The position numbers and the translations under genes were made by a program. From the NCBI RefSeq assembly GCF_058153355.1, contig NZ_CM177019.1: 64,000 nucleotides of DNA; one strand, written 5' to 3'. The notes under the pieces were generated by a model. That model ran no database searches and had not been told where the DNA came from. It worked only from the letters and a program-made list of their open reading frames with translations. Below, one piece after another: positions 1 through 64,000 of the stretch. How positions within the stretch are numbered: position 1 is the stretch's first letter; each line of letters opens with the position of its first letter.

Positions 1-1
1 A

Positions 2-445
2 TTGCGCGTCTGGCTGAAGTTTGCCTTTGGCTTACTGCTGATGGCTTGTGGCTTTATGTTGCTGGCATTTGATGCCCGACATGCAGCGGCTGGCGGTCAA
101 GCGTCAATGGGCGTGATGATATCCGGGCTGGCGCTAATGGGCTTTGCTGAACTCTTTATTGACCCGGTGGCGATTGCGCAAATCACGCGTCTGAAAATGT
201 CTGGCGTATTAACCGGTATTTATATGCTGGCAACAGGCGCGGTCGCCAACTGGCTGGCAGGCGTCGTGGCACAGCAGACGACAGAGTCGCAAATTAGCGG
301 TATGGCAATTGCAGCTTACCAGCGATTCTTTTCTCAGATGGGAGAGTGGACGTTGGCTTGTGTCGCGATCATCGTGGTATTGGCCTTTGCTGTCCGTTTT
401 CTGTTTAGCACGCCGACGAATATGATACAGGAGAGCAACGATTAA
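2..445 (+). CDS. dtpC: Dipeptide/tripeptide:H+ permease DtpC (YjdL), C-terminal part; 5' end lies outside the window
   Basis: ORF runs off the window start; hydrophobic transporter C-terminus ending ...STPTNMIQESND; position immediately upstream of lysU as in E. coli. Confidence 0.8.
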   Translation: MRVWLKFAFGLLLMACGFMLLAFDARHAAAGGQASMGVMISGLALMGFAELFIDPVAIAQITRLKMSGVLTGIYMLATGAVANWLAGVVAQQTTESQISGMAIAAYQRFFSQMGEWTLACVAIIVVLAFAVRFLFSTPTNMIQESND

Positions 446-681
446 CTGTCGTAAAAACAATTGGTTATGAATAAATTAACTTTCAGTTTATCACACTAAT
501 AAATCGAGATTAATAAGTCATTTAAACCATTTTGATGGTTATTTATTAGTGATATCAACTTGAGGTAAGCGTTAGTTTCGATAAGATAAACTGAGTTATT
601 AATAGTCGAGGCAGATAATACAGTGTACCGATCTGTCTCTTTATCTACGCTAAATTGAAAGCTGGATTTAGAGGAACCAAA

Positions 682-2199
682 ATGTCTGAACGAGAAACAC
701 GGGGAGCCAATGAGGCTATTGATTTTAACGATGAACTGAGAAATCGCCGCGAAAAACTGGCGGCACTGCGTCAGCAAGGTGTGGCGTTTCCTAATGATTT
801 TCGCCGCGACCATACCTCTGACCAGTTGCACGAAGAGTTTGATGCGAAGGATAACCAGGAACTGGAATCCTTAAACATTGAAGTCTCGGTTGCTGGCCGA
901 ATGATGACCCGTCGTATCATGGGGAAAGCCTCCTTTGTAACGTTGCAGGATGTCGGTGGCCGTATTCAACTGTACGTTGCACGAGATAGCCTGCCAGAAG
1001 GTGTTTATAACGATCAGTTTAAAAAATGGGACCTCGGCGACATTATCGGTGCCCGCGGTACGCTGTTTAAGACGCAAACTGGTGAGCTTTCCATTCACTG
1101 TACTGAGTTACGCCTGCTGACTAAGGCACTGCGTCCATTGCCGGATAAATTCCATGGCTTACAGGATCAGGAAGTCCGTTATCGTCAACGTTATCTGGAC
1201 CTCATCGCTAACGATAAATCCCGTCAAACGTTTGTTGTCCGTTCAAAAATTCTGGCCGCTATCCGTCAGTTCATGGTCGCTCGCGGTTTTATGGAAGTAG
1301 AAACCCCAATGATGCAGGTAATTCCAGGTGGGGCATCTGCTCGCCCGTTTATTACCCATCATAATGCTCTGGATTTGGATATGTACCTGCGTATTGCGCC
1401 GGAGCTATATCTGAAACGTCTGGTTGTAGGTGGTTTTGAACGGGTATTCGAAATCAACCGTAACTTCCGTAATGAAGGTATTTCTGTTCGTCATAATCCT
1501 GAGTTCACGATGATGGAACTCTACATGGCGTATGCGGATTACCACGATTTGATTGAACTGACGGAATCACTGTTCCGCACTCTGGCACAAGAGGTACTGG
1601 GTACCACTAAAGTCACTTATGGCGAGCATGTGTTTGATTTCGGCAAACCGTTTGAAAAACTCACCATGCGCGAAGCAATCAAAAAATATCGTCCAGAAAC
1701 CGATATGGCGGACCTGGATAATTTTGATGCTGCTAAAGCATTAGCTGAATCTATCGGAATTACGGTAGAGAAAAGCTGGGGGCTGGGACGCATTGTCACG
1801 GAGATCTTTGATGAAGTGGCAGAAGCACATCTGATTCAGCCAACCTTTATCACGGAATATCCGGCAGAAGTGTCACCGCTGGCGCGCCGTAATGATGTTA
1901 ACCCGGAAATCACCGACCGTTTTGAATTCTTCATCGGTGGTCGTGAAATCGGTAATGGTTTTAGCGAATTAAACGACGCAGAAGATCAGGCTGAACGTTT
2001 CCAGGAACAGGTTAACGCTAAAGCTGCAGGTGACGACGAAGCCATGTTCTATGACGAAGATTACGTGACTGCGCTGGAATATGGTCTGCCGCCAACCGCG
2101 GGTCTGGGTATTGGTATCGACCGAATGATTATGCTGTTTACTAACAGTCATACTATTCGCGACGTTATTCTCTTCCCGGCGATGCGTCCACAGAAATAA
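682..2199 (+). CDS. lysU: Lysine--tRNA ligase, inducible isoform (505 aa)
   Basis: Translation [33 protein letters not shown]... is class II LysRS; start chosen at the ATG with upstream GAGGAA, not the longer ORF start at 655. Confidence 0.93.
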
Positions 2200-2209
2200 A
2201 TTTCATTTT

Positions 2210-2244
2210 AACGAACGAAGCAGTCAGACGACTGCTTCGTTCGT
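2210..2244. terminator. Inverted repeat (aacgaacgaagcagtc / gactgcttcgttcgt) between convergent lysU and ghoT; likely shared terminator
   Basis: 15-bp perfect stem seen in sequence 11 nt after the lysU stop; A/T-rich flank on the minus-strand side. Confidence 0.45.
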
Positions 2245-2317
2245 CGTTCCACAAATCCAGTTTCGAGGAGAGACGCTTCGTTTCAAGATAACCAGCGGGT
2301 CCACTCAACTACAGCTC

Positions 2318-2416
2318 CTAAAAGAGAGAAAAAAGTAATGCCACAGGCAGGCTCATTGGCCAGGTTATTCCGACCAGGAATGCACTAAGTAAACGAATAT
2401 GTGTTTTCTCATGTGA
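2318..2416 (-). pseudogene. ghoT: ghoT 3' fragment (codons 26-57 plus stop), separated from its 5' part by an IS66-family insertion
   Basis: Minus-strand translation continues F-I-S-H-E-K-T-H ... V-A-L-L-F-S-L-F-stop in frame with the 5' fragment at 4894-4968 once the IS and one target-duplication copy are removed. Confidence 0.85.
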
Positions 2417-2423
2417 GATAAAC
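2416..2423. repeat. Target site duplication AGATAAAC (left copy) of the IS66-family element
   Basis: Identical 8-mer directly flanks both IS ends (2416-2423 and 4893-4900). Confidence 0.85.
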
Positions 2424-2498
2424 GTAAGCGTCTTATCAGGACCGTCTGGCAAATTCCCGATGCTTTGGACAAAGTATCCACCACTAAATTAATAGTGG

Positions 2499-2927
2499 GT
2501 GATAAAAATGTCAGATATACAAAAAAATGCCTCTCCGGGAAGGCCTAAAGGGTGCCTGAATTATCCTCCTGAATTCAAACAACGACTCATAGAAGCATCA
2601 TTCCAGCCAGGTGTTTCAATTTCCAGACTGGCCCTGGACAATGGTATTAATGCCAATCTGTTGTTCAAATGGCGTCAGAAATGGCGGCAGGGGAAGATAA
2701 AATTGCCATCATCAGAATCAGGCAGAGAATCTCAGTTAATTCCTGTCACTATTGATGCCCAACTCCCAACTGCTCCGGCTAATGAGCCACTGACCGCAAG
2801 ACCGTCAGTAACACCGGAAATACACAGCATCTCCTGTGAGATTACGTTCAGAAACGGCACCCTTCGGTTGAACGGGGCAGTGAATGAAAATCTGCTGTCC
2901 TTGCTTATACAGGAGCTGAGACGGTGA
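2499..2927 (+). CDS. IS66-family accessory protein TnpA (orf1, 142 aa)
   Basis: First ORF of the element, small helix-turn-helix-like protein; stop overlaps the next ORF start (ATGA). Confidence 0.85.
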   Translation: MIKMSDIQKNASPGRPKGCLNYPPEFKQRLIEASFQPGVSISRLALDNGINANLLFKWRQKWRQGKIKLPSSESGRESQLIPVTIDAQLPTAPANEPLTARPSVTPEIHSISCEITFRNGTLRLNGAVNENLLSLLIQELRR

Positions 2928-3271
2928 TATCTCTCCCTGCAGGTTCGCGTATCTGGCTGGTTGCAGGTATCACCGATATGCGAAATGGCTTTAACGGCCT
3001 GGCCTCAAAAGTTCAGAACGTCCTGAAGGATGACCCGTTCTCCGGGCATCTGTTCATCTTCCGCGGACGCCGGGGTGACCAGATAAAAGTGTTGTGGGCT
3101 GACAGTGACGGACTGTGCCTCTTCACCAGACGCCTGGAGCGGGGCCGCTTCGTCTGGCCGGTCACCCGTGACGGCAAGGTGCACCTTACTCCGGCCCAGT
3201 TATCCATGCTTCTTGAGGGCATCGACTGGAAACACCCGAAACGAACGGAACGCGCTGGCATCCGCATATAA
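2924..3271 (+). CDS. IS66-family TnpB (orf2, 115 aa)
   Basis: Second ORF, translationally coupled to orf1, size and position typical of IS66 orf2. Confidence 0.85.
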   Translation: MISLPAGSRIWLVAGITDMRNGFNGLASKVQNVLKDDPFSGHLFIFRGRRGDQIKVLWADSDGLCLFTRRLERGRFVWPVTRDGKVHLTPAQLSMLLEGIDWKHPKRTERAGIRI

Positions 3272-3290
3272 CCCGTTGTAAAGTGAGGAT

Positions 3291-4862
3291 ATGGACACCT
3301 CACTTGCTCATGAGAATGCCCGCCTGCGGGCACTGTTGCAGACGCAACAGGACACCATCCGCCAGATGGCGAAATACAACCGCCTGCTCTCACAGCGGGT
3401 GGCGGCTTATGCTTCCGAAATCAACCGGCTGAAGGCGCTGGTTGCAAAACTGCAGCGCATGCAGTTCGGTAAAAGCTCAGAAAAACTTCGTGCAAAAACC
3501 GAACGGCAGATACAGGAAGCACAGGAGCGAATCAGCGCTCTTCAGGAAGAAATGGCGGAAACGCTGGGTGAGCAATATGACCCGGTACTGCCATCTCCCC
3601 TGCGCCAGTCTTCAGCCCGTAAACCGTTACCTGCCTCACTTCCCCGTGAAACCCGGGTCATCCGTCCGGAAGAGGAATGCTGCCCGGCCTGTGGTGGCGA
3701 ACTCAGTTCTCTGGGATGTGATGTGTCAGAGCAACTGGAGCTTATCAGCAGCGCCTTTAAGGTTATCGAAACACAACGTCCGAAACTGGCCTGTTGCCGG
3801 TGCGACCATATCGTGCAGGCTCCGGTGCCTTCAAAACCCATTGCACGCAGTTATGCCGGAGCGGGGCTTCTGGCCCATGTTGTCGCTGGAAAATATGCAG
3901 ACCATCTGCCGTTATACCGCCAGTCAGAAATATACCGTCGTCAGGGCGTGGAGCTGAGCCGTGCCACACTGGGGCGCTGGACAGGTGCTGTTGCTGAACT
4001 GCTGGAACCGCTGTATGACATCCTGCGCCAGTATGTGCTGATGCCCGGTAAAGTCCATGCCGATGATATCCCCGTTCCGGTCCAGGAGCCGGGCAGCGGT
4101 AAAACAAGGACTGCCCGGCTGTGGGTCTACGTTCGTGATGACCGTAACGCCGGTTCGGAAATGCCTCCGGCGGTCTGGTTCGCGTACAGCCCGGACCGGA
4201 AAGGTATCCATCCACAGAATCATCTGGCCGGTTACAGCGGAGTGCTTCAGGCCGATGCTTACGGTGGTTACCGGGCGTTGTACGAATCCGGCAGAATAAC
4301 GGAAGCCGCATGTATGGCTCATGCCCGGAGAAAAATCCACGATGTGCATGCAAGAGTGCCCACCGACATCACCACGGAAGCCCTGCAGCGTATCGGTGAA
4401 CTGTATGCCATCGAGGCAGAGGTCCGGGGCTGTTCAGCAGAACAGCGTCTGGCGGCAAGAAAAGCCAGAGCCGCGCCACTGATGCAGTCACTGTATGACT
4501 GGATACAGCAACAGATGAAAACACTGTCGCGTCACTCGGACACGGCAAAAGCGTTCGCATACCTGCTGAAACAGTGGGATGCACTGAACGTGTACTGCAG
4601 TAATGGCTGGGTGGAAATCGACAACAACATCGCAGAGAACGCCTTACGGGGAGTGGCCGTAGGCCGGAAAAACTGGCTCTTCGCGGGTTCTGACAGCGGT
4701 GGTGAACATGCTGCGGTGTTGTACTCGCTGATCGGCACATGCCGTCTGAACAATGTGGAGCCAGAAAAGTGGCTGCGTTACGTCATTGAACATATCCAGG
4801 ACTGGCCGGCAAACCGGGTACGCGATCTGTTGCCCTGGAAAGTTGATCTGAGCTCTCAGTAA
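3291..4862 (+). CDS. IS66-family transposase TnpC (orf3, 523 aa)
   Basis: Long ORF with N-terminal coiled-coil/leucine-zipper-like segment, CxxC...CxxC zinc-finger-like motif and DDE-type core, typical of IS66 transposases. Confidence 0.88.
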
Positions 4863-4892
4863 ATATCAATACGGTTCTGGCGAGCCGCTTAC

Positions 4893-4968
4893 AGATAAAC
4901 CAGATAATGACAAAGTATATGTTCACACCAATCACATAAAAAATTAATATTTTAGAGAATAGTGCCAT
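4893..4968 (-). pseudogene. ghoT: ghoT 5' fragment (codons 1-25, MALFSKILIFYVIGVNIYFVIIWFI) reading into the IS right end to give a 61-codon chimeric ORF (4783-4968)
   Basis: N-terminus matches the GhoT small membrane toxin; sequence after codon 25 is IS-derived; native continuation is found at 2318-2416. Confidence 0.85.
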
Positions 4969-4995
4969 TTTTTATGTTCTTCTTATCCTTCCTGA

Positions 4996-5292
4996 CTACT
5001 TGTAAAACTGACGGAAATAGTCATCAACTGTCATAATGTTGAGGTCAAAATCAATATCCGGTAAGTCTAAGCATTTGAGCCTGATTAAATCTTCGATTTC
5101 ACTTGCGGCTAACGATGTCGTTATTGCGAAGGAATTTTCATTCAATTGTCGTGGTATCCCATATTCATCAGCCACGATAGAGGAGAAATTCATATCATAC
5201 ATCAATGATCTTAACCTTAAGAACACTGAGGAATAAGATGATGGATAATCAAAAGAAACAACATAAGTATTGAACTTGTTTTTACCTTCCAT
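4996..5292 (-). CDS. ghoS: Type V antitoxin GhoS (YjdK), 98 aa
   Basis: Translation MEGKNKFNTYVVSFDYPSSYSSVFLRLRSLMYDMNF...; located immediately upstream of ghoT on the same strand. Confidence 0.85.
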   Translation of the reverse strand: MEGKNKFNTYVVSFDYPSSYSSVFLRLRSLMYDMNFSSIVADEYGIPRQLNENSFAITTSLAASEIEDLIRLKCLDLPDIDFDLNIMTVDDYFRQFYK

Positions 5293-5518
5293 AATATGAC
5301 TCCTATCAATATTAAACGCTCTGGGGACGCACAACTTATTAACCCCGATCGATGATTCTCATATAGGAGATATTCTTTTTTTTGCTCAGTAAAGGGGATG
5401 ACTTGGGACAAGAAAACGCTCTCTCTGACCATTCTTTGTGCATCCCCCTACCCTTCAGATGCTCTCCTGCATCACACCGCGGAGAGCATGAAAAATATCG
5501 TGACTCTGTACTCTCCCA

Positions 5519-5791
5519 TCAACTGCGAATATCATCATACTCCCGTGTTTTATCAAATTCGTGTTTCGCAAATGGACATAATGGGATAATTTTTCGTTTT
5601 TCCCGACGCATTTTTTCCACGACTTTCGCAACCAGCTGTTTACCAATCCCTTGTCCTTTCAGGCTTTCATCGACATCGGTATGTTCGATAATCGCTAAAT
5701 TCTCTCCGGTCGGCACAAAGACAATTTCAGCGATTTGCTTGCCCTGTTCGTCATTAATGTAAAATTTATTGTGGCCTTCGTGTATTTCCAT
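5519..5791 (-). CDS. yjdJ: GNAT-family N-acetyltransferase YjdJ (90 aa)
   Basis: Translation [27 protein letters not shown]...; conserved E. coli neighbour of yjdI. Confidence 0.85.
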
Positions 5792-5802
5792 TTTACCCTC
5801 GC

Positions 5803-6033
5803 TTATTTATGACGGTATTTCAGCGCGCCGCTCGGGCACGTATCAATCACTTTAACCACAGTGGCAACGTCGACTTCATCCGGCATGATCCACGGCTTTC
5901 GTTTGAGATTAAATAACTTGCCGTTGCCACGTACGCAATTGCCAGAATGCTGACATATCGCAGTGTTGAAATAGACATCGATCTTTTCGCCGGTATAACA
6001 GCGATAACCCCCGTCCAGTAGCGCCTGATCCAT
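5803..6033 (-). CDS. yjdI: Small Cys-rich protein YjdI (76 aa)
   Basis: Translation [39 protein letters not shown]...; divergent from dcuS. Confidence 0.85.
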
Positions 6034-6213
6034 GACCTTCCCTCTCTCATCAGTATGGTTTTCACTATAAGCATAGCCCTGGAATCTTCATACAGCACTG
6101 GCAGTTTCCGTTGCCAGAGTCTCTTCCCCTATATAGCCAATCATTCTTACTCCCTTTGAATTACCCGCCTCATCAGAGATAATGCTTAAGAAATTTGTCA
6201 CACAAGGAAGCTG

Positions 6214-7845
6214 ATGAGACATTCATTGCCCTACCGCATATTACGCAAACGTCCGATGAAATTGAGTACCACTGTGATCTTAATGGTCAGCGCGGTACTG
6301 TTCTCGGTGCTATTGGTGGTGCATCTGATTTACTTCTCGCAAATCAGTGATATGACGCGAGACGGGCTAGCCAACAAGGCACTGGCAGTGGCGCGTACTC
6401 TCGCCGACTCGCCGGAAATCCGTCAGGGCTTGCAGAAAAAACCGCAGGAGAGCGGCATCCAGGCCATCGCGGAAGCCGTGCGCAAACGCAACGATCTGCT
6501 GTTTATTGTCGTTACCGATATGCAAAGTCTTCGCTACTCGCATCCTGAAGCCCAGCGTATTGGTCAGCCATTTAAAGGTGATGACATCCTTAAAGCGCTG
6601 AATGGCGAAGAAAATGTCGCTATCAATCGCGGTTTTCTGGCGCAGGCTTTACGCGTATTTACCCCCATCTACGATGAAAATCATAAACAAATTGGCGTGG
6701 TGGCGATCGGCCTTGAGTTAAGTCGCGTGACCCAACAGATCAATGACAGTCGCTGGAGCATCATCTGGTCGGTATTATTTGGCATGCTGGTCGGGCTGAT
6801 TGGCACCTGCATTCTGGTTAAGGTACTGAAAAAAATCCTTTTCGGCCTGGAACCCTACGAAATCTCCACGCTGTTTGAGCAACGCCAGGCCATGTTGCAG
6901 TCGATCAAAGAAGGCGTCGTTGCCGTGGACGATCGCGGCGAGGTCACGCTGATCAACGATGCCGCACAAGAATTGCTGAATTACCGTAAGTCGCAGGACG
7001 ATGAGAAACTGTCGACGCTAAGCCACTCGTGGTCACAGGTGGTAGATGTCTCGGAAGTGTTACGCGACGGTACCCCGCGGCGCGACGAAGAGATTACGAT
7101 TAAAGACCGGCTATTACTGATCAACACCGTTCCGGTGCGCAGTAATGGCGTTATCATCGGTGCCATTTCAACCTTCAGGGACAAAACTGAAGTACGTAAA
7201 CTGATGCAGCGACTCGATGGTCTGGTCAACTATGCTGACGCACTTCGTGAACGATCCCACGAATTTATGAATAAATTGCATGTGATTCTCGGATTATTGC
7301 ATCTGAAGAGTTATAAGCAGTTGGAAGATTACATTCTCAAAACAGCCAATAACTATCAGGAAGAGATTGGCTCTCTGCTGGGTAAGATCAAATCTCCGGT
7401 TATCGCTGGTTTTTTAATCAGCAAGATTAACCGCGCGACCGATTTAGGCCATACGCTGATTTTAAACAGTGAAAGCCAGCTGCCAGACAGCGGCAGTGAG
7501 GACCAGGTCGCGACGCTGATTACCACGTTGGGAAATCTGATAGAAAACGCGCTGGAAGCATTAGGGCCGGAACCCGGTGGCGAAATTAGCGTAACATTGC
7601 ACTACCGTCACGGCTGGCTGCACTGTGAAGTTAACGATGATGGACCGGGGATCGCACCCGACAAAATCGATCACATTTTTGACAAAGGTGTCTCGACAAA
7701 AGGAAGCGAGCGAGGCGTCGGTTTAGCACTTGTCAAACAACAGGTAGAAAATCTCGGCGGCAACATCGCCGTGGAATCGGAACCCGGGATTTTCACACAA
7801 TTTTTTGTCCAGATACCCTGGGACGGGGAGAGGTCGAACAGATGA
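6214..7845 (+). CDS. dcuS: C4-dicarboxylate sensor histidine kinase DcuS (543 aa)
   Basis: Two transmembrane segments flanking a periplasmic sensor domain, PAS and HATPase regions; recognised sequence. Confidence 0.93.
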   Translation: MRHSLPYRILRKRPMKLSTTVILMVSAVLFSVLLVVHLIYFSQISDMTRDGLANKALAVARTLADSPEIRQGLQKKPQESGIQAIAEAVRKRNDLLFIVVTDMQSLRYSHPEAQRIGQPFKGDDILKALNGEENVAINRGFLAQALRVFTPIYDENHKQIGVVAIGLELSRVTQQINDSRWSIIWSVLFGMLVGLIGTCILVKVLKKILFGLEPYEISTLFEQRQAMLQSIKEGVVAVDDRGEVTLINDAAQELLNYRKSQDDEKLSTLSHSWSQVVDVSEVLRDGTPRRDEEITIKDRLLLINTVPVRSNGVIIGAISTFRDKTEVRKLMQRLDGLVNYADALRERSHEFMNKLHVILGLLHLKSYKQLEDYILKTANNYQEEIGSLLGKIKSPVIAGFLISKINRATDLGHTLILNSESQLPDSGSEDQVATLITTLGNLIENALEALGPEPGGEISVTLHYRHGWLHCEVNDDGPGIAPDKIDHIFDKGVSTKGSERGVGLALVKQQVENLGGNIAVESEPGIFTQFFVQIPWDGERSNR

Positions 7846-8561
7846 TCAATGTATTAATTATCGATGACGACGCAATGGTCGCGGAGCTGAATCGCCGATA
7901 CGTGGCACAAATCCCAGGCTTTCAATGCTGTGGAACAGCCTCGACGCTGGAGAAAGCCAAAGAGATTATCTTCAATAGCGATACGCCTATCGACCTGATA
8001 TTGCTCGATATCTATATGCAAAAAGAGAACGGGCTCGATTTACTGCCTGTCCTGCATAACGCGCGTTGCAAAAGTGATGTGATTGTCATCTCCTCCGCAG
8101 CCGATGCGGCAACCATTAAAGATTCGCTGCATTACGGTGTCGTGGATTACCTGATCAAACCCTTCCAGGCTTCCCGCTTTGAAGAGGCGCTCACCGGCTG
8201 GCGGCAAAAGAAAATGGCGCTGGAAAAACATCAGTATTATGACCAGGCCGAGCTTGATCAGCTAATCCACGGCAGCAGCTCCAACGAGCAGGATCCTCGT
8301 CGCTTGCCAAAAGGCTTAACGCCGCAGACGTTACGCACGCTGTGCCAGTGGATTGACGCGCATCAGGACTATGAGTTTTCAACCGACGAGCTGGCTAACG
8401 AGGTTAACATCTCGCGTGTTTCCTGCCGTAAATACCTCATTTGGCTGGTCAACTGCCACATCTTGTTCACCAGTATCCATTATGGCGTCACGGGGCGTCC
8501 AGTTTACCGTTACCGTATTCAGGCAGAACACTACTCACTACTGAAACAATATTGCCAATAA
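7842..8561 (+). CDS. dcuR: Response regulator DcuR (239 aa)
   Basis: Receiver domain (ILLDIYM...) plus C-terminal helix-turn-helix; start overlaps the dcuS stop (ATGA). Confidence 0.93.
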   Translation: MINVLIIDDDAMVAELNRRYVAQIPGFQCCGTASTLEKAKEIIFNSDTPIDLILLDIYMQKENGLDLLPVLHNARCKSDVIVISSAADAATIKDSLHYGVVDYLIKPFQASRFEEALTGWRQKKMALEKHQYYDQAELDQLIHGSSSNEQDPRRLPKGLTPQTLRTLCQWIDAHQDYEFSTDELANEVNISRVSCRKYLIWLVNCHILFTSIHYGVTGRPVYRYRIQAEHYSLLKQYCQ

Positions 8562-9131
8562 CGGATCGCTGGTTATCTGTAAGTAATAATTATTACCGTA
8601 ATGCAAAATACCCCTGGCACAAGTTACATCGTTCATCAGTAAAACTTGTGCCAGATCAAATATAATTATCCCTCCATCATCGCTAAAAATTAATATCTCT
8701 TCAGGTGAACGGTGTTTTTAATTTCAAAACGCTAACAAAAGTTAATTAACTATTATGTCACCCACATTATGTATATTTTTACCCACAAATGGGTAGATCA
8801 GATTAATCTATAAACCTAATGATATCTGCCCTGAGAACAAAAAACAGACCGATAAATATCAATAAGATAACAGCAAACAAAACATTAACATCTGCGTAGT
8901 ACAAACTATAAACCCATCGCCAGAGAGTATTTCTCTCTGAAAAAACCGCTTATCACAGTGCATAAATTTGCCGCTGCTTTAATCAGCCAATATTCACTGT
9001 GAGGTATTTACTCAAGCCGGTAACGACCAAACGGATATTTAGTCAAGCTCTGAAAACAGTTCATACAAAACAGAACGTGACTGTGATCTATTCAGCAAAA
9101 ATTTAAATAGGATTATCGCGAGGGTTTACAC

Positions 9132-10472
9132 ATGTTATTTACTATCCAACTTATCATAATACTGATATGTCTGTTTTATGGTGCCAGAAAGGGCGGTATC
9201 GCGCTGGGTTTATTAGGCGGTATCGGCCTGGTCATTCTGGTCTTCGTCTTCCACCTTCAGCCAGGTAAACCACCGGTTGATGTCATGCTGGTTATCATTG
9301 CGGTGGTGGCGGCCTCGGCGACCTTGCAAGCTTCGGGCGGTCTTGATGTCATGCTGCAAATTGCCGAGAAGCTGCTGCGCCGCAATCCGAAATATGTCTC
9401 CATTGTCGCACCGTTTGTAACCTGCACGCTGACCATTCTTTGCGGTACGGGCCACGTGGTTTACACCATTCTGCCGATCATCTACGACGTTGCTATTAAG
9501 AACAACATCCGTCCGGAACGTCCGATGGCGGCAAGTTCTATCGGTGCACAGATGGGGATTATCGCAAGCCCAGTGTCGGTTGCGGTCGTATCTCTGGTTG
9601 CGATGCTGGGTAATGTCACCTTTGATGGTCGCCATCTTGAGTTCCTCGACCTGCTGGCAATCACCATTCCATCGACGTTAATCGGTATCCTGGCGATCGG
9701 TATCTTCAGTTGGTTCCGCGGTAAAGATCTGGATAAAGATGAAGAGTTCCAGAAATTCATCTCCGTACCGGAAAACCGTGAGTATGTTTACGGTGATACC
9801 GCGACGCTGCTGGATAAAAAACTGCCGAAAAGCAACTGGCTGGCAATGTGGATCTTCCTCGGGGCAATCGCTGTAGTTGCACTTCTTGGTGCTGATTCGG
9901 ACCTGCGTCCATCCTTCGGTGGCAAACCGCTGTCGATGGTACTGGTTATTCAGATGTTTATGCTGCTAACCGGGGCGCTGATTATTATCCTGACCAAAAC
10001 CAATCCTGCGTCTATCTCAAAAAACGAAGTCTTCCGTTCCGGTATGATCGCCATCGTGGCGGTGTACGGTATCGCATGGATGGCGGAAACCATGTTCGGT
10101 GCGCATATGTCTGAAATTCAGGGCGTACTGGGTGAAATGGTGAAAGAGTATCCGTGGGCCTATGCCATTGTTCTGCTGCTGGTTTCCAAGTTTGTAAACT
10201 CTCAGGCCGCGGCGCTAGCGGCGATTGTTCCGGTCGCGCTGGCGATCGGCGTTGACCCGGCATACATCGTGGCTTCAGCACCGGCTTGCTATGGTTATTA
10301 CATCCTGCCGACTTATCCGAGCGACCTGGCAGCGATTCAGTTTGACCGTTCCGGCACCACCCACATCGGTCGCTTCGTCATCAACCACAGCTTTATTCTG
10401 CCGGGGTTGATTGGTGTGAGCGTATCGTGCGTCTTCGGCTGGATCTTCGCTGCGATGTACGGGTTCTTATAA
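9132..10472 (+). CDS. dcuB: Anaerobic C4-dicarboxylate antiporter DcuB (446 aa)
   Basis: Polytopic membrane protein; recognised DcuB sequence; upstream of fumB. Confidence 0.93.
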
Positions 10473-10481
10473 ATGCACTTT

Positions 10482-10517
10482 GCGTGCCGCCCGTGACTGC
10501 GCGGCACGCCATTTTCG
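10482..10517 (+). terminator. Stem-loop gcgtgccgc...gcggcacgc followed by cattttcg, after dcuB
   Basis: 9-bp GC-rich inverted repeat plus T-rich tail seen in sequence; may attenuate, not fully terminate, since fumB follows. Confidence 0.4.
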
Positions 10518-10549
10518 AATAACAAATACAGAGTTACAGGCTGGAAGCT

Positions 10550-12196
10550 ATGTCAAACAAACCCTTTATCTACCAGGCACCTTTCCCGATGGGGAAAGAC
10601 AATACCGAATACTATCTACTCACGTCCGATTACGTTAGCGTTGCCGACTTCGACGGCGAAACCATCCTGAAAGTGGAACCAGAAGCCCTGACCTTGCTGG
10701 CGCAGCAAGCCTTCCACGACGCTTCTTTCATGCTCCGCCCGGCACACCAGAAACAGGTCGCGGCTATTCTTCAAGATCCAGAAGCCAGCGAAAACGACAA
10801 GTACGTGGCGCTGCAATTCTTAAGAAACTCAGAAATCGCCGCCAAAGGCGTGCTGCCGACCTGCCAGGACACCGGCACCGCGATCATCGTCGGTAAAAAA
10901 GGTCAGCGCGTGTGGACCGGTGGCGGCGATGAAGAAGCGCTGTCGAAAGGTGTCTATAACACCTATATCGAAGATAACCTACGTTACTCACAAAACGCGC
11001 CGCTGGACATGTACAAAGAGGTCAACACCGGCACGAACCTGCCTGCGCAAATCGACCTGTACGCGGTAGATGGCGACGAATACAAATTCCTCTGCGTCGC
11101 CAAAGGCGGTGGCTCTGCCAATAAAACGTATCTCTACCAGGAAACCAAAGCTTTGCTGACTCCCGGCAAACTGAAAAACTTCCTCGTCGAGAAAATGCGT
11201 ACACTCGGTACTGCAGCCTGCCCGCCGTACCATATCGCGTTTGTGATTGGCGGTACGTCTGCGGAAACCAACCTGAAAACCGTCAAGTTAGCAAGCGCTC
11301 ACTATTACGATGAACTGCCGACCGAAGGGAACGAACATGGTCAGGCGTTCCGCGATGTCCAGCTGGAACAGGAACTGCTGGAAGAGGCCCAGAAACTCGG
11401 CCTTGGCGCGCAGTTTGGCGGTAAATACTTCGCGCACGACATCCGCGTGATCCGTCTGCCACGTCACGGCGCATCCTGCCCGGTAGGTATGGGCGTCTCC
11501 TGCTCCGCTGACCGTAACATTAAAGCGAAAATCAACCGCGAAGGTATCTGGATCGAAAAACTGGAACACAATCCAGGCCAGTACATTCCACAAGAACTGC
11601 GTCAGGCCGGTGAAGGCGAAGCGGTGAAAGTCGACCTTAACCGCCCGATGAAAGAGATCCTCGCCCAGCTTTCGCAATACCCGGTATCCACCCGCTTGTC
11701 GCTCACCGGCACTATTATCGTGGGTCGCGATATTGCACATGCCAAGCTGAAAGAGCTGATTGACGCCGGTAAAGAGCTGCCGCAGTACATCAAAGATCAC
11801 CCGATCTACTACGCGGGTCCGGCGAAAACGCCTGCCGGTTATCCATCAGGTTCACTTGGCCCAACCACCGCAGGTCGTATGGACTCCTACGTGGATCTGC
11901 TGCAATCCCACGGCGGCAGCATGATCATGCTGGCGAAAGGTAACCGCAGTCAGCAGGTTACCGACGCGTGTCATAAACACGGCGGCTTCTACCTCGGTAG
12001 TATCGGCGGCCCGGCGGCGGTACTGGCGCAGCAGAGCATCAAGCATCTGGAATGCGTCGCTTATCCGGAGCTGGGTATGGAAGCTATCTGGAAAATCGAA
12101 GTAGAAGATTTCCCGGCGTTTATCCTGGTCGATGACAAAGGCAACGACTTCTTCCAGCAAATCGTCAACAAACAGTGCGCGAACTGCACTAAGTAA
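10550..12196 (+). CDS. fumB: Class I fumarate hydratase FumB (548 aa)
   Basis: Recognised FumB sequence [31 protein letters not shown]...; Fe-S fumarase family. Confidence 0.93.
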
Positions 12197-12318
12197 CCTC
12201 TTCGGCCCAGCGCCTGGCAGCATGCTGCCAGGTGATCCCCCTGGGCCACCTCTTTTGCGATTGTAATTTCACGCTTGCTGGTGAATAGTCAGTATTTTCC
12301 CTGACTTGCGAACTCACC

Positions 12319-12969
12319 ATGACCCGCACACTCAAGCCGTTAATTCTTAACACCGGCGCACTGGCGCTAACGTTAATCCTGATTTATACCGGCATTTCGG
12401 CCAATGACAAACTCACCTGGCTGATGGAAGTGACACCGGTGATTATTGTCGTGCCGCTACTGCTTGCCACCGCCAGACGTTACCCGTTAACGCCGCTGCT
12501 CTATACGCTCATTTTCTTTCATGCCATCATCCTGATGGTCGGCGGGCAATACACCTACGCGAAAGTCCCCGTTGGTTTTGAGGTGCAGGAATGGCTGGGG
12601 TTGAGCCGTAATCCGTATGACAAGCTGGGGCATTTTTTCCAGGGGCTGGTGCCTGCACTGGTGGCGCGAGAAATTCTCGTTCGCGGGATGTACGTGCACG
12701 GACGTAAAATGGTGGCGTTTCTGGTCTGCTGCGTGGCGCTGGCGATAAGCGCGATGTATGAATTAATCGAGTGGTGGGCAGCGCTGGCAATGGGTCAGGG
12801 AGCGGATGATTTTCTCGGCACCCAGGGCGACCAGTGGGACACACAATCCGATATGTTCTACGCGCTACTTGGTGCATTAACTACGGTGATATTCCTTGCT
12901 CGCTTTCATTGCCGCCAGCTACGGCGCTATGGCTTAATCACCAGAGCGCCGGAAGCGATTACCTCTTAA
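12319..12969 (+). CDS. yjdF: Inner membrane protein YjdF
   Basis: Hydrophobic ORF in conserved position after fumB; start codon not verified. Confidence 0.8.
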   Translation: MTRTLKPLILNTGALALTLILIYTGISANDKLTWLMEVTPVIIVVPLLLATARRYPLTPLLYTLIFFHAIILMVGGQYTYAKVPVGFEVQEWLGLSRNPYDKLGHFFQGLVPALVAREILVRGMYVHGRKMVAFLVCCVALAISAMYELIEWWAALAMGQGADDFLGTQGDQWDTQSDMFYALLGALTTVIFLARFHCRQLRRYGLITRAPEAITS

Positions 12970-14321
12970 CGGTGTAACCAGCCTGGCAGCCAGTCGCCGT
13001 GGGCGGCAATCAGGTCGTCAACAAGAGCATATATTTCGTCAATGCCCAGCACGGCGGCAGTATGCGGGTCCATCATCGCGGCGTGGTAAACACGGTCGCG
13101 ATTTTCTGTGAGAATGGCTTCCGTCAGCAGTGTCTGTACGTTGATATTGGTTTGCATCAGGGCGGCCAGATGCGAAGGTAGCGTACCGACTTTGGTCGGC
13201 TGAATGCCATTAGCATCAACCAGACAGGCCACTTCCACACAACATCCTTGTGGCAGGTTATCAATCAAACCATCGTTACGGACGTTGCCATAAATCACAC
13301 TCGGCTCGCCAGTCCAGATAGCGTTCATGATTGTGCTGGCATATTCCCGTGACGGTTTAATATCAATCCGGGAGGCGTTCTTATACTCCTCCAGCTCTTT
13401 ATGCCAGTTCGCCAGCTGCTCGACGCAGCGTTTCGGGTACTCATCCAGCGGTACTTTATAACGCTCAATCAAATCCTCACGACCTGGCTTAATAAACCAC
13501 GGTGTGTACTCAGCAAAATGTTCTGACGATTCCGTGACGAAGTAGCCCAGCTTTTTGAACATTTCGTAACGCACAATATTCTGGCAGCGAGTATTACCAT
13601 GAATATTTGGCTTCGGTGCCTGCCCTGCTTCATAAGCCGCCAGCAGTTCCGGGTAGAGATTCACGTAACTGCCGTCGGCGGTTTTGCGCTCCAGTTCCAG
13701 GTAAAACGCCATATGGTTGATACCCGCACAACGGTAACGCAGCGTAGCCGGGTCGATATTGAGGTCACGCGCCAGCTCTTCCGCCGTTCCCTGCACCGAA
13801 TGACACAGCCCTACCTGTTTGATATGCGGATAACGGGCATACATCGCCCAGGTATTCATCGCCATTGGGTTAACATAGTTGAGCATGGTGGCATCGGGGC
13901 AGACTTCCGTCATGTCCTCGCAAATTTGCCACAGGTGAGGAATGGTACGTAGCGCGCGCATAATACCGCCCGGCCCCAGCGTATCGGCAATGGTTTGTTC
14001 CAGACCGTGGCGCTTACAGACCTCGAAATCAGTCACCGTGCAAGGTTCATAACCGCCAATCTGAAATGCCACCACGACAAAATCGGCATCCTGTAAGGCT
14101 TCTTTCTGTTGGGTGTGGCAGGTGATTTTGCCGCTGGCCCCTGCTGAATCCATCAGCTTGCGCACCACAATATGCGACTCTTCCAGGCGGGTGGGATCAA
14201 TGTCCATCAGGGCAATATGCGCCGTTTTCAGCGCCTCGCGATGGAACACATCACCAAGAATATTTTTAACGAAAATCGTCGAACCAGCGCCGATAAATGT
14301 AATTTTGGGTGCAGACATCAT
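12966..14321 (-). CDS. melA: Alpha-galactosidase MelA (451 aa, NAD/Mn-dependent GH4 family)
   Basis: Recognised MelA sequence MMSAPKITFIGAGSTIFVKNILGDVF...; divergent from melR; stop codon overlaps the yjdF stop. Confidence 0.93.
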   Translation of the reverse strand: MMSAPKITFIGAGSTIFVKNILGDVFHREALKTAHIALMDIDPTRLEESHIVVRKLMDSAGASGKITCHTQQKEALQDADFVVVAFQIGGYEPCTVTDFEVCKRHGLEQTIADTLGPGGIMRALRTIPHLWQICEDMTEVCPDATMLNYVNPMAMNTWAMYARYPHIKQVGLCHSVQGTAEELARDLNIDPATLRYRCAGINHMAFYLELERKTADGSYVNLYPELLAAYEAGQAPKPNIHGNTRCQNIVRYEMFKKLGYFVTESSEHFAEYTPWFIKPGREDLIERYKVPLDEYPKRCVEQLANWHKELEEYKNASRIDIKPSREYASTIMNAIWTGEPSVIYGNVRNDGLIDNLPQGCCVEVACLVDANGIQPTKVGTLPSHLAALMQTNINVQTLLTEAILTENRDRVYHAAMMDPHTAAVLGIDEIYALVDDLIAAHGDWLPGWLHR

Positions 14322-14397
14322 GCAGATCTCCTGGCTTGCTTGAATAACTTCATCATGGCAGGCGAATCTGCAGAAAACCTCCGGCTTCCAGGTTGAG

Positions 14398-14454
14398 CAT
14401 TCCCATAAACTCAGATCCTGCGTGAAGTGTCAGTAAATCTGAGTTTATGGGAAT
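14398..14454. promoter_or_regulatory. Inverted pair of MelR operator sequences (cattcccataaactcagat ... atctgagtttatgggaat) in the melR-melA divergent promoter region
   Basis: Two near-identical 18-bp sequences in inverted orientation seen directly; agrees with the known MelR site architecture at the melAB promoter. Confidence 0.6.
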
Positions 14455-14603
14455 AAATTACCTGAAAAGCAGAGTTTTCGGCCTCATGGTACTCGGATGA
14501 TCCCTTCGCCCCTCTGGCAAGAGGGCGAAAACCGTGCTCCCACTCGCAGTCATCCTCCCTCACTCCTGCCATAATTCTGATATTCCAGGAAAGAGAGTCA
14601 TCC

Positions 14604-15512
14604 ATGAATACAGATACGTTTATGTGCAGCAGCGACGAAAAACAGACCCGCAGCCCGCTGTCGCTGTATTCGGAATACCAGCGGATGGAGATTGAGTTTC
14701 GCGCACCGCATATCATGCCCACCAGCCACTGGCATGGTCAGGTCGAAGTGAATGTGCCTTTCGATGGCGATGTGGAATACCTGATCAACAATGAAAAAGT
14801 GAGTATCAATCAGGGACATATCACGCTGTTCTGGGCCTGTACACCGCACCAACTAACAGATACCGGAACCTGTCAGAGCATGGCGATTTTTAATCTGCCG
14901 ATGCATCTGTTTCTCTCCTGGCCGCTGGATAAAGACCTGATTAACCACGTCACTCACGGCATGGTGATCAAATCACTGGCGACACAGCAACTTAGCCCGT
15001 TTGAAGTGCGCCGCTGGCAGCAGGAATTGAACAGTCCGAACGAGCAAATTCGCCAGCTCGCCATTGATGAAATTGGCCTGATGCTCAAGCGATTTAGCCT
15101 CTCTGGCTGGGAACCGATTCTGGTCAATAAAACCTCGCGCACACACAAAAACAGCGTCTCGCGCCATGCGCAATTTTATGTCAGCCAGATGCTGGGCTTT
15201 ATTGCCGAAAACTATGATCAGGCGCTGACCATCAACGATGTGGCTGAGCACGTCAAACTTAACGCCAACTATGCAATGGGGATATTCCAGCGGGTCATGC
15301 AATTGACGATGAAACAGTACATTACTGCGATGCGCATCAACCACGTTCGTGCGTTACTGAGCGATACCGATAAAAGTATTCTCGATATTGCCCTGACGGC
15401 AGGCTTTCGTTCGAGTAGCCGTTTTTACAGCACGTTCGGCAAATATGTCGGCATGTCACCGCAACAATACCGCAAACTTAGCCAACAGCGCCGCCAGACG
15501 TTTCCCGGCTAA
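14604..15512 (+). CDS. melR: AraC-family melibiose operon activator MelR (302 aa)
   Basis: Recognised sequence MNTDTFMCSSDEKQTRSPLSLYSEY...; C-terminal AraC-type helix-turn-helix. Confidence 0.93.
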   Translation: MNTDTFMCSSDEKQTRSPLSLYSEYQRMEIEFRAPHIMPTSHWHGQVEVNVPFDGDVEYLINNEKVSINQGHITLFWACTPHQLTDTGTCQSMAIFNLPMHLFLSWPLDKDLINHVTHGMVIKSLATQQLSPFEVRRWQQELNSPNEQIRQLAIDEIGLMLKRFSLSGWEPILVNKTSRTHKNSVSRHAQFYVSQMLGFIAENYDQALTINDVAEHVKLNANYAMGIFQRVMQLTMKQYITAMRINHVRALLSDTDKSILDIALTAGFRSSSRFYSTFGKYVGMSPQQYRKLSQQRRQTFPG

Positions 15513-15710
15513 AGACGATATCAGTATCAGCCAAAAAAATAGTTTAGCCGTCGATAATAAGCAGTGAAAATAAATCAAAATAATCACATAACATATTGTT
15601 TATAAAAATGAATATTTAAAAAATGTTTGTTTTTCATGCGCTTTACAGCCCGAAAAGGCCGGAAGATACTTGCCCGCAACGAAGATTCCTTCATAACCGG
15701 GTAAGCAATG

Positions 15711-17978
15711 ATGAAAGTATTAATTGTTGAAAGCGAGTTTCTCCATCAGGACACCTGGGTCGGTAACGCCGTTGAGCGTCTGGCAGATGCTTTAAGCCAG
15801 CAAAATGTTACCGTGATTAAATCCACCTCCTTTGATGATGGCTTTGCCATTCTCTCTTCAAACGAAGCCATTGACTGCCTGATGTTCAGCTATCAAATGG
15901 AACATCCGGACGAACATCAAAACGTCAGACAATTGATCGGTAAGCTTCATGAGCGCCAACAAAACGTGCCGGTCTTCCTGTTGGGCGATCGGGAAAAAGC
16001 CCTCGCCGCAATAGACCGAGATCTGCTGGAGCTTGTCGATGAATTCGCCTGGATTCTGGAAGATACCGCCGACTTTATCGCCGGACGCGCCGTTGCCGCA
16101 ATGACCCGCTACCGCCAGCAGCTGTTGCCGCCACTGTTCAGCGCGCTGATGAAATATAGCGACATCCATGAATATTCCTGGGCAGCGCCAGGCCACCAGG
16201 GCGGCGTTGGCTTTACCAAAACACCCGCCGGACGTTTCTACCATGACTACTATGGTGAAAATCTGTTCCGCACCGACATGGGCATCGAACGGACTTCCCT
16301 CGGTTCTTTGCTTGACCATACTGGCGCATTTGGCGAAAGCGAAAAATATGCCGCACGCGTATTTGGTGCCGATCGCTCCTGGTCGGTAGTCGTCGGTACT
16401 TCCGGCTCTAACCGTACCATCATGCAGGCTTGCATGACCGATAACGATGTAGTGGTCGTTGACCGTAACTGCCATAAATCCATCGAACAAGGCTTGATGC
16501 TGACAGGCGCGAAACCGGTCTACATGGTGCCAAGCCGCAACCGCTACGGCATTATCGGGCCAATTTATCCGCAGGAAATGCAACCTGAAACCTTGCAGAA
16601 GAAAATCAGTGAAAGCCCGCTGACCAAAGACAAAGCCGGGCAAAAACCGTCTTACTGCGTGGTAACCAACTGCACCTATGACGGCGTGTGTTATAACGCT
16701 AAAGAAGCGCAGGATCTGCTGGAAAAAACTTCCGATCGTCTGCACTTTGACGAAGCCTGGTACGGCTATGCACGTTTCAACCCGATCTATGCCGATCACT
16801 ATGCCATGCGCGGTGAACCTGGCGATCACAACGGTCCTACCGTTTTCGCCACCCACTCAACCCACAAACTGCTGAATGCGCTGTCACAGGCCTCTTACAT
16901 TCATGTGCGTGAAGGTCGTGGGGCGATTAACTTCTCCCGCTTCAACCAGGCATACATGATGCATGCCACCACCTCCCCGCTGTATGCCATCTGTGCATCT
17001 AACGACGTGGCGGTGTCGATGATGGACGGCAACAGCGGCCTGTCACTGACCCAGGAAGTGATCGACGAAGCGGTTGATTTCCGTCAAGCGATGGCACGGC
17101 TGTATAAAGAGTTCACCCATGACGGTAGCTGGTTCTTCAAACCGTGGAACAAAGAAGTGGTCACCGATCCACAAACCGGCAAAACCTACGACTTTGCTGA
17201 CGCGCCAACCAAACTGCTGACCACCGTTCAGGACTGCTGGGTAATGCATCCGGGCGAAAGCTGGCACGGCTTCAAAGATATTCCGGATAACTGGAGTATG
17301 CTCGACCCAATTAAAGTCAGCATTCTCGCACCAGGAATGGGTGAAGATGGTGAACTGGAAGAAACCGGTGTTCCGGCGGCGCTGGTCACTGCCTGGCTTG
17401 GTCGCCACGGCATTGTGCCTACCCGCACCACTGACTTCCAAATTATGTTCCTGTTCTCTATGGGCGTAACCCGTGGGAAATGGGGAACTCTGGTTAACAC
17501 CCTTTGCTCCTTCAAACGCCACTACGACGCCAACACACCGCTGGCGCAGGTGATGCCGGAACTTGTTGAACAATATCCTGACACTTACGCGAATATGGGG
17601 ATTCACGATCTGGGTGACACCATGTTTGCCTGGCTAAAAGAAAATAACCCTGGCGCACGGTTGAACGAAGCCTATTCCGGCCTGCCGGTGGCGGAAATCA
17701 CCCCGCGTGAAGCGTACAACGCAATTGTCGATAACAATGTCGAACTGGTATCCATTGAAAATCTGCCTGGACGCATCGCGGCAAACTCAGTTATCCCGTA
17801 TCCGCCAGGAATCCCGATGCTACTGTCTGGTGAAAACTTCGGCGATAAAAACAGTCCACAGGTAAGTTATTTACGCTCCCTGCAATCCTGGGACCATCAT
17901 TTCCCTGGATTTGAACACGAAACTGAAGGGACTGAAATTATTGACGGTATTTACCACGTCATGTGTGTGAAAGCGTAA
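15711..17978 (+). CDS. adiA: Biodegradative (acid-inducible) arginine decarboxylase AdiA (755 aa)
   Basis: Recognised PLP-dependent decarboxylase sequence; the ORF has tandem ATGs at 15708 and 15711 and the second is chosen. Confidence 0.93.
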   Translation: MKVLIVESEFLHQDTWVGNAVERLADALSQQNVTVIKSTSFDDGFAILSSNEAIDCLMFSYQMEHPDEHQNVRQLIGKLHERQQNVPVFLLGDREKALAAIDRDLLELVDEFAWILEDTADFIAGRAVAAMTRYRQQLLPPLFSALMKYSDIHEYSWAAPGHQGGVGFTKTPAGRFYHDYYGENLFRTDMGIERTSLGSLLDHTGAFGESEKYAARVFGADRSWSVVVGTSGSNRTIMQACMTDNDVVVVDRNCHKSIEQGLMLTGAKPVYMVPSRNRYGIIGPIYPQEMQPETLQKKISESPLTKDKAGQKPSYCVVTNCTYDGVCYNAKEAQDLLEKTSDRLHFDEAWYGYARFNPIYADHYAMRGEPGDHNGPTVFATHSTHKLLNALSQASYIHVREGRGAINFSRFNQAYMMHATTSPLYAICASNDVAVSMMDGNSGLSLTQEVIDEAVDFRQAMARLYKEFTHDGSWFFKPWNKEVVTDPQTGKTYDFADAPTKLLTTVQDCWVMHPGESWHGFKDIPDNWSMLDPIKVSILAPGMGEDGELEETGVPAALVTAWLGRHGIVPTRTTDFQIMFLFSMGVTRGKWGTLVNTLCSFKRHYDANTPLAQVMPELVEQYPDTYANMGIHDLGDTMFAWLKENNPGARLNEAYSGLPVAEITPREAYNAIVDNNVELVSIENLPGRIAANSVIPYPPGIPMLLSGENFGDKNSPQVSYLRSLQSWDHHFPGFEHETEGTEIIDGIYHVMCVKA

Positions 17979-18094
17979 CCACTATTCCGCTGAAGGCGTA
18001 ATTGTTAAATAACATTACGCCGCCTGGCTTGAGGCCTTTTTAGTATGGCAACGTTTTCATAAAAATTGCTGCAAACAAAAATGTCATACTTTTT

Positions 18095-18121
18095 GCGCGG
18101 TCCCACCCCGCGCTTTTTTTC
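18095..18121 (+). terminator. Rho-independent terminator after adiA (gcgcgg-tcccacc-ccgcgc then TTTTTTT)
   Basis: GC stem followed by a 7-T run seen in sequence. Confidence 0.7.
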
Positions 18122-18301
18122 GCCTGTTATTTATCCTGTAAAAAAATATGTACATGAGAAATTACTATAAAAATTTGTAATATTAGTAAAACTCGTTATT
18201 TTTATGCATGTTTATATTCATCATACAATTATATAACCATTTCCCGGTATCGCTTTGCTTTAGCGAGAACTGGTCTTTTATTCGCACTCAGGAGTACATG
18301 T

Positions 18302-19063
18302 ATGAGGATTTGCAGCGACCAACCTTGTATTGTCTTATTGACTGAAAAAGATGTCTGGATAAGGGTGAATGGGAAAGAACCTATTAGCCTTAAAGCTAAC
18401 CATATGGCGTTATTAAATTGTGAAAATAATATTATCGACGTCTCCTCTCTTAATAACACTTTGGTTGCTCATATTAGTCACGACATCATCAAAGATTACC
18501 TCCGGTTTCTGAATAAAGATCTCTCGCAAATACCAGTATGGCAACGTAGTGCTACGCCCATCCTCACCCTGCCATGCCTGACGCCAGACGTCTTTCGCGT
18601 TGCCGCGCAACATAGCATGATGCCCGCTGAAACTGAGTCAGAAAAGGAACGAACACGTGCATTATTATTCACTGTGCTATCCCGTTTTCTCGACAGTAAA
18701 AAATTCCTTTCATTAATGATGTATATGTTACGTAATTGTGTAAGTGACAGCGTTTATCAAATTATTGAAAGCGATATCCACAAAGACTGGAATCTTAGTA
18801 TGGTAGCCAGTTGTTTATGTCTTAGCCCAAGTCTGTTAAAGAAAAAGCTGAAAAGCGAAAACACCAGTTATAGCCAAATAATCACCACCTGCCGCATGCG
18901 TTATGCCGTCAATGAATTAATGATGGACGGTAAAAATATCTCTCAGGTCTCACAGTCGTGTGGCTACAACAGTACGTCGTACTTTATTTCTGTCTTTAAA
19001 GACTTCTACGGTATGACGCCTCTGCATTATGTTAGTCAGCACAGAGAACGCACTGTCGCCTGA
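18302..19063 (+). CDS. adiY: AraC-family regulator AdiY (253 aa)
   Basis: Recognised sequence MRICSDQPCIVLLTEKDVWIRVNGKEP...; low-GC gene between adiA and adiC. Confidence 0.92.
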   Translation: MRICSDQPCIVLLTEKDVWIRVNGKEPISLKANHMALLNCENNIIDVSSLNNTLVAHISHDIIKDYLRFLNKDLSQIPVWQRSATPILTLPCLTPDVFRVAAQHSMMPAETESEKERTRALLFTVLSRFLDSKKFLSLMMYMLRNCVSDSVYQIIESDIHKDWNLSMVASCLCLSPSLLKKKLKSENTSYSQIITTCRMRYAVNELMMDGKNISQVSQSCGYNSTSYFISVFKDFYGMTPLHYVSQHRERTVA

Positions 19064-19199
19064 TTTTTAACCTTAACGAAGAGCTATATTAATAACGGCA
19101 TCAGCGATAACCCGGTCGATAATAATTCAACTATCGAATGCAGGCGTATGATATGACGTAATTTATTGTCACGAAGCTCGCCTTCGCAGGAGTTTAATT

Positions 19200-20537
19200 A
19201 TGTCTTCGGATGCTGATGCTCACAAAGTGGGCTTAATCCCCGTCACCCTGATGGTGTCGGGGAATATTATGGGGTCAGGTGTTTTTCTGTTACCTGCAAA
19301 CCTGGCCTCCACTGGCGGGATTGCCATTTATGGATGGTTGGTGACGATTATCGGTGCGCTGGGGCTCTCGATGGTATACGCCAAAATGTCGTTCCTCGAC
19401 CCAAGTCCTGGTGGTTCTTACGCTTACGCCCGCCGCTGCTTTGGCCCGTTTCTCGGTTATCAAACCAACGTCCTCTACTGGCTGGCCTGCTGGATCGGCA
19501 ATATCGCCATGGTGGTCATTGGCGTTGGATATTTAAGTTACTTCTTCCCGATTCTGAAAGATCCACTGGTATTAACCATCACCTGCGTCGTGGTGCTGTG
19601 GATCTTCGTCCTGCTGAACATTGTCGGTCCGAAAATGATCACCCGCGTGCAGGCCGTTGCCACCGTGCTGGCGCTGATCCCCATCGTCGGGATTGCCGTA
19701 TTTGGCTGGTTCTGGTTCCGTGGTGAAACCTATATGGCGGCATGGAACGTCAGCGGCCTGGGCACCTTCGGCGCGATTCAAAGTACCCTTAACGTTACGC
19801 TGTGGTCGTTCATCGGTGTGGAAAGTGCCTCCGTTGCCGCAGGTGTGGTGAAAAACCCGAAACGCAACGTCCCTATCGCCACCATTGGTGGGGTATTGAT
19901 TGCCGCCGTTTGCTATGTGCTCTCCACCACCGCGATTATGGGGATGATCCCTAATGCCGCACTGCGCGTTTCTGCCTCGCCATTCGGTGATGCCGCACGG
20001 ATGGCGTTGGGTGACACCGCCGGGGCCATTGTTTCCTTCTGCGCAGCTGCGGGTTGCTTAGGTTCACTGGGCGGCTGGACGTTGCTGGCGGGTCAAACGG
20101 CGAAAGCCGCTGCCGATGACGGGCTGTTCCCACCGATTTTTGCCCGTGTAAACAAAGCGGGTACGCCAGTGGCAGGGCTGATTATCGTCGGTATTTTGAT
20201 GACCATCTTCCAGCTCAGTAGCATTTCGCCAAACGCGACTAAAGAGTTCGGTCTGGTTTCTTCCGTGTCGGTCATCTTTACACTGGTGCCATATCTTTAC
20301 ACCTGTGCGGCGTTACTGCTGCTCGGCCACGGTCACTTTGGTAAAGCACGCCGGGCATATCTGGCAGTTACTACCATTGCCTTCCTCTACTGCATCTGGG
20401 CCGTGGTGGGGTCCGGGGCGAAAGAGGTTATGTGGTCATTTGTCACCCTGATGGTCATCACCGCCATGTATGCGCTGAATTACAACCGGCTGCATAAAAA
20501 CCCGTATCCCTTAGATGCACCAATAAGCAAAGATTAA
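19200..20537 (+). CDS. adiC: Arginine:agmatine antiporter AdiC (445 aa)
   Basis: Recognised APC-family transporter sequence [37 protein letters not shown]... Confidence 0.93.
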
Positions 20538-20578
20538 TTCCCCTTAATCCAGCAAACATAAAAGCCAACCTTAAGAAC

Positions 20579-20595
20579 TTAAGGTTGGCTTAATT
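20579..20595 (+). promoter_or_regulatory. PmrA (BasR) box-like direct repeat CTTAAG-GTTGG-CTTAAT upstream of eptA; overlaps a hairpin that may also terminate adiC
   Basis: Two hexamers with a 5-bp spacer seen in sequence, about 45 bp upstream of the eptA ATG; matches the published YTTAAK-N5-YTTAAK pattern. Confidence 0.55.
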
Positions 20596-20640
20596 TTGCT
20601 TTGCGAGCATATGCGCACTTTGTTCGATGGAAACACCGTG

Positions 20641-22284
20641 ATGTTGAAGCGCCTACTAAAAAGACCCTCTTTGAATTTACTCGCCTGGCTATTGTTGGCC
20701 GCTTTTTATATCTCTATCTGCCTGAATATTGCCTTTTTTAAACAGGTGTTGCAGGCGCTGCCGCTGGACTCGCTGCATAACGTACTGGTTTTCTTGTCGA
20801 TGCCGGTCGTCGCTTTCAGCGTGATTAATATTGTCCTGACACTAAGCTCTTTCTTATGGCTTAATCGACCGCTGGCCTGCCTGTTTATTCTGGTTGGCGC
20901 GGCTGCACAATATTTCATAATGACTTACGGCATCGTCATCGACCGCTCGATGATTGCCAATATTATTGATACCACCCCAGCAGAAAGTTATGCGCTGATG
21001 ACACCGCAAATGTTATTAACGCTGGGATTCAGCGGCGTGCTTGCTGCGCTGATTGCCTGCTGGATTAAAATCAAACCTGCCACCTCGCGCCTGCGCAGTG
21101 TTCTTTTCCGTGGAGCCAATATTCTGGTTTCTGTGCTCCTGATTCTGCTGGTCGCCGCACTGTTTTATAAAGACTACGCCTCGCTGTTTCGCAACAACAA
21201 AGAGCTGGTGAAGTCCTTAAGCCCCTCTAACAGCATTGTTGCCAGCTGGTCATGGTACTCCCATCAGCGACTGGCAAATCTGCCGCTGGTGCGAATTGGT
21301 GAAGACGCGCACCGCAACCCGTTAATGCAGAACGAGAAACGTAAAAATTTGACCATTTTGATTGTCGGCGAAACCTCGCGGGCGGAGAACTTCTCCCTCA
21401 ACGGCTACCCGCGTGAAACTAACCCGCGGCTGGCGAAAGATAACGTGGTCTATTTCCCTAATACCGCATCTTGCGGCACGGCAACGGCAGTTTCAGTACC
21501 GTGCATGTTCTCGGATATGCCGCGTGAGCATTACAAAGAAGAGTTGGCACAGCACCAGGAAGGCGTGCTGGATATCATTCAGCGAGCGGGCATCAACGTG
21601 CTGTGGAATGACAACGATGGTGGCTGCAAAGGTGCCTGCGATCGCGTGCCTCACCAGAACGTCACTGCGCTGAACCTGCCTGGTCAGTGTATCAACGGCG
21701 AATGTTATGACGAAGTGCTTTTCCACGGGCTGGAAGAGTACATCAATAACCTGCAAGGTGATGGCGTAATTGTCTTACACACCATCGGCAGTCACGGCCC
21801 GACCTATTACAATCGCTATCCGCCACAGTTCAGGAAATTTACCCCTACCTGCGACACCAACGAGATCCAGACCTGTACCCAAGAGCAACTGGTGAACACT
21901 TACGACAACACGCTGGTCTACGTCGACTATATTGTTGATAAAGCGATTAATCTACTGAAAGAACATCAGGATAAATTTACCACCAGCCTGGTTTATCTTT
22001 CTGACCACGGTGAATCGTTAGGTGAAAATGGCATCTATCTGCACGGTTTGCCTTATGCCATCGCCCCGGATAGCCAAAAACAGGTGCCGATGCTGCTGTG
22101 GCTGTCTGAGGATTATCAAAAACGGTATCAGGTTGACCAAAGTTGCCTACAGAAACAGGCGCAAACGCAACACTATTCACAAGACAATTTATTCTCCACG
22201 CTATTGGGATTAACTGGCGTTGAGACGAAGTATTACCAGGCTGCGGATGATATTCTGCAAACTTGCAGGAGAGTGAGTGAATGA
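20641..22284 (+). CDS. eptA: Lipid A phosphoethanolamine transferase EptA (PmrC), 547 aa
   Basis: Recognised sequence [29 protein letters not shown]...; start chosen downstream of the PmrA box, not at the longer ORF start; stop overlaps the basR start. Confidence 0.9.
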
Positions 22285-22949
22285 AAATTCTGATTGTTGA
22301 AGACGATACGCTGTTATTGCAGGGATTGATTCTGGCGGCGCAAACCGAAGGCTACGCGTGCGATGGCGTGACAACCGCGCGGATGGCGGAACAAAGCCTT
22401 GAGACCGGTCATTACAGCCTGGTGGTACTGGATTTAGGGTTACCCGACGAAGATGGGCTGCATTTTCTCGCCCGAATCCGGCAGAAAAAATACACCCTGC
22501 CGGTGTTAATTCTCACCGCCCGCGATACCCTTACCGACAAAATCGCCGGGCTGGATGTCGGTGCCGATGACTACCTGGTGAAGCCTTTTGCGCTGGAAGA
22601 GTTACATGCCCGTATCCGCGCCCTGCTACGACGCCATAATAATCAGGGTGAAAGTGAGCTGATTGTTGGCAATCTGACGCTGAATATGGGTCGCCGTCAG
22701 GTATGGATGGGCAGTGAAGAGTTGATTCTGACGCCCAAAGAATATGCTCTGCTATCACGGTTAATGCTCAAAGCAGGCAGTCCGGTGCATCGGGAAATTC
22801 TCTACAACGACATCTATAACTGGGACAATGAACCCTCGACCAACACCCTGGAAGTGCATATCCACAATCTGCGCGACAAAGTGGGCAAAGCCCGTATCCG
22901 CACCGTGCGCGGCTTTGGCTATATGCTGGTCGCGAATGAGGAAAACTAA
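22281..22949 (+). CDS. basR: Response regulator BasR (PmrA), 222 aa
   Basis: OmpR-family receiver plus winged-helix domains; recognised sequence. Confidence 0.93.
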
Positions 22950-22958
22950 TTGAATCTG

Positions 22959-24050
22959 ATGCGTTTTCTGCGCCGACCAATATCGCTGCGCCAACGGCTG
23001 ATATTGACCATCGGGGCCATTTTGTTGGTGTTTGAGCTGATCAGCGTCTTCTGGCTATGGCATGAAAGTACCGAGCAGATTCAGCTGTTTGAGCAGGCGC
23101 TACGCGACAATCGTAACAACGATCGCCACATCATGCGTGAGATCCGCGAGGCGGTCGCCAGCCTGATTGTCCCTGGCGTCTTTATGGTCAGCCTGACGCT
23201 ATTTATCTGCTATCAGGCGGTACGCCGCATCACCCGCCCGCTGGCGGAGCTGCAAAAAGAGCTGGAAGCGCGCACCGCCGACAACTTAACGCCCATTGCC
23301 ATTCACAGCGCCACCCTCGAAATCGAAGCGGTGGTTTCAGCGTTAAACGATCTGGTCAGTCGCCTGACCAACACGCTGGATAACGAAAGGTTGTTTACCG
23401 CTGACGTCGCGCACGAACTGCGAACGCCACTGGCGGGGGTGCGTTTGCATCTGGAACTGCTGGCGAAAACGCATCACATTGATGTAGCACCGTTAGTGGC
23501 ACGACTTGATCAGATGATGGAGAGTGTCTCCCAGCTACTGCAACTGGCGCGTGCCGGACAGTCATTTTCTTCCGGTAATTATCAACATGTAAAACTGCTG
23601 GAAGATGTCATTCTCCCCTCGTATGACGAACTCAGTACCATGCTCGACCAGCGCCAGCAAACCCTGCTATTGCCAGAGAGCGCCGCCGACATCACCGTTC
23701 AGGGTGATGCAACCCTGCTGCGGATGTTATTGCGAAACCTGGTAGAAAACGCCCATCGTTACAGCCCGCAAGGCAGCAACATTATGATTAAGCTGCAAGA
23801 CGATGGCGGAGCGGTCATGGCCGTTGAAGATGAAGGGCCGGGTATTGATGAGAGTAAATGTGGAGAGTTGAGTAAAGCGTTTGTACGAATGGACAGCCGT
23901 TATGGCGGGATTGGTCTGGGGTTAAGTATTGTCAGCCGCATTACACAGTTGCATCACGGGCAGTTTTTCCTGCAAAACCGGCAAGAGACTTCTGGCACAC
24001 GGGCCTGGATACGGCTGAAAAAAGATCAGTACGTGGCAAACCAGATATAA
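22959..24050 (+). CDS. basS: Sensor histidine kinase BasS (PmrB), 363 aa
   Basis: Recognised sequence M(R)FLRRPISLRQRLILTIGAILLVFELISVFW...; ATG at 22959 chosen over the in-frame TTG at 22950. Confidence 0.9.
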   Translation: MRFLRRPISLRQRLILTIGAILLVFELISVFWLWHESTEQIQLFEQALRDNRNNDRHIMREIREAVASLIVPGVFMVSLTLFICYQAVRRITRPLAELQKELEARTADNLTPIAIHSATLEIEAVVSALNDLVSRLTNTLDNERLFTADVAHELRTPLAGVRLHLELLAKTHHIDVAPLVARLDQMMESVSQLLQLARAGQSFSSGNYQHVKLLEDVILPSYDELSTMLDQRQQTLLLPESAADITVQGDATLLRMLLRNLVENAHRYSPQGSNIMIKLQDDGGAVMAVEDEGPGIDESKCGELSKAFVRMDSRYGGIGLGLSIVSRITQLHHGQFFLQNRQETSGTRAWIRLKKDQYVANQI

Positions 24051-24115
24051 AGAAAGCTGCTGACCACCAGCACGCTGAACACGGTAGTTAAACTTTCATA
24101 AACACGGTTTTTCAT
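24026..24115 (-). CDS. pmrR: Small membrane protein PmrR (29 aa, MKNRVYESLTTVFSVLVVSSFLYIWFATY), antisense to the last codons of basS
   Basis: Short minus-strand ORF translated by hand (below the ORF-track length cutoff); GGAGGAGAG Shine-Dalgarno upstream; PmrA box further upstream. Confidence 0.7.
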   Translation of the reverse strand: MKNRVYESLTTVFSVLVVSSFLYIWFATY

Positions 24116-24159
24116 TGCACTCTCCTCCGTTAACCTGGAGGAGAGTATGCGCGTCAGAG

Positions 24160-24176
24160 ATTAAGTGAACCTTAAG
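24160..24176 (-). promoter_or_regulatory. PmrA box-like repeat (minus strand CTTAAG-GTTCA-CTTAAT) upstream of pmrR
   Basis: Hexamer direct repeat with 5-bp spacer seen on the minus strand about 45 nt upstream of the pmrR start. Confidence 0.5.
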
Positions 24177-24226
24177 AGTTCAATTGGCCTAATAAGACAG
24201 CGTCACATCAGGCCATCCGTTTCAGC

Positions 24227-25729
24227 TTATTCATCAATTCGCGGATGCTGCTGCACCAGGCGGGTACGTTTCGCCTGCAAATCGGCAATCTCGTGGTCAA
24301 TATCATCGATTTTCTGCTCGATATTATCGTAATGCTCGACGAGAATTTCCTTCGCTTCCTGTATATCTGACGCCGCCGGTGTCGCACCTTTCAACGGACG
24401 ATTCGCCGTCTCTTTCATGGTTACGCCGGTGATTAAACCAACCACCGCCACTACCATCAGGTAATAGGCAGGCATCATCAGATTCTGCGAGCTTTCGACC
24501 AGCCAGGCCGCCAACGTTGGCGTCAGACCGGCAACCAGCACCGAAATATTAAATGCCGCCGCCAGCGCGCTGTATCGGATATGCGTCGGGAACATCGCTG
24601 GCAAGGTAGAAGCCATAACGCCCGTAAAGCAGTTAAGGATCACCGCCAGCATCAGTAACCCGGCAAAAATCAGGCCGATGACGTTACTGTTAATCAGAAT
24701 AAACGCCGGGATCGCCAACACAAACAGTGCAACACTACCAAGTAGCACAAACGGACGACGGCCAAAACGGTCACTCAGCAAGCCCATCACCGGCTGGACA
24801 AACAGCATACCGATCATAATGGCGATAATAATCAGCACCCCGTGGTCTTCGGAGTAATGCAGGTTATGCGACAAATAACTCGGCATATAGGTCAGCAACA
24901 TGTAGTAAGTCACGTTGGTGGCAATTACCAGACCAATACATGTCAACAGGCTGCGCCAGTATTTAGTGGCAATCTCTTTAAACGAGACTTTCGGGCCATC
25001 CTGCAAACCTTCGCGGTCGCCCTGTTCCAGTTTATCAACATGCTGCTGGAACGCCGGAGTTTCTTCCAGCGCATGGCGCAGGTAAAGCCCGATAATCCCT
25101 AACGGCAGAGCAATAAAGAACGGAATACGCCAGCCCCAGTCGAGGAAGTTCGCTTCGCCGACAATGGTCGAAATTAACACCACCACGCCCGCACCCAGCA
25201 CAAACCCGGCAATAGAACCGAAGTCCAGCCAGCTGCCCATAAAGCCACGTTTACGGTCAGGGGAGTATTCCGCAACAAATATCGACGCCCCGGTATATTC
25301 ACCGCCGACCGAGAAACCTTGTGCCATCTTACAGATCAACAGCAGAATCGGTGCCCAAATACCAATCGTGTCGTAGGACGGTATTAAGCCAATACAGAAC
25401 GTACTGATCGACATAATCACAATAGTGATAGCGAGGATCTTCTGGCGACCATATTTATCGCCCAACATACCAAAGAAGAGTCCGCCAAGCGGTCGAATCA
25501 GAAAGGGAACGGAGAAAGTGGCAAGTGCAGCAACCATCTGCACGCTGGGGTCAGCCCCCGGGAAAAAAACTTTACCTAATGCGTAAGCAACAAAACCATA
25601 AACACCAAAATCGAACCATTCCATTGCATTACCCAGTGATGCTGCGGTAATGGCTTTACGCAGTTTACCGTCATCAATAATAGTGACATCACGAAGGGTA
25701 ATCGGTTTTACTTTTTTCCTTTTCAGCAT
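24227..25729 (-). CDS. proP: Proline/glycine betaine:H+ symporter ProP (500 aa)
   Basis: Recognised MFS transporter with C-terminal coiled-coil (…DIDHEIADLQAKRTRLVQQHPRIDE); start at MLKRKKVKPITLRD. Confidence 0.92.
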   Translation of the reverse strand: MLKRKKVKPITLRDVTIIDDGKLRKAITAASLGNAMEWFDFGVYGFVAYALGKVFFPGADPSVQMVAALATFSVPFLIRPLGGLFFGMLGDKYGRQKILAITIVIMSISTFCIGLIPSYDTIGIWAPILLLICKMAQGFSVGGEYTGASIFVAEYSPDRKRGFMGSWLDFGSIAGFVLGAGVVVLISTIVGEANFLDWGWRIPFFIALPLGIIGLYLRHALEETPAFQQHVDKLEQGDREGLQDGPKVSFKEIATKYWRSLLTCIGLVIATNVTYYMLLTYMPSYLSHNLHYSEDHGVLIIIAIMIGMLFVQPVMGLLSDRFGRRPFVLLGSVALFVLAIPAFILINSNVIGLIFAGLLMLAVILNCFTGVMASTLPAMFPTHIRYSALAAAFNISVLVAGLTPTLAAWLVESSQNLMMPAYYLMVVAVVGLITGVTMKETANRPLKGATPAASDIQEAKEILVEHYDNIEQKIDDIDHEIADLQAKRTRLVQQHPRIDE

Positions 25730-25992
25730 AGCTTTCCTCGCAGAGTTGGCCCATTTCCGCAAACGCCAGAAAAATCAGCGCGACGGCCGCAAAAGGGGAG
25801 CGGGAATTGCAGGATGCAATCTCTGTAACAAGCGTAGCGGGTTTGCTTACACCCTCCGGTTAAGGAATGTACAATCAAACCAGTTGACGCCTGAATTGGG
25901 CAGTTAATGAGCTTTTTACCCTACCAGTGTTTAAATTTGTGATCAACTTCACACATGATTTTCGTTTAGGAGTCATTGATGTAACTGATTAT

Positions 25993-26871
25993 TTACACCA
26001 AATTTACAGAGAAGATTTCCTCGACCATTGCCCCCGCCAGACGCTGCGCTGAACAGAGTCGTGGCATCCCCAGTGCGACAGTTTGCCAGCGTTGGGTCAC
26101 TGACCAGCAAACGGGTTGTTTATCTGCCGTGGTCCACTTTCCCAGCCAACTTAAAAAATCAGCATGATCCCCACCCGTCGGGGCGGTTGAATAGGTAAAC
26201 CACTGATGGTAATAGTGACGAGTGGTCGTTGCCGCATTAATACTCTCTGCCAGATGTTGTGTCGCTTTCACGCGCAAATCATCAAGCAACAACGCCACCG
26301 CTTGCGGGCTTCCCAGACGGCAGGCATCGCCAAATGCCCCCCAGCGCAACTCCTCCAGAACGATAAAACAGCGCCCAGGCAACGACCAGGCGTTATACGC
26401 CCCAGCACGCCAGCGGGTAAAAATTTGCTCACTCTGATCACCGGCCTGTACCAGTAATCCTCGTTGCGTTAACGCCTTTTCCTTCCAGCGACAACGGGCT
26501 GAAAACAACTCATACAAGGCGGCAATTTGCTGGGGGAGCTCCGGGAAAGCAGAGTGCTGGCGGTGATCCATTTTTTGCAACAGCGCCAAATGTTGCGCGA
26601 TCTGCGTCAGCGCCAGATGACCGGGATCCAGCATCGACGCCAGTTTTTCCACCAATGTCAGACGCAGGCTAAGCGGCGCATTTAACATGCCGCCGTTCGT
26701 CCATGCCTGAAGCTGCACGCGCGCAAGAAGTTCCTGCATCAGTCGTTCACGAAACTGCTGCTGATGGGCTTGTGGATGGCGGGCATCATCGCCCTGCGCC
26801 AGATCCACTAAAAAGCGGGAATGAATCGACTCCAGCACGCGACCGGGGCCGTCCAGTAACGTCTTGGTCAA
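25993..26871 (-). CDS. yjcZ: YjcZ (292 aa), partner protein of CrfC
   Basis: Conserved E. coli ORF downstream of and overlapping crfC (ATGA coupling). Confidence 0.85.
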   Translation of the reverse strand: MTKTLLDGPGRVLESIHSRFLVDLAQGDDARHPQAHQQQFRERLMQELLARVQLQAWTNGGMLNAPLSLRLTLVEKLASMLDPGHLALTQIAQHLALLQKMDHRQHSAFPELPQQIAALYELFSARCRWKEKALTQRGLLVQAGDQSEQIFTRWRAGAYNAWSLPGRCFIVLEELRWGAFGDACRLGSPQAVALLLDDLRVKATQHLAESINAATTTRHYYHQWFTYSTAPTGGDHADFLSWLGKWTTADKQPVCWSVTQRWQTVALGMPRLCSAQRLAGAMVEEIFSVNLV

Positions 26872-29096
26872 TATCGTTCTGCCGTGAAAAGTGTTTGAAT
26901 ATCATCGCGTAACAGCTGAGCGTCGATGTAAATCCAGCCATGAGTCATCACAGTCTGCTGCAATTGCTGCTGCATCAGCCTGACCACCGATTCATTTTGT
27001 TGACGCAGAGCCAGACTTTCGCGTAAACGCGTCTGTAATTCCGTCAAACATGAAGCGAACTCAGCGAAAAAAGTATTCATGCCTGCCGTAACAGATTCAT
27101 CGACCTGCTCTGCCAGAACTTTAGCCATTTGTTGGCAATAAAGATCGACTTCTGCGCTTAATGCTCGTTGCAACGCACTGTAATCAACCGTCTCTATCGG
27201 GGATTTCTCATTTCCCCGTCCCCAGTCGGGCTGATTCAACCAGCGCGAAAAAGTCTCACGCACAACGCCTAAACGCGTGCTCTGCTCGTCCATTGCGTCC
27301 TGGCGCGAAATGACTTCACTGAACAGCTGGCGAGTGTTGAAGTGGGGAACTGCGCCGTGAAAAACAGGAAAATGAAACCCAGGACGAAACCCTGACTCGC
27401 TCAATTCCATTTTGACTTGTTGCTCAATGGGCCGAATAACATCGGTTAACACCCGGCAAAGAGTGGATTCAAGCTCGGCAAAACGCAGCGTAAAGTCGCG
27501 ACTGATGGTGTTCTGCGCCGTCTGTAACAGTGTCTCACAGCAGGTACGAATCTCGCTTAATGACCCCGAATCATCCTGAAACAACGCGGCTAACTGGGCA
27601 TTCACCGCATCTTGCTGTTGACGCAGAAAGAGGTTGGCGGAGGTCAGGGCCAGCTCGATTTCATGTTTAATCTCGCCGCTCACCTGAGCCTGATTGAGTT
27701 GAAATAGCTGCAAACTTTCTTCGATCTGGTGGATATTTTGCCGCAATTGTTCACAAGCGACGTTTAACCCGTGCGCACGAAAATCCAGGTATTCCCGCGC
27801 CTGCTGCGCGTAATTCAACAGTTTATGCGCGGCAGATCGCAGAGCATACAACGAGGCGTTAGCGTAAGCGGCATGAAGCAACGCCTGAATTGGCTGGGCG
27901 AACAGCGAATCTTCCCACAACTGATCGGCAGCATGACGAATATGTTCGAGGTCCGCCAGGTCGGCATGACGCCAGCGCCTGCCGAGCGCGGCATGGGCAA
28001 AATCCTCCACCCAGCGTTGTTGCTCTGGCGCGGGTAACTTACCGTTGTTGGCTAACTCATTACGCGCCCGATTCGCCAGGTAGCCCCACATCGACGACAC
28101 TGGAAATATCTGCTGTGGCGTAATACAGCCTTTCATCAGCGTCCCGGAAATCAGTGCCCGCACCTGGTCGGCGTCGTCACTGTTACGATCCTGTTGATCG
28201 AACTTATTGACCAGCACATACAGCGGCACCGATTGCCCCACCGCCAAAATCGCCTCACGGACCTCTTCATCGGAGATCGATTTCAGTTGCGTATAATCCA
28301 GCACCGCCAGTACCGCCGAGGCGCGAGCCAGCTGCTGGTTAAGCATTTTTTGCAGATGCGGTTGCCCGGCTTCATTTGGCCCAGGGGTATCCAGTAACGT
28401 CAACTGACCGGGATAACTCTCCAGCCCCGCCAGATGGACAAACTCCACTTCAATCACGGGAATATGCTCAATGGCGGCGTAAGCAGAAAAAGGAAAATCG
28501 ACGTCCAGCGCCTTCGCCAGTCGCACCAAATCATTCAAACTTTTCAGACAATGAAAAATAGGCTGGGCACCCAGATAATATTTTTCGAAAGCGACGCCAT
28601 TTTCGATCCGCAGCATAAGCGCACGCATATCTTTATCTATTTCCAGCACATCGGTCAGATGCTTAATATCGCAGTCACGCAGGCGCTGTTGTAATTGTTG
28701 AATTAAACAGTCGATTGGCGCGACATGTGAAAAATGCAGTACCGGTTCTTTTTGCCCGGGCGTATGGCGAATAAGCGTCGGCAGCGCAGTCATTGGGCGA
28801 TTGCGATTAGGCAGAACCTCCGTACCAACAATGGCATTAATGGTGGTTGATTTCCCTGCTTTCATAGTACCGACAATCGCCAGCACCATTTCCAGTCGGG
28901 AAATTTTACGCAACTCATTATTCAGCATCGCGTGACGTTCGGCGATATTAGGCTGACTCCAGGGTAAAGCCAGTTGTGGCGCATCGTCTCCGGGTACAGA
29001 GAGAGGCATTTTTTCCAGTAACTGCAACTGTTGGCGAGAAAGCTGTAACAGGCGTTCAGCCTCCTGACTTAACTCATACAGGGTCTGTGTGTACAT
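26868..29096 (-). CDS. crfC: Dynamin-like GTPase CrfC (YjdA), 742 aa
   Basis: N-terminal P-loop GTPase motif (GTMKAGKST), long coiled-coil C-terminal region; recognised sequence. Confidence 0.9.
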   Translation of the reverse strand: MYTQTLYELSQEAERLLQLSRQQLQLLEKMPLSVPGDDAPQLALPWSQPNIAERHAMLNNELRKISRLEMVLAIVGTMKAGKSTTINAIVGTEVLPNRNRPMTALPTLIRHTPGQKEPVLHFSHVAPIDCLIQQLQQRLRDCDIKHLTDVLEIDKDMRALMLRIENGVAFEKYYLGAQPIFHCLKSLNDLVRLAKALDVDFPFSAYAAIEHIPVIEVEFVHLAGLESYPGQLTLLDTPGPNEAGQPHLQKMLNQQLARASAVLAVLDYTQLKSISDEEVREAILAVGQSVPLYVLVNKFDQQDRNSDDADQVRALISGTLMKGCITPQQIFPVSSMWGYLANRARNELANNGKLPAPEQQRWVEDFAHAALGRRWRHADLADLEHIRHAADQLWEDSLFAQPIQALLHAAYANASLYALRSAAHKLLNYAQQAREYLDFRAHGLNVACEQLRQNIHQIEESLQLFQLNQAQVSGEIKHEIELALTSANLFLRQQQDAVNAQLAALFQDDSGSLSEIRTCCETLLQTAQNTISRDFTLRFAELESTLCRVLTDVIRPIEQQVKMELSESGFRPGFHFPVFHGAVPHFNTRQLFSEVISRQDAMDEQSTRLGVVRETFSRWLNQPDWGRGNEKSPIETVDYSALQRALSAEVDLYCQQMAKVLAEQVDESVTAGMNTFFAEFASCLTELQTRLRESLALRQQNESVVRLMQQQLQQTVMTHGWIYIDAQLLRDDIQTLFTAERY

Positions 29097-29497
29097 AGAA
29101 AATTTTTCCTTAAAGCAAATTTTATTACTTTTATTTAGCCAGATTGTTTTTGAGTTCTGTTTTCGGCTTTTATAATTACTGCAAGAAATAATTTTATATT
29201 TAGAGTGTTGTTTTTTATTAGAATAAATAACGTCTTCCGATACGTTTAAAATGTCAGAAAGATAAAAATATCATTTGAATTAAAAAAAGAACAAGTAGAG
29301 CATTAACCTTATCTTAAATAATAAATGGAGGCAAAAAGATTATTTTCTTTTTGCGTTTCCTTTCAAATGAAAACGATCGTCGTCTAAAATCAGCAGTACC
29401 CCCGACAAACTCAGGGATTTTGTGTATAATTGCGGCCTTTTTCGGCAATCTGCCGTTTTTTGGCGCTTTTGCCCTGCTGACTTTTGAGGAAATCCAC

Positions 29498-29833
29498 ATG
29501 TCATTACCACACTGCCCAAAATGCAACTCCGAATACACCTACGAAGATAACGGCATGTACATCTGCCCGGAATGTGCCTACGAATGGAACGACGCAGAAC
29601 CTGCACAGGAAAGCGATGAACTGATCGTTAAAGATGCAAACGGCAATCTTCTGGCTGATGGCGACAGCGTTACCATCATTAAAGATCTGAAGGTGAAAGG
29701 TAGCTCTTCGATGCTGAAGATCGGTACCAAAGTGAAAAACATTCGCCTGGTTGAAGGCGACCACAACATCGATTGCAAAATCGACGGTTTTGGTCCGATG
29801 AAACTGAAATCTGAGTTTGTGAAAAAGAACTGA
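29498..29833 (+). CDS. yjdM: Zn-ribbon protein YjdM (PhnA), 111 aa
   Basis: Translation [30 protein letters not shown]...; CxxC...CxxC motifs. Confidence 0.9.
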
Positions 29834-29867
29834 TTGTATTGCTCAATGTAATATTGGCACATGATCG

Positions 29868-31170
<1,303 letters not shown>

Positions 31171-31200
31171 CATGCCTGCAATCTGGGAAACCGGGGTAGA

Positions 31201-31289
<89 letters not shown>

Positions 31290-31352
31290 CCCGCTCATCT
31301 GTATAATTTTCGAACTACACTTAACTGGCTTCTCTTAACTGAGGTCACCATC

Positions 31353-31796
31353 ATGCCGTTAAGTCCCTACCTCTCTTTTGCCGGTAACTGTTCCGACGCG
31401 ATTGCCTATTATCAACGTACGTTGGGCGCGGAACTGCTCTATAAAATCAGCTTCGGCGAAATGCCGAAATCAGCGCAGGACAGCGCCGAGAACTGCCCTT
31501 CCGGTATGCAATTTCCCGATACCGCTATCGCCCATGCTAACGTGCGTATTGCCGGAAGCGATATCATGATGAGCGATGCCATACCGTCAGGAAAAGCCAG
31601 CTACTCCGGTTTTACACTGGTACTCGATTCGCAACAGGTCGAAGAAGGAAAACGCTGGTTTGACAACCTTGCCGCTAACGGAAAAATCGAAATGGCCTGG
31701 CAGGAAACTTTCTGGGCGCATGGCTTCGGCAAAGTCACCGATAAATTTGGCGTACCGTGGATGATTAATGTCGTCAAACAACAACCAACGCACTAA
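31353..31796 (+). CDS. yjdN: PhnB-like/glyoxalase-fold protein YjdN (147 aa)
   Basis: Translation MPLSPYLSFAGNCSDAIAYYQRTLGAELL... Confidence 0.88.
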   Translation: MPLSPYLSFAGNCSDAIAYYQRTLGAELLYKISFGEMPKSAQDSAENCPSGMQFPDTAIAHANVRIAGSDIMMSDAIPSGKASYSGFTLVLDSQQVEEGKRWFDNLAANGKIEMAWQETFWAHGFGKVTDKFGVPWMINVVKQQPTH

Positions 31797-31928
31797 CCCG
31801 CCGGGAGGCCCGCCCTCCCGCACTGTCATCGAATTCCCGTTAACTCTTCATCTGTTAGTCACTTTTAGTTAACAAAATCGTCACGATAATCCGCCACGAT
31901 GGAGCCACTTTTTTAGGGAGGCTGCATC

Positions 31929-32717
31929 ATGCAAACGATTATCCGTGTCGAGAAGCTCGCCAAAACCTTCAATCAGCATCAGGCGCTGCACGCGGTTGAT
32001 TTGAACATTCATCACGGTGAAATGGTGGCTCTGCTTGGGCCGTCGGGTTCCGGCAAATCCACCCTTTTACGTCATTTAAGCGGTTTGATTACCGGCGATA
32101 AATCTGCCGGTAGCCATATCGAGCTGCTGGGCCGCACAGTCCAGCGCGAAGGCCGCCTGGCCCGCGATATCCGCAAAAGCCGCGCCAACACCGGCTACAT
32201 CTTCCAACAATTCAACCTGGTGAATCGCCTGAGCGTACTGGAGAACGTGCTGATTGGCGCGCTCGGCAGCACGCCATTCTGGCGCACCTGTTTTAGCTGG
32301 TTCACCCGCGAGCAGAAACAGCGCGCGTTACAGGCGCTGACCCGCGTTGGCATGGTGCACTTTGCCCATCAGCGCGTTTCCACCCTCTCCGGCGGGCAAC
32401 AGCAGCGTGTGGCGATTGCCCGCGCGCTGATGCAGCAGGCGAAGGTGATTCTGGCCGATGAACCCATCGCCTCGCTGGACCCGGAATCGGCGCGCATCGT
32501 GATGGACACCCTGCGCGACATTAACCAGAACGACGGCATTACCGTGGTCGTCACGCTGCATCAGGTGGATTACGCCCTGCGCTATTGCGAACGCATCGTC
32601 GCCCTGCGTCAGGGGCACGTCTTTTACGACGGCAGCAGCCAACAGTTTGATAACGAACGTTTTGACCATCTCTACCGCAGCATTAATCGCATCGAAGAGA
32701 ACGCGAAAGCTGCCTGA
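31929..32717 (+). CDS. phnC: Phosphonate ABC transporter ATP-binding protein PhnC
   Basis: Walker [13 protein letters not shown] signature LSGGQQQR; first gene of the phn operon. Confidence 0.93.
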
Positions 32718-32741
32718 CATCCCCATCATTGAGGAAAACGA

Positions 32742-33758
32742 ATGAACGCTAAGATAATTGCCTCGCTGGCCTTCACCAGCATGTTCAGCCTCAGCACCCT
32801 GTTAAGTCCGGCGCACGCCGAAGAGCAGGAAAAGGCGCTGAATTTCGGCATTATTTCAACGGAATCACAGCAAAACCTGAAACCGCAATGGACGCCGTTC
32901 TTACAGGATATGGAGAAGAAGCTGGGCGTAAAGGTCAACGCCTTCTTTGCCCCGGACTACGCGGGCATTATCCAGGGGATGCGCTTCAATAAAGTGGATA
33001 TCGCCTGGTACGGCAATCTATCGGCGATGGAAGCGGTGGATCGCGCCAACGGTCAGGTCTTCGCCCAGACGGTCGCGGCGGATGGATCGCCGGGTTACTG
33101 GAGCGTGTTGATCGTCAACAAAGACAGTCCGATCAACAACCTGAACGATCTGCTGGCGAAGCGTAAAGATCTCACCTTTGGCAATGGCGATCCTAACTCC
33201 ACCTCTGGCTTCCTCGTCCCCGGCTACTACGTCTTCGCCAAAAACAATATCTCCGCCAGCGACTTCAAGCGCACCGTCAACGCCGGGCATGAAACCAACG
33301 CGCTGGCCGTCGCCAACAAGCAGGTGGATGTGGCGACCAACAACACCGAGAACCTCGACAAGCTGAAAACCTCCGCACCGGAGAAGCTCAAAGAACTGAA
33401 GGTGATCTGGAAATCGCCGCTGATCCCAGGCGATCCGATCGTCTGGCGCAAAAATCTTTCCGAAACCACCAAAGACAAGATCTACGACTTCTTTATGAAC
33501 TACGGCAAAACGCCGGAAGAGAAAGCGGTGCTGGAGCGCCTGGGCTGGGCCCCGTTCCGCGCCTCCAGCGACCTGCAACTGGTGCCGATTCGCCAGCTCG
33601 CGCTGTTTAAAGAGATGCAGGGCGTGAAAGGCAATAAAGGGCTGAATGAGCAGGACAAGCTGGCAAAAACCAGCGCCATTCAGGCGCAACTGGATGACCT
33701 GGACCGCCTGAACAACGCGTTAAGCGCGATGAGTTCGGTGAGTAAAGCGGTGCAGTAA
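32742..33758 (+). CDS. phnD: Phosphonate ABC transporter periplasmic binding protein PhnD
   Basis: Signal peptide plus binding-protein fold; recognised sequence. Confidence 0.93.
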   Translation: MNAKIIASLAFTSMFSLSTLLSPAHAEEQEKALNFGIISTESQQNLKPQWTPFLQDMEKKLGVKVNAFFAPDYAGIIQGMRFNKVDIAWYGNLSAMEAVDRANGQVFAQTVAADGSPGYWSVLIVNKDSPINNLNDLLAKRKDLTFGNGDPNSTSGFLVPGYYVFAKNNISASDFKRTVNAGHETNALAVANKQVDVATNNTENLDKLKTSAPEKLKELKVIWKSPLIPGDPIVWRKNLSETTKDKIYDFFMNYGKTPEEKAVLERLGWAPFRASSDLQLVPIRQLALFKEMQGVKGNKGLNEQDKLAKTSAIQAQLDDLDRLNNALSAMSSVSKAVQ

Positions 33759-33772
33759 TGTGCTCGATCGGT

Positions 33773-33862
33773 CCCCTCTCCCTTGAGGGAGAGGGTTAGG
33801 GTGAGGGGGGAAATACGCACGCTGATGCCCTCACCCCGGCCCTCTCCCACAGGGAGAGGGAG
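33773..33862. repeat. GC-rich compound palindromic intergenic element between phnD and phnE
   Basis: Nested inverted repeats ccctctccc/gggagaggg (twice) flanking ttagggtgagggg...gccctcacccc. Confidence 0.7.
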
Positions 33863-33884
33863 AAAACATTAAACGGAGCCAAAC

Positions 33885-34664
33885 ATGCAAACCATCACCA
33901 TCGCCCCACCCAAGCGCAGCTGGTTCTCGCTTCTGAGCTGGGCCATTGTTCTCGCCGTGCTGGTCGTCTCGTGGCAGGGCGCGGAAATGGCCCCGCTCAC
34001 GCTGATTAAAGACGGCGGCAACATGGCGACGTTCGCCGCCGACTTCTTCCCGCCCGATTTCAGCCAGTGGCAGGATTACCTCACCGAAATGGCCGTCACG
34101 CTGCAAATCGCCGTCTGGGGCACCGCGCTGGCAGTCGTTCTCTCCATCCCCTTCGGCCTGATGAGCGCCGAAAACCTGGTGCCGTGGTGGGTGTACCAGC
34201 CCGTGCGCCGTCTGATGGACGCCTGCCGCGCCATTAACGAAATGGTCTTCGCCATGCTGTTCGTGGTCGCCGTCGGTCTCGGGCCGTTCGCTGGCGTGCT
34301 GGCGCTGTTTATTCACACCACCGGCGTGCTTTCCAAACTGCTTTCCGAAGCGGTGGAAGCGATTGAACCCGGCCCGGTGGAAGGTATTCGCGCCACTGGT
34401 GCCAACAAGCTCGAAGAGATCCTCTACGGCGTGCTGCCGCAGGTGATGCCGCTGCTGATCTCCTACTCCCTCTATCGCTTCGAATCCAACGTCCGTTCGG
34501 CCACCGTTGTTGGCATGGTCGGCGCTGGCGGGATCGGCGTCACGCTGTGGGAAGCGATTCGCGGTTTCCAGTTCCAGCAAACCTGCGCCCTGATGGTGCT
34601 GATTATCGTCACGGTCAGCCTGCTGGATTTCCTCTCTCAACGGTTGCGTAAGCACTTTATCTGA
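33885..34664 (+). CDS. phnE: Phosphonate ABC transporter permease PhnE, intact (259 aa)
   Basis: Single uninterrupted ORF with permease features. Confidence 0.9.
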
Positions 34665-34684
34665 TAAGCGAGGCATTGATATCT

Positions 34685-35410
34685 ATGCACTTGTCTACAC
34701 ATCCGACCAGCTACCCAACACGCTATCAGGAGATAGCCGCAAAACTTGAGCAGGAGCTTCGTCAACACTACCGCTGCGGCGACTATCTTCCCGCCGAGCA
34801 GCAACTGGCAGCGCGCTTTGAGGTGAATCGCCACACCCTGCGCCGTGCCATCGACCAACTGGTGGAAAAAGGCTGGGTACAGCGCCGTCAGGGCGTCGGC
34901 GTGCTGGTGCTGATGCGCCCGTTCGATTACCCGCTCAACGCTCAGGCGCGTTTTAGCCAGAACCTGCTGGATCAGGGTAGCCATCCCACCAGCGAAAAAC
35001 TGCTGTCCGTGCTGCGCCCGGCCTCCGGTCACGTCGCTGACGCGCTGGGGATAACCGAGGGCGAGAACGTTATCCACCTGCGCACCCTGCGCCGGGTCAA
35101 CGGCGTCGCGCTCTGTTTAATCGACCACTACTTTGCGGACCTCACCCTCTGGCCGACGCTGCAACGCTTCGACAGCGGCTCGCTGCACGATTTTCTGCGT
35201 GAGCAAACGGGGATTGCGCTGCGCCGCAGCCAGACGCGGATCAGCGCCCGCCGCGCCCAGGCCAAAGAGTGCCAGCGTCTTGAAATCCCGAATATGTCGC
35301 CGCTGCTGTGCGTGCGCACCCTTAACCACCGTGACGGTGAAAGCAGCCCGGCGGAGTACTCCGTCAGCCTGACGCGCGCCGACATGATTGAATTCACTAT
35401 GGAGCACTGA
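34685..35410 (+). CDS. phnF: GntR-family repressor PhnF (241 aa)
   Basis: N-terminal winged HTH, UTRA-like C-terminal domain; start at MHLSTHPTSYPTRYQEIAAKLE. Confidence 0.9.
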   Translation: MHLSTHPTSYPTRYQEIAAKLEQELRQHYRCGDYLPAEQQLAARFEVNRHTLRRAIDQLVEKGWVQRRQGVGVLVLMRPFDYPLNAQARFSQNLLDQGSHPTSEKLLSVLRPASGHVADALGITEGENVIHLRTLRRVNGVALCLIDHYFADLTLWPTLQRFDSGSLHDFLREQTGIALRRSQTRISARRAQAKECQRLEIPNMSPLLCVRTLNHRDGESSPAEYSVSLTRADMIEFTMEH

Positions 35411-35863
35411 ATGCACGCAGATACCGCGACCCGCCAGCACTGGATGTCCGTGCTGGCGCACAGCCAACCGGCTGAACTGGCTAACCGCCTTAAAGCGCTA
35501 AACATCACCGCCGACTATGACATTATCCGCGCCGCCGAAACCGGCCTGGTACAGATTCAGGCGCGGATGGGTGGCACCGGCGAACGCTTTTTTGCCGGCG
35601 ACGCCACGCTCACCCGCGCCGCCATACGCCTGACTGACGGCACGCTCGGCTACAGCTGGGTGCTGGGGCGCGACAAACAGCACGCCGAACGCTGCGCGCT
35701 GATTGACGCGCTGATGCAGCAATCTCGCCACTTTCAAAACTTATCAGAAACCCTTATTGCCCCGCTGGACGCTGACCGTATGGCACGCATTGCCGCACGC
35801 CAGGCCGAAGTGAACGCCAGTCGGGTCGACTTCTTTACGATGGTTCGCGGAGACAACGCATGA
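35411..35863 (+). CDS. phnG: C-P lyase core complex subunit PhnG
   Basis: Recognised sequence; operon position. Confidence 0.92.
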
Positions 35864-36444
35864 CCCTGGAAACCGCTTTTATGCTTCCCGTGCAGGATGC
35901 CCAGCACAGTTTTCGTCGCCTGTTAAAGGCCATGAGCGAGCCGGGCGTGATTGTCGCCCTACATCAACTCAAACGCGGCTGGCAGCCGCTGAATATTGCC
36001 TCTACCAGCGTATTGCTGACGCTGGCTGATAACGACACGCCGGTGTGGCTTTCCGCGCCATTAAGTAACGATATCGTCAGCCAGAGCCTGCGTTTTCATA
36101 CCAACGCCCCGCTGGTCAATCAGCCGGAACAGGCGACCTTCGCAGTGACGGATGAGGCGATTGCCAGCGAGCAGCTCAACGCCCTTTCCACCGGCACCGC
36201 CGTTGCGCCGGAAGCCGGTGCGACGTTGATTTTACAGGTCACCAGCCTGAGCGGCGGACGCATGCTGCGCCTCACCGGCGCGGGTATTGCCGAAGAACGG
36301 ATGATCGCCCCGCAACTGCCGGAGTGCATTCTGCACGAACTCACCGAGCGCCCGCACCCGTTCCCGCTCGGCATCGACCTGATCCTGACCTGCGGCGAGC
36401 GCCTGCTGGCTATTCCGCGAACCACTCATGTGGAGGTGTGCTGA
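35860..36444 (+). CDS. phnH: C-P lyase core complex subunit PhnH
   Basis: Recognised sequence; overlaps neighbours by 4/1 nt. Confidence 0.92.
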
Positions 36445-37508
36445 TGTACGTTGCCGTGAAAGGGGGCGAGAAGGCGATCGACGCCGCCCACGCCCTGCAA
36501 GAGAGCCGACGCCGGGGCGATACCGATTTGCCTGAACTGAGCGTCGCCCAGATTGAACAGCAGCTTAATCTCGCGGTGGATCGCGTGATGACCGAAGGCG
36601 GCATTGCCGACCGCGAACTGGCCGCACTGGCGCTGAAACAGGCCAGTGGCGATAACGTTGAAGCAATTTTCCTGCTGCGCGCCTACCGCACGACGCTGGC
36701 AAAACTGGCGGTAAGCGAGCCGCTCGACACCACCGGGATGCGTCTCGAACGCCGTATCTCCGCCGTTTATAAAGACATTCCTGGCGGCCAGCTGCTTGGC
36801 CCGACCTACGACTACACCCATCGCCTGCTGGATTTCACCCTGCTGGCGAATGGCGAAGCGCCGACGCTGACCACCGCCGACAGCGAGCAAGCCCCATCGC
36901 CGCACGTTTTCAGCCTGCTGGCGCGTCAGGGGCTGGCGAAGTTTGAAGAGGATAGCGGCGCACAGCCGGATGACATCACCCGTACACCGCCGGTTTACCC
37001 TTGCTCTCGCGCCTCCCGCCTGCAACAGCTCATGCGCGGCGACGAAGGCTACTTGCTGGCGCTGGCCTACTCCACCCAGCGCGGATATGGTCGCAATCAC
37101 CCCTTCGCAGGTGAAATCCGCAGCGGCTATATCGACGTGTCGATTGTGCCAGAAGAGCTGGGATTTTCAGTAAACGTCGGCGAACTGCTGATGACCGAGT
37201 GTGAAATGGTCAACGGTTTTATCGACCCGCCGGATGAGCCGCCGCACTTCACGCGCGGCTACGGGCTGGTGTTCGGCATGAGCGAGCGCAAAGCGATGGC
37301 AATGGCGCTGGTTGACCGTGCGTTGCAGGCTCCGGAGTACGGCGAGCACGCGACAGGCCCGGCGCAGGATGAAGAGTTCGTGCTGGCGCATGCCGACAAC
37401 GTCGAAGCCGCAGGCTTTGTCTCGCACCTCAAACTCCCGCACTACGTCGATTTCCAGGCCGAGCTGGAGCTACTCAAACGTCTGCAACAGGAGCAGAACC
37501 ATGGCTAA
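36444..37508 (+). CDS. phnI: C-P lyase subunit PhnI (354 aa)
   Basis: Start [19 protein letters not shown] chosen inside the longer ORF at the phnH stop overlap. Confidence 0.92.
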   Translation: MYVAVKGGEKAIDAAHALQESRRRGDTDLPELSVAQIEQQLNLAVDRVMTEGGIADRELAALALKQASGDNVEAIFLLRAYRTTLAKLAVSEPLDTTGMRLERRISAVYKDIPGGQLLGPTYDYTHRLLDFTLLANGEAPTLTTADSEQAPSPHVFSLLARQGLAKFEEDSGAQPDDITRTPPVYPCSRASRLQQLMRGDEGYLLALAYSTQRGYGRNHPFAGEIRSGYIDVSIVPEELGFSVNVGELLMTECEMVNGFIDPPDEPPHFTRGYGLVFGMSERKAMAMALVDRALQAPEYGEHATGPAQDEEFVLAHADNVEAAGFVSHLKLPHYVDFQAELELLKRLQQEQNHG

Positions 37509-38346
37509 TCTGAGCGGCTACAACTTTGCCTACCTCGACGAGCAGACCAAACGCATGATCCGCCGCGCCATCTTAAAAGCGGTGGCGATCCCCGGCTATC
37601 AGGTGCCGTTTGGCGGGCGCGAGATGCCGATGCCATACGGCTGGGGAACCGGCGGCATACAGCTTACCGCCAGCGTGATTGGCGAAAGCGACGTGTTGAA
37701 GGTGATTGACCAGGGCGCGGATGACACCACCAACGCCGTATCAATTCGCAACTTTTTCAAGCGCGTGACCGGGGTAAACACCACTGAACGTACGGATGAT
37801 GCGACGCTTATCCAGACGCGCCACCGCATCCCCGAAACGCCGCTGACCGAAGATCAGATCATTATTTTCCAGGTGCCCATCCCCGAACCGCTGCGCTTTA
37901 TCGAGCCGCGCGAAACGGAGACCCGCACTATGCACGCGCTGGAGGAGTACGGCGTGATGCAGGTGAAACTGTATGAAGATATCGCCCGCTTCGGTCATAT
38001 CGCCACCACCTACGCCTATCCGGTGAAGGTGAACGGACGCTACGTAATGGACCCATCGCCGATCCCGAAATTTGATAACCCGAAAATGGACATGATGCCC
38101 GCCCTGCAACTGTTCGGCGCGGGGCGCGAAAAGCGTATTTATGCGGTGCCGCCGTTTACCCGCGTGGAAAGCCTCGATTTCGACGATCATCCGTTCACCG
38201 TTCAGCAGTGGGATGAACCCTGCGCGATTTGCGGATCAACCCACAGCTATCTTGATGAAGTGGTGCTGGATGACGCCGGAAACCGCATGTTTGTCTGCTC
38301 CGATACCGATTATTGCCGCCAACAGAGCGAGGCGAAAAGCCAATGA
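37501..38346 (+). CDS. phnJ: C-P lyase catalytic subunit PhnJ (281 aa)
   Basis: Start MANLSGYNFAYLDEQTKRMIRRAILKAV; four-Cys motif near the C-terminus (CAICGS...CSDTDYC). Confidence 0.92.
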   Translation: MANLSGYNFAYLDEQTKRMIRRAILKAVAIPGYQVPFGGREMPMPYGWGTGGIQLTASVIGESDVLKVIDQGADDTTNAVSIRNFFKRVTGVNTTERTDDATLIQTRHRIPETPLTEDQIIIFQVPIPEPLRFIEPRETETRTMHALEEYGVMQVKLYEDIARFGHIATTYAYPVKVNGRYVMDPSPIPKFDNPKMDMMPALQLFGAGREKRIYAVPPFTRVESLDFDDHPFTVQQWDEPCAICGSTHSYLDEVVLDDAGNRMFVCSDTDYCRQQSEAKSQ

Positions 38347-39101
38347 ATCAACCGTTACTTTCGGTCAATAACCTGACCCACCTCTACGCGCCGGGCAAAG
38401 GCTTTAGCGATGTCTCTTTTGATTTATGGCCGGGGGAAGTGCTGGGCATCGTCGGGGAATCCGGCTCCGGGAAGACCACGCTGCTGAAATCAATCTCCGC
38501 GCGCCTGACGCCGCAGCAGGGGGAGATTCGCTATGAAAACCGCTCCCTCTATGGCATGAGCGAAGCCGACCGCCGCCGTTTGCTGCGCACCGAATGGGGC
38601 GTGGTGCATCAGCATCCGCTCGACGGCCTGCGCCGTCAGGTGTCAGCAGGCGGCAATATCGGCGAACGGCTGATGGCGACCGGGGCGCGTCATTACGGCG
38701 ACATTCGCGCCACCGCGCAGAAGTGGCTGGAAGAGGTGGAGATTCCCGCCAACCGTATCGACGATCTGCCGACCACTTTTTCCGGCGGCATGCAGCAGCG
38801 TTTGCAGATTGCCCGCAACCTGGTGACGCATCCGAAGCTGGTGTTTATGGACGAGCCAACCGGCGGGCTGGATGTGTCAGTGCAGGCACGCCTGCTCGAC
38901 CTGCTGCGCGGTCTGGTGGTGGAGCTGAACCTGGCAGTGGTGATTGTCACCCATGATCTGGGTGTCGCACGCCTGTTGGCAGACCGTTTGCTGGTGATGA
39001 AACAGGGGCAAGTGGTGGAGAGTGGCTTAACCGACCGCGTGCTCGACGACCCGCATCACCCGTATACCCAGTTGCTGGTGTCATCGGTTTTGCAGAATTG
39101 A
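38343..39101 (+). CDS. phnK: C-P lyase-associated ABC ATPase PhnK (252 aa)
   Basis: Walker A GESGSGKTT; start MNQPLLSVNNLTHLY. Confidence 0.92.
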   Translation: MNQPLLSVNNLTHLYAPGKGFSDVSFDLWPGEVLGIVGESGSGKTTLLKSISARLTPQQGEIRYENRSLYGMSEADRRRLLRTEWGVVHQHPLDGLRRQVSAGGNIGERLMATGARHYGDIRATAQKWLEEVEIPANRIDDLPTTFSGGMQQRLQIARNLVTHPKLVFMDEPTGGLDVSVQARLLDLLRGLVVELNLAVVIVTHDLGVARLLADRLLVMKQGQVVESGLTDRVLDDPHHPYTQLLVSSVLQN

Positions 39102-39104
39102 GCC

Positions 39105-39252
39105 GGTGCCGGATGCGGCGTAAACGCCTTATCCGGCTTTTCAGGCCGCAACGCCTGATGGCGCTTCGCTTATCAGGCCTACAAAACCATCGTAATACGT
39201 TGATATTGATTCATTTGTAGGCCGGATAAGGCGCAGCCGCCATCCGGCAAAA
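39105..39252. repeat. REP/BIME cluster between phnK and phnL
   Basis: Several REP units (gccggatgcggcgtaaacgccttatccggc; gcctgatggcgcttcgcttatcaggcctac; tgtaggccggataaggcgcagccgccatccggca); contains an ATCAGGCCTAC 11-mer at about 39172-39182. Confidence 0.85.
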
Positions 39253-39268
39253 ACACGAAGAGGCCAAA

Positions 39269-39949
39269 ATGATCCGCGTCGAAAACGTCAGTAAAACCTT
39301 CATCCTGCACCAGCAAAACGGCGTGCGCCTGCCCGTCTTACAACGCGCCTCGCTCACCGTCAACGCGGGCGAATGCGTGGTGCTCCACGGTCACTCCGGC
39401 AGCGGCAAATCAACTCTGCTACGCTCGCTGTACGCCAACTATCTGCCCGACGAAGGGCAAATTCAGATCAAACATGGTGACGAGTGGGTAGACCTGGTCA
39501 CCGCGCCAGCGCGCAAAGTGGTGGAAATCCGCAAAACCACCGTCGGCTGGGTGAGCCAGTTTCTGCGGGTCATCCCGCGTATTTCAGCGCTGGAAGTGGT
39601 AATGCAGCCGCTGCTCGATACCGGCGTTTCGCGTGATGCCTGCGCCGCTAAAGCCGCGCGTCTGCTCACCCGCCTGAACGTGCCGGAACGTCTGTGGCAC
39701 CTGGCGCCATCGACCTTCTCCGGCGGCGAACAGCAGCGCGTCAACATCGCGCGCGGCTTTATCGTCGATTACCCCATTCTGCTGCTCGACGAACCTACTG
39801 CCTCGCTGGACGCCAAAAACAGCGCCGCGGTGGTGGAACTGATCCGCGAAGCTAAAACCCGCGGCGCAGCCATCGTCGGCATCTTCCACGACGAAGCCGT
39901 ACGCAATGACGTCGCCGACCGCCTCCACCCAATGGGAGCCTCTGCATGA
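39269..39949 (+). CDS. phnL: C-P lyase-associated ABC ATPase PhnL
   Basis: Walker [10 protein letters not shown]; operon position. Confidence 0.92.
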
Positions 39950-41082
39950 TTATCAATAACGTCAAACTGGTGCTGGAAAACGAAGTGGTACACGGTTCGC
40001 TGGAGGTGCAGGACGGCGAAATTCGCGCCTTTGCCGAAAGCCAGAGCCGCCTGCCAGAGGCGATGGACGGCGAAGGCGGCTGGCTGCTGCCGGGGCTGAT
40101 TGAGCTGCATACCGACAACCTCGATAAATTCTTCACTCCGCGCCCAAAAGTGGACTGGCCTGCCCACTCGGCGATGAGCAGCCACGATGCGCTGATGGTG
40201 GCGAGCGGCATCACCACCGTGCTGGACGCCGTGGCGATTGGCGACGTGCGCGACGGCGGCGATCGGCTGGAGAATCTGGAAAAGATGATCAACGCCATCG
40301 AAGAGACGCAGAAACGCGGCGTCAACCGCGCCGAGCACCGCCTGCACCTGCGCTGCGAACTGCCGCATCACACTACGCTGCCGCTGTTTGAAAAACTGGT
40401 GCAGCGCGAGCCGGTCACGCTGGTGTCGCTAATGGACCACTCACCGGGCCAGCGCCAGTTCGCCAATCGCGAGAAATATCGCGAATATTATCAGGGCAAA
40501 TACTCGCTCACCGATGCGCAGATGCAGCAGTATGAAGGGGAACAACTGGCGCTTGCCGCACGCTGGTCGCAGCCGAATCGCGAAACCATCGCCGCAATGT
40601 GCCGCGCGCGACAAATTGCCCTCGCCAGCCACGATGACGCCACGCACGCGCACGTTGCCGAATCCCACCAGCTTGGCAGCGTAATCGCCGAATTTCCCAC
40701 CACGTTCGAAGCGGCGGAAGCTTCGCGCAAGCATGGCATGAATGTATTGATGGGCGCGCCGAATATTGTGCGCGGCGGTTCGCACTCCGGCAACGTGGCG
40801 GCCAGTGAACTGGCACAGCTTGGTCTGCTGGATATCCTCTCTTCCGACTACTACCCCGCCAGCCTGCTCGATGCGGCATTTCGCGTCGCCGATGACGAGA
40901 GCAACCGCTTTACGCTGCCGCAGGCGGTGAAGCTGGTGACTAAAAATCCGGCCCAGGCGCTTAATCTTCAGGATCGCGGGGTGATTGGCGAGGGCAAACG
41001 CGCCGACCTGGTGCTGGCGCATCGCAAGGGCAACCACATTCATATCGATCACGTCTGGCGTCAGGGTAAAAGGGTGTTCTGA
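39946..41082 (+). CDS. phnM: Ribose-triphosphate diphosphohydrolase PhnM (amidohydrolase fold)
   Basis: Recognised sequence; metal-dependent hydrolase motifs. Confidence 0.92.
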
Positions 41083-41639
41083 TGACGGGAAAACTGATTT
41101 GGTTAATGGGGGCCTCTGGCTCCGGAAAAGACAGTCTGTTGACGGAACTCCGCCAGCGGGAACAAACTCAGCTACTGGTAGCGCATCGCTACATCACGCG
41201 CGCCGCCAGCGCCGGAAGTGAAAACCATATCGCCCTGAGCGAGCAGGAGTTTTTTACCCGCGCGGGGCAGAACCTTCTGGCCTTAAGCTGGCACGCCAAC
41301 GGCCTGTATTATGGCATCGGCGTCGAGATTGACCTCTGGCTGCACGCTGGATTTGACGTGGTGGTCAACGGCTCACGCGCCCATCTACCGCAGGCGCGGG
41401 CGCGCTATCAATCGGCGCTGCTGCCCATCTGTTTACAGGTTTCGCCAGAGATCCTGCGCCAGCGCCTGGAAAACCGTGGCCGTGAAAACGCCAGTGAAAT
41501 TAACGCCCGCCTGGCGCGCGCCGCCCGCTATACTCCTCAGGATTGTCTTACGCTCAATAATGACGGCAGCCTGCGCCAGTCGGTCGACAAGCTGCTGACG
41601 CTGATTCATCAGAAGGAGAAACACCATGCCTGCTTGTGA
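41082..41639 (+). CDS. phnN: Ribose 1,5-bisphosphate phosphokinase PhnN
   Basis: P-loop GASGSGKDS; operon position. Confidence 0.92.
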
Positions 41640-42060
41640 GCTTCGCCCGGCCACGCAGTACGACACCGACGCAGTTTACGCGCTGATTTGTGAGCTAAAA
41701 CAGGCGGAGTTTGACCACCACGCGTTTCGCGTGGGGTTTAACGCCAATCTGCGCGACCCGAACATGCGCTACCATCTGGCGCTGCTGGATGGCGAAGTTG
41801 TCGGCATGATCGGCCTGCATTTGCAGTTTCATCTGCATCATGTCAACTGGATCGGCGAAATTCAGGAACTGGTGGTGATGCCGCAGGCGCGCGGTCTGAA
41901 CGTCGGCAGTAAATTACTGGCATGGGCCGAAGAAGAAGCCCGCCAGGCCGGGGCCGAAATGACCGAGCTTTCCACCAACGTCAAGCGCCACGACGCGCAC
42001 CGTTTCTATCTGCGCGAAGGCTACGAGCAGAGCCACTTCCGCTTCACCAAGGCGCTGTAA
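41626..42060 (+). CDS. phnO: Aminoalkylphosphonate N-acetyltransferase PhnO (GNAT)
   Basis: GNAT fold; operon position. Confidence 0.92.
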
Positions 42061-42061
42061 C

Positions 42062-42820
42062 ATGAGCCTGACCCTCACACTTACTGGCACTGGCGGCGCA
42101 CAGGGCGTTCCCGCATGGGGCTGTGAGTGTGCGGCCTGCGCCAGAGCGCAGCGCTCACCGCAGTATCGCCGCCAGCCATGCAGCGGCGTCGTGAAGTTTA
42201 ACGAGGCGATCACCCTGATCGACGCCGGGCTGCACGATCTCGCCGATCGCTGGTCGCCCGGATCGTTCCAGCAGTTTTTGCTGACGCACTACCATATGGA
42301 TCACGTGCAGGGGCTGTTTCCGCTGCGCTGGGGCGTGGGCGATTCTATCCCGGTCTACGGCCCGCCGGATGAACAGGGCTGCGACGATCTGTTTAGACAT
42401 CCGGGCCTGCTTGATTTCAGCCACACGGTGGAGCCATTTGTGATGTTTGATTTGCAGGGATTACAGGTCACGCCGCTGCCGCTCAACCATTCGAAACTCA
42501 CTTTCGGCTATCTACTGGAAACGGCACATAGCCGGGTGGCGTGGCTGTCTGACACCGCAGGCCTGCCGGAAAAAACGGTGAAATTTTTACGCAATAATCA
42601 GCCGCAGGTGATGGTGATTGATTGCAGCCACCCACCGCGCGCGAATTCGCCACGCAATCACTGTGATTTAAACACCGTGCTGGCGCTGAATGAAGTTATC
42701 CGCTCGCCGCGCGTGGTTCTGACACATATCAGCCATCAGCTTGATGTGTGGCTGATGGAGAACGTACTGCCGTCAGGGTTTGAGGCGGGGTTTGATGGGA
42801 TGGAGATTGGGGTGGAGTAA
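42062..42820 (+). CDS. phnP: Phosphoribosyl cyclic phosphodiesterase PhnP (metallo-beta-lactamase fold)
   Basis: HYHMDH motif; last gene of the phn operon. Confidence 0.92.
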
Positions 42821-42854
42821 TGGGTGAGGGGCGATGCCTGCTCTAAACTCAACA

Positions 42855-43184
42855 TCACCGCCCATACTCATCTTCCATTCTCCGCTCTTCATCTTCTAGC
42901 TGCCGACGCTCCTGATCCAGCTGGCGCTGGCGATCGTCCAGCTGCCTGCGGCGATCTTCAAACTGGCGGCGGCGATCGTCATATTGTCTGCGCCGATCGT
43001 CGTTCACTTCACGCTGCCAGCCGTCGTCGCGCGAATCTTCATAGTCTCGCCCACGGTCAGGGTTATAAGCATCGTTAATCGCCTGCTGAATATTGCCAAT
43101 GGTGTCGTCGATAATATCGGCCTGGGCCGGAACGGTGGACAGCGTGAGCAGGGTGAATAAAAGAAATAGCGGAAAACGTTTCAT
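42855..43184 (-). CDS. yjdP: Secreted Arg/Asp/Glu-rich repeat protein YjdP (109 aa)
   Basis: Signal peptide followed by low-complexity DDRRRQ.. repeats. Confidence 0.85.
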   Translation of the reverse strand: MKRFPLFLLFTLLTLSTVPAQADIIDDTIGNIQQAINDAYNPDRGRDYEDSRDDGWQREVNDDRRRQYDDRRRQFEDRRRQLDDRQRQLDQERRQLEDEERRMEDEYGR

Positions 43185-43252
43185 TAGCCAACCTCAAAAA
43201 GAAACTCTATCCACATTAGTCATTACTCATCCATGCAAGTAGTGGATGAATC

Positions 43253-43570
43253 TCAATTTTTCCGCTGCTCTATTGCCGTAATCGCCTCCACGCGTTGTTG
43301 ATGACGACCGCCTTCGTACTGCGCGCCCAGCCACGCATCCACAATCATTTTTGCCAGTTCGAGGCCAACCACTCGTGAACCAAAAGCCAGTGCAACTTCA
43401 CTGGCGTAATGCGGATAATCAGTGCGCTCTGACGACCTGGTTTCTTTATCAATCCCCTCACTCATTGACCATGAATAAAAGGCTGGCACAGCAACGCAGA
43501 ATCCTGCGGTGCCAGCGACATGACCGCCCATTGCTCCGGTACGTTTTTTAATAAGAAATACCGGTTGCAT
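43253..43570 (-). pseudogene. rpiB: rpiB-derived remnant: C-terminal region of ribose-5-phosphate isomerase B retained, internal segment missing, N-terminal part unrecognisable
   Basis: ORF contains ...SSERTDYPHYAS.VALA then FGSRVVGLELAKMIVDAWLGAQYEGGRHQQRVEAITAIEQR.N, which matches RpiB as I recall it, but about 50 central residues including the catalytic Cys region are absent. Confidence 0.55.
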
Positions 43571-43822
43571 TGATTAATTGTGCTCAGTATTTGCCGAAGT
43601 ACAATATATATAATAAATATATAAAACACCTCATATTATTTACAGAGATAATAAATTCGCGTACTTTTCCCTCTTCAGCACAAATGCCTAATAAAATGGC
43701 TCGTTCCGCTCACACTTCCACTTATTAAAATCGCAATTTCCCAATTATGATAACGCCAGCTTTAAATGACGTATTTTGCATGGATTACATATTTACGACA
43801 CAAATGATAAATGGAGATTTAT

Positions 43823-45808
43823 ATGAATAACTCTCGGTTATTCCGTTTGAGCAGGATTGTTATTGCGTTAACTGCCGCCAGCGGCATGATGGTAAATACC
43901 GCTCACGCAACAGATGAAGCGAAAGCCGCCACTCAATATACCCAACAGGTTAATCAGAATTACGCCAAATCATTACCGTTTAGCGATCGTCAGGATTTTG
44001 ACGATGCCCAGCGTGGATTTATCGCTCCGCTGCTGGATGAAGGTATTCTGCGTGATGCGAATGGCAAAATTTACTACCGCGCGGATGATTACAAATTTGA
44101 TATTAATGCCGCTGCGCCGGAAACCGTAAACCCCAGCCTGTGGCGTCAGTCGCAGATCAACGGCATTTCTGGCCTGTTCAAAGTCACCGATAAAATGTAT
44201 CAGGTGCGCGGCCAGGATATCTCTAACATTACATTCGTTGAGGGCGAGAAAGGCATTATTGTTATCGACCCACTGGTGACGCCGCCTGCCGCAAAAGCCG
44301 CACTTGACCTTTACTTCCAGCATCGTCCGCAAAAACCGATTGTTGCTGTTATTTACACCCACAGCCACGCCGACCATTATGGCGGTGTGAAAGGCATTAT
44401 CTCTGAAGCGGATGTTAAATCTGGCAAAGTGCAGGTGATCGCTCCGGCAGGCTTTATGGACGAAGCCATCAGCGAAAACGTGCTGGCGGGTAACATCATG
44501 AGCCGCCGTGCACTTTACTCTTACGGCCTGTTACTGCCGCACAACGCGCAAGGTAACGTGGGCAATGGGCTTGGCGTGACGCTGGCAACGGGCGACCCGA
44601 GCATTATTGCGCCAACCAAAACGATTGTCAGAACTGGCGAGAAGATGGTCATCGACGGTCTGGAGTTTGACTTTCTGATGACTCCGGGTAGCGAAGCTCC
44701 AGCCGAAATGCACTTCTATATTCCGGCCCTGAAAGCCCTGTGTACCGCCGAAAACGCCACGCATACCTTGCACAACTTCTACACCCTGCGCGGCGCGAAA
44801 ACCCGCGACACCAGCAAGTGGACAGAGTATCTGAACGAAACGCTGGATATGTGGGGTAACGACGCGGAAGTACTGTTTATGCCGCACACCTGGCCGGTCT
44901 GGGGCAATAAGCATATCAATGATTATATTGGTAAATATCGCGATACTATCAAATACATTCACGACCAGACCCTGCACCTGGCGAACCAGGGTTACACCAT
45001 GAATGAAATCGGCGACATGATTAAGCTGCCACCTGCGCTTGCCAATAACTGGGCCAGCCGCGGCTATTACGGTTCTGTTAGCCACAACGCCCGTGCAGTG
45101 TATAACTTCTATCTCGGCTATTATGACGGCAATCCAGCTAACCTACATCCGTACGGTCAGGTGGAGATGGGCAAACGTTACGTGAAAGCGCTGGGCGGTT
45201 CCGCCCGTGTCATCAACCTGGCGCAAGAAGCGAACAAGCAAGGGGATTACCGCTGGTCAGCAGAGTTGCTGAAACAGGTGATTGCTGCCAATCCGGGTGA
45301 CCAGGTGGCGAAGAATCTGCAAGCGAATAACTTTGAGCAGTTGGGTTATCAGGCCGAGTCCGCCACCTGGCGCGGTTTCTACCTGACCGGCGCAAAAGAG
45401 CTGCGCGAAGGGGTGCATAAGTTCAGCCACGGCACCACCGGTTCTCCGGACACCCTTCGCGGGATGTCGGTCGAAATGCTGTTCGACTTTATGGCCGTTC
45501 GCCTCGATAGCGCGAAAGCCGCAGGTAAGAATATCAGCCTGAACTTCAATATGAGCAACGGCGATAACCTCAACCTGACGCTGAACGATAGCGTGCTTAA
45601 CTACCGTAAAACGCTGCAACCTGAAGCCAACGCCTCTTTCTACATCAGCCGTGAAGATCTGCACGCCGTGCTGACCGGACAAGCCAAAATGGCCGATCTG
45701 GTGAAAACGAAGAAAGCCAAAATTATTGGCAATGGCGCGAAACTGGAAGAAATTATTGCCTGTCTGGATAATTTTGATTTGTGGGTGAATATCGTAACCC
45801 CAAATTAA
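43823..45808 (+). CDS. yjcS: Alkyl/aryl-sulfatase YjcS (661 aa; metallo-beta-lactamase plus SCP2-like domains)
   Basis: Signal peptide [29 protein letters not shown]; HSHADH motif. Confidence 0.9.
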
Positions 45809-45818
45809 TGCCACTCAC

Positions 45819-45855
45819 TTTTGGGGGCGCTTAAGCCCCCAAAAGCATTTATTTT
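45819..45855 (+). terminator. Rho-independent terminator after yjcS (ttttgggggc-gcttaa-gcccccaaaa then T-rich tail)
   Basis: 10-bp perfect stem with T-rich tail seen in sequence. Confidence 0.7.
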
Positions 45856-46016
45856 AAAAATACATACAACAAATTAATACATAAAATATATAAGTTATGA
45901 ATGCGGTGGCTGAATATAGCTATTTTTATTCATCGAGAAAATAGCCATACTGACGCCTTCAATGGATATTGATATTCACTACAGATATTGTTCGCAGCAG
46001 ACAGGATGTATTTAAT

Positions 46017-46292
46017 ATGCCAACAGTTCTCTCTCGCATGGCGATGCAACTAAAAAAAACAGCCTGGATAATTCCCGTCTTCATGGTTTCGGGATGCTCA
46101 TTATCTCCGGCAATCCCGGTGATCGGCGCTTATTATCCCTGCTGGTTTTTCTGCGCCATTGCCAGCCTTATTTTGACGCTCATCACGAGGCGAATTATTC
46201 AGCGGGCAAATATCAATCTGGCATTTGTCGGAATTATTTATACCGCCCTTTTTGCTCTCTACGCCATGCTGTTCTGGCTGGCATTTTTCTAA
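46017..46292 (+). CDS. ytcA: Small lipoprotein YtcA (91 aa)
   Basis: Lipobox ...MVSGC; start MPTVLSRMAMQLKK chosen inside the longer ORF; directly upstream of mdtN. Confidence 0.8.
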   Translation: MPTVLSRMAMQLKKTAWIIPVFMVSGCSLSPAIPVIGAYYPCWFFCAIASLILTLITRRIIQRANINLAFVGIIYTALFALYAMLFWLAFF

Positions 46293-46310
46293 TCTATTTG
46301 AGACGCGCTC

Positions 46311-47342
46311 ATGGAAAGTACGCCGAAAAAAGCTCCTCGCAGTAAATTCCCTGCTCTGTTAGTGGTTGCGTTGGCGCTGGTTGCCCTTGTTTTCGTTATC
46401 TGGCGCGTAGACAGTGCGCCATCAACTAATGACGCCTACGCGTCAGCAGATACCATTGATGTGGTGCCGGAAGTCAGCGGTCGCATTGTAGAACTGGCGG
46501 TCACCGACAACCAGGCGGTGAAACAGGGCGATTTGCTGTTCCGCATCGACCCGCGCCCGTACGAAGCCAATCTGGCGAAAGCCGAAGCCTCCCTCGCGGC
46601 GCTGGATAAGCAAATTATGCTCACCCAGCGTAGCGTTGACGCACAACAGTTTGGTGCCGACTCGGTTAATGCCACGGTAGAAAAAGCCCGTGCCGCCGCG
46701 AAACAGGCCAGTGATACATTACGCCGCACCGAGCCATTACTGAAAGAAGGTTTCGTCTCAGCGGAAGACGTTGACCGCGCAAGAACCGCACAGCGTGCGG
46801 CAGAAGCCGATCTTAACGCCGTATTGTTACAGGCGCAGTCAGCCGCCAGCGCTGTCAGCGGCGTTGATGCACTCGTTGCCCAACGTGCAGCTGTTGAAGC
46901 GGATATCGCCCTGACCAAGTTGCATCTGGAAATGGCAACCGTTCGCGCGCCGTTTGATGGCCGAGTCATTTCCCTCAGAACTTCGGTTGGGCAATTTGCT
47001 TCTGCCATGCGCCCTATTTTCACCCTAATCGACACCCGTCACTGGTACGTGATCGCCAACTTCCGCGAAACCGATCTGAAAAATATTCGCTCGGGTACAC
47101 CCGCAACGATTCGCCTGATGAGCGACAGCGGCAAAACCTTTGCAGGTAAAGTGGATTCGATTGGCTACGGCGTGCTACCGGATGACGGCGGCCTGGTACT
47201 GGGCGGCCTGCCGAAAGTGTCTCGTTCTATTAACTGGGTCCGCGTTGCCCAGCGTTTTCCGGTCAAAATCATGGTTGAAAAACCTGACCCGGAAATGTTC
47301 CGCATCGGCGCTTCGGCAGTCGCTAATCTTGAGCCGCAATAA
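46311..47342 (+). CDS. mdtN: Multidrug efflux membrane fusion protein MdtN
   Basis: HlyD/EmrA-like periplasmic adaptor with single N-terminal TM segment. Confidence 0.9.
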   Translation: MESTPKKAPRSKFPALLVVALALVALVFVIWRVDSAPSTNDAYASADTIDVVPEVSGRIVELAVTDNQAVKQGDLLFRIDPRPYEANLAKAEASLAALDKQIMLTQRSVDAQQFGADSVNATVEKARAAAKQASDTLRRTEPLLKEGFVSAEDVDRARTAQRAAEADLNAVLLQAQSAASAVSGVDALVAQRAAVEADIALTKLHLEMATVRAPFDGRVISLRTSVGQFASAMRPIFTLIDTRHWYVIANFRETDLKNIRSGTPATIRLMSDSGKTFAGKVDSIGYGVLPDDGGLVLGGLPKVSRSINWVRVAQRFPVKIMVEKPDPEMFRIGASAVANLEPQ

Positions 47343-49393
47343 TGAGCGCGCTCAACTCCCTGCCATTACCGGTGGTCAGGCTGCTGGCGTTCTTTCATGA
47401 AGAGTTAAGCGAGCGGCGACCAGGCCGCGTGCCGCAGACTATGCAACTCTGGGTAGGCTGCTTGCTGGTGATTCTGATCTCGATGACTTTTGAGATCCCT
47501 TTTGTGGCGTTATCACTGGCAGTGCTGTTTTACGGTATTCAGTCGAACGCGTTTTACACCAAATTTGTCGCGATCTTGTTTGTGGTCGCCACGATGCTGG
47601 AAATCGCCAGCCTGTTTTTGATCTACAAATGGTCATATGGCGAACCGTTGATCCGATTGATCATTGCCGGACCGATCCTGATGGGCTGTATGTTTTTGAT
47701 GCGCACCCATCGGTTGGGGCTGGTTTTTTTCGCCGTCGCCATTGTCGCCATTTACGGGCAAACCTTCCCCGCCATGCTCGACTATCCGGAAGTGGTCGTG
47801 CGCTTAACCCTGTGGTGTATCGTTGTCGGCCTCTACCCGACGTTATTGATGACGTTAATCGGCGTGCTGTGGTTTCCCAGCCGCGCTATCACGCAGATGC
47901 ATCAGGTGCTTAATGATCGGCTTGATGATGCCATTAGCCACCTGACGGACAGCCTCGCACCGCTACCCGAAACGCGGATTGAAAGAGAGGCGCTGGCGCT
48001 GCAAAAACTCAATGTCTTTTGCCTCGCGGACGATGCCAACTGGCGAACTCAGAGCGCATGGTGGCAAAGCTGCGTGGCAACGGTAACCTACATTTACTCG
48101 ACGCTGAATCGCTACGATCCCACCTCTTTTGCTGATTCTCAGGCAATTATTGAATTTCGGCAAAAATTAGCCTCAGAAATCAACAAACTGCAGCATGCCA
48201 TTGCCGAAGGTCAGTGCTGGCAAAGCGACTGGCGGATCACTGAAAGTGAAGCGATGGCGGCACGGGAATGTAACCTGGAGAATATCTGCCAGACATTGTT
48301 GCAACTGGGTCAGATGGACCCGAATACGCCGCCAACGCCCGCCGCCAAACCGCCATCAATGGTCGCCGATGCTTTTACCAATCCAGACTATATGCGCTAC
48401 GCGGTAAAAACGCTGCTCGCCTGTTTGATCTGTTACACCTTTTACAGCGGCGTGGACTGGGAAGGCATTCACACCTGTATGCTGACCTGCGTGATCGTCG
48501 CTAACCCCAATGTCGGTTCGTCGTACCAGAAGATGGTGTTGCGTTTTGGCGGGGCTTTTTGCGGCGCAATTCTGGCGCTGTTATTCACGTTACTGGTCAT
48601 GCCCTGGCTGGACAATATTGTCGAATTGCTATTTGTGCTGGCACCGATTTTCCTGTTGGGCGCATGGATTGCCACCAGCTCTGAACGCTCTTCTTATATC
48701 GGCACACAGATGGTGGTCACCTTCGCGCTCGCCACGCTCGAAAACGTTTTTGGCCCGGTGTACGACCTGGTGGAAATTCGCGATCGCGCCCTGGGTATCA
48801 TCATTGGTACCGTGGTGTCCGCGGTGATTTACACCTTTGTCTGGCCTGAAAGTGAAGCGCGCACACTGCCGCAAAAACTGGCTGGCGCGCTGGGTATGTT
48901 GAGTAAAGTAATGCGGATCCCACGCCAGCAGGAAGTCACGGCTCTGCGCACTTATCTGCAAATTCGTATAGGTCTGCATGCGGCGTTTAATGCCTGTGAA
49001 GAGATGTGCCAACGCGTGGCGCTGGAGCGTCAACTGGACAGCGAAGAACGCGCGTTACTGATTGAACGTTCGCAAACGGTTATTCGTCAGGGCCGCGATA
49101 TTCTTCACGCCTGGGATGCAACCTGGAACTCGGCGCAGGCGCTGGATAACGCACTACAGCCGGACAGAGCAGGCCTGTTTGCCGACGCACTGGAGAAATA
49201 CGCCGCCGGCCTGGCAAGCGCATTCAGTCGTTCTCCTCAAATAACGCTTGAAGAAACACCCGCCTCGCAGGCCATTCTGCCGACCTTATTAAAACAGGAG
49301 CAACACGTCTGCCAGCTTTTCGCCCGCTTGCCAGACTGGACAGCCCCGGCATTAACGCCCGCCACGGAACAGGCACAAGGAGCCACGCAATGA
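47342..49393 (+). CDS. mdtO: Multidrug efflux inner membrane component MdtO
   Basis: Large polytopic membrane protein translationally coupled to mdtN and mdtP. Confidence 0.9.
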   Translation: MSALNSLPLPVVRLLAFFHEELSERRPGRVPQTMQLWVGCLLVILISMTFEIPFVALSLAVLFYGIQSNAFYTKFVAILFVVATMLEIASLFLIYKWSYGEPLIRLIIAGPILMGCMFLMRTHRLGLVFFAVAIVAIYGQTFPAMLDYPEVVVRLTLWCIVVGLYPTLLMTLIGVLWFPSRAITQMHQVLNDRLDDAISHLTDSLAPLPETRIEREALALQKLNVFCLADDANWRTQSAWWQSCVATVTYIYSTLNRYDPTSFADSQAIIEFRQKLASEINKLQHAIAEGQCWQSDWRITESEAMAARECNLENICQTLLQLGQMDPNTPPTPAAKPPSMVADAFTNPDYMRYAVKTLLACLICYTFYSGVDWEGIHTCMLTCVIVANPNVGSSYQKMVLRFGGAFCGAILALLFTLLVMPWLDNIVELLFVLAPIFLLGAWIATSSERSSYIGTQMVVTFALATLENVFGPVYDLVEIRDRALGIIIGTVVSAVIYTFVWPESEARTLPQKLAGALGMLSKVMRIPRQQEVTALRTYLQIRIGLHAAFNACEEMCQRVALERQLDSEERALLIERSQTVIRQGRDILHAWDATWNSAQALDNALQPDRAGLFADALEKYAAGLASAFSRSPQITLEETPASQAILPTLLKQEQHVCQLFARLPDWTAPALTPATEQAQGATQ

Positions 49394-50856
49394 TCAATCG
49401 TCAACTTTCACGCCTGCTGTTGTGCAGCATTCTCGGCAGCACGACGCTGATTTCGGGCTGTGCCCTGGTACGTAAGGATTCTGCCCCGCATCAACAGCTC
49501 AAACCGGAACAAATCAAACTGGCCGATGATATTCATCTTGCCAGCTCCGGTTGGCCGCAGGCGCAGTGGTGGAAACAACTCAATGACCCGCAGTTGGATG
49601 CTTTGATCCAACGGACGCTAAGTGGTTCACACACCCTCGCCGAAGCGAAACTGCGGGAAGAAAAAGCGCAGTCGCAGGCCGATTTGTTAGATGCCGGTTC
49701 ACAATTACAGGTCGCAGCGTTAGGGATGCTCAACCGCCAACGTGTCTCGGCGAACGGCTTTTTAAGCCCTTATGCTATGGATGCGCCAGCACTGGGTATG
49801 GACGGGCCGTACTATACGGAAGCCACAGTCGGTTTGTTTGCCGGACTGGATCTTGATTTGTGGGGTGTGCATCGCTCAGCGGTTGCCGCCGCCATTGGCG
49901 CGCATAATGCAGCGCTGGCAGAAACCGCAGCAGTAGAGCTATCGCTGACCACGGGCGTAGCGCAGCTTTATTACAGTATGCAGGCCAGCTATCAGATGCT
50001 CGATCTGTTAGAACAAACACGCGATGTTATTGATTACGCGGTGAAAGCGCATCAGAGTAAAGTGGCGCACGGTCTGGAAGCGCAAGTGCCTTTCCACGGC
50101 GCGCGGGCACAGATTCTGGCGGTCGATAAACAAATTGCTACCGTTAAAGGGCAAATCACCGAAACGCGAGAATCTCTGCGCGCATTAATGGGTGCTGGAG
50201 CCAGCGATATGCCGGAGATCAAACCGGTGGCATTACCGCAAGTCCAGACCGGTATTCCGGCGACACTCTCTTATGAGTTGCTCGCCAGACGCCCGGATCT
50301 GCAAGCCATGCGCTGGTATGTTCAGGCGTCATTAGATCAGGTGGATTCCGCGCGGGCGCTGTTCTATCCGAGCTTTGATATCAAAGCGTTTTTCGGCCTG
50401 GATTCTATCCACCTGGATACCTTATTCAAAAAAACCAGTCGCCAGTTCAACTTCATTCCTGGTCTGAAATTGCCGCTGTTTGACGGTGGACGGTTGAATG
50501 CCAATCTCGAAGGCACGCGCGCCGCCAGCAACATGATGATTGAACGTTACAACCAGTCAGTGCTGAATGCGGTGCGCGACGTTGCCGTCAACGGCACGCG
50601 TCTGCAAACGCTCAACGACGAGCGAGAGATGCAGGCTGAACGCGTGGAAGCAACGCGCTTCACCCAGCGCGCTGCCGACGCCGCCTACCAACGAGGCTTA
50701 ACCAGTCGCTTACAGGCCACCGAAGCCCAGTTGCCGGTGCTTGCCGAAGAGATGTCATTACTGATGCTGGACAGCCGCCGGGTGATCCAAAGCATTCAGT
50801 TGATGAAATCGCTGGGTGGCGGGTATCAGGCAGGTCCGGTCGTCGAGAAAAAATAA
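49390..50856 (+). CDS. mdtP: Outer membrane efflux channel MdtP (TolC family lipoprotein)
   Basis: Lipobox LISGCA; OMF family. Confidence 0.9.
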   Translation: MINRQLSRLLLCSILGSTTLISGCALVRKDSAPHQQLKPEQIKLADDIHLASSGWPQAQWWKQLNDPQLDALIQRTLSGSHTLAEAKLREEKAQSQADLLDAGSQLQVAALGMLNRQRVSANGFLSPYAMDAPALGMDGPYYTEATVGLFAGLDLDLWGVHRSAVAAAIGAHNAALAETAAVELSLTTGVAQLYYSMQASYQMLDLLEQTRDVIDYAVKAHQSKVAHGLEAQVPFHGARAQILAVDKQIATVKGQITETRESLRALMGAGASDMPEIKPVALPQVQTGIPATLSYELLARRPDLQAMRWYVQASLDQVDSARALFYPSFDIKAFFGLDSIHLDTLFKKTSRQFNFIPGLKLPLFDGGRLNANLEGTRAASNMMIERYNQSVLNAVRDVAVNGTRLQTLNDEREMQAERVEATRFTQRAADAAYQRGLTSRLQATEAQLPVLAEEMSLLMLDSRRVIQSIQLMKSLGGGYQAGPVVEKK

Positions 50857-50864
50857 AATGTCAG

Positions 50865-50898
50865 CCGCGTGATGGCTGTCACGCGGTATTTCGTTTCG
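50865..50898 (+). terminator. Stem-loop ccgcgtga-tggctg-tcacgcgg then T-rich tail, after mdtP
   Basis: 8-bp stem followed by tatttcgtttcg. Confidence 0.55.
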
Positions 50899-51053
50899 TC
50901 ACGTCAAAACTGACGACAGCCTGTTTTTCGTCAGAGTTTTGAATAAATAGTGCCCGTAATATCAGGGAATGACCCCAAATAAAATGTGGCATAAAAGATG
51001 CATACTGTAGTCGAGAGCGCGTATGCGTGATTTGATTAACTGGAGCGAGACCG

Positions 51054-53201
51054 ATGAAAAAAGTCGTCACGGTTTGCCCCTATTGCGCATCAGGTTGCAA
51101 AATCAACCTGGTCGTCGATAACGGCAAAATCGTCCGGGCGGAGGCAGCGCAGGGCAAAACCAACCAGGGTACCCTGTGTCTGAAGGGGTATTATGGCTGG
51201 GATTTCATTAACGATACCCAGATCCTGACCCCGCGCCTGAAAACCCCCATGATTCGTCGCCAGCGTGGCGGCAAACTCGAACCTGTTTCCTGGGATGAGG
51301 CACTGAATTACGTTGCCGAGCGCCTGAGCGCCATCAAAGAGAAGTACGGTCCGGATGCCATCCAGACGACCGGCTCCTCGCGTGGTACGGGTAACGAAAC
51401 CAACTATGTAATGCAAAAATTTGCGCGCGCCGTTATTGGTACCAATAACGTTGACTGCTGCGCTCGCGTCTGACACGGCCCATCGGTTGCAGGTCTGCAC
51501 CAATCGGTCGGTAATGGCGCAATGAGCAATGCTATTAACGAAATTGATAATACCGATTTAGTGTTCGTTTTCGGGTACAACCCGGCGGATTCCCACCCTA
51601 TCGTGGCGAATCACGTAATTAACGCTAAACGTAACGGGGCGAAAATTATCGTCTGCGATCCGCGCAAAATTGAAACCGCGCGCATTGCTGACATGCACAT
51701 TGCACTGAAAAACGGCTCGAATATCGCGCTGTTGAATGCGATGGGCCATGTCATTATTGAAGAAAATCTGTACGACAAAGCGTTCGTCGCTTCCCGTACA
51801 GAAGGCTTTGAAGAGTATCGTAAAATCGTTGAAGGCTACACGCCGGAGTCGGTTGAAGATATCACCGGCGTCAGCGCCAGTGAGATTCGTCAGGCGGCGC
51901 GGATGTATGCCCAGGCGAAAAGCGCCGCCATCCTGTGGGGCATGGGTGTAACCCAGTTCTACCAGGGCGTGGAAACCGTGCGTTCTCTGACCAGCCTCGC
52001 GATGCTGACTGGTAACCTCGGTAAGCCGCATGCGGGTGTAAACCCGGTTCGTGGTCAAAACAACGTGCAGGGGGCCTGCGATATGGGCGCACTGCCAGAT
52101 ACTTACCCTGGCTACCAGTATGTGAAAGATCCGGCTAACCGCGAGAAATTCGCCAAAGCCTGGGGTGTAGAGAGTCTGCCTGCTCATACCGGTTATCGCA
52201 TCAGCGAGCTGCCGCACCGCGCAGCGCATGGTGAAGTGCGTGCCGCGTACATTATGGGCGAAGATCCGCTACAAACTGACGCGGAGCTGTCGGCAGTACG
52301 TAAAGCCTTTGAAGATCTGGAACTGGTCATCGTTCAGGACATCTTTATGACCAAAACCGCGTCGGCGGCGGATGTCATTTTACCGTCAACGTCGTGGGGC
52401 GAGCATGAAGGCGTGTTTACTGCGGCTGACCGTGGCTTCCAGCGTTTCTTCAAAGCAGTTGAACCGAAATGGGATCTGAAAACGGACTGGCAGATTATCA
52501 GTGAAATCGCCACCCGTATGGGTTATCCGATGCACTACAACAACACCCAGGAGATCTGGGATGAGTTGCGTCATCTGTGCCCGGATTTCTACGGTGCGAC
52601 TTACGAGAAAATGGGCGAACTGGGCTTCATTCAGTGGCCTTGTCGCGATACTTCAGATGCCGATCAGGGGACTTCTTATCTGTTTAAAGAGAAGTTTGAT
52701 ACTCCGAACGGTCTGGCGCAGTTCTTCACCTGCGACTGGGTAGCGCCAATCGACAAACTCACCGACGAGTATCCGATGGTACTGTCAACGGTGCGTGAAG
52801 TCGGTCACTACTCTTGCCGTTCGATGACCGGTAACTGTGCGGCACTGGCGGCGCTGGCTGATGAACCTGGCTACGCACAAATCAATACCGAAGACGCCAA
52901 ACGTCTGGGTATTGAAGATGAGGCATTGGTTTGGGTGCACTCGCGTAAAGGCAAAATTATCACCCGTGCGCAGGTCAGCGATCGTCCGAACAAAGGGGCG
53001 ATTTACATGACCTACCAGTGGTGGATTGGTGCCTGTAACGAGCTGGTTACCGAAAACTTAAGCCCGATTACGAAAACGCCGGAATACAAATACTGCGCCG
53101 TGCGCGTCGAGCCGATCGCCGATCAGCGCGCCGCCGAGCAGTACGTGATTGACGAGTACAACAAGTTGAAAACTCGCCTGCGCGAAGCGGCATTGGCGTA
53201 A
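51054..53201 (+). CDS. fdhF: Formate dehydrogenase H, selenopolypeptide FdhF (715 aa) with in-frame UGA (Sec140) at 51471-51473
   Basis: The two ORF-track pieces (51054-51473, 51522-53201) are in the same frame, separated only by TGA; N-terminal Cys cluster CPYCASGC; Mo-bisPGD enzyme family. Confidence 0.92.
51471..51520 (+). promoter_or_regulatory. Selenocysteine insertion stem-loop immediately 3' of the fdhF UGA
   Basis: Sequence TGACACGGCCCATCGGTTGCAGGTCTGCACCAATCGGTCGG matches the fdhF SelB-binding hairpin as I recall it. Confidence 0.8.
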
Positions 53202-53214
53202 TACAGTCCTTTCT

Positions 53215-53244
53215 ACAGCCTCCTGTCGGAGGCTGTTTTTTTAT
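53215..53244 (+). terminator. Rho-independent terminator after fdhF (acagcctcc-tgtc-ggaggctgt then TTTTTTT)
   Basis: 9-bp perfect stem and 7-T run seen in sequence. Confidence 0.8.
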
Positions 53245-53294
53245 CCATTCGAACTCTTTATACTGGTCACTCCCTACCCAATCGTATTATCAAA

Positions 53295-53984
53295 ATGAAA
53301 AAAATTATCGCATTGATGTTGTTTTTGACATTCTTTGCCCATGCGAACGGCTCCGAGCCTGGCAGTCAGTATCTCAAGGCTGCAGAGGCTGGAGACCGAC
53401 GCGCACAATATTTTCTTGCCGACAGCTGGTTTAGCTCCGGCGATTTGAGCAAAGCCGAATATTGGGCACAGAAAGCCGCCGACAGCGGTGATGCTGATGC
53501 CTGCGCGCTGTTGGCGCAGATCAAAATCACCAATCCGGTCAGTCTGGACTATCCACAAGCAAAAGTTCTTGCAGAGAAAGCGGCGCAAGCGGGCAGTAAA
53601 GAAGGTGAAGTGACGCTGGCGCATATTCTGGTGAATACTCAAGCGGGTAAACCGGATTATCCAAAGGCGATTTCGCTGTTAGAAAACGCCTCGGAAGATC
53701 TGGAGAACGACTCCGCCGTCGATGCCCAAATGCTGCTTGGTTTGATTTACGCCAACGGCGTGGGCATTAAGGCCGACGATGACAAGGCAACCTGGTATTT
53801 CAAACGCAGCTCTGCGATTTCACGAACCGGTTATTCCGAGTACTGGGCGGGAATGATGTTCTTAAATGGTGAAGAAGGTTTTATCGAGAAGAACAAACAG
53901 AAGGCGCTGCACTGGCTGAACCTGAGCTGTATGGAAGGGTTTGATACCGGGTGTGAAGAGTTTGAAAAATTAACTAACGGTTAA
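53295..53984 (+). CDS. yjcO: Sel1-repeat periplasmic protein YjcO (229 aa)
   Basis: Signal peptide; Sel1/TPR-like repeats. Confidence 0.88.
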   Translation: MKKIIALMLFLTFFAHANGSEPGSQYLKAAEAGDRRAQYFLADSWFSSGDLSKAEYWAQKAADSGDADACALLAQIKITNPVSLDYPQAKVLAEKAAQAGSKEGEVTLAHILVNTQAGKPDYPKAISLLENASEDLENDSAVDAQMLLGLIYANGVGIKADDDKATWYFKRSSAISRTGYSEYWAGMMFLNGEEGFIEKNKQKALHWLNLSCMEGFDTGCEEFEKLTNG

Positions 53985-53985
53985 T

Positions 53986-54250
53986 GTAGGCCTGATAAGA
54001 CGCGGTAAGCGTCGCATCAGATATTAATGTCGGATGCGGCGTAAACGCCTTATCCGACCTACAAAATCACCCTAAATCAAGCTATTGCGCAGTCTGGCGT
54101 AGGCCTGATAAGACGCGGCAAGCGTCGCATCAGGCATTGATGTCGGATGCGGCGTAAACGCCTTATCCGACCTACAAAATCACGCTAAATCAGGCTATTG
54201 CGCAGTCTGGCGTAGGCCTGATAAGACGCGGCAAGCGTCGCATCAGGCAT
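53986..54250. repeat. Tandem BIME array: about 2.3 copies of a roughly 114-bp unit built from inverted REP pairs
   Basis: Unit gtaggcctgataagacgcggcaagcgtcgcatcag...gtcggatgcggcgtaaacgccttatccgacctacaaaatcac... recurs at about 53986, 54100 and 54213. Confidence 0.9.
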
Positions 54251-54288
54251 CCACACATTGCCGGGTGTATGTCCCCGGCAATCCTCAA

Positions 54289-55602
54289 TTATTGATCCGC
54301 AGTTTTATCAAATTTGCCCAGCACTTCGCGCTCATAAGCCAGCGCTTTCTTACGGTCAAATTTGTGTTCCCACTTGGCAATCACCAGCACCGCCAGCGCA
54401 TTACCCACCACGTTCAGCGCAGTACGCGCCATGTCGAGGATACGGTCAACACCGGCAATAAACGCCAGACCTTCCAGCGGGATCCCTACGCTGCCCAGCG
54501 TTGCCAGCAACACCACAAACGACACGCCCGGCACGCCAGCAATCCCTTTCGAGGTCACCATCAGCGTCAGCACCAGAATGATTTCCTGCCAGATGGACAG
54601 GTCAATACCATACAGTTGAGCGATGAAGATAGCGGCAATACTTTGATATAGCGTTGAACCATCAAGGTTAAAAGAGTAACCGGTCGGCACCACGAAACTG
54701 GTGATCGACGCCGGTGCACCGTAGGCTTCCATCTTCTCAATAATTCGCGGCAGCACGCTTTCAGAACTGGCAGTGGAGTACGCCAGAATCAGCTCATCTT
54801 TCAGAATACGAATCAGGATCCAGACGCTTAACCCGCACAGGCGCGCCACAATTCCCAGCACTACCAGCGCGAAGAACAGAATGGCGAAATGCACCAGCAG
54901 CACCAGTTTCGCCAGTGGCCACAGAGACGAGAAACCAAAGTTAGCCACCGTCACCGCAATCAGCGCAAACACACCTACCGGCGCGTAACGCATCACCATG
55001 TGAGTCACTTTAAACATGGTTTCAGAAATGGAGCGGAACACGGTCACCAGCGGTTCACGATGCGTTGCGGGCAGGGAGGAAAGCCCCAGACCAAACAGTA
55101 CCGAGAAGAAGATGATCGGTAACATTTCGCCTTTCGCCATCGACGCCACAATATTCGTCGGCACCAGAGACAAAATCGTGCCCATAATACCGTGGGAACT
55201 GCTCTGTACCGCTTCTGTAGTGCTCTGATATTTCGAGATATCGACGGTCGCCAGCTGCGACATATCCACCCCGGCACCGGGCTGGAAGACGTTCGCCAGG
55301 GTGATCCCCAGAATGATGGCGACAGTGGTGATCACCTCGAAATAGATAATGGTTTTCGCGCCAATACGCCCGAGCTGTTTGGCATCACCAACACCCGCGA
55401 TACCCACCACCAGCGTGGAGATCACAATCGGCACAACAATCATTTTGATCAGATGGATGAAGATATCACCCGCCGGAGAGAGCAAATTGACGACCAGCCA
55501 TTCGCGACTGTCGCTATGGTAGTGCAGGTAGCTTCCCAGGAGAATGCCCAGCACCATAGCAAACAGAATCTGCCAGGCCAGGCTGAATTTTATATTTTTC
55601 AT
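54289..55602 (-). CDS. gltP: Glutamate/aspartate:H+ symporter GltP (437 aa)
   Basis: Recognised DAACS-family transporter sequence MKNIKFSLAWQILFAMVLGILLGSYLHYHS... Confidence 0.93.
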   Translation of the reverse strand: MKNIKFSLAWQILFAMVLGILLGSYLHYHSDSREWLVVNLLSPAGDIFIHLIKMIVVPIVISTLVVGIAGVGDAKQLGRIGAKTIIYFEVITTVAIILGITLANVFQPGAGVDMSQLATVDISKYQSTTEAVQSSSHGIMGTILSLVPTNIVASMAKGEMLPIIFFSVLFGLGLSSLPATHREPLVTVFRSISETMFKVTHMVMRYAPVGVFALIAVTVANFGFSSLWPLAKLVLLVHFAILFFALVVLGIVARLCGLSVWILIRILKDELILAYSTASSESVLPRIIEKMEAYGAPASITSFVVPTGYSFNLDGSTLYQSIAAIFIAQLYGIDLSIWQEIILVLTLMVTSKGIAGVPGVSFVVLLATLGSVGIPLEGLAFIAGVDRILDMARTALNVVGNALAVLVIAKWEHKFDRKKALAYEREVLGKFDKTADQ

Positions 55603-55943
55603 CAGAATAACTTCCTCAATGGAGCGCCGTTCCCCGTTCAGAAACGCGAGAACGTGACATACTGCCAGGGCATGAATTGTGTTGCGTTGGTTTGTAGATT
55701 TTTTTAACGCTTATGATCAGTATCATTTGCGCGGTATGTTGCGCAACCCTTTAACAACAGAGCTTTTCGCTGCATTAATGCATAATAACGCGAGTTTATG
55801 GCAGGATTAATGAATAACCATTTGTTATGGAAAGATTTTTATTTGTTTAACCTGCAATAATACTGATTAGTGATTATTTTGGGCATATGTTCATTCGATT
55901 ATTTTTTATGCAGCTCAATAACATAATCTTCATCACCAGATGA

Positions 55944-56540
55944 TTAATCTGATCTCCGCTGCAACAGTTTCGCCAAATTAATCGACTCGACCAGCTGTGT
56001 CCGGTTGATCCGGGGTGAGTTGAGATCCATCACTTTTTGCCATAGTTCGATGGCTTGCGCGTAATTCGCCTGCATAAACGCATCGGAAGCCAGCAGCATC
56101 AGAGCGGTGATTTCGTTAGAGTCCAGCGCGAGGGCTTTGTCGATCATTGCGCGAGTCTGGACGGTCATATGCTGGCTGCCCTGGTAATACAGCACCGTCG
56201 CCAGCGCCGCATACAGTTCAGCGTTATCGCCACGTAGTTGCAACGCCTGACGGTACGCCAGCAGCGAATTACTGTAATCGTTTTGCCACAAATAGTACTC
56301 ACCCAGTAACGCCCACTGTTCGCTGTTTTGTGGATAAGCGCGGATTTTATCCTGCAATGCCTGAAGCTGCGCTTCCGGGGTTTGCTGGCTGGCAAACTGA
56401 TATAGCGGATCGCGCTGACGCTGATACTCCGCACGTACCGCCTGCCATTTTGGGCTTAACAGATAACTGCCGACACAGAGAAATACCATCAATATCGTGA
56501 GTGTTGTCAGCATTTTCACCGGTATTTGAGGCTGTTTCAT
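55944..56540 (-). CDS. nrfG: Formate-dependent nitrite reductase assembly protein NrfG (TPR; 198 aa)
   Basis: Start [17 protein letters not shown] chosen within the longer ORF at the overlap with the nrfF stop; TPR repeats. Confidence 0.88.
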
Positions 56541-56920
56541 CGCTTCGCCCTTACCCGCCAGAGGATCAGTATCATCAGCAGTAACAACACCACTGGCAGC
56601 GCCCACAACACCAACGTCTGACCGGTTAACGGTGGGTTATAGCGAACAAAATCTCCGTAGCGTTCGGTCATCCAGCCAATGATTTCGACTTCACTTTTCC
56701 CCTCCGCCACCATGCTGTAAACCTGATGGCGCATACTGACTGCCACCGGCGCATTGGATTCCAGTAAGTTCTGATTCTGGCACTGCGGGCAGCGTAACTG
56801 GCTGGCAATAGTTAACGCCTGTTCCTGTTGTTGCGGATTGGCGAATTGCCAGGTGTCTACAACCTGAGCGCGCGCAAAACAGGTAAATAACAGCAGTAGC
56901 GTGAGAAGCCCTTTATTCAT
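56537..56920 (-). CDS. nrfF: NrfF (CcmH-like heme lyase component)
   Basis: Signal peptide and CPQC motif. Confidence 0.9.
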
Positions 56921-58571
56921 CGCGCTTCCTCCCCCGCCATCCGCTTAACAATGCGCCCGCAATCATCAACAATCCTCCCCCCCAGATCCAGCGCACACCG
57001 CGTTGTACATACAAACGAAAAGCGTAACGATCCGCTCCGGTTTTCTCGCCCATGACCGCATACCAGTCATGGATGCCGTTCCAGCGAATTGCCGGTTCCA
57101 TCATTTGCTGACGACGTGCTTCGTAAAAACGCCGCTCCGGCGTCAGTTCACCAATGCGTTGCTGATGGTCAAACAGCGCCACTATCGCTTTTTCGCTGGT
57201 GTAATTACCTTTGGCTTGCAGATCGAGGCGCTCAAAACGGAAGGTATATCCTGCCAGAGTCACCTGCTGACCCGGCTGTAAATTCAGGCTGCTCTCCTGA
57301 CGGCTGACGCTTGAAACCACGATCCCCGCGGCAAATAACAGCACGCCCGCATGAGCCAGCAGCGCCGGAAGCTGCACGCGTTTGCCAGAGACAAACGTCG
57401 CCAGCACAATCACCACCAGCATCAACAGACCAAACGGTAACGTCGCGCGGTTAAAATACGGCGCGCCAACGGAGAGGCGTCCCCAGCCCAGCAGGCCGTA
57501 AATCATCGGATAAAGCGTTCCCACCAGCACTATCAGTAGCACTGCGCAAAACAGCAACAGCGTAGCGAGGATTAACATTTCCCGCGATAACCCCGAAAAA
57601 CGCACCGCCGGGCCACCGTCCCGCGCTCGCCAGCCATACAGAGCCAGAGACGCAAGGCTAATCAGTGCAAACAGGCTGAACAACGGCACGGCGCGGACGT
57701 TATCCAGTGCGAACGCATGAACCGAAACCAGAATGCCAGAACGGACAATTAAGGTGCCCAGCAGCGACAGCATCAGAGTAACTATCGCCAGTAACAGCGA
57801 CCAGTGGCGGAAAATCCCCCGCTGGCGTGTCAGGGACAAACTGTGCAGCAGCGCAGTGGCAGAAAGCCAGGGTAATAAAGAGGCGTTTTCCACCGGGTCC
57901 CAGAACCACCAGCCGCCCCAGCCCAGTTCGCAATAGGCCCACCAGGAACCAAGGATGATCCCCGCCGTTAATGCGCTCCAGCCAGGTAGTGCCCAACGCC
58001 AGCAAATTCGGGCGTTGACACCATCAAACTCGCCGCGCAGTAGACTCGCCAGCGCCACGCTCGCCGCTACCATCAAACCGCCATAGCCAAGATAAAGCAG
58101 CGGTGGATGAAAGATAAGACCGGGATGTTGCAGCATCGGATTGAGATCTCGGCCTTCGATTGCTGGTGGAAATATCCGCACGAAGGGATCGGACCACAGC
58201 ACCACAAACAGTAGCAGTGCGGCGAGCATGAGAGATAAAACGGCTAGCGTCAGCGGAAATAGCGGATCGGTTTGCTGCCGATAATGCCAGGCAAACAGCG
58301 CGCTCCACGCGGAAAGGAGTAGCACCCAAAGTAGCAGCGAACCTTCATGCCCTCCCCACACTGCCGCCAGTTTGAGTTCCCACGACAGCAGGCTGTAGCT
58401 ATGTTGGGCGACATAAATGACCGAGAAATCGCTGATGAGAAAACAATACGTCAGTACGCCAAAGGCGAGCAGCAGGAGCGCGAACTGCGCCAGAATGCCG
58501 ATGCAAGTGAGTCGCATCATGGCAGGCCAGCGCAACCGCACTCCCGCAAAGGTTGTCAACGGGGTCAACAC
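56913..58571 (-). CDS. nrfE: NrfE (CcmF-like cytochrome c heme lyase); start codon uncertain (GTG at 58571 or TTG at 58595)
   Basis: Large polytopic CcmF-family protein; 552-aa length obtained with the GTG start. Confidence 0.85.
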   Translation of the reverse strand: MLTPLTTFAGVRLRWPAMMRLTCIGILAQFALLLLAFGVLTYCFLISDFSVIYVAQHSYSLLSWELKLAAVWGGHEGSLLLWVLLLSAWSALFAWHYRQQTDPLFPLTLAVLSLMLAALLLFVVLWSDPFVRIFPPAIEGRDLNPMLQHPGLIFHPPLLYLGYGGLMVAASVALASLLRGEFDGVNARICWRWALPGWSALTAGIILGSWWAYCELGWGGWWFWDPVENASLLPWLSATALLHSLSLTRQRGIFRHWSLLLAIVTLMLSLLGTLIVRSGILVSVHAFALDNVRAVPLFSLFALISLASLALYGWRARDGGPAVRFSGLSREMLILATLLLFCAVLLIVLVGTLYPMIYGLLGWGRLSVGAPYFNRATLPFGLLMLVVIVLATFVSGKRVQLPALLAHAGVLLFAAGIVVSSVSRQESSLNLQPGQQVTLAGYTFRFERLDLQAKGNYTSEKAIVALFDHQQRIGELTPERRFYEARRQQMMEPAIRWNGIHDWYAVMGEKTGADRYAFRLYVQRGVRWIWGGGLLMIAGALLSGWRGRKRDE

Positions 58572-58650
58572 GTTGACCCCAAGACTTAACAACAACGCCA
58601 GAAAACCGACTTCAGGAAGGAATACGTCCAGAAACCACCTCTTTTCTGGC

Positions 58651-59607
58651 TTACGCCACCGTCAACTGCCCAGCGTAGAGAATGAAAAAGCGCAGCATCA
58701 ACACCCCGACCAGGCTGGCCCCACACGCTGCCAGCACGGCAGGAATTCCGGAACTGCGATTGACCCACGGTTTGAGCAACATTGGCACAATCAGCCCCAA
58801 CCCGGCGACACCAAGCCAGAACCACCACGTCCAGAAACCACCGCCCAATGCTGCCACCAGCGCACGCACTTTGCCGTCATCGCCCAGCGCCAGTCCAACA
58901 AAAAACGCCACCAGCAAGAAGATTTCGCCCCATACCACAGGGATTTCCATACGGTGAACAAAGTGCGCTTCCGTGGAATGCGGGTTACTGCGTTGGCGTA
59001 TCGCCATAGCGATCAACGCCACCGCCGCACCGGACGAAATGCCGGAGAAGAGGAATAGCACCGGTAAAATCGGATTATTGAGGAACGGATATGATTTCAG
59101 CGCAGACAGCAGAAAGCCGGTATAAGCCCCCAGCAACACCGCCAGCACCAGCATTAGCGTTTCCAGTCCGCGGTGAACGGGCGTCAGCAGGCTCAGAACC
59201 TTTTGCACAATTCCCAGCTTCGGCAACCAGCGTTGTTGCAGGGCAAGCAAATCGTGTTCAAAGATTTTCGCCAGCCACAACACCAGCACCACCATGTAGA
59301 GCTGAAACAGCATCACCCCCATCGACATCACCGAGGTAAAACTGTAATGGAACATCAGCTTCCAGAAGGTCCACGGTCTTGTCAGGTGGAAGACGAGAAT
59401 CAACAGACCGAGGATCACCGCGCCAGGCCCGACAATCAGCGTGGTTCGCAGCAACGTACTGTCTGCACCACCCGCCTGCGGGTAGAAGCGACGTAACAGC
59501 ACGGCCAGCGTCACCAGACCGGCAGAAATACCAATCAAAAACAGGTAGATGGCAATCGGCCAGTCCCACACCAGCGATTCAAAATGAAATGCGGAAGTCT
59601 GCGTCAT
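58651..59607 (-). CDS. nrfD: NrfD membrane quinol dehydrogenase subunit
   Basis: Polytopic NrfD/PsrC-family protein; overlaps nrfC stop. Confidence 0.92.
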   Translation of the reverse strand: MTQTSAFHFESLVWDWPIAIYLFLIGISAGLVTLAVLLRRFYPQAGGADSTLLRTTLIVGPGAVILGLLILVFHLTRPWTFWKLMFHYSFTSVMSMGVMLFQLYMVVLVLWLAKIFEHDLLALQQRWLPKLGIVQKVLSLLTPVHRGLETLMLVLAVLLGAYTGFLLSALKSYPFLNNPILPVLFLFSGISSGAAVALIAMAIRQRSNPHSTEAHFVHRMEIPVVWGEIFLLVAFFVGLALGDDGKVRALVAALGGGFWTWWFWLGVAGLGLIVPMLLKPWVNRSSGIPAVLAACGASLVGVLMLRFFILYAGQLTVA

Positions 59608-60275
59608 TGGCTCACCTCCCCGTATTTAAACGGTACGCGGTACAGCTTCGGTTTGGTTCCCAGCGCCAGCTTGTAGCGGTAAGTGGGCTTCTGGCGTAGC
59701 AGTTGTGAAATCTCACTGTTGGGATCGTCCAGATTGCCAAACGTCAGCGCCTTCGTCGGGCAAGCCTCAACGCACGCGGGGAGCTTACCGGCCTGCAAAT
59801 TGGTCTTACGGCAGAAATCGCATTTGTCCGCCGTCTTCGTGACCGGATGGATAAAGCGCACACGGTACGGACAGGCGGCGATGCAGTACTGACAACCGAC
59901 GCAGAGATCCGGGTTAACATCGACAATCCCGCTGGCAGCATCGCGAAAAGACGCACCCGTTGGGCAGACGTCAACGCACGGTGCATGGTCGCAGTGCTGG
60001 CAAGACTTACGAAAGAAGCGATATTTCACATCAGGAAATTCGCCCTGCGGCTCGCTACGAATAATTGTCAGGCGCGAGACGCCTTCCGGCACCTTGTTCA
60101 CTTCCCGACAAGCATCCATACAGGCAGTACAGCCGATGCATAACGACTCGTCATGCACCATGCCGTAACGCACCCCATTGATATTCAACGTTTTCGCCAC
60201 CACGCGTCCTGCGGTGCCGCTGACGGCTGCCAGCACGCCGACGCCGGTGAGAAACTGGCGACGAGACCAGGTCAT
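59604..60275 (-). CDS. nrfC: NrfC 4Fe-4S ferredoxin-type subunit with Tat signal
   Basis: RRQFL twin-arginine motif; multiple CxxCxxCxxxCP clusters. Confidence 0.92.
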
Positions 60276-60838
60276 GGCTGCTCCTTAAGCAACGGAACAG
60301 ACGCTGGGTTAAAGTTCGGATTGGTGCGCTGATCGCTGTGGCAATCGACGCAAATCTTAATCCGTCCTTTGTCACTTAACGTCTGCATCGTATCTTGCTG
60401 TGGATGCAGGGAATGGCAGCTGGCGCACGCCACTTTGGTTACGTGGACATCGTGCGGCCAGAACGCTTTTTGCAACTGTTCCGGCAGATGGCAGGACATA
60501 CAGACGCTGTTCTGCTCTCCAACCTTGTACATCGGCTCGTTAAAGCGCATCACATCTTTCACCCCTTCGCGGTGTTGCGGTGATGGCTGGCCGTGACAGT
60601 TGGTGCAGGTGACCGGCAGTTTGTTATTCGGGTTGATAACGGAAGCATGTTTGCCATGCATACCTTCGGTATCTGGTTTATGACAGTCCAGACAGGCGGC
60701 ATCCGGGTTACGCTGCTGGGTAACTTCGTAGCGATCACCAGATGCCTGCGACGCAGGGGTAGCGGTAATTCCGTTCAGGCTCCACAACAGGCCCGACGCC
60801 AGCACCCCGGCAGTTAATAACGAACGTAATACGCTCAT
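60272..60838 (-). CDS. nrfB: NrfB pentaheme cytochrome c (188 aa)
   Basis: Five CxxCH motifs; start [16 protein letters not shown] chosen. Confidence 0.9.
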
Positions 60839-60882
60839 ATTCACTCCATTGTGTTTTCCGCCCCTTGCGAGGCGGAACGGGG

Positions 60883-62711
<1,829 letters not shown>

Positions 62712-64000
62712 ATGAGTCAAATTCACAAACACACCATTCCTGCCAACATCGCAGACCGTTGCCTGATAAACCCTCAGCAGTACGAGGCGATGTATCAACA
62801 ATCTATTAACGCACCAGATACCTTCTGGGGCGAACAGGGAAAAATTCTCGACTGGATCAAACCGTACCAGAAGGTGAAAAACACCTCCTTTGCCCCCGGT
62901 AATGTGTCCATTAAATGGTACGAGGACGGCACGCTGAATCTGGCGGCAAACTGCCTTGACCGCCATCTGCAAGAAAACGGCGATCGTACCGCCATCATCT
63001 GGGAAGGCGACGACGCCAGCCAGAGCAAACATATCAGCTATAAAGAGCTGCACCGCGACGTCTGCCGCTTCGCCAATACCCTGCTCGGGCTGGGCATTAA
63101 AAAAGGTGACGTGGTGGCGATTTATATGCCGATGGTGCCGGAAGCTGCGGTCGCAATGCTGGCCTGCGCCCGCATTGGCGCGGTGCATTCGGTAATTTTC
63201 GGCGGCTTCTCGCCGGAAGCCGTTGCCGGACGCATTATCGATTCTAACTCACGACTGGTGATCACTTCCGACGAAGGCGTGCGTGCCGGGCGTAGTATTC
63301 CGCTGAAGAAAAACGTTGATGACGCGCTGAAAAACCCGAACGTCACCAGCATTGAACATGTGGTGGTACTGAAGCGTACTGGCGGAAAAATTGACTGGCA
63401 GGAAGGGCGCGACCTCTGGTGGCACGACCTGGTTGAGCAAGCCAGCGATCAGCACCAGGCGGAAGAGATGAACGCCGAAGATCCGCTGTTTATTCTCTAT
63501 ACCTCCGGTTCTACCGGTAAGCCGAAAGGCGTGCTGCACACTACCGGCGGTTATCTGGTGTACGCGGCGCTGACCTTTAAATATGTCTTTGATTATCATC
63601 CTGGCGATATCTACTGGTGCACCGCCGATGTGGGCTGGGTTACCGGGCACAGTTATTTGCTGTATGGCCCGCTGGCCTGCGGCGCGACCACGTTGATGTT
63701 TGAAGGCGTACCGAACTGGCCGACGCCTGCCCGTATGGCCCAGGTGGTGGACAAGCATCAGGTCAATATTCTCTATACCGCGCCCACGGCGATCCGCGCG
63801 CTGATGGCAGAAGGCGATAAAGCGATCGAAGGCACTGACCGTTCGTCGCTGCGCATTCTCGGTTCCGTAGGCGAGCCAATCAACCCGGAAGCGTGGGAGT
63901 GGTACTGGAAGAAGATCGGCAACGAGAAATGTCCGGTAGTCGACACCTGGTGGCAGACCGAAACTGGCGGTTTCATGATCACGCCGCTGCCTGGCGCTAC
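62712..64000 (+). CDS. acs: Acetyl-CoA synthetase Acs, N-terminal 429 codons; 3' end lies outside the window
   Basis: Translation [44 protein letters not shown]...[11 protein letters not shown]...; absent from the ORF track because no stop occurs before the window end. Confidence 0.92.

Follow-up and report, generated by a model that had tools for sequence, protein, structure and literature searches.

The gap between phnD and phnE in the 64,000-nucleotide stretch of DNA analyzed here (the window) almost certainly contains, judging by its sequence, a copy of the dispersed BoxC/PIT/TMECO repeat in its inverted-pair form. The window belongs to E. coli, since the sequences flanking the element are 95-99% identical to RefSeq E. 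coli genomes, and apart from this 126-nt gap the phnCDEFGHIJKLMNOP operon has no sizeable intercistronic space. By analogy with the REPs that follow binding-protein genes, this copy most likely represents a tolerated or selected intercistronic stem-loop, and it occupies a gap in which palindromic repeats are exchanged with unusual frequency among strains and species.

Family membership and anatomy of the repeat

TMECO is the motif that was first named BoxC and later re-described by Hoyne and Maher as PIT, for potential intrastrand triplex; the family has been known since 1992, was studied in 2000-2002 and was surveyed in 2015 (Bergler 1992, Hoyne et al. 2000, Holder et al. 2015; PMC4666352). 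The published TMECO pattern, CCCTCNCCC-N3-6-GGGNGAGGG-N3-GGGNGAGGG (Holder et al. 2015, PMC4666352), is matched with 0 mismatches by both halves of the element, at 33774-33807 on the + strand and at 33828-33860 on the - strand, and by none of 100 shuffles. Neither GTAG nor the y/z REP consensus (GCCGGATG... / ...CTTATCCGGCCTAC) with its imperfect 20-40-nt palindrome was found in 33759-33884. The original prediction, which likened the element to BoxC-type repeats and held it not to be a REP, was correct on both points.

Five sites in E. coli K-12 carry two inverted motifs, always one of type A and one of type B (PMC4666352), and the window copy follows this rule, with TTA as the second loop of the + strand motif and CCG as that of the - strand motif. 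The type A motif equals K-12 TMECO no. 2 at 34 of 35 bases, while the type B motif has exactly the sequence of K-12 TMECO nos. 1 and 4 (Table 1 in PMC4666352). In an alignment with four K-12 pairs, the window element is near-identical to the hrpB-mrcB copy, flanks included. Like the K-12 copies at five loci, it is intergenic, lying between the phnD stop and the phnE start. Holder et al. listed 23 TMECO copies in K-12 and 62 loci among 56 strains (PMC4666352), and an old K-12 GenBank annotation contained 33 BoxC copies of 51-59 bp (PMC5172473); the window copy is absent from the list of 23, because K-12 has a BIME at this locus. A genome search for other copies, which had been proposed together with the original prediction, revealed a dispersed family: blastn with a 106-nt query gave matches in 5331 of 5426 E. 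coli genomes, the median being 11 places in each. Published copy counts extend from 1 in E. coli IHE3034 to 143 in Enterobacter asburiae LF7a.

The coordinates of the element and its surroundings are compiled in Table 1. Two hairpins with the same stem (9-10 bp) that bracket a third inverted repeat had been recognized in the sequence, and this arrangement was recovered by a repeat search; CCCTCTCCC-N1-8-GGGAGAGGG occurs twice in the 64-kb window, both times in the element, and in 0 of 100 dinucleotide shuffles. The inner pair, originally given as the 10-mers gggtgagggg/cccctcaccc, is perfect over nine positions, but the tenth places G33808 opposite G33827. Likewise, the sequence at 33773-33862 is as it was described, but the repeat unit is wider, at ~33760-33867 including GTGCTCGATCGGTC and AGAAAAC, because conservation runs beyond the blocks in the alignment with the four K-12 pairs. 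NAGTC, the last bases of the left terminus, is conserved across genera, flipped copies included, and the central spacer resembles those of the K-12 hrpB-mrcB, Enterobacter, Lelliottia and Kluyvera copies. Past the element, CGGAGCC is the first downstream sequence common to all E. coli alleles. The gene names phnD and phnE assumed for the flanks agree with the RefSeq annotation of homologous loci.

Table 1. Features of the phnD-phnE region, in window coordinates
Feature	Coordinates	Strand	Basis
phnD, periplasmic phosphonate-binding protein gene	32742..33758	+	ORF; homologous RefSeq loci annotated phnD
phnD stop codon TAA	33756-33758	+	ORF
Left terminus of repeat unit, GTGCTCGATCGGTC	33760..33773	+	Kept in K-12 paired BoxC copies; outside the span originally predicted
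TMECO/BoxC motif type A (TTA second loop), CCCTCTCCC-TTGA-GGGAGAGGG-TTA-GGGTGAGGGG	33774..33808	+	Exact match to published pattern
Hairpin 1 within type A motif	33774-33795	+	Repeat search (arms CCCTCTCCCT, 33774-33783, and AGGGAGAGGG, 33786-33795) and DNA folding
Outer inverted repeat, 27 nt	33781-33807 / 33828-33854		Repeat search
Inner inverted repeat, GGGTGAGGG pairing with CCCTCACCC	33799-33807 / 33828-33836		
Central spacer GGAAATACGCACGCTGAT, 18 nt, loop of long hairpin	33809..33826	.	Sequence and RNA fold
TMECO/BoxC motif type B (CCG second loop), CCCTCTCCCTGTGGGAGAGGGCCGGGGTGAGGGC	33827..33860	-	Exact match to published pattern
Hairpin 2 within type B motif	33840-33860	-	Repeat search (arms CCCTCTCCC, 33840-33848, and GGGAGAGGG, 33852-33860)
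Right terminus of repeat unit, AGAAAAC	33861..33867	+	Kept in K-12 copies and in other genera
Predicted long RNA hairpin of the phnD-phnE intercistronic transcript, ~35 bp with small internal loops	33772..33862	+	RNA folding
phnE Shine-Dalgarno GGAG	33875..33878	+	Read from sequence; 6 nt before ATG at 33885, 14 nt past hairpin
phnE, permease gene, intact, 259 aa	33885..34664	+	ORF; RefSeq annotation of homologous loci

The strong RNA structure that had been anticipated was also predicted: for the RNA of the 126-nt gap, folding gave a single long hairpin with -69.8 kcal/mol (z = -6.74), and 0 of 200 shuffles fold as well. The opposite strand as RNA reaches -67.4 kcal/mol, and as DNA each strand reaches ~-31 kcal/mol by nearest-neighbor folding, which covers Watson-Crick hairpins only. 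The consensus structure of 18 aligned BoxC copies is the same long hairpin, and 26 of its 30 pairs hardly vary at all; with so little variation in the stem, covariation is uninformative on the RNA structure in either direction. The few pairs that appeared compensatory were dismissed as register shifts in the CCCTCGCCCC subtype. A scan of the element found no promoter-like and no terminator-like site, and no T-run follows the stem on either strand; what follows is AGAAAACATTAAAC. No Rfam family reached its gathering threshold, and the best matches, eukaryotic miRNA hairpin models with at most 28 bits against thresholds of 55-168, were rejected as chance-level. Pairing of GUGCUC (33760-33765) with the phnE Shine-Dalgarno region as an anti-Shine-Dalgarno sequence was rejected as well, as the weak helix predicted for it is not conserved in other genera.

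Alleles of the gap in E. coli and in other species

The allele shares in E. coli were determined in a systematic sample of 60 rows from 5435 matching records. The full BoxC pair is present in four rows (~7%), collapsed BoxC alleles in 11 (~18%) and alleles without an alignment across the gap, mostly BIMEs, in 44 (~75%), in agreement with a total of 1338 genomes in which query coverage reaches 80% or more. Strain Ecol_316 has the same BoxC pair as the window. K-12 and O157 have, at exactly the same position, a two-REP BIME, i.e., a GTAG-preceded REP and an inverted REP with the REP consensus, which folds at -44 to -48 kcal/mol. The gap of strain MSB1_7C contains only CCCTCTCCCACAGGGAGAGGG, the remnant expected of a 66-bp deletion between direct CCCTCTCCC copies, and this collapsed allele still folds (-24 kcal/mol). 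Strain mip270_22 (L097) displays a different collapse, with the left hairpin and TTA kept, NRZ96052a (L098, 160-223) a single, flipped BoxC hairpin with the asymmetric termini GTTTTCT...GATCGAGCAC, and L6-21 (L099) a BIME with an internal REP deletion. Together, at least six E. coli alleles occur at the gap, including independent deletions between internal direct repeats, and a stem-loop is kept in all of these alleles, at -23 to -48 kcal/mol.

Single-nucleotide polymorphisms in the flanks are uncoupled from the allele. GPEC1165, which has a BIME, does not differ from the window in the final 222 bp of phnD, yet MFDS1022581 (L096), with an identical element, has 17 SNPs in the preceding 118 bp (window 33587-33704, the phnD 3' end); past this cluster it has 0 SNPs for 400 bp. 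The cluster looks like a short recombination patch that ends at the repeat. Import of the BoxC allele from another genus was considered and rejected, as the flanks are 95-99% identical to E. coli and 78-85% to other genera. TMECO loci were reported to be more variable than control intergenic sites, and a 'palindrome effect' was described (PMC4666352); the allele variation at the phnD-phnE gap matches both.

Further differences between strains were noticed in and around the operon. A second BoxC polymorphism lies at its other end, just past the phnP stop (window 42819-42831), where only GGGTGAGGGG is left in the window and K-12 has, by alignment, a ~112-bp insert with BoxC/TMECO no. 22 (K-12 4314285-4314320). 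The phnE gene, intact in the window, is annotated as a pseudogene in K-12 (phnE1; L001 1944-2782), and the known 8-bp insertion in K-12 phnE, as mentioned in PMC6469041, is consistent with that call. Upstream of the operon, an IS110-family insertion sequence (29947-31230) lies within the yjdM-yjdN REP/BIME of the window, and Ecol_316 has these REPs uninterrupted. It encodes a 326 aa transposase (ORF 30141-31121, + strand) with the Pfam domains DEDD_Tnp_IS110 and Transposase_20, and presumably resembles the REP-targeting IS621.

For other species, PhnD-based scanning with one genome per species provided the best 80 PhnD loci, in 79 of which phnE was located. They include no Escherichia or Shigella, although E. 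coli PhnD should match near-perfectly, and the E. coli alleles were taken from RefSeq instead. At least two BoxC blocks occupy the gap in 36 of the 79 species (e.g., Enterobacter, Leclercia, Lelliottia, Kluyvera, Huaxiibacter, Silvania, Yokenella, Pseudenterobacter, Buttiauxella and Pseudocitrobacter), REP-like sequences in 25 (e.g., Citrobacter, Salmonella arizonae, Cedecea and Dryocola) and other hairpins in 16 (e.g., in Atlantibacter, Enterobacillus and Vibrio, besides degenerate BoxC or REP sequences), whereas two species (L083 and L084) have a gap of 22-23 nt without a hairpin. A 22-nt gap is present in Enterobacteriaceae LSJC7. A strong stem-loop is thus found in 77 of these 79 loci, and the fold of the gap has a median z of -4.6, with values below -2 in 73 loci. 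The strict TMECO pattern was matched in 27 loci, each of ~4 kb, and every match falls within the gap.

Across genera, the BoxC pair is present both in the arrangement of the window and as its exact reverse complement, non-palindromic termini included; an arrangement with third blocks facing outward, single hairpins and tandem expansions occur as well. The last BoxC block lies 21-25 nt before the phnE ATG in most loci, which leaves the ribosome-binding site free. The 87-nt BoxC core is 92-97% identical between E. coli and other genera, whereas the identity is 78-85% in the 300 nt of phnD and phnE next to it. In Pseudenterobacter timonensis (L031 2560-2740), Buttiauxella izardii (L080 2550-2690) and Leclercia adecarboxylata (L056), the BoxC halves are split by three to four tandem ~40-nt units or by degenerate half-hairpins, and the gap grows to 220-280 nt. 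Two Pseudocitrobacter loci, of P. faecalis (L012) and P. vendiensis (L013), have a PhnD 99% identical to that of E. coli and share the BoxC flanks of E. coli, which suggests recent transfer of the phn operon or a mislabeled genome. The whole pair is tandemly duplicated in P. faecalis (2518-2768), and P. vendiensis (2518-2578) has a single hairpin with the left (TTGA) loop, while the remnant in E. coli MSB1_7C has the right (ACA) loop.

Possible roles of the stem-loop in the phn operon

The best explanation combines the identity as a BoxC pair with an action in the phn mRNA like that of the REP/BIME at the same site, and taken as a whole we consider it somewhat probable; its functional part, viewed separately, is slightly less likely than not and rests on the analogy with REPs. 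The element would be transcribed inside the phn mRNA and fold into a stem-loop of ~35 bp, which may form a barrier to 3'-to-5' mRNA decay, as is thought for REP/BIME at the same position. The near-perfect duplex of ~35 bp could possibly also be a substrate of RNase III. The upstream phnC-phnD segment would thereby be favored over the permease and lyase genes, with transcription not being terminated. In the DNA, the gap would be destabilized by the direct and inverted repeats within the element, which would lead to collapse into a single hairpin, tandem expansion or replacement.

The malE-malF and hisJ-hisQ junctions are examples of REPs after binding-protein genes. Such REPs are the classical case in which upstream mRNA is shielded from 3' exonucleases and the ratio of binding protein to permease is raised (Higgins 1982; Newbury 1987; Higgins, McLaren and Newbury 1988; as cited in PMC12306157). 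In support of a comparable role, and of the intra-operon RNA stabilizer or attenuator originally suggested, which is plausible, a very stable hairpin is predicted right after the binding-protein gene phnD, and the same spot is taken by a REP/BIME in most E. coli and by a hairpin in 77 of the 79 other species. Several observations argue against it. PIT elements had neither promoter nor terminator activity and no effect on RNA polymerase, according to the account of Hoyne & Maher 2002 in PMC4666352, and Holder et al. observed no operon-position bias for TMECO (PMC4666352). The element is found in either orientation at the site, and because L083 and L084 have a short gap without a hairpin, the hairpin is not essential. 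Moreover, the conserved loops and spacer (92-97% across genera) are not needed by a simple decay barrier, which points to propagation or maintenance of the element itself and not to a host function. The literature was searched for work on the phnD-phnE gap in the phn operon and on processing by RNase III or at REPs, with no relevant result.

The main rival is a purely selfish or neutral repeat without a role in phn expression, the gap being merely permissive or palindrome-targeted and the families inserting, decaying and replacing one another, which we regard as possible but not probable. The same unit occurs in both orientations with asymmetric termini, between genera and within E. coli (NRZ96052a), which suggests independent insertions; the core is far better conserved than the flanking coding sequence, as expected of a recently or repeatedly inserted element; and the alleles are uncoupled from the flanking SNPs. 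Palindromic repeats are known insertion targets, and an IS110-family element lies inside a REP 2.5 kb upstream in the same window. Published tests of PIT found no function, as far as Hoyne & Maher 2002 is reported in PMC4666352. On the other hand, a strong hairpin is kept in nearly all species of the scan, the stem-loop survives every collapse, and lineage-specific hairpins are present where BoxC and REP are both absent (Atlantibacter, Enterobacillus and Vibrio). The persistence of hairpins is more easily explained if some stem-loop is favored.

Other ways in which the element could influence expression or variation appear less plausible. That the element is a terminator or attenuator, through which phnE and the C-P lyase genes would be expressed less than phnCD, is very improbable, although the hairpin between the two cistrons is very stable and a connection of BIMEs with transcription attenuation has been reported (Espeli et al. 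2001, as listed in PMC8266576). The missing T-run and the empty terminator scan of the element speak against it, as do the PIT elements without terminator activity (Hoyne & Maher 2002, as given in PMC4666352), and no promoter-like site is present here for the 12 downstream genes, which are needed for phosphonate use. Alternatively, the terminating ribosome might be stalled by a stable stem that lies no more than 15 nt from the stop codon, with lower PhnD translation as the result, as has been described for REPs. The stem begins 13-15 nt after TAA (33758 to 33772-33774), and 5-15 nt after it in other genera; REPs less than 16 nt from a stop codon were reported to down-regulate translation (Liang, Rudd and Deutscher 2015, via PMC12306157). 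The distance in the window is, however, at the edge of the reported limit, and the effect was demonstrated for REPs and not for BoxC. Reducing the binding protein would also run counter to the usual stoichiometry of ABC importers. We consider such a brake improbable.

It is similarly doubtful, to the point of being improbable, that the DNA structure matters and not the RNA, with each half forming an intrastrand purine-motif triplex that stalls replication, so that the element generates local variation. TMECO oligonucleotides, identical sequences included, form very stable triplexes in vitro, and TMECO loci vary more than controls (PMC4666352); the phnD-phnE locus is itself highly polymorphic. 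However, no signal of a triplex was obtained with double-stranded TMECO, DMS footprinting in vivo lent no support to a stable one, and 'adaptive instability' was a speculation by Holder et al. (PMC4666352). In the paired form, the deletions are explained by simple pairing as a hairpin or cruciform together with slippage between direct repeats, and REP-bearing alleles at the site vary too, as in L6-21.

A bolder reading can also be formulated, which we consider unlikely. The ~100-bp BoxC pair would be a REPIN-like mobile unit, active still or recently, that is mobilized or maintained by a trans-acting factor and re-enters the gap in either orientation, displacing REP/BIMEs, and it would persist there through selection for a stem-loop between the binding-protein gene and the next cistron. 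If true, this would account for a 92-97% identity across genera next to flanking genes of ~80%.

Comparison with known repeat systems

The element is an ordinary member of a known repeat family, and since the family, the A+B pairing, the variability among strains and the collapse to hairpins are all published, this part of the finding is already known. It shares with BoxC/PIT/TMECO the three-block motif on both strands, the inverted A+B pair, the intergenic position and the single-hairpin collapse in some strains; no essential difference was found, and all testable defining features are present. The picture at the level of the locus, i.e., BoxC in either orientation, REP/BIME and private hairpins in ~80 species, with a core better conserved than the genes, was not found stated in the literature searched and is a modest addition. 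The locus represents a convenient natural experiment: depending on the strain and species, its gap of 60-130 nt is filled by a BoxC pair (either way round), by the collapsed form, by a BIME or by a hairpin private to the lineage, or holds almost nothing. These natural alleles bear directly on the question of a REP-like action of BoxC on mRNA, which goes beyond the negative results in print for promoter and terminator activity. In addition, the far better conservation of the element than of its coding flanks sharpens the question of what propagates or maintains BoxC.

With Rho-independent terminators, the element has in common a GC-rich hairpin downstream of a stop codon, but it differs by the absence of a U-tract, by a far longer stem and by the essential operon genes that follow. 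There is also a likeness to REPINs, which are inverted REP doublets mobilized by RAYT transposases (Bertels & Rainey 2011, as cited in PMC8266576). Two inverted ~35-nt repeats separated by a short spacer fold as a single long hairpin whose small bulges are conserved, singlets resemble decayed doublets, and the copy number varies greatly among related genomes. With regard to a mobile unit, copies at unrelated loci have defined ends in common and both orientations are present at one site, but no clear target-site duplication was seen, as a comparison of the flanks of both orientations yielded only ambiguous TAA/TTAA-like matches. Different from REPINs, the mobility of BoxC is deduced only from both orientations at one site, and we know of no RAYT/TnpA-REP or other mobilizing enzyme for BoxC.

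REPs and BIMEs belong to a different sequence family, as BoxC has neither the GTAG tetranucleotide nor the REP consensus, and an mRNA-stabilizing effect has been demonstrated for REPs and none for BoxC. Nonetheless, the position is the same: both lie straight after a periplasmic binding-protein gene and before a permease gene, both form a stable GC-rich stem-loop that is transcribed but untranslated, as is probably also true of the BoxC copy, and REP/BIME occupies the very same gap in most E. coli, in Citrobacter and in Salmonella arizonae. The phnD-phnE element is REP-like by position and REPIN-like by architecture, and a member of neither group.

Follow-up and report, generated by a model that had tools for sequence, protein, structure and literature searches.

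In E. coli K-12 MG1655, the genes yjdP and yjcS are separated by 7,270 bp that carry rpiB, alsR (rpiR), alsB, alsA, alsC, alsE and alsK; the D-allose regulon of this strain was described by Kim et al. 1997 and Poulsen et al. 1999 (as cited in PMC2808357). In the window analyzed here, i.e., the whole stretch of 64 kb, the same two genes lie only 638 bp apart (positions 43185–43822, from the yjdP start at 43184 to the K-12-equivalent yjcS start at 43823). This raises the question of what became of rpiB and the als genes at this locus, and whether anything that is left of them could still be functional. The original prediction had proposed that only about 640 bp stand in place of rpiB-alsR-alsBACEK, which the measured length bears out. 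It had also held that the als operon and rpiR are absent and that this strain is left with a non-functional remnant of rpiB and without allose catabolism, and it had named an alignment against K-12 rpiB and a pangenome comparison as suitable checks.

Composition of the yjdP–yjcS interval

The window consists of E. coli/Shigella-type sequence and runs in the reverse of the K-12 orientation, with the gene order phnM, phnN, phnO, phnP (+), yjdP (−), a 105-codon ORF (−), yjcS (+), ytcA and mdtNOP. Sensitive blastn against the K-12 locus split the 638 bp into six pieces (Table 1). With regard to K-12, the window keeps, at the same site and in the same order and orientation, rpiB codons 29–53 and 107–149, the alsK stop codon, the hairpin that follows it and the yjcS upstream region. 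Missing are approximately 6.5 kb, comprising the 5' end and promoter of rpiB, alsR, alsBACE and nearly all of alsK, together with a further 159 bp within rpiB, while a 78-bp spacer is present in the window and not in K-12.

Table 1. Features of the yjdP–yjcS interval and its flanks (window coordinates)
Feature	Position	Strand	Evidence
yjdP, left flank, DDRRRQL-repeat protein	42855..43184	−	tblastn, 99.1% identity to K-12 YjdP; annotated yjdP in closest genomes
yjdP-rpiB intergenic spacer, collinear with K-12	43185..43252		within 291-bp blastn block (window 43100–43390), 98.6% identical to K-12
105-codon chimeric ORF, rpiB remnant, WP_001183291.1	43253..43570	−	ORF list, BLASTP, phmmer, Pfam, NCBIfam
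rpiB 3' fragment: CTGGCT junction repeat, codons 107–149 and stop, 138 nt	43253..43390	−	blastn, 98.6% to K-12
Junction of the 159-bp in-frame deletion, single CTGGCT copy	43385..43390	−	overlapping blastn blocks
rpiB internal fragment, codons 29–53	43385..43459	−	blastn, 91% to K-12 over 70 bp, 84% over extended 95-bp alignment; BLASTP, phmmer
Last ~11 nt of alsK and TGA stop (43472–43474), right-hand endpoint of the ~6.5-kb deletion	43461..43474	+	blastn; K-12 and E. whittamii alsK ends compared
Conserved GC-rich hairpin just downstream of alsK in als+ strains	43482..43516	+	homologous to K-12 and E. whittamii sequence after the alsK stop
78-bp spacer absent from K-12-type alsK-yjcS intergenic region	43521..43598		gap in K-12 alignment; only in short-allele genomes
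Native AT-rich yjcS upstream region, common to all three alleles	43599..43822	+	94% identical to K-12; three-way alignment
yjcS, alkyl sulfatase, right flank	43823..45808	+	tblastn, 98.3% identity over 661 aa to K-12 YjcS

The codon-29 side of rpiB meets the alsK tail at 43460/43461, and the block that contains the alsK stop codon and the hairpin (43469–43520) is 79% identical to K-12 (blastn, E = 2e-7). Read antisense, the hairpin makes up approximately codons 19–30 of the ORF, and the surrounding region (43470–43570) folds with −35.3 kcal/mol (z = −3.8). The start codon of the ORF, an ATG at 43568–43570, falls inside the 78-bp spacer. A search of Rfam over 43000–44000 gave no matches.

With regard to the AT-rich segment in front of yjcS, which had been put at 240 bp, the composition was as proposed (31% GC vs. 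52.7% window-wide) and the length came to 252 bp (43571–43822), but the segment is just the ordinary yjcS upstream region. It aligns with both the K-12 alsK-yjcS intergenic region and its O157:H7 counterpart. From about 43661 onwards, this upstream region is near-invariant, including in Escherichia sp. E1V33 and E. whittamii.

The 105-codon ORF

BLASTP against K-12 RpiB aligned ORF residues 38–62 with RpiB residues 29–53 and ORF residues 63–105 with RpiB residues 107–149, leaving a gap of 53 residues (E = 4e-35), and phmmer against the E. coli RpiB structures 1NN4 and 2VVR returned the same two separate stretches. Both methods hence recovered the RpiB-like C-terminus and the internal loss that had been proposed, with the loss amounting to 53 residues (159 bp) instead of about 50. 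Residues 1–37, described beforehand as unrecognizable, matched nothing in RpiB, but their DNA is traceable, since these codons are antisense to the 3' end of alsK and the sequence downstream of it, covering the alsK tail, the hairpin and part of the 78-bp spacer. The right half of the 78-bp spacer weakly resembles the border of an alternative gene island found at this site in O157:H7 (local alignment score of 13, met or exceeded by 1.85% of shuffles). A derivation of the ORF N-terminus (MQPVFLI...) from the start of the response regulator of that island (MKPVVLV...) was considered and rejected on the basis of this weak DNA similarity, which indicates at most a shared spacer.

A full-length match to the domain of the RpiB/LacA/LacB family (approximately 138–143 positions) above a curated cut-off was not obtained. 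Pfam PF02502 scored 45.8 bits against a gathering score of 24.7, but over profile positions 102–138 of 138 only, and the ORF stayed below the NCBIfam cut-offs both for TIGR01120 (77 bits vs. a cut-off of 138.65; K-12 RpiB, 255.7) and for TIGR00689 (61.7 bits vs. a cut-off of 88.3; K-12 RpiB, 211.1). RpiB residues 1–28, i.e., the whole N-terminus, are gone from the ORF, and with them the N-terminal β-strand and loop that carry Asp9 and His10, which reportedly were assigned to substrate binding in the paper on the E. coli RpiB structure. Moreover, Cys66, Thr68 and His99 (K-12 translation) all fall within the deleted residues 54–106. Cys66 is the catalytic base of RpiB, together with Thr68, and an H99N mutant shows a 26-fold decrease in kcat (PMC4783025). 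Since Cys66, Thr68, His99 and the entire N-terminus are missing, the ORF cannot be an isomerase, and the predicted loss of rpiB function is sustained by the absent catalytic residues and by the NCBIfam scores. As judged from the alignment with K-12 rpiB, the ORF is a chimeric two-fragment RpiB remnant, neither a divergent full-length RpiB nor a different gene; it combines syntenic homology to a functional gene with the loss of essential parts of it, as a gene remnant does.

A scan for sigma-70-like promoters over 43100–43900 on both strands found none, and direct reading of the sequence before the ORF ATG, ATACTGAGCACAATTAATCA, revealed no match to a Shine-Dalgarno motif. At the junction of the 159-bp deletion (43386–43405, minus strand), the native rpiB inverted repeat GCCAGTG...CACTGGC now abuts TTTTGG, forming a terminator-like hairpin within the ORF. 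This hairpin is probably fortuitous, with one such site present vs. 0.7 expected in shuffled sequence.

We also compared the ORF among short alleles. Nine of them were aligned (those of the window, 24A16CRGN010, an ST69 O15:H18 strain, M8, ECOR29, 2012C-4606, GF3-3, OkiPb01708 and EAEC 042); both junctions were common to all nine, and the ORF was intact in each, free of indels and with point differences only. In the eight alleles that were analyzed for substitutions, seven non-synonymous and six synonymous sites gave a pN/pS of about 0.4, a value from 13 sites only that is not significantly below 1 but does not establish neutrality either; part of the ORF can also recombine with the functional rpiB of als+ strains. 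The 90%-identity cluster of the ORF protein holds 912 distinct sequences. Among the members listed, many replacements were scattered along the protein, some of them radical, and some forms were called from the internal Met14 or Met36; these features would fit relaxed constraint and do not amount to a test of it. Tens of thousands of assemblies carry the exact 105-aa sequence of the window, in each case flanked by yjcS and yjdP, and the source names include Shigella sonnei and S. flexneri.

Alleles of the locus and their origin

Among 5,426 complete E. coli genomes, the whole short interval was detected by megablast (query 42800–44000) in 1,567, and the junction segment 43440–43610 in 1,575 (29%). 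K-12 alsR-alsK DNA was present in 3,404 of these genomes, and an O157-type island, for which O157:H7 Z1825 served as the reference, in 422; this island was also found in Escherichia sp. E1V33. The three allele counts total 5,401 of the 5,426 genomes, which fits mutually exclusive alleles, so that short-allele genomes should lack als elsewhere. The yjdP–yjcS site is a three-state hotspot, occupied by als, by the remnant or by the O157-type island. In O157:H7, the latter places 9 kb between yjdP and yjcS, encoding a hybrid sensor kinase, a sugar ABC transporter, a D-lyxose/D-mannose isomerase, a ketose-bisphosphate aldolase, a kinase and a response regulator. It has the hotspot and the yjcS upstream region in common with the window but, unlike the window, this alternative cluster contains neither an rpiB nor an als remnant.

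The pangenome comparison bore out the loss of rpiB and als but not its framing as a feature of one strain, as approximately 1,575 of the 5,426 genomes are alike in this respect. The short allele is a common, old haplotype and not a strain peculiarity; its two junctions, present in all nine aligned alleles, imply that the deletions are old and predate its spread.

A few matches to the locus were located on records labelled as plasmids (6–7 places for the flanks, one for the short junction and two for the als operon); the replicons may have been mislabelled, or plasmids may have picked up pieces of the chromosome.

Taken as a whole, the interval very probably represents an ancient, fixed allele of the yjdP–yjcS locus that two deletions produced from an als+ ancestor. 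It retains a pseudogene-like and presumably unexpressed chimeric ORF, with no RpiB or allose function provided from the locus. The first deletion, of approximately 6.5 kb, would have begun at rpiB codon 28/29 and ended about 11 nt short of the alsK stop codon, taking with it the rpiB promoter, alsR, alsB, alsA, alsC and alsE. The second, of 159 bp (53 codons), would have removed an in-frame segment within the surviving rpiB piece, between CTGGCT direct repeats. This hexamer occurs twice in intact K-12 rpiB, at Leu52-Ala53 and at Leu105-Ala106, and once in the window, as the 6-bp overlap of the two rpiB blocks; its presence at both endpoints of the 159 bp indicates slippage or a microhomology-mediated deletion. 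We infer the order and the mechanism of the two deletions from these sequence arrangements.

The inner fragments of the short allele are 79–91% identical to E. coli als+ alleles, and the flanks 94–99%. A distant blastn search with segment 43440–43610 against the 5,426 E. coli genomes matched short-allele genomes only, and returned no parent in which the 78-bp spacer comes after an intact alsK. Likewise, the divergent als+ strain AVS0970 matched the inner fragments no better than K-12 did, and no GTDB species representative gave a hit in a scan with an exact 24-mer for a parent allele with the 78-bp spacer. Probably, to go by these identities, the als haplotype that gave rise to the allele is missing from present-day samples, and the flanks of the allele were later homogenized by recombination. 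A conserved 22-mer from the yjcS upstream region led to two loci only in other species, namely those of Escherichia sp. E1V33 and of E. whittamii, both with short flanks. The alsK-yjcS adjacency in E. whittamii shows that the als arrangement exists outside E. coli.

Other explanations for the short interval have to be weighed against these data. That it represents an ancestral empty site, into which rpiB and als were inserted later in K-12-type lineages, might be suggested by the hotspot character of the locus, for which three or more alternative contents are seen, and by inner segments that are strongly diverged from K-12. This is nonetheless highly improbable, given that two non-contiguous rpiB pieces, the alsK tail and the hairpin are all present in the correct relative order and orientation, and that the als arrangement next to yjcS also occurs in a different species, E. 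whittamii. We give next to no credence to a full-length divergent RpiB, to a different gene or to a collapse in the assembly. The PF02502 score above the gathering threshold and the database name ribose-5-phosphate isomerase would speak for an intact protein, but the Pfam match is confined to the last 37 of 138 profile positions, the NCBIfam cut-offs are not reached, and 53 residues are gone, including the catalytic Cys66. As for a collapse, over 1,500 genomes that were finished independently show the identical architecture.

It also seems very unlikely to us that the 105-aa ORF is an expressed small protein under selection, for instance with a new function built on the C-terminal helices of RpiB. 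In this regard, the ORF is open in nine out of nine alleles, both deletions preserve the frame, the pN/pS is around 0.4 (eight alleles, 13 sites), and the product is annotated as a protein in RefSeq and elsewhere, with the exact sequence occurring in tens of thousands of assemblies. However, fewer than one stop-creating substitution is expected in 318 nt at approximately 3–4% divergence, which makes the open frame uninformative, and the pN/pS value comes from 13 sites in an ORF of which part can recombine with functional rpiB. Furthermore, there is neither a promoter-like site nor a visible Shine-Dalgarno motif, the Rossmann-like fold has lost its active site along with its central strands, and the 912-sequence cluster exhibits scattered radical replacements and starts at Met14 or Met36. 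We attach just as little probability to the idea that the chimeric ORF is translated and kept as a small protein, de novo or remodelled, combining the RpiB C-terminal helices with an N-terminus that stems from terminator DNA read antisense, or else that niche-dependent selection holds the three-way polymorphism.

Consequences for D-allose use and annotation

Under the preferred reading of an ancient deletion allele, the als functions should be missing from the strain. tblastn with K-12 AlsR, AlsB, AlsC, AlsE and AlsK across the 64-kb window gave no significant matches, and AlsA matched only generic ABC ATPases at 23–31% identity, including phn genes. The als regulon, i.e., alsR, the alsBAC ABC transporter, the alsE epimerase and the alsK kinase, was not found in the window, in keeping with the prediction that the als operon and rpiR are gone. 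That als is absent genome-wide we infer from the allele counts, which are nearly exclusive. Judging by its gene content, the strain would obtain no RpiB/allose-6-phosphate isomerase activity from the yjdP–yjcS locus, and no transport or catabolism of D-allose either. The essential isomerase function is covered by RpiA, on which ribose-5-phosphate isomerization would have to rely; rpiA lies outside the window.

The consequences for growth are illustrated by enteroaggregative E. coli (EAEC) 042, in which the als locus was reported missing and D-allose metabolism defective by Biolog phenotype arrays in 2010 (PMC2808357). The interval of this strain (NC_017626.1, 4784549–4785186) has the same 638-bp architecture as the window, without indels, at approximately 97.6% identity (15 point differences), and includes the 105-codon ORF (WP_001183290.1). 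The allose phenotype of EAEC 042 should hence apply to the allele of the window, which agrees with the proposed lack of allose catabolism. The same publication described a 'complete absence' of rpiB, whereas a fragment of the gene is in fact kept both in EAEC 042 and in the window. Similarly, the failure of E. coli W to use allose was put down to its lack of alsBACEK (PMC3032704). At a locus known to be variable, the feature is thus a common deletion allele that had already been reported; its biological weight is small, as the absence of als in many E. coli lineages and their inability to use D-allose have been published since 2010–2011.

In every RefSeq annotation examined, and among the genome matches listed, the remnant is entered as an ordinary CDS, 'RpiB/LacA/LacB family sugar-phosphate isomerase', and is not flagged as a pseudogene (WP_001183291.1 in the window, and WP_001183287.1, WP_001183283.1, WP_001183290.1 and others). 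Elsewhere it goes by the name 'ribose 5-phosphate isomerase B', and UniRef likewise names an intact isomerase. Automated metabolic reconstructions could thereby wrongly credit short-allele strains with RpiB or allose-6-phosphate isomerase activity. Such strains, as seen here or reported, include phylogroup B1 (ECOR29), ST69, EAEC 042 and sequences labelled Shigella. The interval is also a clean three-allele marker, which could be used for typing or for studies of hotspot turnover.

With regard to the surroundings of the interval, divergence from K-12 is mosaic across 42062–45805 (94.0% for PhnP, 99.1% for YjdP and 98.3% for YjcS at the protein level; 98.6% for the rpiB 3' fragment at the DNA level), a pattern suggestive of recombination breakpoints around the interval. 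Among the complete E. coli genomes, 42000–45000 was matched at 98.9% at best, indicating that the lineage of the strain is thinly represented among them. A search for IS1 ends, which would have pointed to a possible Shigella origin, found none. In the megablast search with 42800–44000, the first 22 bases of the query were matched in only a subset of genomes. The spacer between phnP and yjdP measures 34 bp in the window (42821–42854), as it does in the ST69, EAEC 042 and 24A16CRGN010 genomes, whereas K-12 and many further assemblies with the short allele have 146 bp there; an indel of approximately 112 bp is segregating beside the yjdP–yjcS hotspot.

Follow-up and report, generated by a model that had tools for sequence, protein, structure and literature searches.

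Gene content and base composition of the locus

The window, meaning the whole 64-kb stretch of DNA that was analysed, carried an AT-rich island directly upstream of yjcS, the gene of a linear primary alkyl sulfatase. The left side of the island was bordered by a short open reading frame (ORF) with partial similarity to rpiB. The following features were assigned from left to right:

42855–43184, minus strand: yjdP, left anchor of the variable yjdP–yjcS interval, named DDRRRQL repeat protein YjdP in the annotations of K-12 and of the closest genome
43253–43570, minus strand: ORF of 105 amino acids, annotated by PGAP as 'RpiB/LacA/LacB family sugar-phosphate isomerase', a chimeric pseudogene ORF
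43253–43390, minus strand: rpiB 3′ fragment, approximately the last 45 codons and the stop codon, matching Pfam LacAB_rpiB, with DNA 97–98% identical to K-12 rpiB
43385–43390, no strand: in-frame internal rpiB deletion of approximately 150 bp between two AGCCAG direct repeats
43391–43460, minus strand: rpiB middle fragment (approximately K-12 codons 29–53), unusually diverged
43461–43468 (about 43460–43468), no strand: true als deletion junction, between the end of rpiB homology and the start of alsK-tail homology
43469–43520, plus strand: remnant of the final codons of alsK up to the TGA stop, then a stem-loop (stem 43482–43516), aligned to K-12 over 52 nt without gaps
43521–43598, no strand: scar-specific filler of 78 bp, without significant similarity to the als region of K-12
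43571–43822: AT-rich island, limited on the left by the start codon of the minus-strand 105-aa ORF and on the right by the base before the yjcS ATG
43599–43674, no strand: distal island, 76 bp (76–78 bp), 23.7% GC, holding a 24-nt A/T-only run, allele linked to the upstream state
43675–43822, plus strand: proximal island, 148 bp, putative yjcS regulatory region and 5′ leader, 34.5% GC, conserved
43823–45808, plus strand: yjcS, linear primary alkyl sulfatase, with Pfam Lactamase_B, Alkyl_sulf_dimr and Alkyl_sulf_C, named yjcS in all E. coli hits

The island comprised 252 bp with 31.3% GC, compared to a mean of 52.7% for the window. Just 0.5% of all 252-bp windows in the 64 kb were as low in GC. 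The true onset of low GC was located at approximately 43540, left of the start of the island, and the low-GC stretch consisted of two parts, the distal and the proximal island, with the GC contents given above. The sequence AATATATATAATAAATATATAAAA at 43603–43626 was, with 24 nt, the longest A/T-only run within the 64 kb, and it included the only (TA)4 of the window. The very low GC content and long A/T runs described in the sequence-only reading of this DNA were thus confirmed, as was their location upstream of yjcS, whose start codon at 43823 is annotated at the same position in the closest genome and is preceded by GGAG at 43813–43816. Eleven separate troughs of 36% GC or less were present in the window, among them the yjcS–ytcA spacer with 32.9%. 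The composition of the island is therefore far from that of the bulk sequence, yet not unusual among intergenic DNA of E. coli.

The lowest GC content of the whole window was observed at 28972–29513, with a minimum of 22.6% at about 29095. Based on colinearity with the closest genome, this stretch falls within the crfC coding region and not in a spacer. Insertions relative to the closest genome were also detected. An IS66-family element at 2424–4892 was inserted between lysS and ghoT and comprised TnpA-like, TnpB-like and transposase-like ORFs at 2499–2927, 2924–3271 and 3291–4862, respectively. Its flanks overlapped by 8 bp, an apparent target-site duplication. A 1.28-kb insertion at 29949–31226 was located between crfC and yjdM and held an IS110-family transposase ORF (30141–31121).

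A scar of the als cluster left of the island

In E. coli K-12 MG1655, the order of the locus is phnP, yjdP, rpiB, alsR-alsB-alsA-alsC-alsE-alsK, a spacer of 272 bp and yjcS. Approximately 6.5 kb of this arrangement was missing from the window, comprising the 5′ end of rpiB, alsR, alsB, alsA, alsC, alsE and nearly all of alsK. The comparison with K-12 thereby bore out the earlier statement that the K-12 als genes are absent at this locus, and the Pfam match and DNA identity of the 3′ fragment agreed with the description of the ORF beside the island as an rpiB remnant. The same reading had placed the deletion junction at the island, which did not hold. Homology to rpiB stopped at approximately 43459 (position 1068 of the K-12 reverse complement) and homology to the alsK tail began at 43469 (position 7626). 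The stretch 43469–43520 aligned to the K-12 sequence just after alsK with a local alignment score of 30, compared to a mean of 12.7 and a maximum of 16 for shuffled sequences. Because rpiB homology ends and alsK-tail homology starts here, the junction lies at about 43460–43468, some 110 bp left of the island and within the 'rpiB remnant' ORF itself. The fragments of rpiB (43253–43460) and the alsK tail with its stem-loop flank this junction in K-12 order and orientation, as expected for a scar of the als cluster.

The stem-loop after the alsK stop folded at −22.1 kcal/mol (z −3.6), and its K-12 counterpart at −21.1 kcal/mol (z −4.2). One base pair of the stem was changed on both sides relative to K-12 (T-A to C-G), an anecdotal observation. 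As a Rho-independent terminator, the stem at 43482–43516 lacked the U-tract and was followed by CGACAUGACC. The terminator consensus scan did not report it either; the sole terminator-like site of that scan was located on the minus strand inside the rpiB fragment. An Rfam scan of both strands of 43000–44200 gave no match at an E-value of 1 or below.

The filler that follows the stem-loop did not match the als region of K-12 significantly in either orientation. A second copy was not found in any E. coli genome; the filler was present at one place per genome and in scar-type genomes only (1574 of 5426). Its right 39 bp was common to the variant in strain HH97, and its right part had a marginal similarity to the lmvR–yjcS spacer of genomes with the OI167 island, with 16 of 300 shuffles scoring as well.

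Parts of the scar and the distal island were more diverged from K-12 than their surroundings. Identity was approximately 89% for the rpiB middle fragment, 75–79% for the alsK tail and 77% for the distal island, compared to 97–98% in the flanks, including yjdP with 97–98%. The rpiB middle fragment was 89–90% identical to rpiB of K-12, CFT073 and E. whittamii and 94–100% identical among scar-type genomes. Either an old haplotype that the indel has protected from recombination or an origin in a divergent als cluster would account for these differences.

The 105-aa ORF combined sequences of different origin. In the alignment with K-12, position 839 of the reverse complement was joined to about position 989; the hexamer AGCCAG was present at both of these K-12 ends and once in the window. 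This internal in-frame deletion removed approximately 50 amino acids of rpiB from the ORF, which presumably include the region of the catalytic Cys66 of E. coli RpiB. The family match was limited to residues 61–97, corresponding to profile positions 102–138 of the 138 positions of LacAB_rpiB. Residues 1 to about 37 came from antisense translation of the filler, the alsK tail and the stem-loop. The N-terminus (KKRTGAMGGHVAG...) was also considered as a diverged RpiB N-terminus; this candidate was rejected, as the bases align to the K-12 alsK tail and stem-loop. No significant alignment was obtained between 43461–43598 and the 5′ end of rpiB. The annotation of E24377A lists the ORF as a pseudogene that contains an internal stop. 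Judged by its sequence, the 'RpiB/LacA/LacB' ORF is a chimeric pseudogene ORF whose start codon sets the left edge of the island. This corrects the annotation of an isomerase that is called automatically in approximately 1,570 genomes, and the als junction lies inside this ORF, not in the AT-rich spacer. Every als gene is absent from the scar strains and the rpiB pseudogene alone is kept; these strains are therefore expected to be unable to use D-allose.

The contiguous scar arrangement was detected in 1559 of 5426 complete E. coli genomes and the scar-specific 151 bp in 1574 of 5426. Examples were E24377A and strains of O111:H8 and O113:H21. A further 410 genomes had the OI167 arrangement, in which a lyxose/mannose island, lmvR...lmvK, abuts yjcS. 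Nearly all remaining genomes matched yjdP and yjcS at two separate places, and every one of these that was examined was als+. The yjdP–yjcS interval thus has three main states in complete E. coli genomes, als with approximately 63% (inferred from the remainder), scar with 29% and OI167 with 8%, and one right-hand boundary common to all. The interval is already known as a variable locus carrying als or OI167: in EHEC O157:H7, OI167 (lmvR-lmuKAIZYX-lmvK) replaces the allose locus between yjdP and yjcS (PMC10128022). The als deletion scar is common and previously unremarked; no specific account of it, or of its distribution among phylogroups, came up in the literature searched.

Individual genomes showed further arrangements. 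In HH97 (L004, 5715–6270), a different sequence of 42 bp occupied the position of the alsK tail, the stem-loop and the filler's left half, and the flanks of the scar were identical, including the internal rpiB deletion. In W3110 (L001, 8745–10000), an IS5 element truncated the 3′ end of alsK just left of the AT tract. LF4-1 (L005, 6258–7096) had an IS1-bounded deletion from yjdP to ytcA that removed yjcS. In Escherichia sp. MOD1-EC7003 (L008, 8100–9000), just a phnO-like fragment of 132 bp separated yjdN from the yjcS upstream region, and everything from phnC to als was absent there. Citrobacter sp. wls619 (L019, 8560–8905) had GGCGAAGTGAAAG at the corresponding position upstream of yjcS, and GGCGAAGTGAAAG adjoins lmvR in OI167-type E. 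coli.

In Salmonella arizonae and in two genomes of Kluyvera, the distance from the phn/yjdP side to yjcS was at most approximately 340 bp, and als and rpiB were both missing from this interval. Based on this gene order, the als–rpiB block looks like an insertion of the Escherichia lineage that was later lost by the scar haplotype.

Two layers of the yjcS upstream region

The region 43599–44300 was 95.4% identical to K-12, starting 47 bp past the alsK stop and running into yjcS. Its part upstream of the start codon, 43599–43822, corresponded to the yjcS-proximal 225 of the 272 bp of the K-12 alsK–yjcS spacer with approximately 95% identity. Altogether, 89% of the island was found in K-12 upstream of yjcS, beside an intact alsRBACEK–rpiB cluster. 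The sequence upstream of yjcS was also present in CFT073, EC200461, STEC346, E. whittamii and one divergent Escherichia representative, and none of the eight als+ genomes examined lacked it. The sequence-only reading had itself named such an occurrence in K-12, alongside an intact als operon, as what would make the island ordinary, and by that measure it is ordinary. Over the 5′ part of yjcS (43823–44300), the window was 97–98% identical to K-12, CFT073 and OI167 strains and 89–90% identical to the scar-type genomes E24377A and O111:H8.

In an alignment of nine Escherichia sequences, the als, scar, OI167 and MOD1-EC7003 arrangements became mutually alignable within a few bases of 43599–43603, at the AT tract. 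To the right of this point, the island consisted of two layers with different histories of conservation. Within classes, the distal 76 bp was 97–100% identical among scar, 87–96% among als and 100% among OI167 genomes. Between the three classes, identity was 63–78%: the scar-type allele was 75–78% identical to the als type and 70–74% to the OI167 type, and als and OI167 types shared 63–65%. The proximal 148 bp was 96–100% identical across all E. coli regardless of the upstream state, with 89–93% for E. whittamii and 88–91% for L010. Conservation was lower in the first 478 bp of yjcS, where allele classes were approximately 10% apart and unlinked to the upstream state. As these classes do not follow the upstream state, yjcS itself is mosaic by recombination.

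This pattern can be accounted for if upstream cassettes were gained and lost by homologous recombination, with a right crossover inside yjcS or the conserved proximal island. In that case, the distal AT-rich part would belong to the upstream cassette, be it als, OI167 or scar, and not to yjcS. A more far-reaching version is that the distal 76 bp and the 24-nt tract form a cassette-exchange boundary with three ancient state-linked alleles (als, OI167 and scar), which could give yjcS a state-dependent regulation, and that the scar derives from a divergent, possibly foreign, als cluster and not from one like that of K-12. We regard this version as rather improbable.

The upstream regions of yjcS orthologues in other genera were compared with the proximal block. 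The 250 bp upstream of the orthologues in Salmonella arizonae, Citrobacter, Superficieibacter, Pluralibacter and two Kluyvera genomes had 27–39% GC. Motif conservation was assessed in an alignment of nine sequences from six genera, in which the following blocks were invariant or nearly so:

43678–43691: GCACAAAT(A/G)CCTAA
43710–43714: TCACA
43746–43751: −10-like TATGAT (5/6) in Escherichia, Salmonella, Citrobacter, Superficieibacter and Pluralibacter; TAATAT or TAGTAT in Kluyvera
43791–43796: ATT(T/C)AC (ATTTAC in the window)
43813–43816: ribosome-binding site AAAUGGAG with the Shine-Dalgarno sequence GGAG

The motifs GCACAAATNCCTAA and TCACA, the TATGAT-like motif and the ribosome-binding site were thus kept across genera. 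The proximal block most likely holds a weak, activator-dependent promoter of the sigma-70 type for yjcS. Its −10 element would be TATGAT at 43746–43751 and its −35 element TTATTA at approximately 43722–43727, a poor candidate with three of six matches. The predicted leader of yjcS would be about 65 nt long and end in the GGAG ribosome-binding site. The operator-like motifs at 43678–43691 and 43710–43714 would lie upstream of this promoter, at about −44 to −80, a position that suggests its dependence on an activator. A sigma-70 consensus scan of 43100–44000 gave no site with 9 of 12 matches, and a literature search found no transcription start site for yjcS. Given these results and the poor −35 element, phylogenetic footprinting is the basis of the promoter assignment. 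The yjcS promoter is still uncharacterised, and the footprint across genera gives a concrete layout of it for testing.

Regulator binding, alternative readings and known systems

The region 43571–43822 is very probably the native 5′ regulatory region of yjcS with two evolutionary layers; the als scar lies to its left, and the island is not the marker of the deletion. From its conservation, the yjcS upstream region appears to be ordinary and ancestral and not an acquired promoter.

The sequence-only reading had called the composition typical of H-NS-silenced or horizontally acquired promoters. Taken further, the island would be a promoter region of horizontal origin that is silenced by H-NS and that the loss of als produced or uncovered. 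AT-rich composition favours H-NS binding in enterobacteria, and the 69% AT across approximately 280 bp with a 24-nt A/T-only run makes binding of H-NS to the island plausible. The GC content of the island was below the background (31.3% compared to 52.7%), as for an acquired island, and the neighbouring yjdP–yjcS interval is a real hotspot of island exchange. However, the same sequence stands beside an intact als operon in K-12, and the distribution was not patchy, the region being present in all Escherichia arrangements examined and an AT-rich counterpart with shared motifs in five further genera. The orthologues in Salmonella, Kluyvera, Citrobacter, Superficieibacter and Pluralibacter have equally AT-rich upstream regions with shared motifs, which contradicts a horizontal acquisition and argues that the island was neither acquired with nor created by the als deletion. 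The H-NS nucleation motif TCGATAAATT had one match of 8/10 in the island, at its left edge (43570–43579); such matches were common, with 89 in the window. A search of literature texts and supplements found no H-NS ChIP or hns expression data naming yjcS or alsK. An acquired promoter silenced by H-NS is considered a very unlikely explanation of this region.

Binding of other regulators to the yjcS/alsK spacer of K-12 has been reported. NtrC, and the sigma-54 holoenzyme together with NtrC, bound this spacer in vitro in gSELEX and gel-shift experiments, with gSELEX peaks of 43% for NtrC and 41% for the RpoN holoenzyme with NtrC (PMC8743547). The peak position was 4,304,842 (PMC8743547). It would correspond to a site approximately 220 bp upstream of the yjcS ATG, as the glnA/typA entry of the same table indicates U00096.2 coordinates. 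SutR, a regulator of sulfur utilisation, bound the spacer in SELEX (PMC5934670). The island could accordingly be read as a sigma-54 (RpoN)/NtrC promoter or a 'repressive' RpoN site that ties the sulfatase to the nitrogen status. The in-vitro binding speaks for this reading, together with the only TGGCAC, which lies in the stem-loop after alsK both in K-12 and in the window (43485–43490). Against it, the GG-to-GC spacing of this TGGCAC is one base short of the canonical one, and the site is more than 300 bp from the yjcS start codon. The sigma-54 consensus TGGCAC-N5-TTGCW with its GG-N10-GC (−24/−12) element had no match in 43400–43830 at two or fewer mismatches, and the whole window held 39 matches compared to 44.9 expected. 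The text of PMC8743547 describes no in-vivo result for yjcS by name. Altogether, a sigma-54 promoter or site appears quite unlikely. The conserved motifs of the proximal block could also be sites for regulators unrelated to NtrC and SutR.

A third possibility concerns the AT tract at 43603–43626, which may be a hotspot of recombination or integration and set the right-hand limit of the sugar-utilisation cassettes that can be exchanged here (als, OI167 and scar). For four different upstream arrangements, alignability sets in at nearly one point, to within a few bases, and this point coincides with the longest A/T-only run of the window. Next to it, the 76-bp block splits into three deeply diverged allele classes that go with the cassette. 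The IS5 of W3110 and the IS1-bounded deletion of LF4-1 also adjoin this point. On the other hand, there was no sign of an integrase, an att-like repeat or a target-site duplication, and a similar AT tract is present upstream of yjcS in genera without als. A shared boundary would also be expected if the tract were merely an old edge of the yjcS module, and the deep distal alleles show that crossovers occurred to the right of the tract and not within it. We consider such a hotspot unlikely; it is compatible with the explanation as a native yjcS regulatory region.

The native regulatory region remains the preferred explanation, and the island as such is a finding of little consequence, an ordinary yjcS upstream region beside a common als scar at a published variable locus.

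AT-rich regulatory islands of acquired genes that are bound by H-NS are known, for example upstream of bgl or proU. The yjcS island resembles them as a class in its high AT content, its A/T tracts and its position upstream of a poorly expressed gene of the accessory type. It differs from them in that it is short (approximately 280 bp), has been kept with its gene across six genera and has no good nucleation motif. The OI167 locus shares the interval and the right-hand boundary at the AT tract and is a known site of cassette replacement. In contrast to it, the window has neither cassette and only a decayed als scar, and its distal allele was 70–72% identical to the OI167-linked allele. The closest likeness was to the alsK–yjcS spacer of K-12 (U00096.3, 4,306,598–4,306,869), to which 43599–43822 was approximately 95% identical as a whole and 98% identical in the proximal 148 bp. 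The alsK stop and stem-loop of K-12 directly adjoin the AT tract, whereas in the window alsK is gone and the 78-bp filler lies between. The alsK stop and stem-loop of the window were approximately 21–25% diverged from their K-12 counterpart, and the first 76 bp (43599–43674) was just 77% identical to the K-12 spacer. The ribosome-binding site, the start codon and the conserved motifs are shared by the K-12 spacer and the window.

Follow-up and report, generated by a model that had tools for sequence, protein, structure and literature searches.

The segment 51054-53201 of the DNA analysed here (the window, a 64,000-nucleotide stretch of contig NZ_CM177019.1, RefSeq assembly GCF_058153355.1) is almost certainly an intact fdhF gene of an E. 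coli lineage, in which UGA codon 140 is recoded as selenocysteine (Sec) by means of a SECIS hairpin to give a 715-residue formate dehydrogenase H (FDH-H). A preliminary reading of the sequence had put forward selenocysteine recoding, rather than a pseudogene, to account for the appearance of the locus as two open reading frames. This is borne out by the continuity of the frame, the identity of the product to FDH-H, the SECIS at the TGA and differences from other strains that are exclusively synonymous. The gene and its SECIS are the textbook fdhF and are already known. fdhF is the original example of selenocysteine recoding in bacteria, and the locus therefore offers no new biology, its value being one of annotation hygiene.

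Reading frame and gene product

The features of the locus, with the Pfam domains of its product, are as follows.

50904-50942, no strand assigned: imperfect inverted repeat TCAAAACTGACGA...TCGTCAGAGTTTTGA, with nested repeats I3 and I5; identical in K-12
50986-51002, plus strand: sigma-54 (-24/-12) promoter element GTGGCATAAAAGATGCA; exact match, present once in the window and 0 times in shuffles
51042-51045, plus strand: Shine-Dalgarno sequence GGAG, with 8 nt between it and the ATG at 51054; read from the sequence
51054-53201, plus strand: fdhF coding sequence for formate dehydrogenase H, 715 codons and a TAA stop
51466-51520, plus strand: full SECIS hairpin, Rfam SECIS_2 (RF01988), containing the TGA and extending 5 nt upstream of it
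51471-51473, plus strand: TGA, codon 140, the predicted Sec codon (Sec140, the expected molybdenum ligand); the only internal stop, aligned with X140 of the PDB chain
51482-51501, plus strand: minimal SECIS, the SelB-binding upper stem-loop ATCGGTTGCAGGTCTGCACC; exact match to the sequence in PMC10945757
53215-53243, plus strand: intrinsic terminator from a terminator scan, a 9-bp G+C-rich stem followed by seven T, 14 nt past the stop codon
Residues 1-54: Molybdop_Fe4S4 (PF04879)
Residues 61-487: Molybdopterin (PF00384), spanning TGA codon 140
Residues 576-682: Molydop_binding (PF01568)

On the plus strand, 51054-53201 translates as 716 codons in a single frame, the sole internal stop being the TGA at codon 140. 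The ATG at 51054, the TGA at 51471-51473 and the terminal TAA at 53199-53201 all lie in this frame. A mechanical ORF list nevertheless shows two entries, one of 139 aa at 51054-51473 and one of 559 aa at 51522-53201. The two ORF starts differ by 468 nt, or 156 codons (156 x 3), and are hence in frame with one another; a frame change between 51054 and 53201 was looked for and none was found, so that the earlier description of two ORFs in one frame stands. The accompanying statement that only a TGA separates them is correct as to the TGA at 51471-51473 but overlooks the 16 sense codons that follow it (51474-51521), which agree with residues 141-156 of the crystallised protein. The second ORF is listed from 51522 because the ORF lister resumes at the next ATG, Met157, and the residue count is accordingly 139+1+16+559 = 715. 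Direct reading of the sequence upstream of this internal ATG revealed no GGAG or AGGA comparable to that preceding the ATG at 51054. Two antisense ORFs, 51090-51503 and 51558-52229 (both minus strand), gave no Pfam match; they were rejected as genes and put down to chance, lying as they do antisense to a coding region.

With X at residue 140, the read-through product is identical at all positions, 1-715 on 1-715, to the chain in PDB entries 1AA6, 1FDI, 1FDO, 2IV2 and 7Z0T. The PDB sequence of formate dehydrogenase H also has X at residue 140. The assignment of a 715-residue formate dehydrogenase H is thus confirmed by identity to the solved enzyme, including the presence of a non-standard residue at 140. 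The NCBIfam equivalog TIGR01591 (formate dehydrogenase subunit alpha) matches with 1089 bits against a curated cut-off of 666.25 bits, residues 6-685 aligning with profile positions 1-672 of 672. The Pfam domains follow the order found in FdhF, with an N-terminal Fe4S4 domain, a molybdopterin oxidoreductase domain and a C-terminal molybdopterin dinucleotide-binding domain. The translation contains C8, C11, C15 and C42, and TGA140 followed by H141; we take the four cysteines to be the ligands of the [4Fe-4S] cluster and Sec140-His141 to be the active site of FDH-H. Formate dehydrogenase H is the catalytic subunit of formate hydrogenlyase, a selenoprotein with Mo-bis-MGD and a [4Fe-4S] cluster, and the product encoded in the window would be expected to couple the oxidation of formate to hydrogenase 3. 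Residue 140 of FDH-H has been described as Sec, and the UGA encoding it as adjoining the SECIS (PMC10945757).

The SECIS hairpin, decoding and expression

An Rfam scan of the whole window returned one selenocysteine insertion sequence, the SECIS_2 match at 51466-51520 on the plus strand (87.9 bits, E = 1.2e-17, model positions 1-55 of 55). This score lies above the gathering score of 70 bits, and the consensus of the family agrees with the window sequence at every position printed. The hairpin has the consensus structure of this enterobacterial fdhF-type element, including the GGUC apical loop and the unpaired U below it, and nothing notable differs. The minimum free energy fold of the 55 nt (-21.6 kcal/mol) recovers all 20 of the Rfam consensus pairs. 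The stem-loop that had been reported directly at the TGA is therefore present, by both its covariance score and its fold. In energy it is less distinctive, having a z-score of -1.76 with 12 of 200 shuffles as stable. The folding check originally proposed, on 51471-51520, gave a divided result: the segment folds into the same inner structure as the 55-nt range, but at -14.9 kcal/mol it is no more stable than shuffled sequence (z = -0.08; 90 of 200 shuffles at least as stable). Since hairpin energy fails to discriminate, reliance was placed on the covariance-model and exact-sequence matches. The SECIS is above chance by its match in sequence plus structure, without its folding energy standing out, and the presence or absence of a stem-loop is a weak test of recoding if judged by energy only.

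Bacterial SECIS elements are defined as lying within an ORF, immediately 3' of an in-frame UGA (PMC4513850), and the hairpin at 51466-51520 occupies such a location with respect to the in-frame UGA at 51471-51473. Comparison with the characterised fdhF SelB-binding element, a further check that had been suggested, yielded an exact match to the minimal SECIS at 51482-51501, and ATCGGTTGCAGGTCTGCACC occurs only once in the window. The upper stem-loop carries its GGUC apical loop at 51492-51495 and its unpaired U at 51487/51488. Measured on the sequence, the 17-nt upper stem-loop GGUUGCAGGUCUGCACC (51485-51501) begins 11 nt past the UGA. An 11-nt/17-nt rule for the SECIS upper stem-loop and its spacing from the UGA was reportedly formulated by Liu et al. 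in 1998.

In the mechanism envisaged, the ribosome would pass UGA140 without terminating owing to the SECIS hairpin situated just downstream in the mRNA. The specialised elongation factor SelB, together with Sec-tRNA(Sec) and GTP, would bind the upper stem-loop and effect delivery to the A site, leading to the insertion of selenocysteine, and Sec140 would become a molybdenum ligand in the bis-MGD cofactor of the active site. Established knowledge of fdhF leads us to expect that SelB binds this SECIS and that UGA140 is actually decoded as Sec, and that selABCD are present in the source genome. The window itself contains no tRNA genes, and no blastn or tblastn match to K-12 selA, selB, selC or selD was found in it. 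Among 5426 complete E. coli genomes, K-12 selAB are present in 5425, selC in 5424 and selD in 5425. As the sel genes are near-universal in E. coli and there is no decay past the TGA, it is very likely that selABCD are functional in the source genome.

Termination at UGA by release factor RF2 competes with recoding even in the wild type, and recoding efficiency is given as 30-40% (PMC4513850). If that figure holds, RF2 would terminate translation at UGA140 on the majority of ribosomes. The 139-residue product made when RF2 wins would be an isolated Fe4S4 domain, which might act, for example, as a read-out of selenium status. That this product has a cellular role of its own, or that the lineage-specific C-G pair 51467/51519 of the outer SECIS helix, where U-G stood otherwise, tunes recoding efficiency, seems a very long shot.

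The sigma-54 promoter element sits 52-68 nt upstream of the fdhF ATG, and the same 17-mer, GTGGCATAAAAGATGCA, is the sigma-54 ChIP-seq site OS41 upstream of fdhF (PMC4591121). A scan for sigma-70-like sites upstream of fdhF on the plus strand returned none. FhlA is a listed activator of fdhF and its enhancer consensus is quoted as the 16-mer CATTTCGTACGAAATG (PMC4987338). Upstream of fdhF the best match to CATTTCGTACGAAATG is 9/16, and no other best score is more frequent among 197-nt slices of the whole window. The inverted repeat at 50904-50942 precedes the expected start site by approximately 70-110 nt, a position which we take to be that of the fdhF upstream activating sequence. This position makes the repeat a candidate FhlA enhancer and, given that the FhlA consensus is at background level, a positional candidate only. 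In keeping with the literature, FhlA would activate the sigma-54 promoter in the presence of formate under anaerobic conditions, and transcription would end at the intrinsic terminator past the stop codon. Upstream, the terminator scan detected a G+C-rich hairpin of 10 bp trailed by a T-rich stretch (50864-50887, plus strand) directly past the mdtP stop codon (50856), which is likely to be a terminator insulating the sigma-54-driven fdhF from the mdtNOP operon.

Conservation across the TGA and competing explanations

Of 5426 complete E. coli genomes, 5419 contain a match to the 2451-nt fdhF region. In E. coli K-12, fdhF (b4079) has the same length and the same neighbours, mdtP upstream and yjcO downstream; the genes share 98.0% nucleotide identity, and the promoter regions differ at 2 of 197 bases. 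All of the 42 base differences between the two genes are synonymous (42/42), with 41 at third codon positions. They affect both sides of the TGA, 37 of them lying downstream of it. No further stops or frameshifts were found in the alignment with K-12. Against strain EC42405 there are 14 base differences, again all synonymous (14/14). Purifying selection is thus strict on both sides of the TGA. Within the SECIS, the outermost helix has a U-G pair in K-12 and a C-G pair in the window, resulting from a substitution at 51467, and no functional difference is expected from this exchange.

The comparison was extended to two further genera by way of the fragment proteins. The outgroups are L004, from Raoultella ornithinolytica, and L005, a metagenome contig encoding a sequence named Citrobacter koseri; for the fragment proteins of Klebsiella michiganensis and Enterobacter hormaechei no gene is on record. 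Both outgroup genes retain the ATG, TGA140 and the 716-codon frame, with 92% amino acid and 83% nucleotide identity for Raoultella, and 97% and 90%, respectively, for the Citrobacter koseri-like sequence. TGA codon 140 is therefore common to K-12, EC42405, Raoultella and Citrobacter. SECIS_2 is found at the equivalent position in both genera, with scores of 84.3 bits in Raoultella and 86.3 bits in Citrobacter. When the four sequences are aligned, neither the upper stem-loop nor its 3' strand varies and the minimal SECIS is unchanged from 51484 on, changes being located in the middle and outer helices and at flanking third positions. Thus an A to U change at model position 17 in Raoultella loses one pair of the middle helix, while A to G at position 38, in Raoultella and Citrobacter, converts a U-A pair of the same helix to U-G. 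Over codons 138-156, third positions have changed at 3/19 codons in Raoultella, compared with a proportion of 0.40 elsewhere (P = 0.023), and at 2/19 in Citrobacter, compared with 0.275 (P = 0.07). With two outgroups, this reduction gives modest support to an RNA constraint on top of the coding constraint. The fdhF neighbourhood in Raoultella (L004, 1-4080) is unlike that in E. coli, having a xanthine/uracil permease gene upstream, and Fer2_2 and MoCoBD/FAD_binding_5 (xanthine-dehydrogenase-like) genes downstream.

These comparisons bear directly on whether the locus is a pseudogene created by a nonsense mutation at codon 140, as might be supposed from the two entries in the mechanical ORF list and from the many public annotations in which the halves stand as separate proteins. 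Neither relaxed selection nor a stop confined to this gene was seen: TGA140 recurs in K-12, EC42405, Raoultella and Citrobacter, 0 of the 42 substitutions are non-synonymous with 37 of them beyond the TGA, the SECIS at the TGA is intact, and the solved structure has a non-standard residue at exactly position 140. With 42 of 42 differences synonymous across the 715-codon frame, pseudogene decay is therefore ruled out, and the conservation pattern leaves a nonsense pseudogene a negligible probability. No more credible is the notion of two separate genes, in which the first 139 aa would form a small Fe-S protein and a 559-aa catalytic subunit would be translated independently from the ATG at 51522, even though an ATG opens both ORFs and each fragment has a Pfam match when called separately. 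The Pfam Molybdopterin domain (61-487) and TIGR01591 (6-685) cross the junction as a single stretch, and a domain uninterrupted across the TGA argues against separate genes. The 16 codons from the TGA to the ATG at 51522 are sense codons matching crystal residues 141-156, this ATG is without a Shine-Dalgarno sequence, and the protein that was crystallised is one 715-residue chain. Domain continuity and the solved single-chain structure together exclude this arrangement.

A different possibility is that the UGA fails to be read as Sec in spite of an intact gene and SECIS, either through a sel defect or because the gene is silent. With a sel defect, the outcome at the UGA would be only termination or low-level near-cognate read-through, with Trp or Cys for example. 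The window is indeed without selA, selB, selC and selD, and RF2 termination competes even in wild-type cells, recoding efficiency being 30-40% (PMC4513850). Against this, each of the sel genes is found in 5424 or more of the 5426 complete E. coli genomes, and selection past the TGA is of a strictness that would not be maintained were the full-length product unmade. The full-length product is therefore presumably made, and failure to decode the UGA is considered highly improbable. Recoding of UGA140 in an intact fdhF accordingly remains the reading adopted here.

Public annotation and other features of the window

In the three records inspected, those of K-12 and its counterparts in the two closest genomes, RefSeq annotates a single 2148-nt fdhF coding sequence with mdtP and yjcO on either side, as in the window. 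In a public protein collection, by contrast, the exact 559-aa fragment is found on at least 1000 contigs, with names including 'Formate dehydrogenase H [Escherichia coli]' and UniRef W8TX44_ECOLX, and its 90%-identity cluster has 11,377 members. The exact 139-aa fragment (W8SXU3_ECOLX) is likewise present on at least 1000 contigs, its cluster numbering 2,374. On the Citrobacter-like contig the 139 and 559 halves are called as adjacent genes, while in Raoultella the N-terminal 139-codon part of fdhF is uncalled. The caution in the sequence-only reading that automated callers often split or truncate such genes was well founded, given the abundance of both fragments and the split on the Citrobacter-like contig. 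It holds for generic callers, whereas the NCBI RefSeq annotation handles fdhF properly. ORF-based callers give fragments of 139 and 559 aa, or lose the small one, and these fragments have spread through public protein collections, where they occur on thousands of contigs. In practice, 51054-53201 should be treated as one intact selenoprotein gene and never as a pseudogene.

When segments 39500-64000, 50900-53350 and 11800-15700 were compared with 5426 complete RefSeq E. coli genomes, the best identity was 98.5% over 24.5 kb, and 99.3% locally. The window thus appears to derive from an E. coli lineage, or from a close relative outside this set such as Shigella, that is not closely represented among these genomes. 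No IS-sized disruption of the window is apparent from its ORF list.

Two differences in gene content from K-12 were observed. In K-12 a 1422-nt melB lies between melA and yjdF, whereas the window has no melB at 12319-14321, the melA ORF (12966-14321, minus strand) overlapping the yjdF ORF (12319-12969, plus strand) by 4 nt. The closest complete genomes align across melA-yjdF in one piece, with melB unlisted under the match, and the deletion seems to be common to a lineage. Loss of melB would leave alpha-galactosidase without the melibiose permease. The interval between phnP (42062-42820) and yjcS (43811-45808) is approximately 1 kb in the window (42820-43811), as opposed to approximately 9 kb in K-12, where it contains yjdP, rpiB, alsR and alsBACEK. 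The related strain Z0117EC0005 retains yjdP and a 318-nt RpiB-family remnant at this location. Coverage of 39500-64000 at a single place reaches 80% or more in only 3418 of 5425 genomes, a figure that accords with a variable phnP-yjcS region.

A further Rfam match, to 'STnc630 enterobacterial sRNA' (24019-24184, minus strand; 182 bits), contains a 29-codon ORF (24026-24115, minus strand) encoding MKNRVYESLTTVFSVLVVSSFLYIWFATY. This ORF is preceded by a hairpin and lies between basS-like and proP-like ORFs, and we take its product to resemble the small membrane peptide PmrR. The 'STnc630 sRNA' at 24019-24184 is thus probably a small-protein mRNA. Finally, Rfam naRNA4 (CssrE), an extragenic palindromic repeat of the REP type, was matched at 29871-29947 (plus strand), 53989-54059 (minus strand) and 54102-54172 (minus strand). 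The last two form a tandem between yjcO and gltP, a short way downstream of fdhF and yjcO.

Follow-up and report, generated by a model that had tools for sequence, protein, structure and literature searches.

The tandem array at positions 53986-54250 of the window (the whole stretch of DNA that was analysed, 64,000 nt in length) is, with a probability of about 0.93, the gltP-yjcO BIME, a REP cluster of the BIME-2 or atypical-BIME type. Both the element and its locus are already known, and the finding is a real and ordinary one. The window is E. coli-like: the best complete RefSeq E. coli genome matches it at 99.0% over 8 kb, and none is identical. An assembly artefact was rejected because the same organisation of the array is seen again in thousands of complete genomes.

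Tandem Repeats Finder describes the array as a repeat with a period of 113, present in 2.3 copies with 96% matches, no indels and a score of 488; the copy number is also given as 2.35, that is, two and a third 113-bp units arranged head-to-tail. The first 35 nt of the unit occur in three in-register copies, at 53986, 54099 and 54212. The two complete units are 95% identical in a repeat search, with 6 differing positions between them, and what is present of the third unit does not differ from unit 2. The initial annotation, which had read the region between yjcO and gltP as a BIME amplified in tandem, each unit holding an inverted REP pair and differing from the others by only a few substitutions, is borne out by these results, and the self-alignment that it had proposed as a check shows periodicity across the entire array. 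Its copy number of about 2.3 and its coordinates also stand, while its period of about 114 bp is corrected to 113 bp.

Each unit consists, in order, of a z2 REP, a short linker of 6-8 nt, an inverted y REP and a 36-nt tail-to-tail linker (Table 1). The z2 REP is about 37 nt long and carries GTAG at its 5′ end, the inverted y REP is 34 nt long and carries CTAC at its 3′ end, and the two stand head to head across the short linker, which is ATTGAT (6 nt) in unit 2 and 8 nt long in unit 1. A repeat search of the array with default seeds reported zero inverted repeats; the stems of the REPs are broken by mismatches and were therefore missed by such seeds, so that folding and an Rfam model were used instead.

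The genes yjcO and gltP are convergent, and the array fills most of the 304-bp gap between their 3′ ends, with the first REP beginning 2 nt after the yjcO stop codon (TAA, 53982-53984). It is the sole sizeable tandem repeat in the 64-kb window. Elsewhere in the window, a 21-nt repeat of 3.9 copies was recorded at 42921-43001, within an ORF at 42855-43184 on the minus strand; fdhF lies further upstream, with a SECIS element (Rfam SECIS_2, 87.9 bits) at 51466-51520 on the plus strand, beside the in-frame UGA by which the ORF of fdhF is divided; and the sRNA STnc630 was located at 24019-24184 on the minus strand (182 bits).

Table 1. Features of the yjcO-gltP region, in coordinates of the window.
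Feature	Position	Strand	Details
yjcO (Sel1-repeat protein)	53295..53984	+	ORF of 229 aa; named from the RefSeq annotation of homologous regions
Unit 1	53986..54098	+	113 bp; z2 REP 53986-54020, 8-nt short linker, y REP 54029-54062, 36-nt linker 54063-54098
Unit 2	54099..54211	+	113 bp; z2 REP 54099-54135, ATTGAT 54136-54141, y REP 54142-54175, linker 54176-54211
Partial unit 3	54212..54250	+	terminal z2 REP 54212-54248, identical to the start of unit 2
IS621 target 11-mer ATCAGGCCTAC, copy 1	53986..53996	-	occupied in MRY15-117 and about 24 other genomes
IS621 target 11-mer, copy 2	54099..54109	-	homologous internal z2 REP occupied in N96 and 7 other records
IS621 target 11-mer, copy 3	54212..54222	-	exact match
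y-z2 hairpin pair, unit 1	53989..54059	-	Rfam naRNA4 (RF02564), 68.1 bits
y-z2 hairpin pair, unit 2	54102..54172	-	Rfam naRNA4, 79 bits
IHF-core-like AATCAAGCTATTG, unit 1 linker	54075..54087	+	matches WATCAANNNNTTR and WATCARNNNNTTR
IHF-core-like AATCAGGCTATTG, unit 2 linker	54188..54200	+	matches WATCARNNNNTTR only
Non-REP hairpin	54258..54283	-	9-bp stem ATTGCCGGG/CCCGGCAAT, 8-nt loop, 5 nt past the gltP stop codon
gltP (glutamate/aspartate:proton symporter)	54289..55602	-	ORF of 437 aa; NCBIfam equivalog NF008440, 905 bits

The plus strand of the array folds with a free energy of -138.1 kcal/mol (z = -9.0 against shuffles) and the minus strand with -142.6 kcal/mol (z = -6.7). On the minus strand, the y-z2 pairs of both units align to the entire y-linker-z2 model of naRNA4, with both hairpins intact and an inter-hairpin linker that falls 7 nt short of the model's, and both exceed its gathering score of 59.5 bits. 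The matches above the gathering score lie on the gltP-sense strand, and those on the plus strand are sub-threshold, at 48.8 and 39.5 bits. Further, a hairpin that is not made of REPs follows the gltP stop codon; across strains and in E. whittamii its stem is invariant and its loop variable, it is without a U-run after it, and it is probably the 3′-end structure of the gltP mRNA. An intrinsic-terminator-like site was looked for in the yjcO-gltP intergenic region, and none was found.

The name BIME-2 comes from the Gilson/Bachellier nomenclature. According to Ton-Hoang 2012 (PMC3333891), BIME-2 combine z2 and y REPs with a short S linker and occur in multiple tandem copies of strain-variable number; BIME-1 combine z1 and y REPs in a single copy, and their long L linker frequently contains an IHF site; and the 'atypical' ones are BIME-1/BIME-2 chimeras, the strain-variable copy number holding for BIME-2 and atypical BIMEs in general. 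The array follows the first of these descriptions: 37-nt z2 and 34-nt y REPs alternate in inverse orientation, as the naRNA4 hairpin alignment also indicates; the linkers of 6 and 8 nt are short (S) by length; and tandem copies vary between strains, with 2.3 here and from a single REP to 9 linkers elsewhere. The 36-nt linker, in turn, is found at the gltP-yjcO locus alone, as its genome-wide matches in K-12 number four, as many as there are linkers in the K-12 array. Because this linker is locus-specific, and not a dispersed motif, the array may be classed either as BIME-2 or, under the scheme of Ton-Hoang, as an atypical BIME. The exact locus has already been described, since part of the gltP-yjcO BIME of MG1655 (B319) served as a TnpAREP substrate in vitro, with four TnpAREP cleavage sites in its linker and with amplification models proposed (Ton-Hoang 2012, PMC3333891).

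Comparison across genomes supports the earlier claim that copy number differs between strains: some genomes have a single REP here, and others have as many as 9 linkers. When the linker was searched for on its own, 2,814 of 5,426 complete E. coli genomes proved to contain it, each with between 1 and 9 copies (median 4); about half of E. coli genomes have a lone z2 REP at the locus, the terminal one of partial unit 3, and about 48% are without a full unit. Alleles were then surveyed with a query consisting of the two flanks only, in 59 informative genomes evenly spaced down a ranking of 5,422 records; full-region BLAST was dropped for sizing long arrays because it did not join the repeated pieces. 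Among the surveyed genomes, 25 carry the single z2 REP allele and 8 carry about one unit, four of them in the O157 form, in which 12 nt of the linker are deleted; two units are found in 3 genomes, three units in another 3, and four units in 8. A second allele type, with different array ends, accounts for 12 genomes, with lengths of approximately 1, 2, 4, 6 and 7 units (n = 2, 1, 6, 2 and 1). One locus of each of these lengths was read, and representative alleles of the other types were also read directly. In SSGw2, MS1170, 4/1-1, AR_0017 and SCU-122 (loci L002-L006), which carry the second allele type, the array opens with a truncated z2 REP (GGTAGGCGCAGCAAACG...); in the closing z2 REP of this type, the stretch between TCTGGC and TCAGGC is deleted, at a microhomology-type junction.

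Whole units are gained and lost. The nearest relative by its flanks, 2020CK-00188 (99.6%), has an interval equal to that of the window minus exactly 226 bp, which is two units in register. The K-12 sublines DSM 498, J53, DH5alpha and TG1 carry 4.3 units; MG1655 and BL21(DE3) have 5.3, two neighbouring units being identical. In NC_000913.3 (4295795-4296435), unit 1 is 111 nt long, with CG missing from its y REP. A breseq call of '+CG at 4,296,380' in gltP/yjcO, at 100%, is routine in resequenced MG1655 stocks (PMC4330922), and it corresponds to this 2-nt gap in the reference. With its variable number of repeats, the locus is a source of confusion in resequencing.

Presence beyond E. coli was assessed by scanning one genome per species. 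The array is found at the same locus in two other Escherichia: in E. whittamii (5980-6220 of locus L010) the units are 117 nt long and a y REP comes first, and in Escherichia sp. E1V33 (7364-7930 of locus L011) there are five units and the array ends in a linker fused directly to the hairpin region. Because the same locus is occupied in both, the array predates E. coli. Two other matches were set aside. The one in Massilioclostridium is a chance match inside a coding region, and contig NZ_JAAIYA010000177.1 of Pyxidicoccus caerfyrddinensis (240 bp, coverage 0.53) holds gltP-yjcO BIME units only, of the MG1655/B type, and is almost certainly E. coli contamination of the myxobacterial assembly.

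A 2003 report by Choi is said to place the target sites of IS621 in z-type REPs. The naturally observed IS621 target is ATCAGGCCTAC, with a CT core (Durrant 2024). Several copies of this 11-mer had been remarked on at the outset, and the array contains three exact ones, one at the tail of each z2 REP and all on the minus strand, compared with 0.00 expected by shuffling; natural insertions exist at these sites in other genomes. Two predicted junctions were built, joining the right end of IS621 to the yjcO end or to the linker. The former gave one contiguous match in 25 genomes and the latter was found in 8 records at 95% identity or higher; overall, about 32 genome records have IS621 inserted precisely in REPs of the array. 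For example, in MRY15-117 the gltP-yjcO interval contains an annotated 'IS110-like element IS621 family transposase', N96 has a two-unit array with IS621 in its middle z2 REP, and the junctions in both read ATCAGGCCT/TGTAT...ACAGTATCT/AC, where the strokes mark the insertion boundaries. The conserved tail of the z2 REP is a natural IS621 target, and the array is a demonstrated natural landing pad for this bridge-RNA recombinase.

The genome analysed here holds both an IS621 copy and three free array targets. Its IS621 (29949-31228, plus strand) lies 24 kb from the array and is complete, at 1,280 bp counted with one CT core; the 326-aa ORF within it (30141-31121) is a full-length match to the IS621 transposase of PDB 8wt6 (E = 4.5e-218), the left end begins with TGTATTATCCC and the right end closes with ACAGTATCT. 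The insertion is at ATCAGGC-CT-AC, which is the same 11-mer, in the z2 REP of a single y-z2 BIME downstream of yjdM/phnA. This is the REP325 locus, present at 29871-29947 (plus strand) as one y-z2 unit that scores 97.1 bits against naRNA4 and is interrupted by IS621. MG1655 has six REP325 units (Qian 2015), and because the window has one, the REP325 locus is also copy-number variable. A fourth IS621 target, unoccupied, is located at 39172-39182 on the plus strand, in a BIME-1-like element (39110-39233) that is composed of a y REP, a 30-nt z1 REP (39154-39182), a 34-nt L linker (39183-39216) and another y REP; the L linker contains an IHF core, TATCAACGTATTA, at 39193-39205 on the minus strand.

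A mechanism can be proposed for how such an array acts and changes. Either convergent transcript would run into the array and fold into a chain of stable hairpins, which, going by the literature on the family, may serve as 3′-end barriers and attenuators for the yjcO and gltP mRNAs. PMC12306157 cites the observation that REPs at most 15 nt from a stop codon stall ribosomes and lower translation; the first REP, 2 nt past the yjcO stop codon, would fall into this class, reported to dampen translation. By analogy with other members of the family, the y REPs of the array would be of the type that gyrase cleaves. The gain and loss of whole units in register is the observed pattern, and we infer that it would arise when the 113-bp direct repeats pair out of alignment as the DNA is replicated, or by unequal recombination; TnpAREP, which cuts the B319 linker in vitro, may contribute. 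The array behaves as a variable-number tandem repeat at the level of lineages. The amplified part is dispensable, as about half of E. coli genomes have one z2 REP here.

Espeli and Boccard reportedly identified, in 1997, the gyrase-cleaved REP clusters as BIME-2. Sutormin 2019 (PMC6379681) found gyrase cleavage sites to be enriched in BIME-2, mainly in y REPs; the part of its supplement that was searched does not mention the gltP-yjcO locus. The initial annotation had called arrays of this kind known binding sites for gyrase and IHF; read as a statement about the family, the gyrase part holds for the y REPs of BIME-2, and the IHF part does not, as it belongs to the L linker of BIME-1. Judged from its linkers, IHF binding at the array is possible, and the whole array could then be a repeat that binds IHF, related to RIB/RIP (BIME-1) but present in multiple copies, with an IHF site in each 36-nt linker between REPs, although we consider this reading doubtful. 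The IHF consensus can be written as WATCARNNNNTTR, with R at position 6. Both full linkers match this form, that of unit 1 also matches the stricter WATCAANNNNTTR, and the cores lie 11-12 nt from the CTAC of the y REP, much as in the L linker at 39183-39216; the motif is, moreover, retained in K-12, E. whittamii and Escherichia sp. E1V33. However, the alleles of the second type (L002-L006) have C at the W position, the O157 allele has lost the core through its deletion, and the consensus by itself is found 7 times across the window, where 4.0 matches are expected. Documented IHF binding concerns the L linker of single-copy z1/y BIME-1, to which the 36-nt linker of the array is only weakly similar: 47 of 2,000 shuffles score as well, and homology between the two linkers was rejected as unconvincing.

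The hairpin pairs permit another reading, in which the array is a cluster of naRNA4-like RNA genes. Transcripts reading through from gltP would here give rise to RNAs with two hairpins (y and z2), and these, acting with HU, would bridge cruciforms and condense the nucleoid, on the model put forward for REP325. On the gltP-sense strand the units reach 79 and 68.1 bits, and HU-dependent condensation needs an RNA with two hairpins, y and z2 (Qian 2015); but the Rfam model is in effect a model of y-z2 BIME-2 and matches any such pair, the published phenotype is tied to REP325 and not to gltP-yjcO (Qian 2015), and the full unit is absent from this locus in nearly half of the genomes, so that we regard the reading as quite unlikely. 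A more serious contender, with a chance somewhat short of even, is that the amplification is selfish or neutral, a by-product of slippage, or of cutting and rejoining by TnpAREP (RAYT), that gives the host no function which the single ancestral REP lacks. The presence/absence polymorphism and the range of 0-9 copies argue for it, as do the in vitro cutting of the linker by TnpAREP at four sites and the amplification models that accompany it (Ton-Hoang 2012); by our reading of the sequences, the CT dinucleotides number four in the K-12 linker and three in the linkers of the window. The persistence of an array at the same locus in other Escherichia species argues against it. Neutral amplification is, however, compatible with the identification of the array as the gltP-yjcO BIME, which is the preferred reading, and does not compete with it as an exclusive alternative.

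As for what the array means, much is published already, namely REP/BIME clusters, their copy-number polymorphism, gyrase cleavage in BIME-2 and the targeting of z-type REPs by IS621, and the gltP-yjcO locus has already been used experimentally. One E. coli line evolved under amoxicillin has an amplicon of 164 kb and a duplicon of 86 kb that end at gltP/yjcO (PMC12625342), which suggests that the array can serve as a recombination endpoint. It is conceivable, though very improbable, that the number of units acts as a heritable dial, each unit contributing one gyrase-type y REP, one IHF-like site and two hairpins. If so, lineages with anywhere from none to 9 linkers would differ in supercoil insulation, in the 3′-end decay or translation of yjcO and gltP, or in their exposure to rearrangement by IS621, and this last exposure would be sharper in the present genome, given its nearby IS621 copy.

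Among known systems, the array resembles BIME-2 in its alternating inverse z2 and y REPs, its short head-to-head linker, its tandem copies, its position at intergenic 3′ ends and its strain-variable number; it differs from BIME-2 in that its 36-nt tail-to-tail linker is locus-specific and carries an IHF-like core. It agrees without difference with the IS621 target sites in z-type REPs, offering one target per z2 REP. With REP325 and naRNA4 it shares tandem y-z2 pairs with a constant spacer, both hairpins aligning above the gathering score; in contrast, REP325 is located at yjdM-yjdN, has an inter-hairpin linker of 13 nt compared with 6-8 nt in the gltP-yjcO array, and is the only one of the two with a demonstrated nucleoid phenotype. 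The likeness to BIME-1, RIB and RIP consists of two inverted REPs around a linker of about 35 nt with an IHF core consensus. Those elements, of which the window has an example at 39110-39233, have a z1 REP, a single copy and a conserved L linker, whereas the array has z2, is tandem and is only weakly L-like in its linker, which places it outside that class. The gltP-yjcO BIME of MG1655 (B319) has the same locus, unit, flanking genes and hairpin, with units that are 95-97% identical to those of the window; it differs in having 5.3 units, compared with 2.3 in the window, and in a few substitutions, such as A instead of T in GCGCAGTCTGGC.
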